From Zancudomyces culisetae HAW-14-8 (Eukaryota; Fungi; Kickxellomycota): a DNA stretch of 64,000 nucleotides. Shown here in pieces: positions 1 to 64,000 of the stretch. Position numbers and translations under genes: made by a program. The first letter of the stretch is position 1. Each line of letters opens with the position of its first letter. The stretch covers positions 558,001-622,000 of the forward strand of contig JBNJNM010000008.1 of the NCBI GenBank assembly GCA_052426225.1, written 5' to 3'. The notes below the pieces were generated by a model. The model saw nothing but the letters and a program-made list of their open reading frames with translations, searched no databases and was not told the origin of the DNA.

Positions 1-410
1 TAGAGGATCAGAGCGGAAACCCTTTATTTAGAATTGCAAACTTTAACATGAACGGCGATGAAAGACTGGAAGTCACTTGCCTGGATAACAAAAATTTGAT
101 CGGCACGCTTGGACACCACTTTGGATTCACAAAAGCACCCATAAGGTTGAGTTTGTCGAACAATAGTTACTGTGTAGTTAAAAATAAATCTAACAAAAAG
201 GATGAGTTTACAGTCATTGATTCTCAGGGTAAACCCCTTGCGGTGCTGAAAAAGGTTGAAGAACCGAATAATGTGGAAATCCACTTTATTTGTGCAAGTC
301 CTGCTGAAAGAGAAAACACCAGAGAGAATGTCGACAAAGAGATATCCTTATTTCACCAGCGCGCTTTGATCTTAGCGTCTGCATTCTTCAAAGAAACCAA
401 CTTGTTTTAA
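1..410 (+). CDS. 3' part of a scramblase/Tubby-C (LURP-one)-like protein, truncated by the window start
   Basis: The frame is open from position 3 (EDQSGNPLFRI...) to TAA at 410. It has 'V.DSQGKPLA.L' beta-hairpin segments and a C-terminal helix 'QRALILASAFF' like scramblase-family C-termini. Family assignment is from motif recall only. Confidence 0.5.
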   Translation, partial: EDQSGNPLFRIANFNMNGDERLEVTCLDNKNLIGTLGHHFGFTKAPIRLSLSNNSYCVVKNKSNKKDEFTVIDSQGKPLAVLKKVEEPNNVEIHFICASPAERENTRENVDKEISLFHQRALILASAFFKETNLF

Positions 411-1283
411 GAATTTTCTGTACTATTAACGTTGGGGTTTCGGTATTTAGACCGAGAATCTCTGTCCGAAGCTGATCTAACCCAAAAATACTATATTTTT
501 TACTATAAGAAACAAGAATTAGTTCCTTGTATCATCAATTTTCAATTATCTTTTAATACTAACCTTTAATACTAACCAAGTTTACACAATTTAAGGCTCA
601 ATAAAACTTAAGAACAATAGAAAACCTGTTTGGGTGACGCTATAGCCATCTAGTTCGATATTTATCAAGGCGTGCAATATTTTAAACGCAACAAGATGCT
701 GATAGACAGTTTCAACAATATCAATGCTTAGTATGCCATGCTTTGCATATGCACAATCCACACTAAGAAGAGTAGTAGTTAAAATGTGCGGAAGGTGTAT
801 TTAAGACGATTTGGTTTATAATACACAATCAATCTAGCTTATTTGCTTTATTGAAGAATATAATCCATTTCCGTTGTAAAAAGCTGTCACTTTTATGTAT
901 TTGAATTGAAAAAACTGTCTTGTAATAAACACTTTTACATTAATTGTTCAAACTCTTTTCTGAAGATGGGGAGGGGAATCGTGTTGAACTTTTTGGGGAG
1001 AAAAAAAAACAACTAAAGTATAGATATTGTTGTATATTCTACAATATATGTGTGTTTGTTGGATTATCCGATTGGGATCATAACTGTTTATTCATCATGA
1101 ATTGAAAAACCAAAAACCAAAACCAGTAATAAATAAAAAAAATAGCGAGATGCCTTATTGTTGTTGCAATCAACATATACACACTCTTTAAAATATAAAC
1201 AATTACTATAAAAAATAAGATATTTTATCTCTCTTTTTTCTTTTTCCTTTTTTATATTTTTTATATATAAATATATTCCCATT

Positions 1284-2615
1284 CTACCATCTCAAATATC
1301 GTTGAAGCAATTGATGAAAATCAAAATCCAACTCTAAACACATTACAATCTTATTGTAGATTTCTCGCATCCCGATATTACGTTGTGGGAAATCCCGTTC
1401 AAAGTCCATTTCCAAATCATAAACAGATGTACGCGTTTCCTCAAAAGTATATGCCTCCAGAATGTTTTCAGATGTGTCTCCATGAGCATCTTCAGTATCA
1501 GTAACTGTTGCTATTGATGAAATCGATGCTATGCTGTCTTTACGTTTCAACAGCTGAATGAACGATGCATGGTGTCGCAGTAGTTGGTAGTTAACTTTGC
1601 TTCTGAGTTGTGGGGTGATTGGTCTTTCATAATCACTCTCTTGGTACTCCTCTTCGTGATATCCACTGCCCTGATACTCCTCTTGTTGGTGCTCCTCACC
1701 ATTTTCATCATGGTGGTGATAGCGGTTATAGTAACCATCAAAATCTATAACACCACTTGTACATGGTTCAAATCCCAAACCATTAATCAGCTCATTCATA
1801 AGGTGTTCCACCTCTTCATCTTGTTGAACTTGTGGCTCTTCATAATTACTTTGGTAATCTTGATCATTATTAATAACATTACCATACTCACTACCATACT
1901 CGCTGTCGTACTCGCTGCCATAATTACCGTAAAAGTTACTGTCGTATTCAGTATCCTCATCACTGTCGTAATTACTGCCACCACCATCACTATTGTTACT
2001 GTCACCACTGTTGCCTTGGTACCACACATTTTCGACTCTTGCTTGTACAGAGGTACCCACACTAATAAAATTATCCCTAATCACTCGCAAATGTACCCTA
2101 TCTTCTTCAGTAATAGGCCTTGTCATTGCTGCAAGAATCTCTCGCCTATCATAGAGCTCTATTTCTTGGGGTATCTCTCCTTCGTTTCTTAGATAATACT
2201 CTCTGTTGATAAACATATTTATCTCCTTGTTATTTCGTTCCAATAATCTGCAAAGAAATCTAGCCAAGTCTGGAATATAGTTTACAAAATCCTCAAGTGT
2301 AAAGTTGGTACCAAAGTGATGCTCATACGCTTTCCGGAATATACCACATCCATTCTCAAAACCACTGCCTCTTAATCTTGGATCAATTATGTATCGTCCT
2401 CTCTCATTAACCAGATCAAACATAGTATAGACTGCTTCATAGATGATGCCAATGTCGTATCTAATAGGCTCATTTGTATTTCGAGATCTTGATGTTGATG
2501 TTGATGTTGATGCTGGTGTCGATATGGGTGTTGGTGTCGATATGGGTGTTGGTGTCGATGTTGACGCACTACTTTCGTCCCTTTTGAGAAACCTGATCAT
2601 GAATTTGTACTTCAT
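1284..2615 (-). CDS. Hypothetical acidic, low-complexity protein (443 aa)
   Basis: Uninterrupted 443-codon ATG ORF in AT-rich DNA. It has an S/T/P N-terminus and D/E/Y/N/S-rich middle. No domain recognised. Confidence 0.7.
   Translation of the reverse strand: MKYKFMIRFLKRDESSASTSTPTPISTPTPISTPASTSTSTSRSRNTNEPIRYDIGIIYEAVYTMFDLVNERGRYIIDPRLRGSGFENGCGIFRKAYEHHFGTNFTLEDFVNYIPDLARFLCRLLERNNKEINMFINREYYLRNEGEIPQEIELYDRREILAAMTRPITEEDRVHLRVIRDNFISVGTSVQARVENVWYQGNSGDSNNSDGGGSNYDSDEDTEYDSNFYGNYGSEYDSEYGSEYGNVINNDQDYQSNYEEPQVQQDEEVEHLMNELINGLGFEPCTSGVIDFDGYYNRYHHHDENGEEHQQEEYQGSGYHEEEYQESDYERPITPQLRSKVNYQLLRHHASFIQLLKRKDSIASISSIATVTDTEDAHGDTSENILEAYTFEETRTSVYDLEMDFERDFPQRNIGMREIYNKIVMCLELDFDFHQLLQRYLRW
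2488..2560. repeat. Coding tandem repeats: (GATGTT)n and an 18-bp unit GGTGTCGATATGGGTGTT x2
   Basis: Seen directly. Encodes STPTPISTPTPISTPASTSTSTS on the - strand. Confidence 0.8.
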
Positions 2616-3846
2616 TTTTTTTTTATGATTACTGTTTTACGTGTTTGGATATTATTATGTTTGTAATACAAGCCTTTGTATATATTTAGTATATTCCTGC
2701 TTCTCAAAGTAAAGCGAATAGTTTATTACTTTAATACGGAAGCGAGTTCAAAACAAGATGTTTTGACATTGCGTTGGAGCTTGATATCACTTTTATACTT
2801 GCTTCCCTTATCCTCTATCTGTCTTTTTGCATCACCATTGCTTTACCTGCACTAACTTTTCCAATTTTATTACTGCTCACATAGCATGGTAACTGCTCAT
2901 TTTTGCGTTTAAGTTTGACTCTGGCTCTGGCTCTGGCTACTATTCATTTCTAATTCTTATAAAATATAGCTATTTCACTAACATTGGTACTCCACCACTT
3001 TACTTGTTACCCATGTCCCTGGGCATATAATATTTGTTTATTTGTTAACCCAGTTCAGGTCATAAAGTTAAAACCACACCCAATACCGTATATCTGGATA
3101 ACTGTTGAATCTATACCTTTAGTTAATTACTTAGTCACTTTACTTGGTTTTTACAGCTTTACTTCTCACATCCAATATTTAACAGAGTACCAAAGTATAC
3201 TGTATTTTGTACCAGGAAACTGTGATTAGTTACATACTTTTTTTTTTGATGTGGAGATACAGCAGTAATCAAATGCAAATTACTAATTCTGTTGCTATAC
3301 TCATAATTCTCCTCATTTTTGCAACACTAATTGCGACCGCATCTTTAAATGCACACTTAATAACAACTCATTGTATAACATGTCAGTACCACTCGACCTG
3401 CATTTTTTTTGACTTAAAGGGTAAAGAACCAACCAGTAAACAAAAACCCATCGGCAAAAGCGACGTGTAGTTGTACTCATATTCATATTTGAAAGTCAAG
3501 TTATTTCAATGAAATAGTATGTACACTAATTTGTTATGAGAGAATAGATTATTAGAGTAACTACTTTGTATTCTCCACTATTTTTATATCTTCTTTTCTC
3601 ACACACTCTCCTCTTTTTAAAAAATAATCAAACTTAAAATCTCTTTATTCGGTGAGGGAGGGAGGGGGGGAGGATTGGGTATCTTTATTTTGTTTTTAAA
3701 AAAGCTGAACATAAACACAAGGAATAAAAGTATATAGAGCAATCAAAATTTGAAATATACTACCTCCACAATAGATTGTTGAAATAAACTACATAAAATA
3801 TCTGAAAAATCACTCGCCCACTATCAAAACAAAACCAAAGGCAAGT

Positions 3847-4062
3847 TTAACCCTCCCATACCATTCTCCTACAGAACGCTTCGTTTGGAGTACTGGTAAT
3901 CATGCAAAGATACTTTGGAGGACATGGTTTTGAAATCCAGCCTCCAGCAAAACAGCTTTGAATAGTGTTGAATTTTCCACACCTACTGTGGCCTTCTTCA
4001 CAGCCTTGTGCTGAGGTTAAAAAAAACGCACATATTACTAGAATAATCATTCGTATTTTCAT
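3847..4062 (-). CDS. Small secreted Cys-rich protein (71 aa), CBM19-like chitin-binding module
   Basis: ATG at 4062. Signal peptide MKIRMIILVICAFFLTSAQG is followed by C-EEGHSR-C...IQS-C-FAGGW...PC-PPKYL-C...FC (6 Cys), resembling the fungal CBM19 pattern C..G..C..C..G.W...C....C. Confidence 0.6.
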   Translation of the reverse strand: MKIRMIILVICAFFLTSAQGCEEGHSRCGKFNTIQSCFAGGWISKPCPPKYLCMITSTPNEAFCRRMVWEG

Positions 4063-5785
4063 CTCTCCAATTGTGTAGATGATAGTTTTAACCTGTCTGT
4101 AATACCAATGGGCTGTAATTTTGTGGCAGAAAATCTCGAGCAATAAGCTACCTTTATAGCTTTATCGGTGCGTGTGAATCAATCGGTGGATAATAGGAAA
4201 CCAAAGACTACCTTTTTTTTACCACTGTGAAAGCAAAAATATGAGAAAAAGTTCAAAAAAATTAGCGAAACAGCTTCGGGTTGTGATCTGAGTCGATCTT
4301 TTGCAGTTTATTGGTATGAGAGTTGTCTGTTGTTATTGCAAAGCTTTTCGGGTGAGAAAAACCTTAGTATATACCCTCTTTTGATGCTGGATACTCGTTT
4401 CTCTTATACTCCTGGTGTTGTCTTTTAAGGGAAATGGAGTGTGTCTAAATATATTTATATACATTTTTCACTTTTCACTTTTCATTTCCCAATACAAAGT
4501 GCGAAAAAACGAATGTACGGACGCATTAATGAGGTTATTCAGTAACAACAACCCAAATATCCTGTCTTTAATATGTGCCTATCTTATGAGCTTTGTGCTT
4601 ATTCCTGTATCTAGTTACACAATCAAATTATTAAAAATATGTAATTTCTTGTCAATCCAATTTGTATTCGAACCACTTTCATACCGCACGCACTATCAAA
4701 GCAAGTCTTGTTGTATCACAGAAACAGGTAATGGTGGTTGTGTGTGAAGAATTTGTGGTTAGCTAAAAAATGTAACGGAACCACCGACATACAACGCGAT
4801 TTTTATGTGGGAAGCACTTTGTTGGGTATAACCACTCGTATTTACATCTGTCTACTAATTGGGTGGAGCACTATTCAATATATCAAGATCAATAAACAAC
4901 ATAAAATGTAAAGCAAAAGTAAAAAAAAGAGGAGATTATTATCTGGTTCATACTAGAATTCAAAAGTAGTGATGTGTTAATCAGCATTCTATTACTTAAA
5001 TAGGACCCAATGTCTTTTTATCTGGCTAATTGATGTTTTCATTCAAAAAAATATTACATGTCATCTAACTCGAGTATTTATCCGAGACAGTTACGGTTAT
5101 GCTTCGAACCAATTACACAAATTAAGAATAGTTAGAAAAAACAAGTTGATACAATATATAAGCCTGATAAAATATTTCTGATCCCTACTATAGCGTTTAT
5201 CAACCGAGGTGAAAGACAGTACCCAAATTAAACTGTGATGTGTTGCAAAAACAAATGGTATAGCCAAATTTTATATCCGATGCCCTGTGTTTTCCTTCTG
5301 TTATTGTCTAACTCATGTATTACATGTTGTTATTACCATAGCAAAAATAGTTTGTTGCCTCCTCCCTCGATTCACACCTATCGTTGCAAGCACAATAGCA
5401 GTACAGCAATGTCTTGTCTTGCTTATTCTTTTTGTAACGCTTTTTAGTATATTTTAACTTTCCATAAATAGACTAACATGTATACCCATCCCACATCGCC
5501 CAAAATAAGCGAGACTAATTCTGATTGATTTTGGAATCCAAGCTGTGTTTTCCACGTGAATCTAAAATGGATTCACAAAAATAAATGATGAAACAAAACG
5601 TTCTGCTGATCAGGAGATAATTGAACAAACCCAATTCGTTCGCTTAGAAACAAACTAGAATGTAAGATTGTATTAGAAATCGCGAACCAAGGCAGCATAA
5701 ACTCCACTTTTCTTTACCATTTTTTCACAATTAGAAACCCCGAAATACAGGTTTTACACATATACTCATAGTACTCTAATTGAAA

Positions 5786-7736
5786 ATGACAGTTTCGGTT
5801 CAGGAATATTTTGATCACATTGACTCCAACACTGGCTACTTGGTTGAGCAGCTTCGGGAGGTTGTAGCCATCCCTAGGTACTGTCAGCAAAATATACACC
5901 GCATTGTATTATTATTTACCCATTACAGATATTACAAAGCCCACTTGCTCTAAAGTACCCTTGACTCGATATTTCACTTTATCAAATAATAATTATAGTA
6001 TAAGTGCCGATGTTGAGCACCGTGGTGAGGTTGTCAGGATGGCAGAGTGGCTCAAGGCTAGATGGAAAGGTCTAGGAGCAGAGTATGTTCATATTTTCTT
6101 TATATAGGTTTAAATTTCGTTAAACTAAGCAGTGTAAACCCCTCACTACACCACCATGTTTCAAAGCTGTTTATTCCTGAAAGTTGAAAGTATTTTGGTT
6201 TTCAACCCCCCCCCCCCCCTCTAGAAAACCCAACATAATAGTCGGTTAATGTTACAAAATAACAGGTAATATCAACCTACAAACTCATCACAACGCTTGT
6301 ATTTTTTATATTAAAAAAAGGGTAAGGCTGGCAGATATTGGAACACAAGAGCTCGAAGGAAAAGTTGTGCCTCTACCGCCAGTGATACTAGGTAGATATG
6401 GTAATGACCCAAACAAAAAAACAGTGACCATATATGGTCACTATGACGTTCAACCAGCTCTAAAAAGCGATGGATGGGATTCTGACCCATTCACATTGGT
6501 TGAGACTGAAGATGGCCGATTACTCGGACGAGGTGCTTCTGATGACAAGGGGCCAGTTGTGGGATGGCTTTTGTGTGTTGAAGCACACCAAAAAATTGGG
6601 CGGGATTTGCCTGTTAACTTGTTGTTTTGCTTTGAAGGCATGGAAGAAAGCGGAAGCGTTAACCTTGACAAACTTTTACAAAAAGAGGGGGATAAATGGT
6701 TTAGTGGAACAGATTTTATATGTATCTGTGACAATGGTAAGTTAACTAAAAGTAGAAATAGGATATGTTACATATACATAACTTTTTCGATATGCATGTA
6801 GGGTGGCTTGGTACAGAGAAACCAGGGTTGACATATGGATTAAGAGGTATAAATTACTTTTCGGTTGAAGTGTCGGGACCCGCTGCTGATTTACACTCGG
6901 GTATTTTTGGTGGAACAATTTATGAGCCGATGACTGCATTGGTCAGGATCATGTCCAGTCTTGTTGATATTAAAGGCAAAATACTGATTCCGGGGATTTA
7001 TAACGGAGTTGCCCCTTTAACAGGTTGGTTACTCACTTGGTTTTAATTTTCTGAATATACCTGACAAATCTCGGGATAGCATAAACATAAAATGAAACTA
7101 TTAAAATAAAAATGAAAAAAAATAGAGGAAGAGGACAAAACATACGATACGCTGTCATACAGAATAGAAGACAGCATCAAGGATCTAAAGTATGATTGTA
7201 CCCTCTTCAGCACATCTAAAGAGATGCTACAGCACAGGTGGAGGTATCCAGCACTTTCCCTACATGGAATAGAAGGCGCGTTTTACAGCCCTGGAAGAAA
7301 AACTGTGATTCCTGCAAAAGTCACTGGGAAATTCTCCATCAGAACCGTTCCGAACATGGATCCACAAGAGGTAGTCGATTTGACAACCAAGTATATCAAG
7401 GATCAGTTTGCCAAACTCAACACCAAACTCAAGGTGGATGTCAAGAGTTCTCATAGTGGAGATTGGTGGTATGCTTCTCCAAACCACCCCAATTTTGTTG
7501 CAGGCGCAAAAGCCGTGAGGAGCGTATTTGGTGTAGACCCCGAGCTGACCAGAGAGGGTGGATCAATCCCCGTTACGATTACTTTGCAGGAAACCATAAA
7601 GTCCAATGTTTTGCTGCTGCCTATGGGCAGATCGAATGATGGTGCACATTCAACAAACGAGAAGCTTGATAAATATAACTACGTAACTGGGATCAAGTTG
7701 TTTGGCGCGTATTTGCACGAGATTTCTCAACTTTAA
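5786..7736 (+). CDS. DUG1: Cys-Gly metallodipeptidase / cytosolic non-specific dipeptidase (M20 family; CNDP2/Dug1)
   Basis: Exons 5786-5877, 5999-6082, 6321-6736, 6802-7023 and 7126-7736, joined by in-frame GT-AG introns. Motifs YGHYDVQPA, GRGASDDKGP, FEGMEESGS, DLHSG, RWRYPALSLHGIEGAF, TREGGSIP, DGAHSTNEK. Confidence 0.95.
6206..6219 (+). repeat. C14 homopolymer in DUG1 intron 2
   Basis: Seen directly. Confidence 0.9.
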
Positions 7737-7927
7737 AACACTATTGGTGTTAGTTTTAGCCAGCGCTCTTATAATTTTTTTTTTACCCAATACTTTGCCT
7801 CTTTATTTTCCGACTAAAATTCAATAAACATTATATCAGGTTGGAAATACCACCTATTGAGGTTATATTTGGATATTGGAGTGCAACAGATAAAAATGGT
7901 GAAATAAGGTCAAAAGTATGTCACTAA

Positions 7928-8335
7928 TTAAATAGGCGCCTTTCTAATCTTGTGGATGTACAAGCTATCCTTATCCCAAACATTACTGGTGTAGTAAAGA
8001 TCCTTTTGCAGGACCTCCTTAACTTCTGCCTCGGAGTCGGCGTTGATAATAAACATGCTTCCCACCATTCTATCGTTTTCATCGAGTAATGCAGCCCCAT
8101 ATTCGATGATTTTGTCTGAATTTTTTAATTTTCTCGCTACCTCGAGGTGGCTTTCACGCACCGATAATCTTCGCTGTAAGGCATCGGGATCCGAATAATC
8201 TCGGAAGGTTGCAAGATATTGGTTCTTGCGAAGGCTCGACATATTTGAAAAGGATCTAGTGTCCTTCTGCATCCTTGCAGCGCGTGGCATGTCCTTTCCA
8301 ATAGCTCTGAACATATTCTTACCTGTAGAAAGCAT
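7928..8335 (-). CDS. YCII-related domain protein, probably mitochondrial
   Basis: D..D.L.RRL.VR..HL and GAALLDE...MVGSMFII motifs, plus the 'D.YY..NVW' ending. The N-terminus is Arg/Ser-rich like a presequence. Confidence 0.85.
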   Translation of the reverse strand: MLSTGKNMFRAIGKDMPRAARMQKDTRSFSNMSSLRKNQYLATFRDYSDPDALQRRLSVRESHLEVARKLKNSDKIIEYGAALLDENDRMVGSMFIINADSEAEVKEVLQKDLYYTSNVWDKDSLYIHKIRKAPI

Positions 8336-8548
8336 TGTTAGATTTGAAGAGTCAGTTTCCTTGTATCTTGTGTACTTTGATATTATTTGCTGTTAGCCGA
8401 TGTATTTATATATTTTTTTTGTTGAATTGTTCCTGGAATTTATACATTTCTCAAAAATTTTTAAACACAAACCTGAAACAATAAAATAATGAAAGAGAAT
8501 ACTTTCGGCTTAATTGGTAACTAGATCTAGACCGTAAAATTGTTAATA

Positions 8549-11500
8549 ATGTCGGGAAAAGGCAAAGGCAGGGGAGATAGGAACAAAATCTCCAGCAGTA
8601 GGTGAGTTGATCCTCTTAGCGAAGGATAAAAAATGGTCGAATATGATCTGAAAAAATGATTGATTTTTTTTGATGATTTTTCTTGTGTGTTAAATATAGC
8701 CGAGCAGCGAAGCTTTTAGGTAGCAATGCAGATGTAGTCAATGCATTTAAGGCTAATGCAGCTTTAGCTTTCAGCGAGTACGGAAGGGAAAATAAAAATT
8801 CTGAGTATTATCAGGAGAATTATGGCGATGGCGGTTCGAACGAATACGCAGTCGAAAGAAAAAGAAAACAGGATCATAGCTTGGAGATGAGTGGAATAGA
8901 TACCGAACTGGCAATGCTGATAAAGAAGCTTGGGAAAAAGGAGGTGATGACAAGAATCAAGGCTTTGGAAGGGATATACGAATACATTGAATGTAAAAGC
9001 GTGCAGGATAATGAGAGCAAGGAGGCCGTGATTGAGCAGAGGGTCAGAGCGATGAGGATATGTTGGCCCAGAATATTCGAAAAGCTTATATTTGACGTTG
9101 ATAAGCGAATAAGGCGGATAAATTCCAAGATATTTGAAAAGTATGTGGAGAGAAATGGAGGCAAAAAGATAGGGAAGGGGGTGAAGGATGTTATAGGACC
9201 ATGGGTGTGTTCGATGTTCGACAGTTATAACAAAGAGATAGGAGTGGCACAGCACAAGTTGTTGATAGAGACATTTGGGGAACAGAACAGGGTCAAGTTG
9301 CTGGAGTATGGACAAAAAGAGATTCTGGATTATGTATACCGGATGGTTGTGGAAAACAAAGAAGCGAAAGTCAGCGAGTTGAAGTACATGGATAGTGAGG
9401 AAATAAAGATTCGCAATGCAAATGTGGCGTATGGGGGATTGAAAGTTATGGAATACATGGTTTGTGAGGTGGAAAATGAAAAAAAGTATGCAAATATAAC
9501 GGAGTACGAAAATATACTTGGTAATAGGGAGTTTTGGGAGATCGTGGAGCAAAGAATCGGCCAAGGAAAGCAAGGAGCAGACCCAAGGGTACAAAGAGCA
9601 AAATTCCAGTTGTTGAGTAAATGGAGTAGCATATCACAAGTCGGTGATCAGGGATTTATGGACGAAGAGCTAAGAAAAGAAGTTGGGCCAAATATAATAG
9701 AGTCTGGCTTGAGTAAGGAGATAGAAAGGACGGTGCAAGAGCCAATGTGGGAGGCAATAGTGGGGATGAGTGCAAAGGAAAACCAGTTGGTGGTATGGGG
9801 AGAGAAGCAGCTGGGTTGGCTTCTACGATATTTGAAGGCGGGTGAGTTGTTTTTGGCGCCGGAAATAGGTATGAAGAAGGTGGTAGAACTGTTTGATATT
9901 TTGATAAGGAATGGGGTCACCAAGGAGACAAAAAGAGTCAAAAAAAACGAAAAAGTGCAAAGTGGGGAGCAAGTGCTGGAGGAGAATTATGGGGAGAAAA
10001 TATTTAAGGCAGTTTGGGGGCTGCGAACAAATAAGCACTTGGTAGCGGTTAGACGAGGTACCAAACCGCAAGGTGAAGAAAGAGAGATGGTAGAAATGTA
10101 TCTGGAAATGGTTTGCCAAATATTGTCAAGGTTAATAATATCAACTGAAGGTAATGGTGTGAAGGAAACAATATCCGGAAGTGATGACAGAAATGAACAG
10201 AGAGTAGTGGCAATAATAGAGTATATATTGGACCAAAGCTACATTGATAACATTGACGAGATGGTCAAAACAGTCAAAGATGAAATCATAGATAATGAAG
10301 GTGTGATTGACAGAATCAGCACACAAAGAGTGTGGGAGTTGTTGGAGTGCAGGTTCGAGCGGGATGTTCTAGACGCCTTTGAGGTCACAACCAGGAAAAA
10401 GAAGGCAACAGTTACAATAATGAGTGAATTGATAAAGAGTAGAGAATATGCGATAAAAGTGAATGAGTTTATCAGTCGAAAGATTACATACACAAGACGC
10501 GATAAAGATATCGTAGAGGATGCAGGAGATATGTTTAAGAGAGATTTTGAGATGGTGGCGAATCTGGCAACTATGATACCACAGGCGGTTTACAAGGATT
10601 TTGAACAGTTTGAGGAGCTGTTAAATGAAATGGTGGAGTATGAAAAGTATTATGAAGGTGATGGAGTATCGCGAATCGAAAAATTCATAGTTACGTATCT
10701 AGAATATAGCAATTGGACTATTGAAAGTCAAACGCATGTTGTTCAGATTTTATTCAACGAGTCATTTGGTAATGGGAATAAGGTTACTGCTCAAAACCAT
10801 TCCGGAAAAGAAGGGAATGAAGATGACAAACTGGTTACGAATGAAAGGAACTGGAGAATCCGTGTGTTTACAAAAATAATAGCTGAAAACAAAGCACCAA
10901 ACGAATATGTAGATAGAAAGACCTATGAAATCTGCCAGATGGTGATGAAGGCAATTGGTAGTAACAAAACTGGGAAAGAAAGTGGTACCAATAAATGTGG
11001 GTATTGTTGCATGGCAAGCGCTAGAGACTACACAGATTACAAGATGAAAGTTATTAGGAGAGAAGACAGAATTGAGCATGGATATTATATGGAAGGGGAG
11101 TTTTATCTCAATGATGGCCAACAAAAATCAAAATTATTGGTAATTGATAGCGAAGAGGAGTTTAATAACGTTAATGCAGGATTTTTGAAGTTGGTGGTGG
11201 AAAAAATTGTACATACAGGAAGCATAGAGACAGGAAAACTTAAGGAGTTCTTGGACTTTAGCTTGGAAATAAGAGAAAAGCACTTTAATGAGCTGTTTGT
11301 TAAATTGCTCACTAAGGATGAATATCAAAATGGGTTTGCTAAAGCAGTACGCGCGAAGATTATGCAATGGTATGCCGACGATGACTCTGGGAAGCTATGG
11401 TACGACATATTCTTTGTAAACGATGGAAGCGAGGTATACGAGGTTTTGAGAGATTTACTATTTTACAACCAAGGAAATCTGGAAACCCAACCAATAATAG

Positions 11501-14500
11501 CAGAACAAGAGGGAGATATTATAAAGAAGATCAACAAAAATATCAGTAGTGAAAGTGAAAGTGCTAGTGCTGGTGGCAGTGGCGAGGGTAAGGGTGAGGG
11601 TGAGGGTGGTGGAATTGGGAGAGCAAAGGTGCGTGAGGGACAAGTTTGTGAGTTGATTGAATATTCCATGAAACACCTAGCGGAACAGCATCCAGGTATC
11701 ATCAGACACCTCTTTAAGGAAAACTATTTAAATATCACCAAATTGATTCGAAACAAGGGGTATTTAGAAACAGTTATTCAGAACGAGTACCTTCTCCCGA
11801 ATGAAATTGTAGAGTTGGTCACTTTTTATCTATCAACAAACACCAAAAACAGTAGCAACAGCGCTGCTATCAGTAATGAAAAAGTGCTAACGAATATACT
11901 GGGATACTATTACCAGACTCAGCTGGTTGATGATTGGGTACGTTCGACTTTGGAAAGGATTTATTTCAACTCTGGCAAAGATGCTGGTGCTAATACCGAT
12001 AAAATGGATAATGTGTTTGAAATGATTGTGCAACGAAATAAACATAACCGAGAAAATATGAATATTTTAGTAAGACTATACATCAAGGTGACAACATCAA
12101 GCACAAGCACAAACTCAAGTTCAAACACAAACTCAAACTCAAGCACTGCCAATTCTACCAGTAATGGTGGTAATGACGTTGCCTTCAGGATAAAAAGCAT
12201 ACTCATGTTAATCAACGAAAAGCTAGAGTTACAGCAACTTGGTGGGGTGGGTAATGAAATCAATTATTTCATTGAGCCATTCTCCATTTTTTGCAACTAT
12301 CAAGACAATAGAAATAGCAACCTCGATGATCCGTCTTACCAATATTATTACCCAATCCTGCTTCATAACATGTATAAAGCACTGAAAGAGCATGGATATT
12401 CACAAACGTATTTAGAGCTATTGAATAATATAGTTTATCCATTTGCTCTAACTAAAAATAATATTCATGGTATGTTGAAGGTTGTTTGTTCCATATTTAA
12501 GGACTATTTGGCCGCATATGATGTTACTAGCAATGAACAGCAAAACAAGCAGTATGCAGGGTCGGCTGCTACAAACAAATCTCATGTAGAACTGGCTGCT
12601 GATCTACTTTCCAAGCTATTTTCGACAGTTATTAACTATGACTACGATTTGTTTAAGGGAAGTAGCAGTGGTTCTGGTACCTCAGCGAACTCGATCTCTA
12701 GAGATATGGTTATAGAAATTGTTGGTTTATACTTTGGGTTTATAAAGAAAATTGGTGATTTGTGCTACGCAACTAAGGATAAAACTCAGGATGAAGTCCA
12801 GATTAAGGATATGCGGAGGATACAGCGATTGCTGATAAGCAGGATTATTGGATACAACTTTGTTCAAGTTCGTCTAAACTATTCAAGTGTTCTGGTTTGC
12901 ATTTATAACCAAAAGAACAACGAAATCAAGAATCTGGTTAAATTCTACTTGTCGGAACTTGAGAATACTGACAAGGGTAAATGTGATGAAGGTGGTGATG
13001 CTGGTATAACTGATGATATGAAAACATATTTGGCGAAAACCATATATCAAGCTGTTGAATTTGACATTGCCAAGTTCCTGGACATTCTGAGCAATACAAG
13101 GGACAGACAAGACTATGTGTACGCATTTATGATACTGCGGTTAGCCACAGAGGGATCAGGACTAAAACACATTAGTAAAAATGCTGAACTCTTTACAGTT
13201 TTGGTCAAGAAATTTAATGAGTGGTACATAAATAATGACCAACGACTGCTAATTTTGATCTCATTGATATGTGAGACCTATGAAACTCTATACAACTCGT
13301 TATCGGGCTTGAGAACGCCAACAATTCTAGCAGACTATTTCGACAGCAGCAGTGACAACAACGGCAATGATGAGAGTAAAAATTGTGCGGATCTAAATGA
13401 ATTGGAGGCTCTTGAACGCTACATATCTCTGGTAAAACAGTACCAACTCGTCGAATGTTCGTTTTTGTACTTGCTCTTGCAGATTAAGGACTATAAACAG
13501 GTTGCTAAATACTATGACTTTTGCAGCTTGCCCATAATGAATAGTCGTGCCATGAGTATCAGTGCCAAGATGGATATGGACATGGACGAACGTCACATAT
13601 CATTTGCCAGTTACTATCTAATGGCAAAACTTCTCGAGGCGTTTCCAACTATTGTCTCCAGCTACTACTACAATAACCAGTCAGCAATTATTACTGGTAA
13701 TTTTACATCAACAGCAGCAGCAGCAACAGCAGCAGCATCTACAACAATGTCATCAATACCAACAGGATCCAGCAACGGCTCGAATTATGGTAGCACCGGA
13801 AATTTTGGTGCTGTAGGTACTGGAGTGGTGCCATCACCCAATGCTCACAAGTCGACTTCAAACAACAATGTGGAAAATCTGAGTATGGCTCTGCATAGCG
13901 TAGATATAACTCATGACTTTAAGCTCTTGAATGGGTTTATAGATTATTACCGAGGCAATAATGATAAGGCATTTGAAATTAGCTATTCGATCCAGGGACA
14001 AAAGACAAGAAAAGACTCAAAGAATCTGTCTGGACAGAATGCGATGGAGGTACAGCAACACAATATCAGCAGTATTGAGCTGAAAATAAAGTCGGTGCGC
14101 TACAAACAACTGCAGCAATCTGAGGACGAGGATATCAAAATGGTGGTTAGGATTCAGCTAGCCAAAAACTATCCACTGCTAAATCTCAACAGCGCTTATG
14201 GCAGTGGTAGTGGGTCTGGAGGAGGATCTACAATGGGTTCAGGAATGGGAATGGGAATGGGTGGTGGTGGTGGTGGTAGTGGTGTAGGGATGGGAGCTGG
14301 TGCAGGAATTGGTGGTGGTGTGGGCGGTATGTCATCACCAATATCTATTACTGAGCAGCACTCAACAATTCCTACAACACCATCCTGGCGTCAAAAGCTA
14401 CAAGTAGAGCTCTACAAACTCATGATTGAATATAACAACTTGGATCTTGCGGTCACTCTAATAGCAAATACGATTATTGAAACACACTTTGTTCAGGCCT

Positions 14501-14733
14501 TTGAACAGCTTGTGCGTGGTGGTGGAATGGGTGCGTGTAGTATATGTTATAGCATTATACTTGATGACAATGATGTTGATAGTGGTAGTGGAGGAGGAGT
14601 GGGATCTGGTATAAATGTTTTGCCAAATAGAAAATGTTCCACTTGTGCTCAATCTTTCCATTCTAAATGTCTTACCAAATGGTTTAAATCTAGTAACCAA
14701 GTTACTTGTCCATTCTGTAAGAATATCTTTTAA
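8549..14733 (+). CDS. RKR1: E3 ubiquitin ligase listerin (ribosome quality control)
   Basis: Exon 1 8549-8601 (MSGKGKG...SSS), intron 8602-8699 and exon 2 8700-14733 give 'SSSRAAKLL'. It has the N-terminal 'KKLGKKEVMTRIKALE' and 'WPRIFEKLIFDVDKRIR' segments, an RWD-like 'YPL', and a C-terminal RING CSICYS...CSTC..FH..CL.KWF.SS....CPFC. Also called LTN1. Confidence 0.93.
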
Positions 14734-15037
14734 TAGTTTTTTTTTCTTTCGCTTTTCCGTATGCTTTTGTTTCCTTAATATATATATATACATATTTATT
14801 TTATTAAATGGTTTATATTCGGATTTATTTGACTGTTGAATGGTGTAAATAAACGTAAATAGACGTAAATGGCACCAAGGCCAATCCATTACTTTTACTT
14901 TTAAATGCAATTACGTACATTGTCTAATTTTATTTTCCGAATTTTAGACTTTATAGGATTTAAAGCGTAGAATATACAATTTAAAAGGCCGAAAATAATA
15001 ATATATGAAAGAAAGGAATAAACAAAAGACAAGAAAA

Positions 15038-16916
15038 ATGACAGAAACACAAAGTGGATTCCCAATCTCCATCGGTAAGAGCGAGAACGACGGTGTAGAA
15101 AACACGAGGCCGAGTCATAAATCCATAACAAACGAGACAAGTAATGACCAGGCTGGATACTTCAACTATTACTCGCACTTTCAGCATCAAGTAGGTTATT
15201 TCTAAATACTCTTTGTAAACTAATCAATATGATATAACATGAAAAATAAAAATAAATGAATAAATAAATAAATAGCAAAATATGCTTCAAGATACTGTTA
15301 GAATGCATACCTACTATAATGTAATCCACAAGAACGCAAAGCGTGCATTCATGAATAAACAAGTTATGGATGTGGGTGCAGGTAGTGGGATTCTATCATT
15401 TTGGTCGATTTTGCATGGCGGTTGCAAACTTGTACATATTGTAGAAGCGAGTACACGAATGTGTATTGAGTGTATAACTCCCTTTTTGCATACAAACATC
15501 AATATCAGCAATAATAGTGGTATTAATGGAGGTGATGACGGGAAAAAACAGAGAAAATATTTGGACTATGCTCATGTTATTAACAAGACTGTTGAGCAAT
15601 TAGTTGATCAACATGAGAGTAGTGGTGGTGATGGTAGTGCTAGTGCTAGTGCTAGTGTTGGTGTTATTGAAAATGGTATCAGCGTTGATACAATCATTTC
15701 AGAACCTATTGGTGTCCTCCTCGTCCACGAACGCATGTTGGAGAGCTTTTTGTTGGCAAGGGACCGGTTTTTGAAAACACCCGAAAATCCATCTCCATCT
15801 AACCATAATGAAATGTCTAATGATACCTTCAATAACAGTGCTGAAGGTGGAAACATATTTCCTAGTGGTGGTAACATAACCATGGTCCCACTTTCAGACC
15901 CATACTTGTACTATGATGTAGTAAACAACAAGTTGGGGTTCTGGAAATACCAGCAGCAACATTTTAGTAGCACCAATAATTTTGCTTCAAGTGGTGGTAC
16001 GCAAACAGATATGCACGATGTCGATGTGATGCATGGGATTGACTTTAGTGCTTGTGACTTGCTATGTAAAAACGCTGAGCGCGAATATTTTGAATCGGTG
16101 TATGTAGGCCCTATAAATACCGATTCTATTCTCTCCACCAGGAATGGTAATGGTAATGGTAATTATGGTGGTGATGGGGTGGAAATGATGTTTAATTTCT
16201 ATACAGATAGCGTTTCCAAACTCCATGCCTTTGATCTTCCATTTAGATGGGAGGTTAGGGATACTGCGATTGTTAACTGCGTGGGCGGGTGGTTTGATGT
16301 GTATTTTTTCCCACGAACCCACGAATATGCCACACACACTTCAGCTAACCACAGTTCTGATTCAAATGTTGAGCCAGAAAAGAGCACAGTAGATCTAGAT
16401 AAATATCGTATCAGGGTTGCAGATGAAGAAATGGAAGGAGATGTACAGGGAGAAAAGGGGCATGGTTTGGTGAAACTGGATACCAGTCCATACAATGCGC
16501 CAACACACTGGCACCAAGTACGTTTGCTTCTAAAGTCACCTATTGCAGTCAATAGAAACGAGGTTTTGTCAGGATATTTCAGTTTTAGAGTCAACAAACA
16601 TCGTAGCTACGATATTTCAATGTATCTAGCCTGTACTCCGTCTTCCTTGAGCGATAATGCCAATGCCAATGCCAATACCAATGCCAATACTAATATTGAT
16701 GTTGATGTTGATGATGACAAATGTAAACCCAACCATAAATACATTCAGACTTGGTATTTGCAAGAACAAATCTACGATTACTCCCACTACAACACTAACA
16801 CAAACACCTATATGAATACTGGCAATACTGGAGCGAGTTCTGGAGATAAAAGCTCTAATAACAGTAATAGTAATAGTAATAGGAATAGGAATAGGCTGAA
16901 CTTCAACATTTATTAG
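15038..16916 (+). CDS. CARM1: Type I protein arginine methyltransferase, CARM1/PRMT4-like
   Basis: Exon 1 15038 (or 15005)-15190, intron 15191-15275, exon 2 15276-16916. Spliced 'YFNYYSHFQHQQNMLQDTVRM..Y', 'VMDVGAGSGILS', double-E loop 'IISEPIGVLLVHERMLES' and 'PTHWHQ' are CARM1-type signatures. Confidence 0.85.
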
Positions 16917-17128
16917 CTTAGATATAAAGAAAATATCACTTTCTTTTATACAAAGATTTGAAAAGCTGAATAAATAAAGTCAAATATTAAATACTAATTT
17001 ATTATGATAATATATATGTATATGTATATATGTATATAGAAAATAAATAAAACACCATTATAAAAACAACAAAAGAACGACGGAATAAAACAGAGTAATT
17101 GAAAAAAAAATAATTAAAATTAGGGAAG

Positions 17129-19633
17129 TTATAATTGCTTTTTAATTCTAAATTCAGCCATAATAGGAATATGATCACTTGGAATATGTTGGTTAGGGAA
17201 TCCCACAACATCTTTAATCCACTCACTATCAATTGGACCCAACACACCAGTAGGAGTCAGGGTAGACTGCGAATACCAAATATAATCAAGGACACCACAA
17301 TAAGTAGGTGTATAATTAGTTAGGCTCAGTTCGCCAATCGGTTGGTACGCCGATCGCAGATTGAAGCTGTGGGTCAAACCGACCTCCCTATAGTTGGAAT
17401 ATCCCTCCAGTTTGGCCAGATCGGGATGGGTATTAGACAACTTGGAGGTCGAAAGAAACTCGTAAAGTCCAGAGTCAGGAGTCGAATTAAAATCACCACA
17501 AATAAGCAGACAGGTATTCTTGGAATTGGAACCCAAAGTATGCTTGAGCTCTTCAACCAACATGGCTACCTGTGCCATCTTGACATCAGTAAAACCAGGA
17601 TCCCAATAGACATGGACGTTCGCTACACAAATATCTACAGCTGGCTGCCGCTTATGGCGTAACATAGTCACGCCACTGATATTGTCCTTGGTCATAAACC
17701 GCGAGAAAAACTGCTGGCTCTTTTTGAAGTCGCCATGGTTCAGTGCCTTTTGCTGGAACTCAATAACATGTGCGCTGACCTTTTCAAACAGATCTGCCTT
17801 GTAAAATGTTGCACAGCCATCCACAGTCTTGCGCTCTTCTTCAGTCATCGTGCGAGCCCGCGATCGAGCCCAAAACTCGCTCTCGTAGCCAACAGCACGC
17901 AGCCGATCGCGAAAGAAACCGGTGTAATCGCCCGTTTCAACTTCCTGGAGACACACAATATCAGCGGCCAGACTTTGCAACTCACTCAAAATGACTTCAC
18001 GGCGGTTCTCCCAGCTCAACGCCCAGCTTGGACAGTAACTATACTGCTGGCTGGATCCGTACTTGGCTGCCAACGTATTGTACGTTGCCACGGTTATAAT
18101 GTCGGGTGATCCCTGTTCAGCTGTCTTATCCAGCACTATCCATCGTCGGTCTTCAGGTGGTCGTGTTGCTGGCGCCAGTTCTCGCAGGTACTCGATGACT
18201 GCTCGTGTCCCGTCCTTCTGCAGGATTCCTCGAATTGGTTCATGCACTGGATTGCCTTCCAGCCCCAGCGTATCCAACATATACAAACTTCCCAGCTCAT
18301 ATGGCAGCTCTGTTAGTCGGTTGTCAAACAATAGCAACTCTTTTAAGCGACAACACAGTCCCAACTGCGGTGGCACGGCTGTAAACTGATTGCCCGACCC
18401 ATCTAACACCTCTAGTTGTCGCAGCTGCGCTATCTGTGGTGGAATGTACTTGAGCTGGTTGTGGTTTATATATAGCTTGGTCAAAAACGTATATCGAAAC
18501 AGGTCGTTGCCTAACACGCGCAGTCCCATTCCTCCCATATCCAATGCCGTCCATCCCATCTCGCCTTCTTTTCCATTGCTTTGCTGTCCTGCTGTAGACT
18601 CTGAGTAGTACGAAACATTGCTCCCTTCAAACCCGGTGCTGCTTCTTGTACTTGCCACCTGCTGGATTGGTGTTACTCCACGTACCCCATGCAGCGGTGT
18701 TCGCCCTCCGCGCAATCTTGCACTCGGTGACCGATGTGTTCCTACCCCTCCTGCATCTTCTCCATTTTCTGCTCCTCCCGTTTCACCACTTGACATGATT
18801 GCTGCCAGATTAGCCTGGTTCCGCTGGTACACCATTGCCGCTTTTGCATGATGGTGTGGTGTCGCCGACGCTCTTGACCGCTGGTGGATTGCTAGCTGCA
18901 CCTGATGGTGCTGGCTTGTCGGGTATACCACCCTATTGTCCATTCCTCCTTGGTGCCCTCCAAGCCCCACTCCCATAGATCCCCCTAGCATCCCCATTCC
19001 TGCTGTCGTTACTCCTCCAAGCTGCCCTGACACTCCCATCCCTATTAATTTCAAATCCATTTATCCTTCAAGTCCTAATTCTGAAAAAAGCGGGTTTGTA
19101 TAACCACTAAATATACGTAAACAGATATCCAACTTACCCAAATTCATTCCTCCTGCTCCTGCCCCTGCTCCCCCTCCTCCTGCTCCACCACCACCGCCTT
19201 TTTGTGTTGCTAGATTTCTGCTTCCAAGTACATTTCCATATCCTGTATACCCTCCTGCTACTGCATTCATGCCTATTTTATCAAAAACAACATTATCTCT
19301 AAGCAAGTTGGCAACACTACGTCTTTAATTCTGTTTAAGATCCCACCTTGGAATTTATTGTTGTTGATAGCCACAACATAACACACTCGATTCCAGTTCA
19401 AAAAAAATATACAAAAAAAAAGGAAAATCACAATAAGCCAATCGCTACTTGAATAGAACCTGCAGCTACTTACCATCTCTGCCCAACCCCAAAACATCAT
19501 TACTGTCTTCCATACCATACCCCACGTGTCCGTGTCCCATCATACCTATTCCGCCCGTCCCATTTGATCCCCCTCCTGCTCCCGCTCCTCCTGCTCCTGT
19601 CCCCCCTCCTCCAGTTTGGTGATTATAATACAT
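17129..19633 (-). CDS. CCR4: CCR4-NOT deadenylase subunit Ccr4 (LRR + EEP nuclease)
   Basis: Exons 19633-19474, 19272-19138 and 19041-17129. The LRR block (WTALDMGGMGL...LGLEGNP) is followed by EEP motifs TYNTLA, CLQEVE, DGCATF, ICGDFNS, LDYIWY and PSDH. Confidence 0.95.
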
Positions 19634-21005
19634 TACTTGTTTTTTTTTCCCCCCGTTATTCTTGTACTATTTTGTTTTTTTTTCTTTAATGGAACCTCGC
19701 TTCAAACGCATTTAAAAAGAATGCCCAACTCGAATTGTCTTTTTAAGCCCGCTTTTGTCTGTGTTCTCTGTTTTCTCTATTCCTTCTTTATTGTATTGTG
19801 TTCAAGTCTTGATTTTCAACCTGTTGATTTCTTATAATGCTGTGTTCTTTGGTGTTCAAAGTTACTTGGTTGTCAATTCATTATTTTCTGTTTTCTTTTA
19901 GTGACAAAAAAAAAATTAAAAAAGCTCGAAATACTAAGCACTAAAAAAAAAAGCGTTATTGTTTATATCTGATATTTTAGATACAGTTTTATTTATCTCT
20001 TTTATTGTGGTTTACTCTTTATTTTATACTGCTTTATTTAAAATATACCATTTCTCTCTCCTTTTTTTAATATACGTAACCAACTGCGTTTTTGTTTTTT
20101 TTTTTTTCGTGTTGTACTTTTTTTCTTATTTTCTCGTTCTTGGTCGGTTTTGCTATTGTTCTTATTCTTGTTCTTTAAATGCTGAATATCAATTTGCAGA
20201 TTTATCAACGACTAAAAATCACCCCCCCCCCTTTTTTTTTTCCAATTATTTATCGCCTTTTCGAACTTTCTATTACTTCAAGGTGCACATACAAAGTGAA
20301 GACGGAAAAATAAAATAATAAAAAATCCTGCATTTGTTTGAACTTTTCCACATATGCCTTATTTTGCCTGCTGACTCGCCCTATTCATTAATTTATTTAT
20401 TTACACAGATTTTGACTTTTTAATGTGGTGTGTTTTTCAATTCTCTGGCTTCATCCACATGCTATGCTACAGCATCCTGTTGTCTAGAGACATTAAACCA
20501 ACTGTGTCACCTTGTGATCCATCCCTGGTTTAAGTATTCCAAAATAGTCTCTGTTATTTCCTTTTTGCATATGTATAAACACCTTACAATTTACACCATG
20601 GCAGAGCCAATAATTCCTAAAACGGTTGGTAATGATGCAGAAAAACACAGCACCATACTGATTGCTGCTTCATAAATACCTCTGCTTCCGAGCTAATATC
20701 CGTGCTCTTATCTACTCAACTGCGCAGGTATTTCACCGATGTATTGTATAGAAATTTTTTTATTAATAAAAAAGATAAATGAATAAAAACTAATAATACT
20801 ATTATCAAGTTTGTTTTTTTTATATAGTAAATTTTACTCTAAAGATAGGTGAGGTACAAATATAGATGTTGTATTGTCTGTTATTTGTAGTAAAAGTTGC
20901 TCACTTTAAATTAACATTTAAAAATGCGGAGGGGAAAAAAAGCGAGTGAAATACAGGAAAGAAGTGAATAAAACTCACACACCTCTTCCATCATCTTTGT
21001 ACATA

Positions 21006-21461
21006 CTAACATTTTACATAGTCCCACTCCATCTTGATCCTTCCTGCACTTTCAGGTGCCAGCTCTTTAAATGCTGCTGGACTCAAATCAATACTTCCAA
21101 ACTCGCACTCGGGGCATTTGTCAACGATAGTAACCTTCACACTCTTATCGTTATGTTTTATCAGTACACATTTATTGCACACTTCGGCGTTATTTGGGTT
21201 GTCATGCTCTCCATACTGTGGTGCATTCATGGCACCTACATAGTCCTTGTTGGTCTTTTTGAACCCACACGATGTTACACCCATTTCTACGTTGTAGAAG
21301 GTAGCATCTCCTTGGAATGGTCCTTTATCAGAACCCTCTCTTCGCAGCAATGCATTGGCATTATTTACTTCTACAACAGCACCACTAACTAGTAGGGATA
21401 GCACTGACAGTGTACTTAGATAACCAAAGAGTGATGATTTTTCTGTGTTTGTGAACTTCAT
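21006..21461 (-). CDS. Secreted RlpA-like double-psi beta-barrel (expansin/loosenin-like) protein
   Basis: Signal-like N-terminus and motifs GDATFY...CG, 'V.V.IVDKCPEC..GSIDLSPAAF..LA....GRI...W'. Confidence 0.9.
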   Translation of the reverse strand: MKFTNTEKSSLFGYLSTLSVLSLLVSGAVVEVNNANALLRREGSDKGPFQGDATFYNVEMGVTSCGFKKTNKDYVGAMNAPQYGEHDNPNNAEVCNKCVLIKHNDKSVKVTIVDKCPECEFGSIDLSPAAFKELAPESAGRIKMEWDYVKC

Positions 21462-22898
21462 TTTCGCTGTGTTGTGCTTGTTTTTTGTTTTCAGTCTGGC
21501 TTATTTTTCTGTCTTATTATGGTAGGCTTATACAGTTGTATTATATTTATAAGTAAGTCTTATATCTCTCAGTTTGATATTGATCAATTCTATTCTTTCT
21601 TTCTTTCGTACCGTCCCGATCCCCTTTTATAGTTTTTTTGTGTGCTCTATCCTTCATCTTATAGTTCAATCGTTTCGAGCACTTTACACTTTTTTTTTTG
21701 GTTCGTTCTGACCATGTCATCTCATCCATCACTCTAGATAGACGAGTTTTTCTGACATGCCTATTGTATAATCTTAGTGTGTATACTCATACTTACTGTA
21801 CAGTTATTTTTAGAAAGTCCCATCCTTTCTGCATAAAAATATATTTTTATACGTTATGGATGACTATATTTATTCATGGTCAAGCATTTCCCCTAATTAT
21901 ACGTTTATAAGTTGGATCCATGTTGGTTTATTTTTGTAAAGACATTTTGGTACAGTTGTAAAATAATTCTATTCTTAGCAACAACTAATCACAAATACAT
22001 ACATCTACAGATTGAACCCAATTCAGTGGTAAAATCCGTGCAAGTGAGATGAAAGGATGTAAATAAAAATGACTCCGAATTATCAACTTTTTGTGCTTTA
22101 CTCCTACTACTCGCAACATGCTAGTTTTTTTTGGAACGGCTTTAATTCTATTAAAATACTTTGGTTAAATCTCTTGCATTCAAAAGTACATTTATAGAAT
22201 GCATATTTGCCTCTCCATCTATTCAAAACGAGTGTCCTGTCAAAATACACGAATAGTAAAATGTTGACTACAGCTACTCATTTTTTTCCCCCACATGTGT
22301 AGATCTCTATGGCAGTGCTGCAGATAGCTTGTGTATTGATTGAATGTGTAGAGGTAAGATTTCTTACTCGCAATTACAACTAAGCTGTTGAATTCTTTGC
22401 TTTATTAGCTAGTAGCAAAATATCAACATCAGCCAAGTGACTCGTATGATATAGTGTGAGGTGAGGTGAAGTGATATGACTTTGTTGATTATGGAATGTG
22501 GATAAAACAAAACTCATTTTTCCCTGTCTCCCCATTACCTCTCCTAAATGCTGAGATTTCTCGCTTTTTTTTTTGCGAGAAAAAGTTGCAGTTAGTAATA
22601 TTCCCAGTACCTTCATTAGCGAGATATAATTAGTTTAACGGCAATGCACCCTCCCTTCTTCAACCCTACCAGCATAACTCACATATTCTTTTAAATTTCG
22701 CCCTCAGTTCCACCATTCCCACCTTCATCGACTTTTTCTGTGCTTTGCGCTAATTGGACAGCTGTTAGCAACCTTAATCCCACACCAAATAGGTGGCATT
22801 TAAAAAAGAATCCAAGTAAACAGAACGAATGGCTATTTTATTTCTTTTGTGTGGGATTTTTCAAATAAGCATCCAGGACTGAAAGCGAATCAATGGTA

Positions 22899-23490
22899 TC
22901 ACCATGTTATCCTCCTCCCCAGTGGTAACCTAAATGGAATATCGCATCTGCGCAACATCAATGAGAGTGAGATATAAAAAGCCAAAACTCCCGCAACCAT
23001 TCCCACAGCTGCACCAACAACATTTACGGTTCTGCTGTCTGTCCATACACCTATAGTGCTCAATAAACTACTAAGTGATAAAAATCCAAACAGAAACACT
23101 GTGGTAATATTTTTCCCAATGGCACACAAAAATAAAATAATTCCCCAAATACAAAGCGGGAGGTGTGAGATTCCATTTTGGACATCAAGTATGTTGTTTT
23201 TGTTAATACTTCCAGACGTAGTGCCAACATTTATAAGGATAAACCGAATTCCATACGCCATCCAGATGCATCCAAAGGACGTAAATGTGACACCATGAAA
23301 CGTGTCGAGGGAGAGTATTGAAAAAACCCCAGCTATCAGCTGCGCCAACCCTCCGATGAATAATATTATCCCCTGTAATGCAAACCACTTTTTTGTATTC
23401 TTCAACGTTCCAGTTATATAATGCTATGGTTCCCAGTTCAAGAGCTACAAATCCGAAACCCATTAATCCCAGCGGAATTACATCACCATA
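22899..23490 (-). pseudogene. GPR1/FUN34/YaaH (Ady2/SatP) transporter paralog with a one-base frameshift
   Basis: 'YGDVIPLGLMGFGF...EYKK' is in one frame and 'KKWFALQG..FIGGLAQ...' in another. They join if one A is removed from the A6 run at 23389-23394. Collinear with the intact neighbour. Confidence 0.7.
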
Positions 23491-23887
23491 AAATGCAAAA
23501 GCTAAATATACATGTTTATATGCTACCCTTGATCAAATGCTAGCTCACCACTTGAGAAACGGCTAACAATAAAAAAAAGCATGTTGAAAAAACCCTGATT
23601 CAATAATTTCCCAACAATCATCGTCCAAATCCAACATGTACATATATACTCTAACCAGGTATCATGAGGGGGACAATAAGGCCATTGTTTTACCATTTTT
23701 GAAGTTTTTTTAGGGAATCACCATTGTAAAAACGTGTATAACAGGCTTTACTGATTCCCCAAGGGCGATATATATTAGACCTTTTATTTACATTTGAATA
23801 TTGATTAACATGTGCAGGGGTGGGTAAAAAAAGCTAGTCCTAAATAAAATACGGCTAAGCAAAATTAGGAAAGTTCGGGATTAGCTA

Positions 23888-24562
23888 TTAGAACAATCGC
23901 TTGCCTAAGGGAATCTTCACTGAAGGATTACATCTACCAACAAATATTGACAACCCATTGTAGAAGGCATTGAGTCCCAGAATTATTCCAATAATAGATG
24001 CTACAATACCAAGAGTTTCGCCACCTACCCAGGCCTCAATGGTACGAAGATACACATACAAATTTAGCAGGATAAACAAAACGAAAACGGCGAATGGCTT
24101 CCTAAGGTTGCACATTAAGAGTGTAAAAACCCAGATACATAGTGAGATGTGGGCAATTCCCTCCTGGATTTCATATATGTATTTTTTGCTTGGGTCAACA
24201 AGAATTGTGTCAGTATTCGAAAGATAGTAGCGGACTCCGTTGGACATCCAAATACATCCGAACGAAGTAAATGCAACCCCGTGGAATGTGTCGAGATTCA
24301 AAAAGCAGAATATTCCAGCAACAAATTGTGCCAATCCACCTATAAACATACCATCACCTATTAAGAAGAATTGTTTTTCATAGGCACCAATACTCCATTT
24401 GTATAAAGCCAAGATACATGACTCAACGGTAACAAATCCGAAGCCTGCTAAACCCAAAGGAACAGCATCACCGTAGGGCAATTTTTCGGGTTCATGCGCT
24501 AACTGAGCATCCTCCAGTGTAAGCTTTTCATGACTTCTTGAGCTGTGTTCTGAAATGTCCAT
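23888..24562 (-). CDS. GPR1/FUN34/YaaH family (Ady2/SatP-type acetate/ammonium) transporter
   Basis: About six hydrophobic helices, with 'PLGLAGF', 'FIGGLAQFVAG', 'TFHGVAFTSFG.IW' and C-terminal 'IPLG'. Confidence 0.85.
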   Translation of the reverse strand: MDISEHSSRSHEKLTLEDAQLAHEPEKLPYGDAVPLGLAGFGFVTVESCILALYKWSIGAYEKQFFLIGDGMFIGGLAQFVAGIFCFLNLDTFHGVAFTSFGCIWMSNGVRYYLSNTDTILVDPSKKYIYEIQEGIAHISLCIWVFTLLMCNLRKPFAVFVLFILLNLYVYLRTIEAWVGGETLGIVASIIGIILGLNAFYNGLSIFVGRCNPSVKIPLGKRLF

Positions 24563-26766
24563 TTCTTATATATATATGTAATTTGATGTGTGCTAAAACT
24601 CTACTATCTATGTGTGGATAAAGAGACAAATCCCGTGGAAAACCTACAATTTAACACTCCTTTGTTTGTGGATGAAAAAACCGTCTTTATATACATTTTG
24701 TGTGCATACACGTGGAATCAGGATTTCATACACTCTTATACAAGAAGTGTGTATTTATTAATATGGACATTTAGACAAATAGAAAAAGAGATATGACAGG
24801 AATAAGGAGTAACGATGGCCTCTTATTGAACTAGACGACATTGGGTGATAAAAGAAATTTGTTTAATTTGAGTAAATATAAAATTCTTTATCGATTTGAA
24901 AAGTTATTCCTATCGATTTGACCTGTTAAGGTCCAAAACTGAAATGGATGCTTTTCTGGTACTTATTAAATCACGCTAGTGTAGCGGCAGTTTTCTTATT
25001 TAGTGACTTTGGGATCCTTTTTCCTTTCTGGAAATATAGCAAATGTGTACATTATGTTTTTTTTAGTTTAAGCGAGCCTATAAATGCAGTTCAGATTACC
25101 ATTGGTTGCAAATTTAACATTGAAAACTTTTTATAACTGCCTAGTTTGATGCAAATCAATATTGCGGAAAGTGGCGCGAAAGGGTTTGGGGAGAGCAAAA
25201 AAAAACACCTTACTTGTACAAATAGAGACGCTGTTTGCTGAGAAATCATTGTTGAGGGAAACATCAGGTTACATTTTCCTTTGAAAACACATCAAAATTG
25301 GATGTTGATTTTGTGTTATGTTTATGTATGATTAGCAAATTATTGGTAAAATAGCCCCCAATATTTGGCAAATATTCTATTATCCAGCAATCAAAGAGTT
25401 TTGTAAAAATTAGCCGATAATTAGCTTAAAATATACCGAATGTTTTTTTTTTTGAGCTTTATTGTTTGTGTTGTTCGATAGTATATCATTTGGGTTGATA
25501 TAGAGCGTACCAACCATACCCAGATAAAAAAAGAGAGACCGGAGTCAAAATAGGCACCGGAACTTAAGAAAGTGTTGAATCGGTATTCGGAAAAAGGTAC
25601 TGGTTTAATATTGGAATACGAGCACCACAATCCACTCTTTTTTCATCATTCGACCATTCAGCAATATTTTCTGCTTCCATTTTGTTTACATAACCTAAAA
25701 AATAGGATTTAGTCTTTGTTAAAGGTTCTACATATCGTACCAGATATTTTACTAGCTAGAGTGAGAGCGGCGTTTGGTAAAATGCAGCAGCCGTGCTTGG
25801 AGTCTTTTCTTATTCGTTGCAGTATTTATTCATTCATAGCTGCTCATATTAACCACAGTTGATATACTAGAGACCGTACATTAGAAAGCATTTCACTTGA
25901 ATCAACAAGTACAAGCAAATTCAGAATTTATCAAATAATTAAACTTATTGATAAAGTGGGTGTTTTTACAAACACACAATCCTGTGTACCTTGGTATGAT
26001 TATCTAAATGTATTATGTGTGTTTCTCTTACATAACATTGACAGGAAATCTAAGATGACTATTTTATCCTTCCCCTCCCCCCAACATCTTGATAAGAATA
26101 CTGGTTCGCTCATAAATAAAGTACTTTGTGAATTTGGTTTGCAAAATACGATATATAACTGAGGTTCATACATAGCAATCGATAGCCACGGCGTTGAAGC
26201 ATAATGCCCATCATCACAAGTAAAATCATGGATAAATAAAAATTGTTGAACAAAAATGTACAAATATTGTGAATTTTTATTACTTGACTCATTAGAAGAA
26301 CCAAAGGCCGTAAATGCAGCAATATGTTATAAGTAGGCGCCATATTACTTTAAAACAATGCAAGATGCATTATGCTCCAAACTCTAGTGTTGTAATTTAT
26401 GATCTGGTTTCTTTAGTGTAGCCTGAATACCTCCAATGTTTGAGCTTTGGTAGAATAGCTAGGCTCAGTTCGTCACCAATACTTGACAACTCTGGATAAC
26501 CTTGAGGCACATGATCAACATTTTTTTTTACCTTATAGAGCCAGAGTTTAGTATGCTCTAGCAAGTTGGCCGTAATATTTGCGAGTGTGTGTTTTTTTAA
26601 CAAATCATAATTTTTTTTTGGCAAATAGTTTTTGCAGGTTCATTATTATCACTATTATAACTTTTTTATTTGATTTTTTTTTCTGGAGAAGAAGTAAAAT
26701 ACTTGAAAAAAATCTTCAAAGTACCAGTACCCAACAGATAAAATATCACCACTGAGGATTAATGCG

Positions 26767-27681
26767 ATGCAGTTGAAAAAGATCTTTTCATTTGGGCTCA
26801 AATTGCGTTCACAAGGGCCCAATCTTATAAGAAGTCATACTCTTAGAACAATCCCAAATCTGCCAAGGGAGAAAAATGATCAATTTTACAGACAACAAGC
26901 GCGTGAATATCAATCGAAAACCGGATCTTCAGAGTTGACTACAGAGAAAAATGATAATGAAGCAGCAACGATAAAGCCGAAAAAAAACAAATTAGGTCGA
27001 CCCTCCAAAACGAGTGATGAGCCAGAGAAACAAATTGGGTCAGAATCAAATAGCTTTCTCTTTTTGAGAGCCTCTCTCGATCTCCCGACCAAAAAAGGTG
27101 ACATTACGATTGATAGAAAAATGATAAAAAAAATTCAGGGAACTACGCCCATACTACATGACATACCCAAATTTTATATGAGGCCACAGAATATATTTTT
27201 CATGGAGAATGCGAAAAAAATCAAGGGGGAAAAAGTATGCTTGAGTAGTTTAATTGAGGGATACAAAGCTTTGAGTGAGGAAGAAAAAAACGTATACAAG
27301 GAGAAGGCGCAAAAATTAAGGGAGGAAAGATATCAAGAGTATATTGAATGGTGGAAAAATACAGATAAAACGATGATATCTTTTGAAAACAAAAGACGAA
27401 AGATAATGCGAATAAAAAAGACCAACAGACCTGGGTATAGTCTGCGCTTGAAAAACCCTCTAGTACCAAAAAGGGTCCCTAACCCTTACGCAATGTATTT
27501 ACAAGAAAGGCTGAAGTTGAGGCCTGTTTTAAATTCTCGCGAAGAGTACTTACAATCGATCAGTATTATTTCAAAGGATTGGAGAGAATTACCTGATGCC
27601 GAAAAGCAAAAATATATAGATATCTATCGAGAAAAGTCAGAGGAGAGAGCCAAACTACTTGAAAAAAAAGTATCTGGGTAG
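26767..27681 (+). CDS. Two-HMG-box protein, probably mitochondrial (Abf2/TFAM-like)
   Basis: Basic presequence-like N-terminus. Box 1 is degenerate ('YKALSEEEKNVYKEKA'); box 2 reads 'PKRVPNPYAMYL...WRELPDAEKQKY'. Confidence 0.75.
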   Translation: MQLKKIFSFGLKLRSQGPNLIRSHTLRTIPNLPREKNDQFYRQQAREYQSKTGSSELTTEKNDNEAATIKPKKNKLGRPSKTSDEPEKQIGSESNSFLFLRASLDLPTKKGDITIDRKMIKKIQGTTPILHDIPKFYMRPQNIFFMENAKKIKGEKVCLSSLIEGYKALSEEEKNVYKEKAQKLREERYQEYIEWWKNTDKTMISFENKRRKIMRIKKTNRPGYSLRLKNPLVPKRVPNPYAMYLQERLKLRPVLNSREEYLQSISIISKDWRELPDAEKQKYIDIYREKSEERAKLLEKKVSG

Positions 27682-28390
27682 TAAGTTGTGATTGTAAATG
27701 TTTTTGTGCAATCTTATCCTTGATTCTTGGCAAATTTGGACAGTAAATATGCTATTTTTCCAACAATGATTTTATTTATCCCTAAGAATGTGTAGGTGTT
27801 ATTTTCGGGTATACCCGGATGCCTTAACTCGGCAAGTTTTATTTAATATATTTGTAGATGAATGCGCCAAACAAAAAATAAAGTTGTTGTATTCTTATCA
27901 TTATTGACATGTTTAATTTTTTTTATCGCGCGAAAGTGTTAACCCCTATATATCATAATATAAACTCAAGTGTGTGCTGAATCCCATGTTTGTTGCTTGA
28001 ACCTTTATATTATATATATGAAAAAAAGTAAAATGAAAGAAATAAAAGATCTGTTCACAAATGTGTCAGTTTAAAGAATAACCACATTGTTTTTGTTGTG
28101 GAGATCGAAAATGCGGATGAAGTAGTTGGTTCAGATTAGGGTTAAAATTGGAGAGTTGTTGATTAATGTTTGTGTCGGTGCTGCTGGTTGGTTGAGACTG
28201 GAAAAAAGAAACCAAGAAAGCAAAGTAAACAAATTCCCAGATTTTTCATCCACCTCCTTAGCATGGAAATAAAATGATGCAAAACGAATAATAGGATTTG
28301 GAATATCCATTCACACTCCGTACACACACACACACACTTAAATACACATATATTGAACTAAACCACGCAGAGAGGGATGAGGAGGATAAA

Positions 28391-31300
28391 ATGAACGGGA
28401 TGAAAAAAATGTACAGGATAGTATTGTGGACTGTAGCCATCTATTTAGGGGCGAGAATACTACCACGGCTGCTGGGAGTACCACCGTGGGCCCCGCAGTT
28501 TGGCCAACTATCAGCACCAAGTGCAAGAGATGTAAAACGAACGTGGAGCACTCCAGACAAATTGGTTTTACATATAGTTCCACACTCACATTGTGATTTG
28601 GGATGGAATCTAAGTATAGACGAATATTACGCCCAGACGGTCAAATACATACTGCGGAGCGTGGTTACAGCGCTGTATAAAGAAAAAAGTCGAAAATTTA
28701 TGTGGGGAGATACGGCGTACTTAGAGCTATGGCTTGAAGATGAGGGACACAAAATAAGCGAAGTTGATGCATTGGAGACGGACGGGAAAAAAGTAACATG
28801 GAGGGAAATGCTGGATGAAATAATCAAGCGGAAGCAATTTGAGCTTACAGGATTCTCATACTCTAGCATGGACGAATTTCTGACTAGTTTATATGGGCAG
28901 TATCAGGATTTTGACGTGGGGAGAGAATACCTGGCCAAGGAATTTAAATCCAAGGCTAAAGTAGCATGGTACGTCGATAACTTTGGACACAAACATACAA
29001 CACCATATGTGTTAAAGACAAACGGATTTCAGAGTATGGTTCTCGGACGAATGTCATATAGACAGCTACAAAAAATGAAGGCAAATAGCGGATTACAATT
29101 CATGTGGGATAGTGGGATCAATAACACTGAAATATATACGCATTTCCTATCCAACCAATACGAATGGCCAAGCTGGAAGTTTGATTTTGATCGACACGAC
29201 AGCTGTAACATTGGAGAACTTCTTGGGATTCTAGCTCGTTTTGCGAACAAGCAAGTCGGGATATATCCTCATAAAAAGCAAATATTGATAATAATGGGGG
29301 ATGATTTTCGATTTGTCAAGGCAGAAAAAGCGTTTAACTGCCTGGATACACTGGTACGTGCAGCGGGCAGTGGAAAGTATAGAAACTGGGGGCAAGGAAA
29401 GAAACAGCTTGAGCTGAGATATTCAACAATAAGCGAATATATGCAATCATTACAAGAAGACAAATCCGTTCAGTTGGGAAGTGTAAAGGGTGATTTTGGT
29501 CCCTACAATGATAGGAGACCCGAGAACTATTGGACAGGGATATATTCGACCAGACCAGCACTAAAATATTCCATCAGATATACAGAAAGACTTGTGAAAC
29601 AGGCTGAATCGGTATTTGCGTTGGCAAAGCTTTTTGCAAGAAAAAGTGTTTCCAATAGTGGCGAAAATCTTGACGGTATAGCTCTAAATAGTACAGTAAT
29701 AACTCTGCTGGAAGGTAAATTAACAGATAGTCAAAAACAATTGTCGCTTGGATATCATCATGACTCAATAACAGGAGTGTGTACAGCCCAGACGTATAAG
29801 AATTACATGAGTCGTCTGCAGGAAGCAAATAAAAAATCTAGAGAAATAATCAGTACATGTATGAGAGCAGTATTAAACTCTAAAGAGGCAGCTAAGGGAG
29901 GTGGTGATATAGAGTACGTGGGTCCATCTATTGGAACGGTTTATGGTGCCGAATCAGTTGAAGATGAAGTGGAAACGCAGATAGAACAGCATGGATCCGC
30001 TTATATAGATAGCACACGATGTAACAATGTAAAATGCAAAGATGTGTTATTGGCTGTTGTAAACTCGGCATCGCTCTATCCGCAAAACCGACTGGTGACT
30101 TTAGTACTGTTTACCAAAGACATTGAGATAAAGGATGTTAAAAAAGATTCTGTTGTAGCTCTGCAAATTGAAACTATAGATGAAGTAAATAACAAGTATA
30201 GGATAAGTTTTATAGCAGAATCGATTCCGCAATTGAGCTACAAGACATATTTGCTGTACAAAAAGACACCGGAACTGGAACCGAAGGCGAGTGATGGTAC
30301 CGATACCAGTATCAATAAAGTCAACACATTTGTGGAACACGTCAAGTTGACTAAACACAATACTGTGAGTCTTGATGCCAAACTCAGCAACAAAGAAGTG
30401 AAGAATAAAGACAATATGGGTTTAAAAATAGAATATGCGAAAGGAGTGATAAAGATAATAACACCCGAAAAGAAGGAGTATTTTATTGAAATGCGGCACT
30501 ACTTTGTTAGTAAGTTTAGAGGTTCAGGAGCCTATTTGTTTCATTCATTGTTTCAAATGTACTTTTTGTTGTTTTTTTACATTTTTGTCGGGATTGGGGG
30601 CGGGCTGGCTCTGTGTTTATACATGACTAGCACTAGAAAGAAAAGGAAGTTTAGTCAAACACTACTGGCAAATCCAAATATCTATGATAAAGATCTGCCC
30701 GTGGTAGATGGTAGTGAAAAGGACATGGAGGCAAGATCGAAACAGAAGGAAAAACCAAGTATTTCCATAAATATGGAGGGCGAAAATAGTCGGTATTTGG
30801 AAAAGGCGCTGATAGAGCTATACGAGCGTCTGGCTAGTGTGACTATAGGTGCAATGTTAGGAGGTGTGCTTACGCTTATGGTTCTACAAGCGATACCCGA
30901 AAGTATAATTGCTCGATGGACAAACAATGAGATGGTATTACCGCTTTTACTGGTAATGGTGATCATGGGATACGTTCTTGGTCACTTTTTTGCTTATAGG
31001 GCAAGAAGCTTGAAAATTACAATCAAAAACTCGCTCAATAGCATAATAATAACATACATTATGTTGGGTGTTGCGTTGGGGATGTATTACATACTGCTTA
31101 ATTACCCAACCCTGCACAGCCGTCGAGATTACCCCATTTCCCCAATTGTCAAGGTAGTAACGGGGCCATTAATGTCCTCGATAAGTCTGTACTACGAGTC
31201 TGCAAAGGTGAAAATCATCCAATCGAAGCATTTAGATGGAGATATTAGAATTCTCACTACAATAATCGGGAAGCGGAAAAATATAGAAAGTCTATTGTGG

Positions 31301-32143
31301 ATATATTCAAATGACAAAAGCCAAAACAAGTACTATCAGCTTGATGGGTATAACAACGTAACTTACAATTATTTTACCTGTATTCCAGGAAATTATCAAC
31401 CGATAGTAGATTCAATTTCAAACCTGCCATCAGAAACAGCATCATTGAAGCATGGCGGTGTACAAATTAAGGTTACGCAGCCAATTGGCGGAACATTACT
31501 CAAGAATAAGTACTTTGAGTTTTTGCTATTTAGGAGGTTTAAGCAGGATGACTATAGGGGACTCTGGGGGATTCTAGCTGATAAATCCAAGGTGTCGATA
31601 TCACACTATATCAAAAACCAGAATAGCAACTTTGACCCGAATATTCCCGTTCATGTTATTCCCTTCGAATACAGAAACACTGCCGATAACAAAGTAAGTG
31701 GAGTTTCCAACAAAGCTCTGGAAAATGACACTCTACTTGATCTTTCTTCAGCTCTGGATCCCACAATAAGTTCAACCATCATGGGCGAAGGTAGTATTCC
31801 CACAGGAATCGATATTATTGGGATCAGGTTGCTCCGGAATCCCTATACGTCCACCGTTTCAGCCGAATTTCCGCTTTCCTCTTCTCATTTATATGTGAGG
31901 TTTTCTACATTTGGGTTGAAGTCATATACAAAAATACGCCTGTACAGGCACAAAAGTGGACAAAAGCCTATTGGCGCTGTCTACTCGGTTACCAATGACT
32001 ATGGACTTTTCAATTCCAATCATGGCGGGAGCGACATTACGCGTAAAGAAGAAATATCTATTTCTCTCACTGATGGACAATATTACGAGCTGAATTTTGA
32101 GCCTAACACTGTTTCTCTTTACCATTTTGTACTAGAGGAATAA
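28391..32143 (+). CDS. GH38 alpha-mannosidase with N-terminal signal anchor and internal 4-TM insertion
   Basis: First ATG at 28391. Motifs HIVPHSHCDLGW, WYVDNFGH (nucleophile), MGDDF (acid/base), YWTGIYSTRP, HHDSITG, SGAYLF, PGNYQP and RRFKQDDYRGL. Confidence 0.9.
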   Translation: MNGMKKMYRIVLWTVAIYLGARILPRLLGVPPWAPQFGQLSAPSARDVKRTWSTPDKLVLHIVPHSHCDLGWNLSIDEYYAQTVKYILRSVVTALYKEKSRKFMWGDTAYLELWLEDEGHKISEVDALETDGKKVTWREMLDEIIKRKQFELTGFSYSSMDEFLTSLYGQYQDFDVGREYLAKEFKSKAKVAWYVDNFGHKHTTPYVLKTNGFQSMVLGRMSYRQLQKMKANSGLQFMWDSGINNTEIYTHFLSNQYEWPSWKFDFDRHDSCNIGELLGILARFANKQVGIYPHKKQILIIMGDDFRFVKAEKAFNCLDTLVRAAGSGKYRNWGQGKKQLELRYSTISEYMQSLQEDKSVQLGSVKGDFGPYNDRRPENYWTGIYSTRPALKYSIRYTERLVKQAESVFALAKLFARKSVSNSGENLDGIALNSTVITLLEGKLTDSQKQLSLGYHHDSITGVCTAQTYKNYMSRLQEANKKSREIISTCMRAVLNSKEAAKGGGDIEYVGPSIGTVYGAESVEDEVETQIEQHGSAYIDSTRCNNVKCKDVLLAVVNSASLYPQNRLVTLVLFTKDIEIKDVKKDSVVALQIETIDEVNNKYRISFIAESIPQLSYKTYLLYKKTPELEPKASDGTDTSINKVNTFVEHVKLTKHNTVSLDAKLSNKEVKNKDNMGLKIEYAKGVIKIITPEKKEYFIEMRHYFVSKFRGSGAYLFHSLFQMYFLLFFYIFVGIGGGLALCLYMTSTRKKRKFSQTLLANPNIYDKDLPVVDGSEKDMEARSKQKEKPSISINMEGENSRYLEKALIELYERLASVTIGAMLGGVLTLMVLQAIPESIIARWTNNEMVLPLLLVMVIMGYVLGHFFAYRARSLKITIKNSLNSIIITYIMLGVALGMYYILLNYPTLHSRRDYPISPIVKVVTGPLMSSISLYYESAKVKIIQSKHLDGDIRILTTIIGKRKNIESLLWIYSNDKSQNKYYQLDGYNNVTYNYFTCIPGNYQPIVDSISNLPSETASLKHGGVQIKVTQPIGGTLLKNKYFEFLLFRRFKQDDYRGLWGILADKSKVSISHYIKNQNSNFDPNIPVHVIPFEYRNTADNKVSGVSNKALENDTLLDLSSALDPTISSTIMGEGSIPTGIDIIGIRLLRNPYTSTVSAEFPLSSSHLYVRFSTFGLKSYTKIRLYRHKSGQKPIGAVYSVTNDYGLFNSNHGGSDITRKEEISISLTDGQYYELNFEPNTVSLYHFVLEE

Positions 32144-32779
32144 TTTTTTACATATTTGCCTTTTTATTTATTTTTTCTGTGTGTGTATGTATGTATGTAC
32201 TTGAGCATATATTAATTTGTGACAATTTACTTTTTATATCGACTAACGAGGTTCTGATTCAGCATTAGGTTTTTGTGTTATAAAAGCAACAAAAAGAGAC
32301 ATATCATGTTTTGGTTTAAATATTAATGAATCAGTTGTAAACCTTGTAACACTCGCTTTCTTGGCGTGTCTTTATTAGCCCGTTTTTATAAAACAAATGG
32401 CATTTATTAACACTATAGTAAAACCTAATGCTTAACCTAAATCTGTGCATAAAATTGGGTTCAAATTGAATAATAATGGGCTTGGAAAAATGTAAAGTAA
32501 AATCCTAATAACACTGGGAGAAAAGACTGCAAAACATACTTGCAAATCACCAAAGCTTAACAAAAAAGTAGAATAAAATAAATAAATAAATAGCTATAGG
32601 TCAATGTGAGCTAGAAAACAATGAAATTGAAACTGGGCATTTTTGAGATATTTCAACTTTATTCAAGCTTTCAAAAGCCCTTTTGTATTACTTCTAGATT
32701 TAGTGAAATTTGTATTTGAAACGTATAGCTGAAGAGCAATAAAATAAAGTAAAAAAAAAACGAGCCAAGGTTGATAACA

Positions 32780-34978
32780 ATGTTTGGGGATCAATATGAC
32801 GATATCATAGATCCATTTGCAGAGGATAGAACCTCTCCATGGGTCAGAAAAGTCGATGAAGCCACCCAAGCCAAAAGCAGAGATGAACAGATTGATTTTA
32901 TGGGCAACAGACTCCAACGTGATTTGCATATCTATGACGAGTATGAACACACACAGAATGAAGAACGCGCTGAAATAGAGAATATGAAGGACTCTTTTGA
33001 CGGCATCGAAACTGAATCTGGTAAACACATTTCTAAAACAAATGAAACAAATGAACTGGAGTCTGATTTTGAAACAGAAAGTGCTGGAGACGATATTAGT
33101 AAAGTAGATACTGAAAACTTGGAACAAACCCAGGGAAATGTGAAGCAAAACCAGAACGGAGAGGAACAAGGGCAAGAGAAAACAACAGCCAAGAAAAAGA
33201 AGAAGAAGGGAAAGGGAAAAGGAAAAGGAAAAGGAGACGAGAGCGAAAACGAGAACGAACAGGAGCAAAAATCAGTTTCTGCGAGTGAAAAGGCTGGTTC
33301 AAAACCTATAGAGACAGAAAAGAAGAAAAAGGTAATATCCGAGGTACATCGGGTACGGAGAGTAAGACAGGCAAAGGTGATATTTAGTGAAAACAAGAAC
33401 CAGGATACCACAGCCAACAGCATTGGTCAACAGCAATTAACGGAAGGTAGTAATGGTATTGAAGGAAACGATATGGATACCGCAAAGGGTGAAGAATTCG
33501 TCGACCCATTAAGCAACCCCACGAGGGCTGATGGCCACAATGCCGTTGATAATAAAGAGATAGTAGAAACCGAAAGCACTGGTTACTACATACCTAAAAC
33601 GCAGGTCAGTGCTCAAGAGTCTCTAGTTGTTGAAAATGGTCGGTTAGTGCCTGATGGCGAAGATGCAGTTATCAGGCTAGACAGGCGGGATATTAGTGGT
33701 GCAGAGGAGCAGCTGCAGGAAGACCAAATTAACTATTTGGAAATATGTAAGGATCTGAAGATAAGTGTTTCTGAACCAATCAAAGTTGGCGATACCCTCA
33801 GCGCACACACAGTTTACAAAGTAAGCACCATTCAAACGAACGACTCGGCCATGTCTGGAGCACAAGAAATCGTAGTACGAAGGAGGTATAGAGATTTTGA
33901 ATGGTTATACCAGCAACTGAGCCAAGAATGTAATGGGATCTTTATTCCGGCAATTCCAGAGAAGCAATCATTTGGGAGGTTCGAGACAGAGTTTATTTCC
34001 AAACGAAGAAAGGGACTGGAAAGGTTTCTTATTAGAATATCACAACATCCGGTTTTAAAAAGCCAAGAGTCGTTTGAAGTGTTTTTATACAGTGACAACT
34101 TTTACAATGAAGCTAAATCAATAGAAGAAAATAGAAAAAAAAAGAAGAGAGATAGTGAAAGTGTTAGTAGTAATCCAGTCCCGGAAACAGGAGGAGGGTT
34201 GGGATTTCTGAACTATCTGATAGGTAAAAATTCAATTATAGGAATTGGTGGTGGTGGTGGTGGAGGGAGTGCAAGTGGAATTGGAGGAGGTGGAAGCGAC
34301 AGTCTTGGGGTTGGAGCAGGAGATCTCAGCATAAGCAGGCTTTTGATTGATAAAAACGATGAGTTTAGTGATAAAATTAGTGAGCTTGAGGTTTTGGAAG
34401 CACAGCTTAAAACAATAACCAAAATAGTCACCAACATTGGAAGACACAAAGACGAACTATCACATTGCTACTCGGCGCTAGCAGAAAGCTACATTCAGCT
34501 GGCTGGTGCAGAAAGTGGTGGAGGAAGTACAAAGACGGTAGATTTGGCTGAGGCGTTGGTGGAACTAGGAACAATGCATAAGCGACTGGACGTGCTCCAG
34601 CAGCAACAAAACTCACTGATCCAAGATAACTTTGGTACAACAATCGATGAGTACCGTCGGTTTATAGCCAGCATAAAAGTACGCTTCGCAGAGCGAGTAA
34701 AACTGTATTCTAGGTACAAATCCAATTCTGATAGTTTAGCTGAGCTAAAAATGGGTAGCCGACAATCAGCCAGTATATCTGCACTGGAACTGACCACCGA
34801 ACAAAGCCTATCTGCATTTGAGCAATACAATGCAACACTCAGGCAGGAACTAGATAGGTTTGAATCCATCAAAGTAGCCGAGTTTCTTACTCTTACCGAA
34901 GACTTTCTTGCAAAAAGCGTAGACATCCAGGACGAGATAGTTGGGCTTTGGGATCAGTTTGTCAGCCGTCAGCTTTGA
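32780..34978 (+). CDS. VPS5: Sorting nexin Vps5/SNX1-2 (PX + BAR), retromer
   Basis: ATG at 32780. PX domain 'VSEPIKVGD...HTVYKV', 'VRRRYRDFEWL', 'IPAIPEKQ..GRF...FI..RR..LE.FL..I..HP.L', followed by a BAR-like helical C-terminus ending 'LWDQF'. Confidence 0.85.
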   Translation: MFGDQYDDIIDPFAEDRTSPWVRKVDEATQAKSRDEQIDFMGNRLQRDLHIYDEYEHTQNEERAEIENMKDSFDGIETESGKHISKTNETNELESDFETESAGDDISKVDTENLEQTQGNVKQNQNGEEQGQEKTTAKKKKKKGKGKGKGKGDESENENEQEQKSVSASEKAGSKPIETEKKKKVISEVHRVRRVRQAKVIFSENKNQDTTANSIGQQQLTEGSNGIEGNDMDTAKGEEFVDPLSNPTRADGHNAVDNKEIVETESTGYYIPKTQVSAQESLVVENGRLVPDGEDAVIRLDRRDISGAEEQLQEDQINYLEICKDLKISVSEPIKVGDTLSAHTVYKVSTIQTNDSAMSGAQEIVVRRRYRDFEWLYQQLSQECNGIFIPAIPEKQSFGRFETEFISKRRKGLERFLIRISQHPVLKSQESFEVFLYSDNFYNEAKSIEENRKKKKRDSESVSSNPVPETGGGLGFLNYLIGKNSIIGIGGGGGGGSASGIGGGGSDSLGVGAGDLSISRLLIDKNDEFSDKISELEVLEAQLKTITKIVTNIGRHKDELSHCYSALAESYIQLAGAESGGGSTKTVDLAEALVELGTMHKRLDVLQQQQNSLIQDNFGTTIDEYRRFIASIKVRFAERVKLYSRYKSNSDSLAELKMGSRQSASISALELTTEQSLSAFEQYNATLRQELDRFESIKVAEFLTLTEDFLAKSVDIQDEIVGLWDQFVSRQL

Positions 34979-35729
34979 ATGCCGACTTGATTATGAGCTC
35001 CTTTTCTCGCTTAATAACCTTATCGATTTGCCACAGTTCCCTTTTGTGGCTTTCAAAGGCCAGCTTTTTTTGATTTGTTAGCGGGACATCGTACTATTAT
35101 AATTTACATTACATTACATATACCTTTTTTTTAAATATATTGACTGATATTTATGATTACTCTTGTTCTATTATACCTTTTCGGATTGTTTGCAAACATT
35201 TGAAAGGGAGTTTAGTGCTGCTCTTGCCAATTTTAACATGTCAGTATCAGATTTATCACTCCCTCTTCTTTCCAATGCTCTAGTCTCGGTATCGACATTA
35301 ATTACCGTTTTTTCACCCAATTCTACTCTGTTTATCTGCACGTCTATTTAGTTATTTACCATCGAATTATGGTCACATAAAAAAAAAAGAGATTGGTCGA
35401 AGAATGTGTATTTTTTGAAAAATAAAGGTATGGTTTAACTAACCTTTGAATTGAAGCAAATTAGCTTCGTATATGCCTATCTGAGCTCTGGTGTGTGCCA
35501 AAACTTTTTTGTTGTCGAAAAACACTGATTCGTTCTTGAGACCAGTCATCAAGACATCTTTGCATTTTTCTAGTGGTTATTGATGGGTTATTTCGAATTC
35601 TTGTTATTCGCCTGTATATTTATAACAAATGTAAAAGGAAAGGAAAGGAAAGGAAAGAACCTAAGAGTAGTGTAAAAATGTACCTAGTACTGGTGGAGCA
35701 GCTATTGAACCCTTTCCAGATGTACTCAT
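34962..35729 (-). CDS. Unannotated 4-exon hypothetical helical protein (156 aa)
   Basis: Exons 35729-35684, 35569-35444, 35343-35177 and 35093-34962 have GT/TAG boundaries with matching phases (1,1,0). The joined frame is open: MSTSGKGSIAAPPVLEKCKDVLM...ELIIKSAFKADG*. The 5' end is uncertain. Confidence 0.65.
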
Positions 35730-36492
35730 TCTTGGTTTTAGAGCGTAAACAACGTCCTTATACAGAAAACAGTCCGTATATTTAATGTGCTGTAATATCG
35801 CATTTGAGATTATTCAACAAACCACAAAACCATTTCGAAATAGTTACTGGGGGGGTTTTTTTTTTGCTTTTAGCGAATCGTCTGAGCTTTGTTGGCAAAA
35901 CTCGCTGAATTTGCGCAAACAAGTCCTAAAAAAAAAAAGTGAGATTAAACCCGCTAATCAAACCTCACTTTTATCATTTTCGATAATGAGCAAGAGCAAA
36001 AACGAAAAAAAATTAAATAGTGATGAGCTGAGCTGAGATGAGCTGAGGCTATTAATTGGTAAAGGTGGGCTTTGAAAAGAATTTCAGCAAATGGCTGGGT
36101 ATAATAGCAAGGCCTAAAAATAAAATAAAATAAAAGTGAAATTATAATTAACCTCCCAAGATTAGGGCAAAAAAAAAAACAGTGGAATATGGAAAATGGG
36201 ATGTAGGATTTGGGATACGAGTTTCTTTAATATCAAAATTAATCAATTGTCACTTTTTTTTTATCTTTTTTTTTTCAAGCTGCTCTCAAAACTTTTTGTT
36301 TGTATTTTTTTTTTCGATACCAGTTAATAGCTAATTATTTTTTTTATTTTTTATACAATTGATAATTATCAATTTTTTTATCTAGGAAATAAAAAAAAAG
36401 CTAATATCTACATTTCAACACAAATTTTAAATAAAACAGAATCAGGCTTTTTGATTGTAATCATATTTAATTTTGATAGCTAGGAAAGAAAA

Positions 36493-38132
36493 ATGTTCCG
36501 AAACACCGTCAAGATAGGAAGCAGCGTACGCAAGTATGCAACCACAAGCGGCTCAGTGGTATCAAAATTAAGTAATGGAATCAAGGTCGCAGCTGCAGAT
36601 CTTAACAAGGAAGGATCGATGGGCTCTATCTCCATTGTGGTCAAGGCAGGATCTAGATTTGAAGATGCCAATTCGGCTGGTGCAGCACATTTCTTCAAGG
36701 CCTTTGGTTTCAGAGTAAGAGCTAAACATCTACTATCCATTATTCAATAACTCCTTTGGAACATATTCCGGAATTTACTTTATTTTATCTTTTTGAATGT
36801 AAATCTTTTTTTCTTTTTGAAAACAAGCGAACTCTAGTGTTTATTGCTTGTTGATTAGATATGGTATCTATCATTATAACAATGTATTCATATACTAAAC
36901 ACAGAATAACCGGTCAAATAAAAATAGGATTCGGAAAAAAGAACCTCCTTCCGCAAAGTCAGGGAAGCTGAATTGCAAGGTGCTAACTTGAGCGCACAAG
37001 TTACACGAGAAAACGTTATATTTACAGTAGAATGTTTGAAAGTAGATATGTAAGGCAAAAGGAAACATTATTTATTGTCACAAAAAAAAAAGAAATTAAC
37101 TTTACCATTAGATTGAGAATTACGAATTAAAAAGCTATAAAAACAAATGTTTACGTTAAAAAAAATAGACCATACTACTTGGAACAGTTGACAGAGATGG
37201 TAACCAGAACTCTATACAACCCATGGGAATTCGATGCTGTCAAGAGCACAGTTCAGTTTGAATCAAAGCTTGCATCCTCATGCGCAACAACATTGTTGAC
37301 AGAGAAATTGCACAACGTCGCCTTTAGAAGCGGTTTGGGTAACTCACTATACGCTGAATTCCCATCAGCAATCACCAGCAGCAAACAAGTCAAGGAATAC
37401 GCAGCAAGCAACCTTGGTACCGATACCGTCTCAATTGTCGGAACCGGAATCGAGACTGCTAAATTGGTCGAGCTATTGTCCGCTGGACCATTGGCCAAGG
37501 TATCAGGCGCCTCCTCCGCCGCTGCAACTGCCAAGGCAGCCACAAAGTTCCATCCAGGAAGCCAGGCACACATTACTTGCAACTCAGGAGCCTCACAATA
37601 TATTTTGGGATTCCAGACCGAGAGTGCTCAGGCCGCAAGAGTCTTGGCCCATCATTTGGGAACTGGAAAAAACCTCAAATGGATGACTTCTAGTGGATTC
37701 CCACTCATCAACACCTCCATTAAAACCGGTGCCTCAGTATTCGCCTTCCCTTGTGTCTACTCTGATGCCTCCATGCTCGCTGTCTCTGTCGCCACCTCCA
37801 ACGACCTCATCGCCTCAACCACCAAACAAGTTGTTGACCAACTCAAGGCTACTGCCTCATCCATTGATGATGTTGCTGCCTCCCGCGCAGTCGCAAACAC
37901 CAAGATGGCTGCTTACCAAGCATTCGAATCTGCTGGATCCCTCCGTTCATCATTGGTAGAAATGGTCACCTCCCAGAACGCCACATCGCTCGCTGATGTT
38001 GCATCTGCCTACGATTCCCTCAACGCCAGCTCTGTGTCCGCATTGGCTTCCAAGACCTTCAATGCTAAGCCTGTTGGTGTTTCTCTAGGAAATGCCCAAT
38101 CCGTTCCTTACCTCGACACACTTGGCTTCTAA
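36493..38132 (+). CDS. QCR2: Cytochrome bc1 complex core subunit 2 (M16 family)
   Basis: Exons 36493-36714, 36928-37049 and 37169-38132. Presequence, 'VKAGSRFE..GAAHF', 'REAELQG..L....TREN', 'LHNVAFRSGLGNSL' and 'GN...VPYLD.L'. Strong C-ending codon bias typical of highly expressed genes. Confidence 0.9.
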
Positions 38133-39241
38133 TTTACTTTTTTTAATCTTTTTTTATATTCAATCAAAATCAATCTAATAAACAAATACATAAAATAACT
38201 CGGACTCATACAGCCCGAGACCATGCAGCCTTATTCAGGATTGGGTGGTTTAATATCTTTGATTTTTCTATATCGTTGGGTTTTTCCTGTAGCACACAGT
38301 TCAGTACAGTTGGCTTTTCCTGTCAGGTTGCGGAGAACAACCTTCATCAAGGCACATTATCAAATCAAGCGCAATCTCAGGAATGAATGAGTCAAAAGAT
38401 TTATTTTGATTGGGGTTGCTTATTTTTCTTGCAAAGAGTACGGATAAGTAGAAGTTTGCCTAAAACTCTTAATCCAGGACGATGGTATCTTTTTTTTTTA
38501 GTTTTGGTTAATATTGGTATTGATATTAGTATTAACATCATCATTACATTAATTTGGCAAATAAAAGACGCATAAAACATTCTAGTATCTACCCGTTAAT
38601 AGTGTCATACATATACATAACCAAACTGGGGAGAGTACAAATATTGATTACCAATACTGCAGTATTGCAGCTTTGTTTGAATTGAATAAAAATAAGCCCA
38701 TCTCCCAACAATTACGCGGGTAATACTCAAAATGGTATCTTTTTAAACTGGACAAACTAGGAAGGTATGAGTATAAAAAAAACAGAATGGCTTTTCGAAA
38801 ATCGGAAAAGTGGAAAGCTAAAAGTGACTAAAATAGAATCAAACAAACAAATATGCAATAAACGAAAAATAATAATGCTACTAGTGGGAAAAAAAAAGAA
38901 AAAAGACGTTGGGGAACAGAGGGCAGAAAATAGGAGCTAAGAAGAAGAAACAAAAGTAAGGAATGAACATGAACCAAGAGAAATATATAAGTAGTGGGTC
39001 GGCTTTTCCCCTCCACTTCCTTTTGATCTATCTTTTCTCGTATCACTTGTTTGTATTAAAATAATAATAAAGATACAATTGAATAAAGTATTTATTATAT
39101 CAACGGTAAGTGGTTTCACTCTACAATAAAATATCATTGATGTTTTATTATACTTTCTAGGTATGTTGAGTTTGGTGATAGTTGCTAAACACATATTTGT
39201 GAATGTTTTGTGGAATAGAACTTGGAAATAGTCAAAAAAAA

Positions 39242-39913
39242 ATGGTTCAAAGCATCAAGTGGGCAGTAGGGTTATTAGGATTGGGATTTATGTATTCAGT
39301 ACAGTCAAAAGTTGATATTAGTCTCGATCAAGCAAAAACAGAACCAAAAGACTATAGGATTGCTATAAACGTGGATGGTGTTGATTCAGGAATATTACTT
39401 CAACCATTTGTATTACCTGATGGTACTGTTAATCCTCAGCTAGGAGTCATAACTTCAACAACTGGCGTGCAAGCTCTTAAAGGGGGGGCTAGTGCATGGG
39501 TTGAAATTGTAAGTGCACGAGGTGAAGTTGCTGCTGACCATTATCCAGTAGGTAAAATTAGATGTACTAGTTTACCCGATGGTAGTGCGGAATGCAATGT
39601 GCTTGATTTGCCCAGAGTAATGGAAGGAACAGCAGCAACAATTGCACGAGCTGCACGAGAATCAGCAAGAAAAGCACAAGATTATGCAATTCAAGCAAAA
39701 ACAGAAGCAGAAACAGTAAAAGCAGCAGAAGCAGAAAAAGCACAAGCGGCAGCAAAAGTAGCGGAAACAGCAGCAAAATCAGCAGAAGCAGCAGCAAAAT
39801 CAGCAGAAGCAGCAAAAACAGATTCTCTAGCACAAACAGAAGCACAAAAAGCAGAAGAACAAGAATTAATAGCATTAGAGCAATTAGATTTTATATTAAA
39901 CTTGCCTAAATAA
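39242..39913 (+). CDS. Secreted/surface protein with Ala/Glu/Lys-rich helical tail (223 aa)
   Basis: Signal peptide MVQSIKWAVGLLGLGFMYSVQS, a globular region with a Cys pair, then AAKSAEAAAKSAEAA repeats. Confidence 0.7.
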   Translation: MVQSIKWAVGLLGLGFMYSVQSKVDISLDQAKTEPKDYRIAINVDGVDSGILLQPFVLPDGTVNPQLGVITSTTGVQALKGGASAWVEIVSARGEVAADHYPVGKIRCTSLPDGSAECNVLDLPRVMEGTAATIARAARESARKAQDYAIQAKTEAETVKAAEAEKAQAAAKVAETAAKSAEAAAKSAEAAKTDSLAQTEAQKAEEQELIALEQLDFILNLPK

Positions 39914-40224
39914 TAGCTATAACATAATCTTGGGTAACAGAAATAGGAGTAGGGGTAAGAGAAGGCACTGATGGAAATAATGACAAAGTTGACATTATTA
40001 AAATTATTTTTCGTTTTTTGGGTAGTTTATTTGATTCACATTGATTTTACGTTTATTTGTTTACCCTAAAAATAAAATCGATTAACACAAAAAAGAAAAT
40101 TACAGTCCTTACTTTGCTCAACATTCATTTATTTACTATTTAATTTCTTTCTTTTATTACCAGAGATAATCCAAAGTTGTTGAAAAAAATAAAATAATAA
40201 ACAAAGCATCCACAAAACGATAAA

Positions 40225-41509
40225 ATGACGAAACAGGAATTCATAGCCTCTTTGGACAAATTGCTGGAATTTGTCGAGCAGGACATGAAATTGTTCGAAG
40301 CAACCCCCGAAATGATTGATCGGGTTAAGCATGTAAGGCCCTTCTCCTTTCGATATTCTTACAAACTACATTTTCCTTGTACAATGTACTACAACATACC
40401 TTACTTTGTTAAAGATGAGGGAGAAAGGAAGCAAGAATATTTACAGTACACCTTTGCGTTTATATCAAAATAGGTTGTTTCGTACAATATTCAAGGTGGA
40501 AAAATGAACAGAGGTCTGGCCGTTGTTGAATCAGTGGAATTGTTGATGGGTGATCAGTGCACACCTGAAATCAAAGAAAAGGCAATCATACTGGGATGGT
40601 GTGTAGAATGGGTAAGGTGCTAGGCTATTATCATCCATAAAATGAGAAACATGATCTAATAACAACACCAAGCTTATGAAAATAAATATTGATATATACT
40701 TGTAGTTGCAAGCATTTTTCCTTATTGCTGATGATATCATGGACGACTCCCCAATGAGACGAGGAAATCCATCATGGTTCAAAAACCCAGGAATCGGAAT
40801 GATCGCAATCAATGACTCATTTATCATGGAGGCGCTAATATATCGTATATTAAAACGATATTTCAGGGATCAACCATACTATTTGGACTTGCTAGAACTA
40901 TTCCTGGAAGTTAGTTACCAAACCGAGTTGGGTCAAATGGTGGATTTGATCACAGCACCAGAAGATTCAGTTGATTTGAGTCAGTTTTCGCTGGACAAGC
41001 ACACTTTTATTGTCAAGTACAAGACAGCATTCTACTCATTTTATCTGCCTGTTGCTCTCGCATTCCATGTCTGTGGGTTTAAATCTACTGAAACTGATCC
41101 AAAAAAGAACGTGTTCGAAATTGCAAAATCTATTCTTGTCCCAATGGGAATTTACTTCCAAGTTCAAGATGACTACATAGATTTATATGGCGATCCAAGC
41201 CTTACTGGTAAGATAGGAACAGACATCAAGGATAACAAGTGCTCATGGCTAATAATCATGGCACTTTCCAAGGCTTCTGAGCAACAACGTCAATTGCTTG
41301 ATGCTCACTATGGAAGAAAATCAGATGCTGATGAGCAAGTGGTTAAGCAAATCTACAAAGAGTTGGATGTGAACAGCATCTTTGTCAACTACAGCCAAAA
41401 GACAGAGCTAGAGCTATCTACCCTAATCGAAAACACCAAATCGTTTGATCCCAAAGTTTCTGCAGTGCTAAACAACTTTTTCTCCAAGATCTCAAACAGA
41501 AAGAAATAG
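40225..41509 (+). CDS. ERG20: Farnesyl diphosphate synthase
   Basis: Exons 40225-40332, 40474-40611 and 40706-41509. Motifs GGKMNRG, GWCVEWLQAFFLIADDIMD (FARM), KTAFYSF, FQVQDDYID (SARM) and GKIGTDIKDNKCSW. Confidence 0.96.
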
Positions 41510-41586
41510 TTTAACATTATCTGATCTATTATTTTTTATTTCATTATTACATTATTAATAACCATTCATCTATTTGGCAATTAACC

Positions 41587-42741
41587 CTAATAAAATTTGA
41601 CTTTGTCGAATTCTGAACATAAAAAGTCCTTTTTATCGGAATCACAGCTCGTGTCATTGATTTTAAACGAAAACAAAAAGCAATAATGCTTAAGAAGCAG
41701 CTCCAGCTCTTCAAACTCATCAACAATCTCAAGTCTTTTCGTTCGTTGTAGTTCAGTCATCGGAACTCCTCTTGTATAATATTCCCACAGATCGATTACT
41801 TTCACGGAATCCCACCCTAAATCCAGGTACCGTTTTCGTTGAGAATTAATATCTGGGCAACCCTCGAGTCCGTTCAGCTCAATTCCGTAGTTATCCCGCA
41901 AATTTACGACCATCCGCTGTCCAAAAGGATCAAAAGGATGGATCATATCGTACGTCAACATGGCTACAACGCTATGTATACTATCAGTTATCCAATTTAG
42001 TATCTTTTGTGTATATTGGGGCTTCAAGTACACCAACAGACACTCTGAAAGTATCAAAGTCGGGATGCTGCTATCATATCCATATTTGCAGAGCTTATCA
42101 ACTATTACTGTATCGAATTCACGCAAATCCCCTGATATAATACAATAATCACTGCTATCCAGCTCACAAATTTCTCCATTTTCGGTTTTAACACATTGTA
42201 CTTCATCCAACACATCGAATAGCTGCCTATTCTTGTTTATTATCCCTATCTTTGCCTGTGTTACGGTCGGGAAGTCTACTTCAAAGTACTTTTTCACTAC
42301 AAGCCCCTTATCCTGTTTCAGAATGAAATATGCTGTATCAAAGCCAGCGCCTAGTGATAGTATTTGGCATTCCTTTGTTCCAATCTCACTAAATTTCGAT
42401 ATAAACTGCGCCAAAATACTCTGAACGCCTGTAAACCTTAAATATGTTCCCACATTCATTATTGGAAATCTTTTTTGGCTACTTTTTCTGCTTCCTCTTC
42501 GCTTGTTCAACATCCCAAGCTCGAATATTGAGCTATTTATACTATGTCTGGGCGTGGAATTTGATTGGAATCCGATATTACTTCCAATAGACTGATCTGT
42601 TTCCTCGGGTTCGTGTGCTCCCGTAAAAAACTTGACATAGTTATCTACTATATATCCCTTTTCGTGCGCACTGAGCCGGCTTTGTGCCGCCTGCTCACAT
42701 GTCTTTATTATAGGTATATCTCTGGTCTTTTCTGCCGGCAT
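41587..42741 (-). CDS. PPM1: Leucine carboxyl methyltransferase 1 (PP2A methyltransferase)
   Basis: Motifs 'PIMNVGTYLR', 'QILSLGAGFDT', 'FEVDFP', 'PTLILSECLLVYL', 'DPFGQRM..NL' and 'LEIVDEFEEL.LLLKHYC'. No Kelch domain, so PPM1 rather than PPM2/TYW4. Confidence 0.9.
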   Translation of the reverse strand: MPAEKTRDIPIIKTCEQAAQSRLSAHEKGYIVDNYVKFFTGAHEPEETDQSIGSNIGFQSNSTPRHSINSSIFELGMLNKRRGSRKSSQKRFPIMNVGTYLRFTGVQSILAQFISKFSEIGTKECQILSLGAGFDTAYFILKQDKGLVVKKYFEVDFPTVTQAKIGIINKNRQLFDVLDEVQCVKTENGEICELDSSDYCIISGDLREFDTVIVDKLCKYGYDSSIPTLILSECLLVYLKPQYTQKILNWITDSIHSVVAMLTYDMIHPFDPFGQRMVVNLRDNYGIELNGLEGCPDINSQRKRYLDLGWDSVKVIDLWEYYTRGVPMTELQRTKRLEIVDEFEELELLLKHYCFLFSFKINDTSCDSDKKDFLCSEFDKVKFY

Positions 42742-43401
42742 TGAATTTAACTCTTTTTTAGCTACTTGGCCTTGGTTTGAAGTTAAATTTGTATGTTTGT
42801 TTTAAAACTATGGGTTTTCTTTTGGTAATTATATTACTATTTTTGTTTGGCAAAATGAATTTGTAAGCAATGGTTATAAAGCTCGAAAATAGTAAAAACA
42901 GCCCAGGTAATAAAACCCAGAACCAGCGGGAAAGCAGAAATCAAAAGATCAGGCTACTCCATTTTTGCGGACCCAATCACGTTCAGCATCCGAGACTTGC
43001 TTTTTTTTAACACTGAAATACACAGTTGGTGTCAAATGTTAGATTTAGACGTCATTATTAGTAAGTAGCTCGCGCTAGAAGCACAGTGCTCACCAGTCAG
43101 GTAAAAGTTTGATGTTACTATATTGAAAAAAACTAGAGGAAGTTAACCCACAATACAAACACTACCCTATTAGTGTTGCTTTCATCCTACCGATACCATA
43201 ATAGTAAACGATATCTCTTTTATGTATTTTCTGTAATATTATAGAGTTTCTTGTTTTACAATTCTAGTACTCTGAACTACAGTAATATTCGCAAGAGAAA
43301 AACAACATAAAGGGTTCAAACAGTTTCTATTTACGACTTACTACATTCTAAAAAAAATAAAAATGAAGACAGAATGCCGATACATAAGGGGGAGGGGGGG
43401 A

Positions 43402-43608
43402 TTAATTCCGATTGTGGTTCATGTAATTGTCCATACAGTCCTTAAACGCTTTTAGCTCTTTTGTGCACTTTCTCCAGTCCTTTGTGTCGAATTTGCATAT
43501 CAAGAGTGCCTCGTTCTCCTTGTGGCATCCTGTTCGTCTGATTCGTGCATCCCATTCGTCTTCTTCATCGTCTTCAATTTGTATATTTTTGTTTTGAATA
43601 TCCGACAT
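43402..43608 (-). CDS. COA4: Cytochrome c oxidase assembly factor 4 (twin CX9C)
   Basis: 'DEWDARIRRTGC..EN..L..C..DTKDWRKC..E...FK.CM' twin Cx9C pattern. Confidence 0.88.
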   Translation of the reverse strand: MSDIQNKNIQIEDDEEDEWDARIRRTGCHKENEALLICKFDTKDWRKCTKELKAFKDCMDNYMNHNRN

Positions 43609-44044
43609 GTTTTCTCATATACTAATATATTGTTATTTTATAAAGCGAAAACAAGATAATAACTGTGATGTCAACACGCAACAGGAAAAAAAAGCAGCTT
43701 TAAATCGGAAAAGTACTGAAATCTTGCTTGGCCTGTTGATTTTCCTGTTCACTGGCATAAAAATCGCATGGTTTTTCTTTTTGGTGAGCTTTAGTTATCA
43801 ACCTCTGCCTTTTTTTTTGATCCAGTAAAAATGCGATAAAAGATATATGTCTGATTCACAAATCCAATAGTTACAATCAAGCAATCCCCATCATACTTTT
43901 AAGCCAAAAACAAGAAAAAATAGCAAACACGCTCTATATACTTTTAAACAAAGAAGCTAGCTGGCCAATCTGCTGTGAATCAGTAGTACCCATTTATATA
44001 ATAAAAGGTAAAAAATATACACAAAACACATTTACAATTACAGG

Positions 44045-45151
44045 ATGGATAAAGTATACATATATACTGAAGAAGAAACGATAATAGATAAAGGGTATAG
44101 CATTGTTGAGCTAGACGGAAAAAAATATCGGGTAAAAACAACGAATTCACAGGGAACTTCAGTTCTACCAAAACTCACAGGGATCAACAAGGGCTCCAAA
44201 AGTACAAAAACATCAAAAATTGTAAGTGAGGTGCTGTACATTCCCATATCAATACAGGAGAGCGTGTTCCAAGAAAAAGTTTTTGATCCGGTGTATCCAA
44301 GCAAAAAGTTAAAAGAATTTGTTGAAGAACTGGTTGATTTTACAGTAGACCAAGATAACGAAACCATTGAACTTACAGGGACAGTTGAAAGTATTCAAAT
44401 GGCAAAGAGCAAGATGATAAATTTGGCAGCCAGGCATGCCAAAAAACTATCATATACCCACTTTATTTCTTTTCCGATCCAAACCAATAGTGTTCGGTTG
44501 TCTATCGAAAAGATTCAGCAGGATATAATAGAAATGGGCATCCCAGATATAGACGCACGAAACAACAGTTTTATTAAAAAGGAGAAGCTGCACTTTACAC
44601 TAGGAATGCTGGCCCTACCCAACAGTGCATATGTAGAAAAGGCTGCCAGTATTGTATCAGAACTGAAAACTGTTTTGTACAGAGAGTTAAACAATGCGCC
44701 TTTACAAGTAGATATAAAAGGGTTGGCAATTATGGGTCCAAAAGATTCAAAGGTTGGAAGTGTATTATATGCTAAAGTGAAGAATAACGAAAATGGTATC
44801 AGGATGCTACATGTTTGTGAGTTGATAAGAGCTGAATTTTATAAGGCAGGGTTGTTACTAGAAAGCGATAAAAACAAGCGGCTGCTACTGCATGCCACAG
44901 TCATCAATACTAGATACAATAGGAATAACAGTAGCAACGATAATGCTAAAACCTTGTTGAATGCTGAAAATAATGGCGTTGGAGGGGGGCGAAATTCGAA
45001 TACATCCCGTACAAACTTTTCCCAGGTATTGGATACATACAAAGATGTGGATATTGGCTCTTGTATTCTAAAAGAGCTACAGATAGCGAAAAGATTCAAG
45101 TTCAATGAGGATGGGTCATATTTTAGTGAGGGTACATTACAACTTCCTTAG
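44045..45151 (+). CDS. ASCC1: ASCC1-like protein (degenerate KH-like region + 2H phosphoesterase/AKAP7-like domain)
   Basis: 'YTHFISFP', 'KLHFTLGML', 'VLYAKV' and 'LLHATVINTRY' (two HxT motifs), ending 'DGSY....L.LP'. Confidence 0.8.
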   Translation: MDKVYIYTEEETIIDKGYSIVELDGKKYRVKTTNSQGTSVLPKLTGINKGSKSTKTSKIVSEVLYIPISIQESVFQEKVFDPVYPSKKLKEFVEELVDFTVDQDNETIELTGTVESIQMAKSKMINLAARHAKKLSYTHFISFPIQTNSVRLSIEKIQQDIIEMGIPDIDARNNSFIKKEKLHFTLGMLALPNSAYVEKAASIVSELKTVLYRELNNAPLQVDIKGLAIMGPKDSKVGSVLYAKVKNNENGIRMLHVCELIRAEFYKAGLLLESDKNKRLLLHATVINTRYNRNNSSNDNAKTLLNAENNGVGGGRNSNTSRTNFSQVLDTYKDVDIGSCILKELQIAKRFKFNEDGSYFSEGTLQLP

Positions 45152-47690
45152 GGTTTGAGAAGTGATGATAAGAGAAAGAAGGGAATGGGGGTGGGGATGA
45201 ATACCAGTGAAAGTTCTTAAGCCTGGGTATGTATTTTGTGTTGTGTTAGATACATCCTTCTGGCAAAGGAAGTTTATAGTCGCATACTGACCTTGTTATA
45301 TTGCTAGGGCTTAATTTACTGTACTGGTTGAAGCACGTTTTGTTGATTTCACTCGATGCAATGCACGCATATAATTTATAGCCGTGTAGAATTTAACACG
45401 CTTTTTTCTATTTTGTTATTCAGTATATCTATACATTGCTTTAAAATCTAGGACTGATTGTTTTGCTTTATAGCTATGGATTTGATGGTTTTTTTCATTG
45501 GACAAAAGGATAGATATTCTCAAACGCGAGTAATCGATAATGCACACCTCTGTGTTTAACTACACCATTTCCGCTTGTATTATTATTTTTTGTTTCGTTG
45601 GCAAACTGTTAGTCAGGGACAGTCATTTGCGCAGATACGCAATATTCTGGGAAATGACATCCTTTTTTTTAAACAATAACCGTGTAAAAGTACCCTTAAT
45701 CCATATATCTAGTCGGTGGCTTAATATTAACAAAGGGTTTACAAATACACGCAATTCCAACCGCAAGACATAGCATCACTAACTTTTCTTTTTCCCGTTT
45801 TGACCACGTTTTGACCCCTCCTTTTTGAAACATTAATTGTGTCTAATAGGTGAAAAGTTCGGCTAGCTAAAAATTCAGTTAATATTAAGATTTTATATAA
45901 CACTTTGATTCCAGAAAATAAATAACAAGAAACTATACCTAAACATTATGTTCTTTCAAGTATTTATGTAGATATAATTTGGTATGACATGACAGGTCAA
46001 TCGGGGTTCAATTCAGTTGAAATGTTGTTTCAACATCCATTTATTAATAGAAAGGTTTATATGCAATTAAAATAAGATCACAGTTGTGTTTACCGCAATA
46101 ACTTGAGGATCTTTTTAGTTGTTTTACTTTCATTTATTCTTTGAAGCCCCCGCAACTACAAGGTATAGGCAGGTTAGAGTGGTTACCAAATATAACACTT
46201 TGGTTAATCTATTATAATACTCTCTGGAAAATTTTATGCTTTTTAGCTCATTTTAATGCGAAGAAACTAGCCTCAATGTAATATTGATTAATTTAGTGCT
46301 ACAATGATGACTTTATCCTTTTTTAGTCTTGGTACACTTTCAGTTATTAGTTTAATTGTAAAATAAAAAGTTAAACTTATAATACCAATATGAACTAATC
46401 GAGAAACATTACACTTTTCAATTCACTCTCATCAAAAGGGGAACAAATATCCCGGTACCAAGCATCGGATTACCAAGGTGGCAATTCTAAAGAGTTGATG
46501 CTGTGGTGGTAATGATAATAATGATAATGGTGGTAATAATGGCGTATACGTCAGTACGATTATTGAGTAGCCAGAGATGAAAAGAGAGAAGTGGTTTATT
46601 TTTTATATAGTTTAAAAAGAAAAAGGCTTCATCTCCAAAATTAATCAAGAGACGTATACTTGGAATAAACAAATGGTTGATTGTTGATATCTTTTTTCTT
46701 CAAAAAGCGGGTATTTGTAATTGTAATTATAATTGTGGTTAAAGGTGTTTTGATGGTGACATTGATGGTGATATTGATATCGTGTACTATTAAAATCTAG
46801 GAATTGTCTGTAAAAAAGAGTTATTAGCTAATACGGCAGAGTTGTAGAGTAGATGATCCGCTTTGATGATTCATTTACTTCTGCCGTACCACTCTCTTCC
46901 CTTCTTCCCCTCTCCCAAAACCATATTATTTGTACACATTTTACACAGTAGCCAACGCTAATTTTGCCACAATAAAACTGCACTCAATGTCAATAGCAAT
47001 GTCAATGTCAATCTTGCTCTTGTCATGTATATTCTTTCCATCAGTTCCACTGTATCATTTTTTAGTTCATGGTGCATGGTCAAGCCTCTGGCTGAAATGA
47101 AATCCAAGCTTTGGCTTGACTTGTATATTTATTTATCCTTAGCTTTTTTTATTTTTTTTATGTTTTTTTACTTTTTGCTTTTTACTATTTGATTTCGGGA
47201 GCAGAAAAAAATGGGGAAAAAACCGTAAAGATATTCAAAAAAAATCGATTGTGAAACAAGGTAATACTCGAAAATTACTAACTTATAACCATTAAGTGTT
47301 ACTACTTTCAATAGATTTGTTTAATTCAACTGGAAATATATCTAAATTTGATAACCATTACTTTGCTTTTGTTTAAATCTTGATTTAGTTGCTGTTTTTG
47401 TTATAAAAAAAATAGTGATAAAAGTGTTCAACCAACCAATGGATATAATGAGAATACTGCTTACAAATAAACATCTGCAATAATAGTGCAATTAGTATAA
47501 TTTAAATTCTAAAAAAGGATATATAGAATATCATAATCAAGATGTTTAACGTAAACTGCGAGTACCTAAGTTCAGATATGTTATGCTAGTGACAGGAGAA
47601 CAACAAATTCAGTCTGCAAAAGGGGAAAATGTCTGAAGATAAAAATACCCGGTGTAACAAGCAGAGAAGTGGAGTGGCAGGAGGGTTGAA

Positions 47691-47730
47691 GGGGGAAAGG
47701 GAGGAAAGGGAGGAAAGGGAGGAAAGGGGG
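47691..47730 (+). repeat. Polypurine tandem repeat (GGAAAGGGA)n
   Basis: gggggaaagggaggaaagggaggaaagggaggaaaggggg seen directly in an intergenic region. Confidence 0.8.
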
Positions 47731-48535
47731 ACGAGGCAGGTGGTTCATGTCCAAGGTCATTATTTGTAACATTACTCATAGCCTTGGTAGAAATATTTAT
47801 AAATGCCTGGATTCTTGTTTGAGCTGTTGCCGCCATTAAAAGCTAGCCTATAAGCTTCAAAGGTGTTCCCTCATCTAATCAAATTTGTTAAACCAAAAAG
47901 ACAAAAAAATAAAACGCTTGATCTTTCCCTCCCCTCACCACTCATTTTTACTCTCACCTTCCTTCCTATTTGAATAAAATCAAGTAAAATTATAGTCTAA
48001 ATACTTGGCCTTTTTTTACTTTTATTATTTTTATTTTTATTTTTTTATTTTGAAACATTTATATGCAAAACCAAGTGTAGGTTCAGTATTATTATTGATG
48101 GTGAACAATAATTGTATTAACTATAAAAACAATCCGATTAATCCATAGTAAAAGTAAAAAGACCCAAAAATTCGCTTAAAAACGTCTTTTCACTGTCTAT
48201 ACAGAATTTATTGCTTTGTGTGTATTAGTATCATAAACCTAAAGACCCAGTAAACCGATCAAAAAAAATTTTTTTATTTGTAAACTTGAGAGGAGAAGAG
48301 GAAGACAAGAATAAATGCTTCTAAAGAACCGACTGCTGAACTCAAGTATTTAGCAAACATAATCCAAGTATACGGCATTGTATTATACTATATTATTTAC
48401 AAGTATTAATAACTTGAATATCAGAACGTAAATTACTACCAATTATTACCAAAACAAAAAAACAAAAACAAAAACAAAAACAGAAGAAAAATATCACAAA
48501 GAGCGATAATAGTCAAAAGGCAGTATCGAGTAACA

Positions 48536-51339
48536 ATGTTTTCAATCGAGGCGAGTGGGTACAAAAAGAGGGCGGGTGAAACCAAGGTAAGTAAACAGTA
48601 TTTTTGGTTTCGTAAACTAGAATAAGTTGAAGCGAGGTGGAAAGTGGGAAAGTGGGAAAGTGGGAAAGAACAAGATCAAGTATAAACATCAAGACTCCTA
48701 GAAAACTAAAACAAAAACAATAACAATTAATTGATACTATATAGCCTCGAGTAAATTCCATAACTAAGGGCGAACTTCCCAAATTAAACGACTTTAATAA
48801 TAATATGATGGAGTTATTTATGAATGGGTTTGACAAGATTGATGGTAAGGAAAAAAGAAATGGAAAAGTGACGTCAACCATATATTTCATTTTTGGCGAT
48901 CATTTGGTAGTATTTTTTTTTAATGGAAAGGAAGGATTTTATTTTAGTTACATCAATTAGCTTTATATGGTTAAGATATCCTTGACAGAAAAAGATGTTC
49001 AAATATAATATAATGTAATGTAATGTAACATGATGTGATATGATATAATACGGAATTTAGAGGAGTCCAGGGCATTTGGTTTGAGAAGAAATACTAGCGA
49101 GGAATATAAATGGATGACTAGAAGGGAATTTTACTTTGATTTCAAAGAGTTTAGGTATGTTAAAAAGATGTTGAATTTAAATGAAATCCGAATCAACGGC
49201 TACAATTACATAGATAAATGTATTAAAAAAAACACAGGATACTAACAGGTTGATTTATAACCCCCCCCCCTCCTCCTCCTCCTCCCCTATTTGTAGCTAT
49301 GGGCTGAAAAGTATAGGAATGGAACCCAAAAAAAACCTGGGTGTGTATATGAAGAACAGTTATGAATGGGTAAGTTTAGGAATAGGTTAATTAGCCGACA
49401 TTTTTTTAACAACAGGAAAAACCCCTTTTTACAAGAGAGAGAAAGTGAGAGAGATAGGGATAAAAATAAAAAATATGGATAAATGAAATATGTGAAATAG
49501 ATGGTTACAGAATATTCATCATATTATGGAGATTATATATTGGTATCAATGCACGAAATGCTGGACCGCAACTCAGTAATGCATATCATTGAAGAGGCCG
49601 AGTTAGAGTACATAATCTGTTCAGCAGATCGGGCAAACTTTTTGCTAGATAATTATGAGCAGATTGTGAACAAAGTCAAATGGATAATACTGGTCAACAG
49701 ACATGAAGACAAGGAGAACGAGGAGCTGCTGAGCAAGGTTGTAATGACCAAGGAAATCAACGTGATGTTTTTCGAGAGCGTGATAAAGATGGGTAAAAAA
49801 ATGCTTGAGGAAAACGAAGGCGAGGTGGTGGATATCGAGACACAGGCAAAACCAGATGATGTAGCAACAATATGTTATACCAGTGGAACAACTGGGATGC
49901 CAAAGGGGGTTATGATTACACACCGTAACCTGTTGTGTGCTATTGGTGGAATTAACTGCTACATGGAGGTAGGATACGTGAGGGAGATAACAGAAGAAGA
50001 CTCGTATTTAGCCATTCTGCCAATGTCACATATTTTTGGGCGGGTAGTGGTAAACATGATGATATCGTTTGGAAGTTGTGTAGGGTTTCCGAGTAAAGCA
50101 CACTCTTCATCGATTAGCAATGACATCAAGACGTTCAAGCCGACAATTTTTGTTGGAGTACCTCGGATTTTTGAAAAGCTTCGAAAGAGTGTATTTACCG
50201 AGGTCGAAAAACGAGGCGGATTAATATCGCTTTTATTCAAATACGGGTTGTATGTCAAGGGCAAGAAAATTAAAAAGAATGGAGACAAGCGATGGCTATT
50301 TGACAAATTTGTGTTCAAAACCGTGGCAGACCAACTTGGAGGTCGTGTATCAATGATAATTTCGGGGTCTGCGCCGGCTACTGGCGAGATGCTGATGTTT
50401 ATGCGCTGCTGCTTTGATGGAGATTTACACGAAGGGTATGGATGTACAGAGACGACGGGAATGTGTACAGTTACGATTGCGGGAGATAACAGTGGTAGTA
50501 ATATAGGACCGCCAATGATCAACACTATGATTAAATTGGTGGATGTACCTGAAATCGGGTACTACACAACCGACAGGCCAAATCCACGGGGGGAAATATG
50601 TGTTAAGGGGCACTGTGTGTTTAAGGGGTATTACAAACGGCCTCATGGTACTCAGCGTGTGATGGATAAGGATGGATGGTACCATACAGGTGATATAGGA
50701 ATGTTTGATAAGACGGGCAGTGTTGTAATAATTGATCGAAAGACCCACTTTTTCAAACTACCGCAGGGTGAGTACGTATCCCCAGAAAAAATAGAATCAA
50801 TTCTCACGAGTGATCATTTGATTCAGCAGGCCTTTGTGTATGGCGATTCAAACCGTCCTTGTCTGGTTGCAATACTTCATCCAGATAGAGATAGGTTGAT
50901 TGAATATGCTTCAAGACGGCTGAAAAACTTTAACCCACGCGAACTTACCAACAGTATCATGAAAGGTCGCAATGATGGGGATGCTAAAAGTGGGAGAAGT
51001 GAGAAAACCGAGGAGAGCAATTCGTACCACGCTAGCGATAGCAATAGTAGTACCAGTATGTCTACTACACCCACTCAGAACAACGCATCTGCGTATAACG
51101 AGCTGTACAAAATTCTCTGTAGGAGACCTGTTTTGATTAAGCTCTTATTAAAGGATTTGAAGGCACAACTCAAGTCTTGTGGATTGGTTGAACTTGAGGT
51201 GATCCGAAACATATATCTTGATCCTGTGCCGTTCCAGGACAGCGATCTACTGTCCATTTCAATGAAGCTAGTTAGGGATAAGGCAAAAGCCCATTATTCC
51301 AAGGTTATAGATAAATTGTACCAAGATATTAACGTCTAG
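48536..51339 (+). CDS. Long-chain fatty acyl-CoA synthetase (ACSL1/5/6, Faa2-like)
   Basis: Exons 48536-48586, 48745-48844, 49061-49154, 49297-49369 and 49501-51339, all phase-compatible. Motifs YTSGTTGMPKG, EGYGCTET, GWYHTGDIG and IIDRK..FKL.QGEYVSPEKIE. Confidence 0.92.
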
Positions 51340-52289
51340 AATATATTGTATGAGTTAACTCAACAATACTAGATACTTTTGTGTTTGAATTTACCAATAC
51401 TATATTATTTTTATTTTATTTTGTTTTTTGTGTTTTCTAAAAGTCTAGATTTTTTTTTTTGTTTTTTTTTTTCATTGATTAAAGTGAATTGTTATTACTT
51501 TTTTATGTATTTTTTTTTTGGCGTGAGAGGTTTGCAATTTATTTTTTTATTTATTTATTTCTTTGCAGGTAAATCAAAAAATAGATATAAAAAGTTTAAC
51601 GCGAACACCAATTTGATTATTTATTTTATTATCTCGTTACTATTATTGTTTTTATTTTTATTTTCATTTTCATTTTCTCTTTTGAATTCGTATTTAAAAA
51701 GTAAAAGTAAAAGTAAAATAAAATAATTATAAAATAAAGGGAGATTTGGTTTGTTACAAAATTAAATTGAATAAAAATATTTCCATTTGTTTTTTTGTTG
51801 TTGTTATAAAGCAAGTTCAGCCATAACCTTGTAACAACCTTATCACTTTTATTATTATTAATATTATTTTACCATAATTTTTAATTTAATTTTCAATAGA
51901 AATTGTAAACATGTCTAGTTCAATGGTCAATAATAAAAACACCATTCAAAATTTGCGAAACTTCAATATAAAAAAAAATTGTTTTTTTATTATTATATTA
52001 TATTATATTATATTTTAATTCATTTTAATTCATTTCGCTTTAATTTTTTTTTTTGCAACTGATTGAATTTGAAATGATTATTAGATTATTTTTTTTTCCA
52101 GCTTATTAGGTAAACCACTTTTATAATACAGCTAAAGCAATAGCAGTGAATAGAAAAAAAACAAAGAAATCAAAAAAAAAAGTGATATTCCGTATATAAT
52201 TATTTTTTTAAACAAACTATTGAAATCAAATCAAGGACGGGATTAATGAAAATCAAAATGATATTGTATAGCTAAAAATTAAAATCAAG

Positions 52290-52363
52290 ATGAATAGTAA
52301 TAATAGTAACAATAACAATACCGGAAATATCAACAATAATATAGACTTACAAAATGACCTACT

Positions 52364-52402
<39 letters not shown>

Positions 52403-55400
52403 GCTGCAATTTTACCAGCAGCAATTACAACAGAATCAGAATCAGAATCAGAATCCGGCACAGTATGGATATATACCAACACAAAACAAAATCAATAACA
52501 CGATGGGGGCGATGGGAGGACCAGAGATGTCAGACATGGCGAAATATTTGCAACGAGCAGGTCTAGCAAATGGTGGTAATGTGGGGCAGAATTTTGCCCA
52601 GTACGGCGCGATGTACCAGTATCAACAACAGCAGCACATACAACAACACATACAACAGCAATTACAACAACAATTGCAGCAGCAACAGCAACAGCAGCAG
52701 ATGTTGTTATTGCAGCAGCAATTACAAAAACAACAGCAGCAACAACAACAACAACAATTGCAACAGCAATTGCAACAACAACAACAGCAACAACAACAGC
52801 AACAACAACAGCAACAACAACAGCAATTGCAAATCCAAGAACCACAACAAAGTAAAAAGGAGGGGAATGAGGCAGTTGGTAAAGGGAAAACAAAAACTTC
52901 AAAGAAAAAGAAAAAGCAAAAGGAGGAGGAAACACAAGTAAGTGTGGCAGAATTACAAAGAATAGGTACAGAGGGGAGTGTGGATGGGGGACAGAATGGA
53001 AATCAACACTATCATAATCAGCAACAACAGCAACAACAACAGTTATTACTTCAAAGGCAGCTACAGTTACAACAACAACAACAACAACAGCAGCAGCAGC
53101 AACAACAGCAGCAACAGCAACAACCACAACAGCGAACGGTAGGACAAGTGGAAATTCCAGGACAAGGGCAACCATCAAGAATGAATAGCGAAGAATCACC
53201 AGTGGAGCACCAAAACCAAAATCAAAATCAACATCAACATCAACAAATTATGCAACAGCGATTGATAGTACAGCAAATGATTAAACAACAACCAGCACTG
53301 GTTCAGGCAATTGTAGTAGCTAGCAATGAGAAGTTAATGAGTATAGCGGAACAGATAGCGAAAAATCAAGGAGAATGTGATAATGAGCGGATAGCAGCAG
53401 TTTATCAGCAATTGTATCAGCGACAGATAATATTAAGGCGGGTGATGGAATACGAGGAGCAGTTGAGGGCGGGAGAATCATCAAAGCAGGCGCAGGTGCA
53501 GGTCCCGATTGAAGCGCAAAACCAGGTACAAACTCAGACACAAGCTCAGGCACCTACACAAATACAAACGCCAACACCAATACAAACACAAACACAAACA
53601 CAAATACAAACGCCAACACAAATACAAACACCTACACAACAGAATAGGGAACAAGATGATGAACAAAGGCAGAAGCAAAAGCAGAAACAAAAACAAAAGC
53701 AAAAACAAAAGCAAATAGAGCAAGCACTAGAACGCGAAAGAGAAAACGAGAGAGAAAGAGAAAACGAGAGAGAAAGAGAAAGGGAAAGAGAAAGGGAAGA
53801 GGGAATTAAAACAGAAATGGAAACGGTGATTGAACAAGGCCAAGACCAAGATCAGGATCAGGATCAGGACCAAGATCAAGGTTTAGAGCGAGTGTTAGGG
53901 CAAGAGACCGTGCAAAATCAAGACCAATACCACAAAGTAGAGGATGGAATTGAAGAGAGTCAGGAAAAAAAACGCAAGATAGAGGAGATGATAGATATTG
54001 AGGAGGAGATAGAAAAGGGAAATAGAATAATAGAGCAAAATAGAATAATGCGGATCAACGACAATCGAGTAAAAGCGGTGGACAAGTATTTGGAGCGAGA
54101 GCAGCAGTACCGGACAGGTATGGAAAAACAGCTAGCAAAACAGCAGCGAAAGTATGAGATGTATGCACGGGCAGTGGCGGTACGAAAACGAGCGGTTGAT
54201 AAGTACCAGAACGATCAGGCGAGAGTGGCAGGACCAACACAAGTACAACAAGGACGTAGGGGAGTGGGAGTGGGAGTGGGGGTGGGAATAGGAATAGGAA
54301 GTGGGAGTGGGGTGCGGAGGTACCGACGACGAGAGCTTGAGGCACAAAGTCGGATTAAGGGCGAGCTGGTGCCGATTCGGTTGGATTTGGAAATTAACGG
54401 GGTCAAACTGCGCGATACGTTTACGTGGAATGTGGAAGAACAGTTAATAACGCCACAAGATTTTGCAAAGACGCTGTGTATAGATATGGGATTGAACGTC
54501 GACAGTTTTGTGCCGGCTGTGGCCAAAAGCATTGAGGAGCAAATAGCCGAGTACAGCGACCACCGCGCACAGGTCGACACCATGGCGGATGCGCTGGATC
54601 TGCGCACAGACTCTGCCTCTCCTCAGAGCGAGCTGCGGGCAATAATCCGGGTGGATGTGGTTGCGGGCGGAATCGGTCTGCGCGATGAGTTTGAGTGGCC
54701 GGTTAGTCCGCTGGACCGTCCGGAAGCCGATCCCGAGCTGTTTGCGCAAACATTTTGTGCCGAGCATGGGCTGGGCGGCGAGTTTGTCACTGCTGTAGCC
54801 CATGCCATTCGTGAGCAACTGCATGTGTATAGCAAGTCGCTGACCATAGCTGGGTTTATGCCTGGTGCTGAACCCCAGGTTCTTGCTGACCACAGCCTAG
54901 CCAATGCTTTGCTTCCCCAGGTTGTTGCTGGTTCTGCCATCTTTAGACCTGCTGTAGCTGTGAATGCGAATGCAAATGCGAATGCAACTGCAACTTTAAC
55001 TGCGAACGCAATTGCGGCTCTGCACTATCAGTTTCCCATTCTGGAGTATTTGCCCGACCCCGACCGTCTCAATACCGAAACTGAGCGGGATGCTCGCCGT
55101 AAGCGACGACGCCAAGCGTTTACTTCTTCTTCGTCTCGCAAGTCCGTTCTGGTTGCGCCTGACCGTGAGCCCATCCGTACTTTCCGAACTGCTTTAGTCT
55201 TGCCTCCTAATCAGGCATCCATCTTGGCCATTTATAGAGGCCTTGGTTATTCTCTTTATCGCAATCCTGCAGTTGGTTCTAGTACTGGTACTGGTATTGG
55301 TATTGGTATTGGTATTGGGGCTGGTATTGGTTCTTCTATCTCTGCCTTTACCTCTACATCTGCCTCTGCCTCTACCTCTGTCTCTGCTATCGGTGTTGGT

Positions 55401-56243
55401 ACTTCTTCTAATTATCACTATCCTTACTCTATCTTCAGTGGTGGCTTGGGCGAATCCTTCCTATCTGCAAAATCCTCTCATAATCTCTCATCTGCTTCCA
55501 AACAAGTTCTTTATTCTGCCGATTCTACTCATGCTCTTGGTATTTCTACCCCTACCCTTACCTCTAATTCTAATTCTAATTCTAACTCTACCTCTACTAC
55601 CGCCACAGCCACAGCCATTGCTATTGCTACTACTACCTCTGCTCATAGTGGTACTGGAAGTGCTGGTGGTGGTGGTGGTAGTAGTGGTTATAACGATTTT
55701 ATAGCTTCTTTATCTGAAGAAGACTACAAGATTTTCAAGTCGTTACCCATTGTTAAAAACCCACGATCTCGTGGCCGGCCTTCAAACCTTGAAAAGCTGC
55801 TACGCGATGCAGAGCTGGAATACATTCGCCGTAATAATATTCACATTCCTTACCTTGAAAAGTTTCCTTTGGTTACCCGCCACTACCTTCGCGTAGTTGA
55901 TGCTGGTGCACCTACTTCGATCTTTTTTCCAACTTCTGGTGGACCAACAACAACAACAACAACAACATCTACATCTGCATCTGCATCTGCATCTTCATCT
56001 ACCATACCAACACAAGAAACAAACACTGCTAGTAGTGATGGTGGTAGTACTGCTATTTCTACAACTCCTCATACACATACAACTGTTCATGCAGGTGGAT
56101 CAGGTGATTTCCAACCAAAATGGTCATGTTCTCAATGCGGAAAACTGGCTACTCAAACCAGTTTGATTAGATTAGGTTATGATGGACATCATAGCTTATG
56201 TGATGAATGTGGTCTCAAGTATTTACAATCTTTAGGTGGATAA
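52290..56243 (+). CDS. SNF5: SWI/SNF subunit Snf5 with polyQ N-terminus, AT-hook-like motif and C-terminal GATA-like zinc finger
   Basis: SNF5 repeats 'LVPIRLDLE..G.KLRDTFTWN' and 'D.FEW......PE.FA..FC.E.GL.GEF.TAVAHAIREQ', plus 'ERDARRKRRRQ' and 'RTFRT'. RGRP at about 55770 and CSQC-x20-CDEC at 56127-56210. Confidence 0.9.
52364..53130 (+). repeat. CAA/CAG trinucleotide arrays encoding polyglutamine tracts
   Basis: Several (CAA)n/(CAG)n runs, for example near 52364-52401, 52730-52830 and 53065-53125. Confidence 0.9.
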
Positions 56244-57216
56244 AGTTTTGAATTTCTTTATTTCCATACTTTTTATTTTTCTTTTCTTTTTCTGTTTGTT
56301 TGTTTGTTTGTTGATATTAATTTATCTTGTAATTTTCCAATATCCAATATTCACCTTTTTCTACTTTTTATTTTCTATTTTCATTTAACTTTATTCATTA
56401 TATATTAAACTATAATTTAAAACCTCCTCTTTCATCCCCTCCTCCTTCATCTCTCCCCACCCGTCCCATTTTTTCCCAATTATTCTAGTATTGAAGGTTT
56501 ACTGATATTTGAATTTTTTTTATTTGGGATTATATTATACAGTTCAAATATCTTTATCCCATAATTTCAACTTGCACACATTTATTATATTATATTATAT
56601 TATGTTTTTATTTTATTTTTATTTTATTTTTTTGTTTTATTTGTTTTATTTGCAACAGAAAGATAAAATAATTGAGAAAATGGTAATTCAGGCTCCATTT
56701 ATTCTCAATTCCAATTTTCTTCTCACCTATCACCTTAACCCAGCCCACCCTATTAGTAACAAATCTATTCATAAAATATAAAATATAAAACATTTCAAAT
56801 TACACACACACTCACAAATTCACAAATTCACACACACATACCACTTTACCTTCTCACTCTTTATTTTCTTTAGTTTTACTTTTTCATCTTTATACTCTTA
56901 ATAACACCCCAAATCGTTTAATCTTTTTTTATTATTACTTATTATAAAAAAACGATCAACGAATAAGCTAAACTAAGCTAAGCTATTATTAAAATAAATC
57001 GAGTATATATTTGGAAAAAGACAAAAAAAAAAAACAAGAAAACAATAAAAAAAACAAAGAAAATACCAACAGACAGACAAATCCTTTGGTGGAAATAATA
57101 TAATATCGATAAACTTCCAACCCACAGAATCGTTTCTCTTCTTGTCTTTTCTTATCTCTTCCTTCCTGCGCTCCCCCCCCCCCTTCCCCCTTCCCCCCCT
57201 CCTCTATTGCTTTGAA

Positions 57217-58428
57217 ATGGACTCTGTTCAAGATAATAATAATTCCGAATCGGTAATCGAAAAAAAGTTGGGCCTGTTGTTGGAATATTATCCTACATTT
57301 TACAACAAAACCAATGATGAATTACAAGCCCTATTGCTCGATTCACAGCGGTTTGAGCAGGAATTCCGCAACCTTGACCAGGTTAAAATGACTCTTTCTC
57401 TACAACACGAATTGCAACAGCAGAGGTATAATCTAGCTTGTACTAATATCAATATTTATGGTGGAGCAACATCCACATCCACATCTACCTCCACATCTAC
57501 TTCAACTTCAAATTCAGCAACTCTTGTAAAAAATATTAACGAGATTCAATCGGACTACGATCCCGTAACCAAACTAAAAATCCTAAAACGACTAGAAAAT
57601 GAATATTGGGCACTGGTCAATCGGTTTCTTGACCAATTCTTTTATCTGACCTTTTACTACCAAAATCTTGGTAACGAACCTTCTGACCATCAACAGCCAG
57701 ATACCCATCATAATACCAACATCAACACCAACACCAATGATAATACTAATGATAATACTATTAGTAACAACAACAACAACAACAACAACAACAATAATAA
57801 TAATAGTGGTAGTGGTAGTGGTAGTGGTGGTGGTAACTTTAATGATGTAAACTCAATTACTGGCATCAACTTGGAAAATAAGCTGAAATCTTTTCCTTAT
57901 CGTAGACATAGTGGAAATACCAACGATTATCTAAAAGATATTCAGAACTACTTTGTGGATAAAGTCTTGGAGGATTACATTGTTCAACTAGATAAATTTT
58001 CAGATCTTCTTATTGAAAAATACTTGTATTGGTACCCTCAAAATGAACTTAATACTCAAACTCAATTTCAAACTCAAAATCAAAATCAAAATCAATTCCA
58101 ACCTTCTCCTTCTCCAAGTTCTCTACCTTCTTCCACTTTTCAAACATCTTCTCCCTCACACTCACCACATTCTTCAAATCTAAATTCATCTACCGTATTT
58201 TCCAGCTTTGGTAATACAATCAATACTTCTCCTTCTCCCTCTTCTTCCACCTCTTCTTCTGTTCCTTCCTCCTTCATTAGCAATACTGATACTCTTTCTT
58301 CTCTTATCACCAATGTCTCGGAATTTAATTCCAATAACCTAGACTCGTTTTTAAAACTCTTTATTACTATTAGAAAAAAATTCCACCTATTACTATCAAT
58401 TCAAAAACATTTTAACCCAGATCAATAA
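57217..58428 (+). CDS. VPS37: ESCRT-I subunit Vps37/Srn2-like (Mod(r) domain) with low-complexity insertions
   Basis: ATG at 57217. 'K..DELQALL.D', 'L..Q.EL....YNLA..N', 'LEDYI...DKFSDLL.EKYL' and 'LDSFLKLFITIRKKFHL' match the Mod(r) pattern from recall. Confidence 0.65.
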   Translation: MDSVQDNNNSESVIEKKLGLLLEYYPTFYNKTNDELQALLLDSQRFEQEFRNLDQVKMTLSLQHELQQQRYNLACTNINIYGGATSTSTSTSTSTSTSNSATLVKNINEIQSDYDPVTKLKILKRLENEYWALVNRFLDQFFYLTFYYQNLGNEPSDHQQPDTHHNTNINTNTNDNTNDNTISNNNNNNNNNNNNNSGSGSGSGGGNFNDVNSITGINLENKLKSFPYRRHSGNTNDYLKDIQNYFVDKVLEDYIVQLDKFSDLLIEKYLYWYPQNELNTQTQFQTQNQNQNQFQPSPSPSSLPSSTFQTSSPSHSPHSSNLNSSTVFSSFGNTINTSPSPSSSTSSSVPSSFISNTDTLSSLITNVSEFNSNNLDSFLKLFITIRKKFHLLLSIQKHFNPDQ

Positions 58429-58529
58429 AAACCTCATTGTTTCTCTTCCCTTCCCTTCACTCCTTTTTTTTCTTTTGTTTATTTCTCTCATCTTCCTCTC
58501 CAGTCTTGTACTATTATATATGTTAACTC

Positions 58530-60604
58530 CTAACTAGCATTAACACTCCCTGTGTTGGTAGTGAGATTTACACTGCTATTCTCCCATGCATTCATCATAA
58601 AGTAATGGATAGTATTCAATGCCTCGTATCTAACCATTTGTTGATACTTTCCACTTCCCGCACTACTACCACTACCACTACCACCTGTCGCATTGTTATC
58701 ATTTGACTCCAATAACAACTCCATAATCTTTTTCTTGGCGCCCAACCCATCCAACAGTTTTTTGGCCTGCATACTGTTATGACTATACTTCAAATACATC
58801 CCTATATCATGACATATAATTGCCAGCTTCTCTTGTTCAGTCTCTGTATTTTTAATACTCATCAAATGCTCCACCAGCTTTCTTATCACATATCCATCCT
58901 TCTCCTCCATTCGCTTAGCATTGCTCTTCCAAAACTTGTCGTCATAATGCTGTGTCTGGCCCATGGTCAATATTCCGCTCTTAACCTGGTTCACATACAA
59001 TGCCCAACTTCCCTCCTCTCTCTCGCCCTCATTAATCCGATTCGCCTGCTCATCAAGTACTCCCACCAACTCGCTAATATCTGTTGTCAAGTCGCTATCG
59101 CTATACTTACGTCCCTGAAGCGCTTCTAAACACCCCCGTACCCCACACACAACCATAACTGGATAGTTATGATCACCTCCCAGTTCCACCAGATTTCTCA
59201 GAATCCCCACTGCTATTCTTATCACCTTCTCCTTCATCGCCCCTCTTGAAATCTTCAACAACGTAGTTATCACCTCATAATCCCTCTCCATTCTCTCACT
59301 TATTGTCTTGTTAAAACTCATCATCCATAAACAATACCCTATTTCATACTGCACTTGCGATGTTGTCACATGTCCTCCAATTGTATTGGTTACCGTTGAC
59401 TTTAGTATTTCAACCATTCTATTTTATATTTTATATTTTACATTTCAATCTCATCTTTATTTACATATCACCTCCACCTAAATAAAGTACTAGCTCCCCT
59501 GCTCATCCTCAACAATTCTCATTCTCATTTTCATTTTTATTTCCATACTTACTCTTTGACTATCTGCCCAGATTCGTAGTACAACGCCTCACGTGCCCCC
59601 GGAAGTTCTAGGGTTGACTGCACTATCTGTATTGCTACGTCTATCACCCATTTGATTCCACTTCCCATCATCTCCTCCAAATACCGGTATACCCGTGCGA
59701 ATTCTAATTTTTTGGTCTTGTCAGTTTTACTCTCGTAATTCATCAACCTCACCACTATCATACTACCCTTTAGCGCTATAAACTCTTCTTTATTGCTCAT
59801 AATCCTACAAGTTATAAACGTATGCATATATTCCCTTTTTTTATATCTTTCTCTCTCTTTTTTTTTCATACTTTTTAATTTTGTTAGGTCCAAAAGTCGT
59901 GTTTTTAAGTTATAATAGTAATAGTATACTAGACTTCATAAACTTGATACAACGGACTATATAATATACATGTTTGCCGTACCTTTCCATAACCTTATAT
60001 ACGTTATCACCATTCTTGTTTTGATACTTCAATGCTGCGACACAACCCTCGTCATTTTCCTCGATCAGTTCCTGAAGCACTATTATTATCTGCTGTACTG
60101 CTTCGGTTCTATTGATCTTTTGCGCTAATTCTAGTAGTAAAACTACTGTTTCTTTGATTTTCTATTTATTTATTTTTCAATTTAATTTTCGTTATTTCTC
60201 TTGTGTTTAGTTTGACAAAAACGATATAAAATAATATTAGTAACTATATTGATACAATTGCGAGAAAAACACACAATCCTTACATTATTTATTTTAAACT
60301 TTCGTTGTTTAATTTCCATTATTCCATTTAATTCCTGTTCACTGATTAACCCAGCATTATGATAACCCTAAAAAGTTACAAATATTATGTATCAGACTCT
60401 CATACTCATCCATCCGTAATTCTCCTACATTCCTCTTATTGTAATATATATTATACGTTTATGTATTATATATGTTACCTCCCAGGGAATAATTTGCTCT
60501 TTAATTTCGCTACTACTTTCATCGAAATGACCATTCACTACAAACACCGCCGGAACCTCGTAGCTTACTACGGATTTTCTCTTCGTGGTTCCTTTGTCTG
60601 GCAT
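58530..60604 (-). CDS. VMA13: V-type ATPase subunit H
   Basis: Exons 60604-60479, 60367-60284, 60161-59983, 59804-59553 and 59418-58530. Motifs 'IPWEGY..AGLIS', 'Q.QYE..YCLW..SF', 'KEKVIRI', 'H....FWK.NA', 'LAIICHDIG.Y' and 'VRYEAL'. Confidence 0.92.
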
Positions 60605-61360
60605 TTTTTCTTTCTTATATATCTTCTCCTTTGATCTATTTTTCTTTCTAGTTAGTATACAGAAATCGTTTTTGAATTCATTTATGTTCCTGTTACTCTA
60701 AAAGTAAAAAGCCCATATATTTTCTCCAATACAAAATAGAATAATTTTACATTCTAAATTGTACCTGTAAGCTTTTTGTTTTTTTTTTCCCACTAGTCGC
60801 ACAGGTTTTATTGGCGGAAATATATTTACAACGGAAATTTCAAACTCGTAAAAAAATAAAGTAAAGGCTGGTAAGCGCACCTCCAAAAAAAAAACCACAG
60901 TCAATTTAATTTGCTGTTGTTTCACTCTTTATCCCTTATATTTATTTTTGCGCAAATAACCAACTCGAAGCGATACAATTGTATAGTTTTTTCCTCACAT
61001 TATTCCTTGAATGAGCATTGCTTTACAACTCAAGAAGAGTTGGTAAAGGTGATGTGTTAATATTATCTTCCTCATAGCTTTCAGTTCAACTGGTAGTACA
61101 ATCATGCTTTTAATTTGCGGTCACAAAGTGTACAATATTTCTTTACTAATATTTCCAGCTATTCAAAATAGGTGCAAAAAAGCACTTTGACTTTAAAACT
61201 CTTATAATTAACTTTTTGAGTAAATGTATTTACTAGTTATTCTCCAGCTAATTATGATGGGCAAAACAACAACGCCTAAATACTTTACTAACAGAAATAT
61301 GAAACAATATAAATACACAAACATACCAAATACAAAAATAAACTACACAACCCTTATATA

Positions 61361-62322
61361 TCAGCCTTGGATATTCTGCACAGCATCTCTTAGTTCCTCT
61401 GACAATCTAACTAGTTGCACGGATGCATCTTGCCTTATATCAGCATCAGCATTAATATCTTTTTTTTCACTGATGGTTTTTTCAATCTGCTCAATAATGT
61501 GATACAGCCTATCGATCCTACCAGCCCTCAATACCCTACTCTCTTCATCACTAGCTTCTTGTTCGAAATCTACCTTATAACACCGTAAAAACTCGTGTGC
61601 CTCGACAAATTCTGTGCTGTTACTTACAATATACCATAGTGTGTGTACCAAACTCATAAAGTCCTTGTGGTAGCGATTCGGTATTTCAATATAATTTTGT
61701 CTCTCTTGTGCTTTTTTTATCCTAGAAATCAAATAATCCTTATTTCTCAAAATAATTTTCAACTGCTTTGCAAACGTGTGTATCTTTTCCAAGTGCGATT
61801 TCATAACCTCGTAATCTAATACAGCCTTGTTTTCCTCATAGTCTTTTTTTATTTCCCGGCAATACTTTTGCTATTTTGGTGGTGTTTGTGTGAGATAATC
61901 GACATCATAATCATATCAAGTACGCATGTACTGTCTCTAACTCACCTTTATGGCATTAAGATTGTCTGCTCTCCGTTTCTCCAACTCCTTTATAAATTCG
62001 TTTGCTTGTTCAAACTCAAGACTGTGTTCGTGTATTGCGAGTTCCTATGTATGATGTATTTCTAAATGATAAATTAATCGATACACACCTCTAAACTGAA
62101 TATAACAACAAATACAACAACAAACTTGTCCTACACTCAATCCCCTCGCTTCAAGAGCAACTGAGCCCATAGAAATTTGCTAATTCAATATGTTTAAAAT
62201 TCGACTGTATAAAGTACCGTTCCTTCTCATAGTAAAATATAAATTACCTCTACATTTAGACCAAGATCGCCCGCGGTGTCAATTCCATACTTTTCTGAGC
62301 CCGATTCCAATCCCAACTCCAT
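61361..62322 (-). CDS. Coiled-coil protein (245 aa), possibly augmin subunit HAUS2-like
   Basis: Exons 62322-62248, 62179-62126, 62044-61946 and 61870-61361, all phase 0 with GT/TAG boundaries. 'LEKIHTFAKQLKIILRNKDYLISRI......YIEIPNRYHKDF..L' resembles the HAUS2 core (recall only). Confidence 0.55.
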
Positions 62323-64000
62323 TTCTTAGAATCTAGTCTGGCTTCTTGGTGTTTGCTTATTTTTGTATGCTGTGTTTTTCTTTTTTTGGTTTTCCTCGAT
62401 TACACAATTATAAACCAAAGTGGAATAAATTGGAAAAAATCGGAAAAAAGATCCATTTGGACAAATTGGGACTAATAAATAATATTCATGGAAGTTAGGT
62501 AATGTCAATATTTGTCAATATTTGTCAAAATTCGTTTATTTTAAAGTGGTATAATCTTCCTGGTGACCAGATCCGCTATTGATTTGGTAAAAACTGCCAG
62601 ATTACATCTAAAACGTCGCACTTATGAAAAGGACTCAGCACCTATCTCTCCTACAGGATAAAGCATCTAATATCTACATGTAACTATATCTGTACCATAT
62701 TTGGTGGGTATGTTCCCTCTGTGCAACAAACGCTACTATCAAATCGATAAGAATAGATGCACTTCAACCCCAACCTGCCCCGCAAACGTTGAATGTGACA
62801 AAGTAAATGCAACGTGTATTACTGCCCCAATTATACGCTGAGTTGATTTTTCATGCTGCATAAACTGCAAAAACCGGCTCTCGTAGTCCACACCTCTACC
62901 AGGAAACGTTTATCCGCTGCAGAAGTGAAGAGTAGACACCAAGTAAGTAGCATCAGCAATAAATCGCAATTGGGTTTTTAATTGCTAACTGAAAAAGCAG
63001 CTTAATTATCAAAAACAAGATATTTTCCATTTTTGACTGTTCATGTATACATTCTACTGTTTTTGTGGAAATGACTACAAAAATGAGGTATGTGCGGCGA
63101 TGATAGGCCAACAATATACCATGCCAAATACCAACAATACCACTAATTCACTTGTATGAGGTTGAGCCAAGCCGCTTTACTGTTAGACAATTGGAATTTG
63201 CGAACTCATGACTGGACCTATTTATGCTGCTTCTGTGCTAAGAGCCGTTTAGAAGCATGGCCTGGGAATTGCAAAAGTGCGCATTACAACATATAACCCA
63301 CTCGTAAAGTTGGAAATCATGACAGGATTTGTGGAAATACTCTGCATTTATTCACATAAACGAACTCTCAAGCAAACACTAAAAGCTGGCGTGTATCTAG
63401 TTGGTCATGTGTGGGCAAGAGCATAACATATTCTATTCACGTGATATCTACTACACTCTAATTTCTCACTACAAGGACTTGCATATTAAATGTTGTAAAT
63501 GTTACCAATTGTATTTACACAAAGCAAACCATTTTGACCAATTGGTCACTTGAAACATTGGTCATATTATATTAAATAATTGCAAGAATATAAATCTTTT
63601 TTTTATCTTTTAGTAAAGACTGAAAGTCCGTAAATCATCGAAAATTGCCCCTTGCATATTTCGAACATATCAACCAGAATAAAAGTAACCAGAATTGGTA
63701 ATCTGTTGCTGGGAAATGCTCAACTTCCTAGATTGATTTAGATAACATTCAAAATCTTGTTTAATTCTCACCAGAGCTATTGAGAAAATAATATACGAAA
63801 ATGAACAATGCACCAATAGATAGTCTCTAAAAATATTGGAAACGCATCATCAAGAAACTTGTGGTTAGCCATTGGTATGAGCTTCATCAAAAAGTAAAAG
63901 TTTTACAGGTTTCCTGCGTCTAATTGGGAGGAAGAGGCTAAAAAAAAATGTTGGTGTACGGAAGAGGCGGAAGGCTATGAATGGGTCAGTTTCAGTAATA

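Follow-up and report, generated by a model that had tools for sequence, protein, structure and literature searches.

In Zancudomyces culisetae, a GH38 alpha-mannosidase is interrupted within its C-terminal beta-domain, directly after the SGAY strand, by about 199 residues that are predicted to form four transmembrane helices, and we read this four-helix insertion as a new architecture within a known enzyme family. Our preferred explanation, to which we would give a probability of roughly 0.7 as a whole, is a catalytically competent class II enzyme held at a membrane by an N-terminal signal-anchor and by a lineage-specific helical bundle of single origin, which acts as a clamp and is threaded through the bilayer in such a way that both halves of the enzyme lie on its lumenal side. 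Multi-pass modules within a folded lumenal beta-domain are rare and, to our knowledge, unrecorded for GH38 and for glycoside hydrolases generally. Our literature search likewise gave no paper describing a four-helix insertion in a GH38 enzyme, which agrees with an earlier reading of the same DNA, made from its letters only (the sequence-only reading), that had held the architecture to be undescribed.

A class II alpha-mannosidase with a divided C-terminal domain

The open reading frame spans 28298-32143 on the + strand of the window, i.e. of the whole 64,000-nucleotide stretch of DNA that was analysed and to which all positions refer. Translation probably begins with the ATG at 28391, and the alignment with the orthologues sets in at this methionine. 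The gene is divided as follows:

28391..32143, + strand: GH38 alpha-mannosidase coding sequence, complete and intron-less, 1250 aa plus stop (open reading frame list, full-length orthologue alignment)
28418..28474, + strand: N-terminal hydrophobic segment (aa 10-28), following K5, K6 and R9; Kyte-Doolittle mean 1.61
28568..29476, + strand: GH38 N-terminal catalytic domain (aa 60-362); Pfam PF01074, E 3e-39
29525..29869, + strand: alpha-mannosidase middle domain (aa 379-493), containing HHD; Pfam PF09261, E 3.4e-13
30524..30541, + strand: SGAYLF motif (aa 712-717); G713, A714 and Y715 invariant
30542..31138, + strand: lineage-specific insert (aa 718-916), about 199 residues with four predicted transmembrane helices, without counterpart in outgroup GH38 proteins
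31139..32140, + strand: resumed GH38 C-terminal beta-domains (aa 917-1250), containing PGNYQP and RRFKQDDYRGL (phmmer, AlphaFold beta-strands, Foldseek)

The protein is a class II GH38 alpha-mannosidase, whose closest relatives of solved structure are Drosophila GMII, followed by the jack-bean mannosidase. Its catalytic domain carries HSHCD with Zn ligands, DNFGH with the nucleophile D196 and GDDF with the acid/base D305, and the HHD of the middle domain corresponds to H456, H457 and D458, of which H457 is a Zn ligand. The residues H65/H67/D69, D196, D305 and H456/H457/D458 are invariant across the alignment, and the earlier statement that all catalytic and Zn residues are retained is thus borne out. 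The residue register was tied to Drosophila GMII (nucleophile D204) via alignment to PDB sequences and identifies H67, D69, D196 and H457, all of them invariant, as the Zn ligands; in GMII numbering the nucleophile is D204, the acid/base D341 and the Zn ligands are His90/Asp92/Asp204/His471 (PMC13204073 and established literature). Judged by these intact residues, the enzyme is probably catalytically competent.

The sequence-only reading had expected HMMER to recover three GH38 domains, the last of them split. This expectation held for the catalytic domain (135.5 bits against a cut-off of 25) and the middle domain (49.9 bits against 31.1), but Pfam GH38C stayed undetected in the whole protein and in each of the two halves with the threshold relaxed to E <= 10; the division of the C-terminal domain is instead indicated by alignment to PDB sequences and by the match of the whole model to the GMII fold. 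GH38 sequence restarts with SPIVKVVTGPL (aa 917-927), placed by alignment at residues ~742-752 of Drosophila GMII; in the phmmer search of PDB sequences aa 917-1100 align to positions 730-907 of the GMII chain, and the AlphaFold model of the whole protein matches GMII (TM-score 0.71-0.74, normalised to the target). When PDB sequences were searched with a 52-aa peptide from around SGAY, nothing matched.

The N-terminal segment is followed by a stem of ~30 aa ahead of the first catalytic-domain strand and may serve as a signal-anchor, though a signal peptide is also possible. It is without small residues at -3/-1 and would therefore probably stay uncleaved; on the other hand, its moderate hydrophobicity and the two Arg within it leave room for a signal peptide that is cleaved. 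In the orthologues the corresponding segment reaches Kyte-Doolittle values of 1.85-2.1.

Among solved structures, Drosophila GMII (PDB 1HTY/6RPC; EC 3.2.1.114) is the best match in both sequence and fold. It shares with the Zancudomyces protein the three-domain GH38 organisation, the Zn ligands, the nucleophile, the acid/base, the Tyr727 equivalent and an N-terminal hydrophobic anchor of the lumen-placing kind. However, GMII is single-pass and has ~15 residues from Tyr727 to the next strand, where the Zancudomyces protein has ~200 residues and four helices; the latter also differs in its short stem and undetectable GH38C, and structure-based identity is only ~16%. Bovine LAM (1O7D) and the jack-bean enzyme (6B9O), the second-best matches, share the SGAY(I/L)F...GPL arrangement within their C-terminal domain, but lysosomal and plant class II GH38 enzymes are soluble, without a membrane segment and with a short SGAY-to-GPL loop. 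A paralogue in the same genome (G000:C7, ~430.2-433.4 kb), an alpha-mannosidase of the vacuolar/cytosolic Ams1 type, is a further member of this CAZy family, and its gene is likewise an intron-less open reading frame. In contrast to the insert-bearing protein, to which it is a distant fold match (TM-score ~0.5), its GH38C, GH38C2 and Ams1-like jelly-roll domains are intact and contiguous, with no separate Pfam family reported between them.

Coding status of the insert

Measured from the serine of SGAY to the position immediately following the glycine of GPL, the Zancudomyces protein has 216 aa, compared with 30 aa in outgroup GH38 proteins. The sequence-only reading had described a four-helix module of about 200 aa following SGAYLF, encoded with neither stop nor intron, and this description stands: four hydrophobic 19-mers lie within ~199 residues, GH38 sequence resumes after them, and the whole is one open reading frame. 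The insert contains no stop in frame 0, against 15 and 13 in the other two frames, and not one of 20000 shuffles was stop-free. Its GC content (~0.40) equals that of the remaining coding sequence, whereas flanking intergenic DNA has 0.30, and its codon usage fits frame 0 best. Single uninterrupted open reading frames containing the insert are found in Smittium culicis, Linderina pennispora and four Coemansia; in four Coemansia genes dN/dS is 0.15-0.22 within the insert versus 0.09-0.12 elsewhere, at equal dS. Judged from sequence, the insert is genuine coding sequence, conserved, hydrophobic and helical.

By the register of the alignments, Y715 is the equivalent of Tyr727 of Drosophila GMII, an active-site residue that hydrogen-bonds the substrate mannose (PMC13204073), which means that the first helix begins ~5 residues past a residue of the active site.

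Distribution and origin

The insert is present, in frame, in 34 of 34 distinct orthologue sequences, which come from Smittium, Coemansia, Linderina, Martensiomyces, Dipsacomyces and Kickxella. The proteins of Smittium culicis, Linderina pennispora and Coemansia are genuine orthologues that carry the insert at an identical position, although they share only 28-38% identity with the Zancudomyces protein and differ from it in the lengths of loop 1 and loop 3. The look at orthologues that had been proposed earlier thus recovered the same insertion in Kickxellales and Harpellales, and the module is not unique to the Zancudomyces genome.

A profile of the insert, searched against 1.84 billion (1.84e9) representatives, gave 19 matches, all of them Kickxellomycotina GH38 proteins; no free-standing relative was found among these representatives, nor any Pfam family or fold match. 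The best Foldseek hit had E = 3.1, the best VIA fold hit a Z of 5.9, which is under the noise level for helical models, TM-scores against atlas structures were <= 0.37, and an ESM-atlas feature search gave no usable match. The known four-helix membrane families (MARVEL, tetraspanin, claudin, transporter and channel repeats) showed no sequence or fold similarity. Pfam matches to Peptidase_U4 and Cation_efflux, at 16-17 bits against cut-offs of 26-28, were rejected as noise of hydrophobic composition. A word-indexed homologue search with the alignment as query returned only the same Kickxellomycotina set and a few distant proteins, with no insertion-less fungal relatives among them.

In a quick tree the insert-bearing clade is monophyletic (support 100) and the Zancudomyces protein is sister to the Smittium (Harpellales) sequences (support 100); branches are long and the family is fast-evolving. 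Across the sequences recovered, the insertion is common to Kickxellales and Harpellales and appears restricted to Kickxellomycotina, and its origin was probably single: a loop of ~15-20 residues that links the SGAY strand to the beta-strand following it in the C-terminal domain would have been expanded once into the bundle. This would imply that a short surface loop beside an active site can become a stable four-helix membrane bundle, and that the bundle has been under purifying selection since before the split between Harpellales and Kickxellales.

The four helices and their predicted topology

Within the insert we distinguish the following elements:

30563..30619, + strand: TM1 core (aa 725-743); Kyte-Doolittle 2.36, -1.9 kcal/mol
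30620..30829, + strand: loop 1 (aa 744-813), predicted cytosolic, opening with RKKRK (charge, pLDDT, variable length)
30830..30886, + strand: TM2 core (aa 814-832), with a conserved GxxxG (G820, G824); Kyte-Doolittle 2.11, pLDDT 87-93
30887..30934, + strand: loop 2 (aa 833-848), predicted lumenal (charge, fixed length, invariant W843)
30935..30991, + strand: TM3 core (aa 849-867); Kyte-Doolittle 2.25, AlphaFold helix at model residues 799-823
30992..31042, + strand: loop 3 (aa 868-884), predicted cytosolic, basic; 4 K/R, 0 D/E
31043..31099, + strand: TM4 core (aa 885-903), with an invariant Gly; Kyte-Doolittle 2.22, -1.6 kcal/mol, helix at model residues 830-854
31100..31138, + strand: predicted lumenal return linker (aa 904-916), with an (H/Q)SR motif of which S and R are invariant (orthologue alignment)

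The four cores are hydrophobic 19-mers with Kyte-Doolittle means of 2.1-2.4. Their summed biological hydrophobicity, from TM1 to TM4, is approximately -1.9, -0.2, +1.0 and -1.6 kcal/mol, compared with a median of 19.9 over the protein. AlphaFold models them confidently, as four helices of 25-41 residues whose membrane cores have a pLDDT of 79-96 in the whole-protein and insert-only models, the input alignments of which were shallow (19 and 26 sequences). The modelled TM1 helix runs from ~aa 720 to ~aa 760 (model residues 670-710) and would extend into the cytosol; its pLDDT is 79-91 over model residues 671-690, 74 over 691-700 and 44 over 701-710, the cytosolic extension. None of the 34 orthologue sequences has a single K, R, D or E in TM1.

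The RKKRK and the hydrophilic loop reported to follow TM1 were found, and the loop measures 70 aa, with 13 K/R, 11 D/E and a pLDDT < 50; the K/R density given for loop 1 is 0.15 per residue. Loop 1 is the least conserved part, with little sequence conservation and no motif conserved clade-wide. Its orthologues range in length from 10 to 122 aa: many Coemansia have a loop of 10-25 aa, and those of Martensiomyces and Dipsacomyces reach as much as 122 aa. Its short variants and the TM3-TM4 junction are enriched in K/R with D/E nearly absent, the junction of Kickxellales being a short R-rich turn (LRWxxRR pattern). Loop 2 in the orthologues has a fixed length of 14 aa and is net acidic; it forms a short interfacial helix (model residues 787-794) with the invariant W843, and the invariant Q833 stands directly after TM2. 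The invariant residues of the insert are located in the helices or on the predicted lumenal side. Some Coemansia have Ala/Gly-rich versions of TM2 and TM3 whose hydrophobicity is lower (Kyte-Doolittle 1.5-1.75).

Hydropathy, charge bias and the AlphaFold models together point to a likely topology. The host membrane would be one of the secretory pathway or the plasma membrane, with the N-terminal tail in the cytosol; the GH38 N-terminal and middle domains and the opening portion of the beta-domain would lie in the lumen or outside the cell. TM1 would then lead into the cytosol and the variable basic loop 1, TM2 back to the lumen and the short conserved loop 2, TM3 again to the cytosol and the short basic loop 3, and TM4 to the lumen, where the remaining beta-domain would fold. 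Both enzyme halves could in this way fold together on the lumenal side, as the sequence-only reading had argued from the even number of helices; the four helices and the basic predicted cytosolic loops fit that argument.

Alternative explanations

That the helices do not cross the bilayer at all, and instead form a monotopic or re-entrant dip, a hydrophobic lid or an oligomerisation domain of a lumenal enzyme, is unlikely in our opinion. TM3 is marginal at +1.0 kcal/mol, and the weaker TM2 and TM3 of some Coemansia would suit such a structure; yet the modelled helices are long enough to span a bilayer, the hydrophobicity of TM1, TM2 and TM4 is within the range of spontaneous insertion, and the alternating charges fit the positive-inside rule. 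Moreover, a long loop 1 rich in both K/R and D/E would be hard to place lumenally on a dipping hairpin. An insert that is spliced out as an in-frame intron or otherwise left untranslated, so that the mature enzyme would be an ordinary GH38, is almost certainly not the explanation, even though there is a GTAAGT at 30511-30516 and in-frame GT...AG pairs can be found close to the borders: splicing from this GTAAGT would remove the invariant SGAY active-site motif, composition does not explain 199 stop-free codons, GC and codon usage are those of the coding sequence, and invariant residues persist over 34 aligned protein sequences. We rejected this possibility on the coding tests and on dN/dS, dS being normal.

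If the helices do span the membrane, they might do more than hold the enzyme. The sequence-only reading had suggested a glycan sensor, a signalling protein or a mannosidase coupled to transport, in which a lumenal glycan event is relayed via the helices or a sugar passes through them. The length of the cytosolic loop in Zancudomyces, and still more in Martensiomyces and Dipsacomyces, could be taken in this sense, as could the position of the bundle next to an active-site residue and the invariant polar Gln at the end of TM2. However, loop 1 is precisely the part that is much shortened in many Coemansia, poorly modelled and least conserved, and variability on the cytosolic side combined with conservation on the lumenal side argues against a sensor or transporter. 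The module resembles no transporter, channel or receptor in the Pfam (sub-threshold), Foldseek, VIA and atlas comparisons given above, and four helices that are nearly free of polar residues within the membrane would make a poor pore; we therefore consider such a role very unlikely and do not uphold the suggestion. It is also most improbable that the GH38 fold has been kept solely as a mannose-binding domain, a pseudo-enzyme or lectin without hydrolysis. The fast evolution of the family with its long branches, a nucleophile motif that reads DNFGH instead of DPFGH, and the absence from the search results of GnT-I, the maker of the canonical substrate, would agree with a loss of activity, but the nucleophile, the acid/base, the four Zn ligands and the equivalents of Tyr727 and Arg are invariant in the clade, and dN/dS outside the insert is ~0.1.

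Role and substrate

The bundle of the proposed membrane-held enzyme is most likely a rigid clamp that keeps the catalytic domain near the bilayer surface, given that it follows ~5 residues past the active-site Tyr and that the stem has only ~30 residues. To judge by proximity along the chain, the active-site region is probably close to the bilayer as well. It is possible, though doubtful, that the bundle goes beyond anchoring: it might hold the pocket at the bilayer, with conserved residues of the lumenal face helping to deliver a membrane-embedded substrate, so that the enzyme trims mannosides that are lipid-linked or close to the membrane, for instance GPI anchors, mannosylated sphingolipids or dolichol-linked glycans. 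Were this true, it would be the first interfacial, polytopic GH38. The lumenal-face residues named in this proposal are HS..MY before TM1, Q833, W843 and (H/Q)SR after TM4.

Golgi alpha-mannosidase II acts on GlcNAcMan5GlcNAc2, the product of GnT-I. In the 27-Mb, 25-contig Zancudomyces assembly, a six-frame Pfam search for GnT-I (GT13, PF03071) gave no match at E <= 0.01, nor any candidate in its first pass; this search covered the Zancudomyces genome. GH47 mannosidases are present in the Zancudomyces genome. Since a GnT-I gene was not found, the enzyme would not be a canonical Golgi mannosidase II (EC 3.2.1.114). GlcNAcMan5GlcNAc2 should not be formed in this fungus and is probably not the substrate of this enzyme, which more likely acts on untrimmed mannose-rich glycans or on mannosides close to the membrane. 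In place of the type II single-pass topology with a long stem, the protein has one N-terminal and four internal hydrophobic segments and the short stem. The orthologues are annotated as 'Alpha-mannosidase 2/2x' or as 'mannosyl-oligosaccharide 1,3-1,6-alpha-mannosidase activity protein', names given by similarity transfer, and the result of the GnT-I search together with the predicted polytopic nature of these enzymes suggests that the 'alpha-mannosidase 2/2x' labels are probably functionally wrong. Coemansia and Linderina are culturable and would offer a tractable system for relating membrane proximity to glycosidase specificity.

An alpha-mannosidase with a four-helix insert

The best-supported reading of the window protein is a lumenal or extracellular, predicted catalytically competent GH38 alpha-mannosidase with a lineage-specific four-helix insert (aa 718-916, 30542-31138), which would act as a membrane clamp on the enzyme. 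The gene and its surroundings comprise:

28298-32143, plus strand: GH38 open frame, single and uninterrupted
aa 60-362, plus strand: Glyco_hydro_38N (Pfam, E 3e-39)
aa 379-493, plus strand: Alpha-mann_mid (Pfam, E 3.4e-13)
aa 712-717 (30524-30541), plus strand: SGAYLF motif, beyond which the frame continues into four hydrophobic stretches
26767-27681, plus strand: upstream flanking ORF, long and intron-less, encoding a basic 304-aa protein
32771-34978, plus strand: downstream flanking ORF, long and intron-less, encoding a 735-aa protein

The product from the first ATG (28391) has 1250 aa, and its N-terminus is in register with those of the orthologues in the family alignment. Neither flanking ORF has an evident functional tie to the mannosidase. 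Among solved structures the best sequence match is Drosophila Golgi alpha-mannosidase II (GMII; E 4e-34), followed by jack-bean and lysosomal mannosidases, and the AlphaFold model of aa 51-1250 (pLDDT 74.8, pTM 0.82, from a shallow underlying alignment) can be superposed on GMII (target-normalised TM-score 0.71-0.74). The stretch that starts at the S of SGAY and ends just beyond the G of GPL has 216 aa in the window protein versus 30 aa in outgroup GH38s, and GH38 sequence returns at aa 917, which the sequence alignment places at about GMII residue 742. The sequence-only reading had described a GH38 enzyme with a four-transmembrane insert, which is right in every particular; of the domains it named for a Pfam check, the N-terminal and middle ones were detected, but Glyco_hydro_38C had no Pfam match in the window protein.

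Coding capacity, membrane helices and catalytic residues

The insert (597 nt) has no stop in frame 0, whereas the other two frames have 15 and 13, and none of 20000 composition-preserving shuffles was stop-free. Its GC content (~0.40) and codon usage resemble those of the remaining CDS, intergenic DNA having a GC of 0.30. In Smittium culicis, Linderina pennispora and four Coemansia the orthologous gene is likewise one unbroken ORF that includes the insert. A comparison of the four Coemansia genes gives a dN/dS of 0.15-0.22 in the insert versus 0.09-0.12 in the rest of the gene at equal dS, so the insert is under purifying selection as protein. GTAAGT, the consensus fungal 5' splice-site hexamer, is found inside the ORF at 30511-30516, shortly before the SGAY codons. 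Its occurrence there is most probably accidental, because an intron from there would remove the invariant active-site SGAY, and an insert that is merely an unspliced intron is extremely improbable.

Two further explanations are likewise less likely than a clamped, active enzyme. The four hydrophobic stretches (aa 725-743, 814-832, 849-867 and 885-903) have Kyte-Doolittle 19-mer means of 2.1-2.4, and their summed biological hydrophobicities, on approximate scale values, are -1.9, -0.2, +1.0 and -1.6 kcal/mol, with a protein-wide median of 19.9. AlphaFold models four helices as well: in the whole protein these are aa 720-760, 798-834, 849-873 and 880-904, with pLDDT 79-93 in the membrane-core parts and below 50 in loop 1 (TM1-TM2) and in the part of the first helix that extends into the cytosol, and the insert alone reaches pLDDT 81.6 and pTM 0.69, again from a shallow alignment. 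Set beside these values, helices that do not span the membrane seem unlikely. A pseudo-enzyme is even harder to credit: HSHCD, DNFGH, GDDF and HHD are all retained and invariant across the family alignment, and D196, H67/D69 and H457 align in sequence with D204, H90/D92 and H471 of GMII.

Topology and membrane tethering

The four hydrophobic segments occupy identical columns in 34 distinct sequences. Invariant or near-invariant residues are H718, S719, M723 and Y724 ahead of TM1, G738 within it, G820 and G824 (a GxxxG packing motif) in TM2 and Q833 at its end, W843 in loop 2 (TM2-TM3), one Gly in TM4, and S910 and R911 past TM4. Loop 1 is K/R-rich and ranges from 10 to 122 aa among orthologues, the TM3-TM4 junction (loop 3) is K/R-rich and almost devoid of D/E, and loop 2 is of constant length and net acidic. 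The positive-inside rule predicts a cytosolic position for loops 1 and 3 and a lumenal one for loop 2 and the flanks. This charge pattern is consistent with the earlier proposal of lumenal enzyme flanks and a cytosolic loop, and the predicted topology agrees with an N-terminal signal-anchor delivering the catalytic domain to the lumen. Soon after TM1, Kickxellales orthologues carry a loose basic motif, L-R-x-L-R-x-P, and the window and Smittium sequences have N-I-Y/F at the aligned position; either motif could be a lineage-specific sorting signal.

By alignment register, the SGAY Tyr is the counterpart of Drosophila GMII Tyr727, which hydrogen-bonds mannose in the catalytic site (PMC13204073). 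TM1 begins about 5 residues past this Tyr, the chain is back in the beta-domain twelve residues beyond TM4, and the N-terminal stem, which contains a conserved PPWAPQFG, has only about 30 residues. Two predicted attachments thus hold the catalytic domain at the membrane, one of them beside the active site; how the pocket faces the bilayer is inferred from this sequence proximity. The most conserved positions lie in the helices and at the lumenal interface, whereas the cytosolic loop varies freely, which argues against the sensor, signalling or transporter role suggested from the sequence alone. The same pattern is compatible with an enzyme acting at the bilayer surface, with membrane-proximal or lipid-linked mannosides as substrates, a tentative and rather doubtful idea.

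Distribution and origin

In the family alignment the insert is present at the same site in every Kickxellomycotina orthologue, as the sequence-only reading had proposed to check, and absent from Blepharisma and other outgroup GH38s. An insert-only profile searched against 1.84 billion representative proteins matched 19, all GH38 or GH38 fragments, from Smittium, Coemansia, Linderina, Martensiomyces, Dipsacomyces and Kickxella, and found no free-standing homologue. The insert model had no match by Foldseek against PDB (best E 3.1) or in an atlas comparison (TM-scores <=0.37), and its best Z of 5.9 from VIA-align against 48,000 chains falls short of the noise level given for helical models. A quick maximum-likelihood tree, which has long branches, groups the insert-bearing proteins in a single clade (support 100), in which Smittium is sister to the window protein (support 100); this suggests a single gain before Harpellales and Kickxellales diverged. 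One orthologue, P0009 (Coemansia sp. RSA 988, 1522 aa, insert at aa 1098-1236), has N-terminal PPR-repeat domains (PF13041, PF13812, PF23276) in its gene model, and this PPR-GH38 fusion is probably a merged gene prediction.

The literature on GH38, on Kickxellomycotina genera and on transmembrane or polytopic forms yielded no description of this four-transmembrane architecture, neither as a characterised subfamily nor otherwise, and orthologues in public databases carry automatic names only. The architecture thus appears to be new within an already known family.

Genome and pathway context

The 27-Mb, 25-contig assembly of the organism (G000) contains only one other GH38, of Ams1 type:

G000:C7:430225-433362 (locus L003 1225-4362), minus strand: Ams1-type alpha-mannosidase, intron-less, ~1045 aa

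In contrast to the window protein with its undetectable GH38C, this paralogue has contiguous GH38N, middle, intact GH38C, GH38C2 and Ams1-like jelly-roll domains. A six-frame search of the assembly found no GnT-I (PF03071), so that the canonical GMII substrate could not be made; a GMII-like GH38 in such a genome would appear to stand outside the classical pathway to complex N-glycans, and the 'alpha-mannosidase 2/2x' labels of orthologues should not be taken as function. GH47 has three matches in the assembly, two of which (contigs C19, 25012-26448, and C21, 2333703-2335139) score alike (491.2 bits, E 2.0e-146) and have the same 608-aa open frame, and may stem from a recent duplication of the segment or from a duplicate contig left uncollapsed in the assembly.
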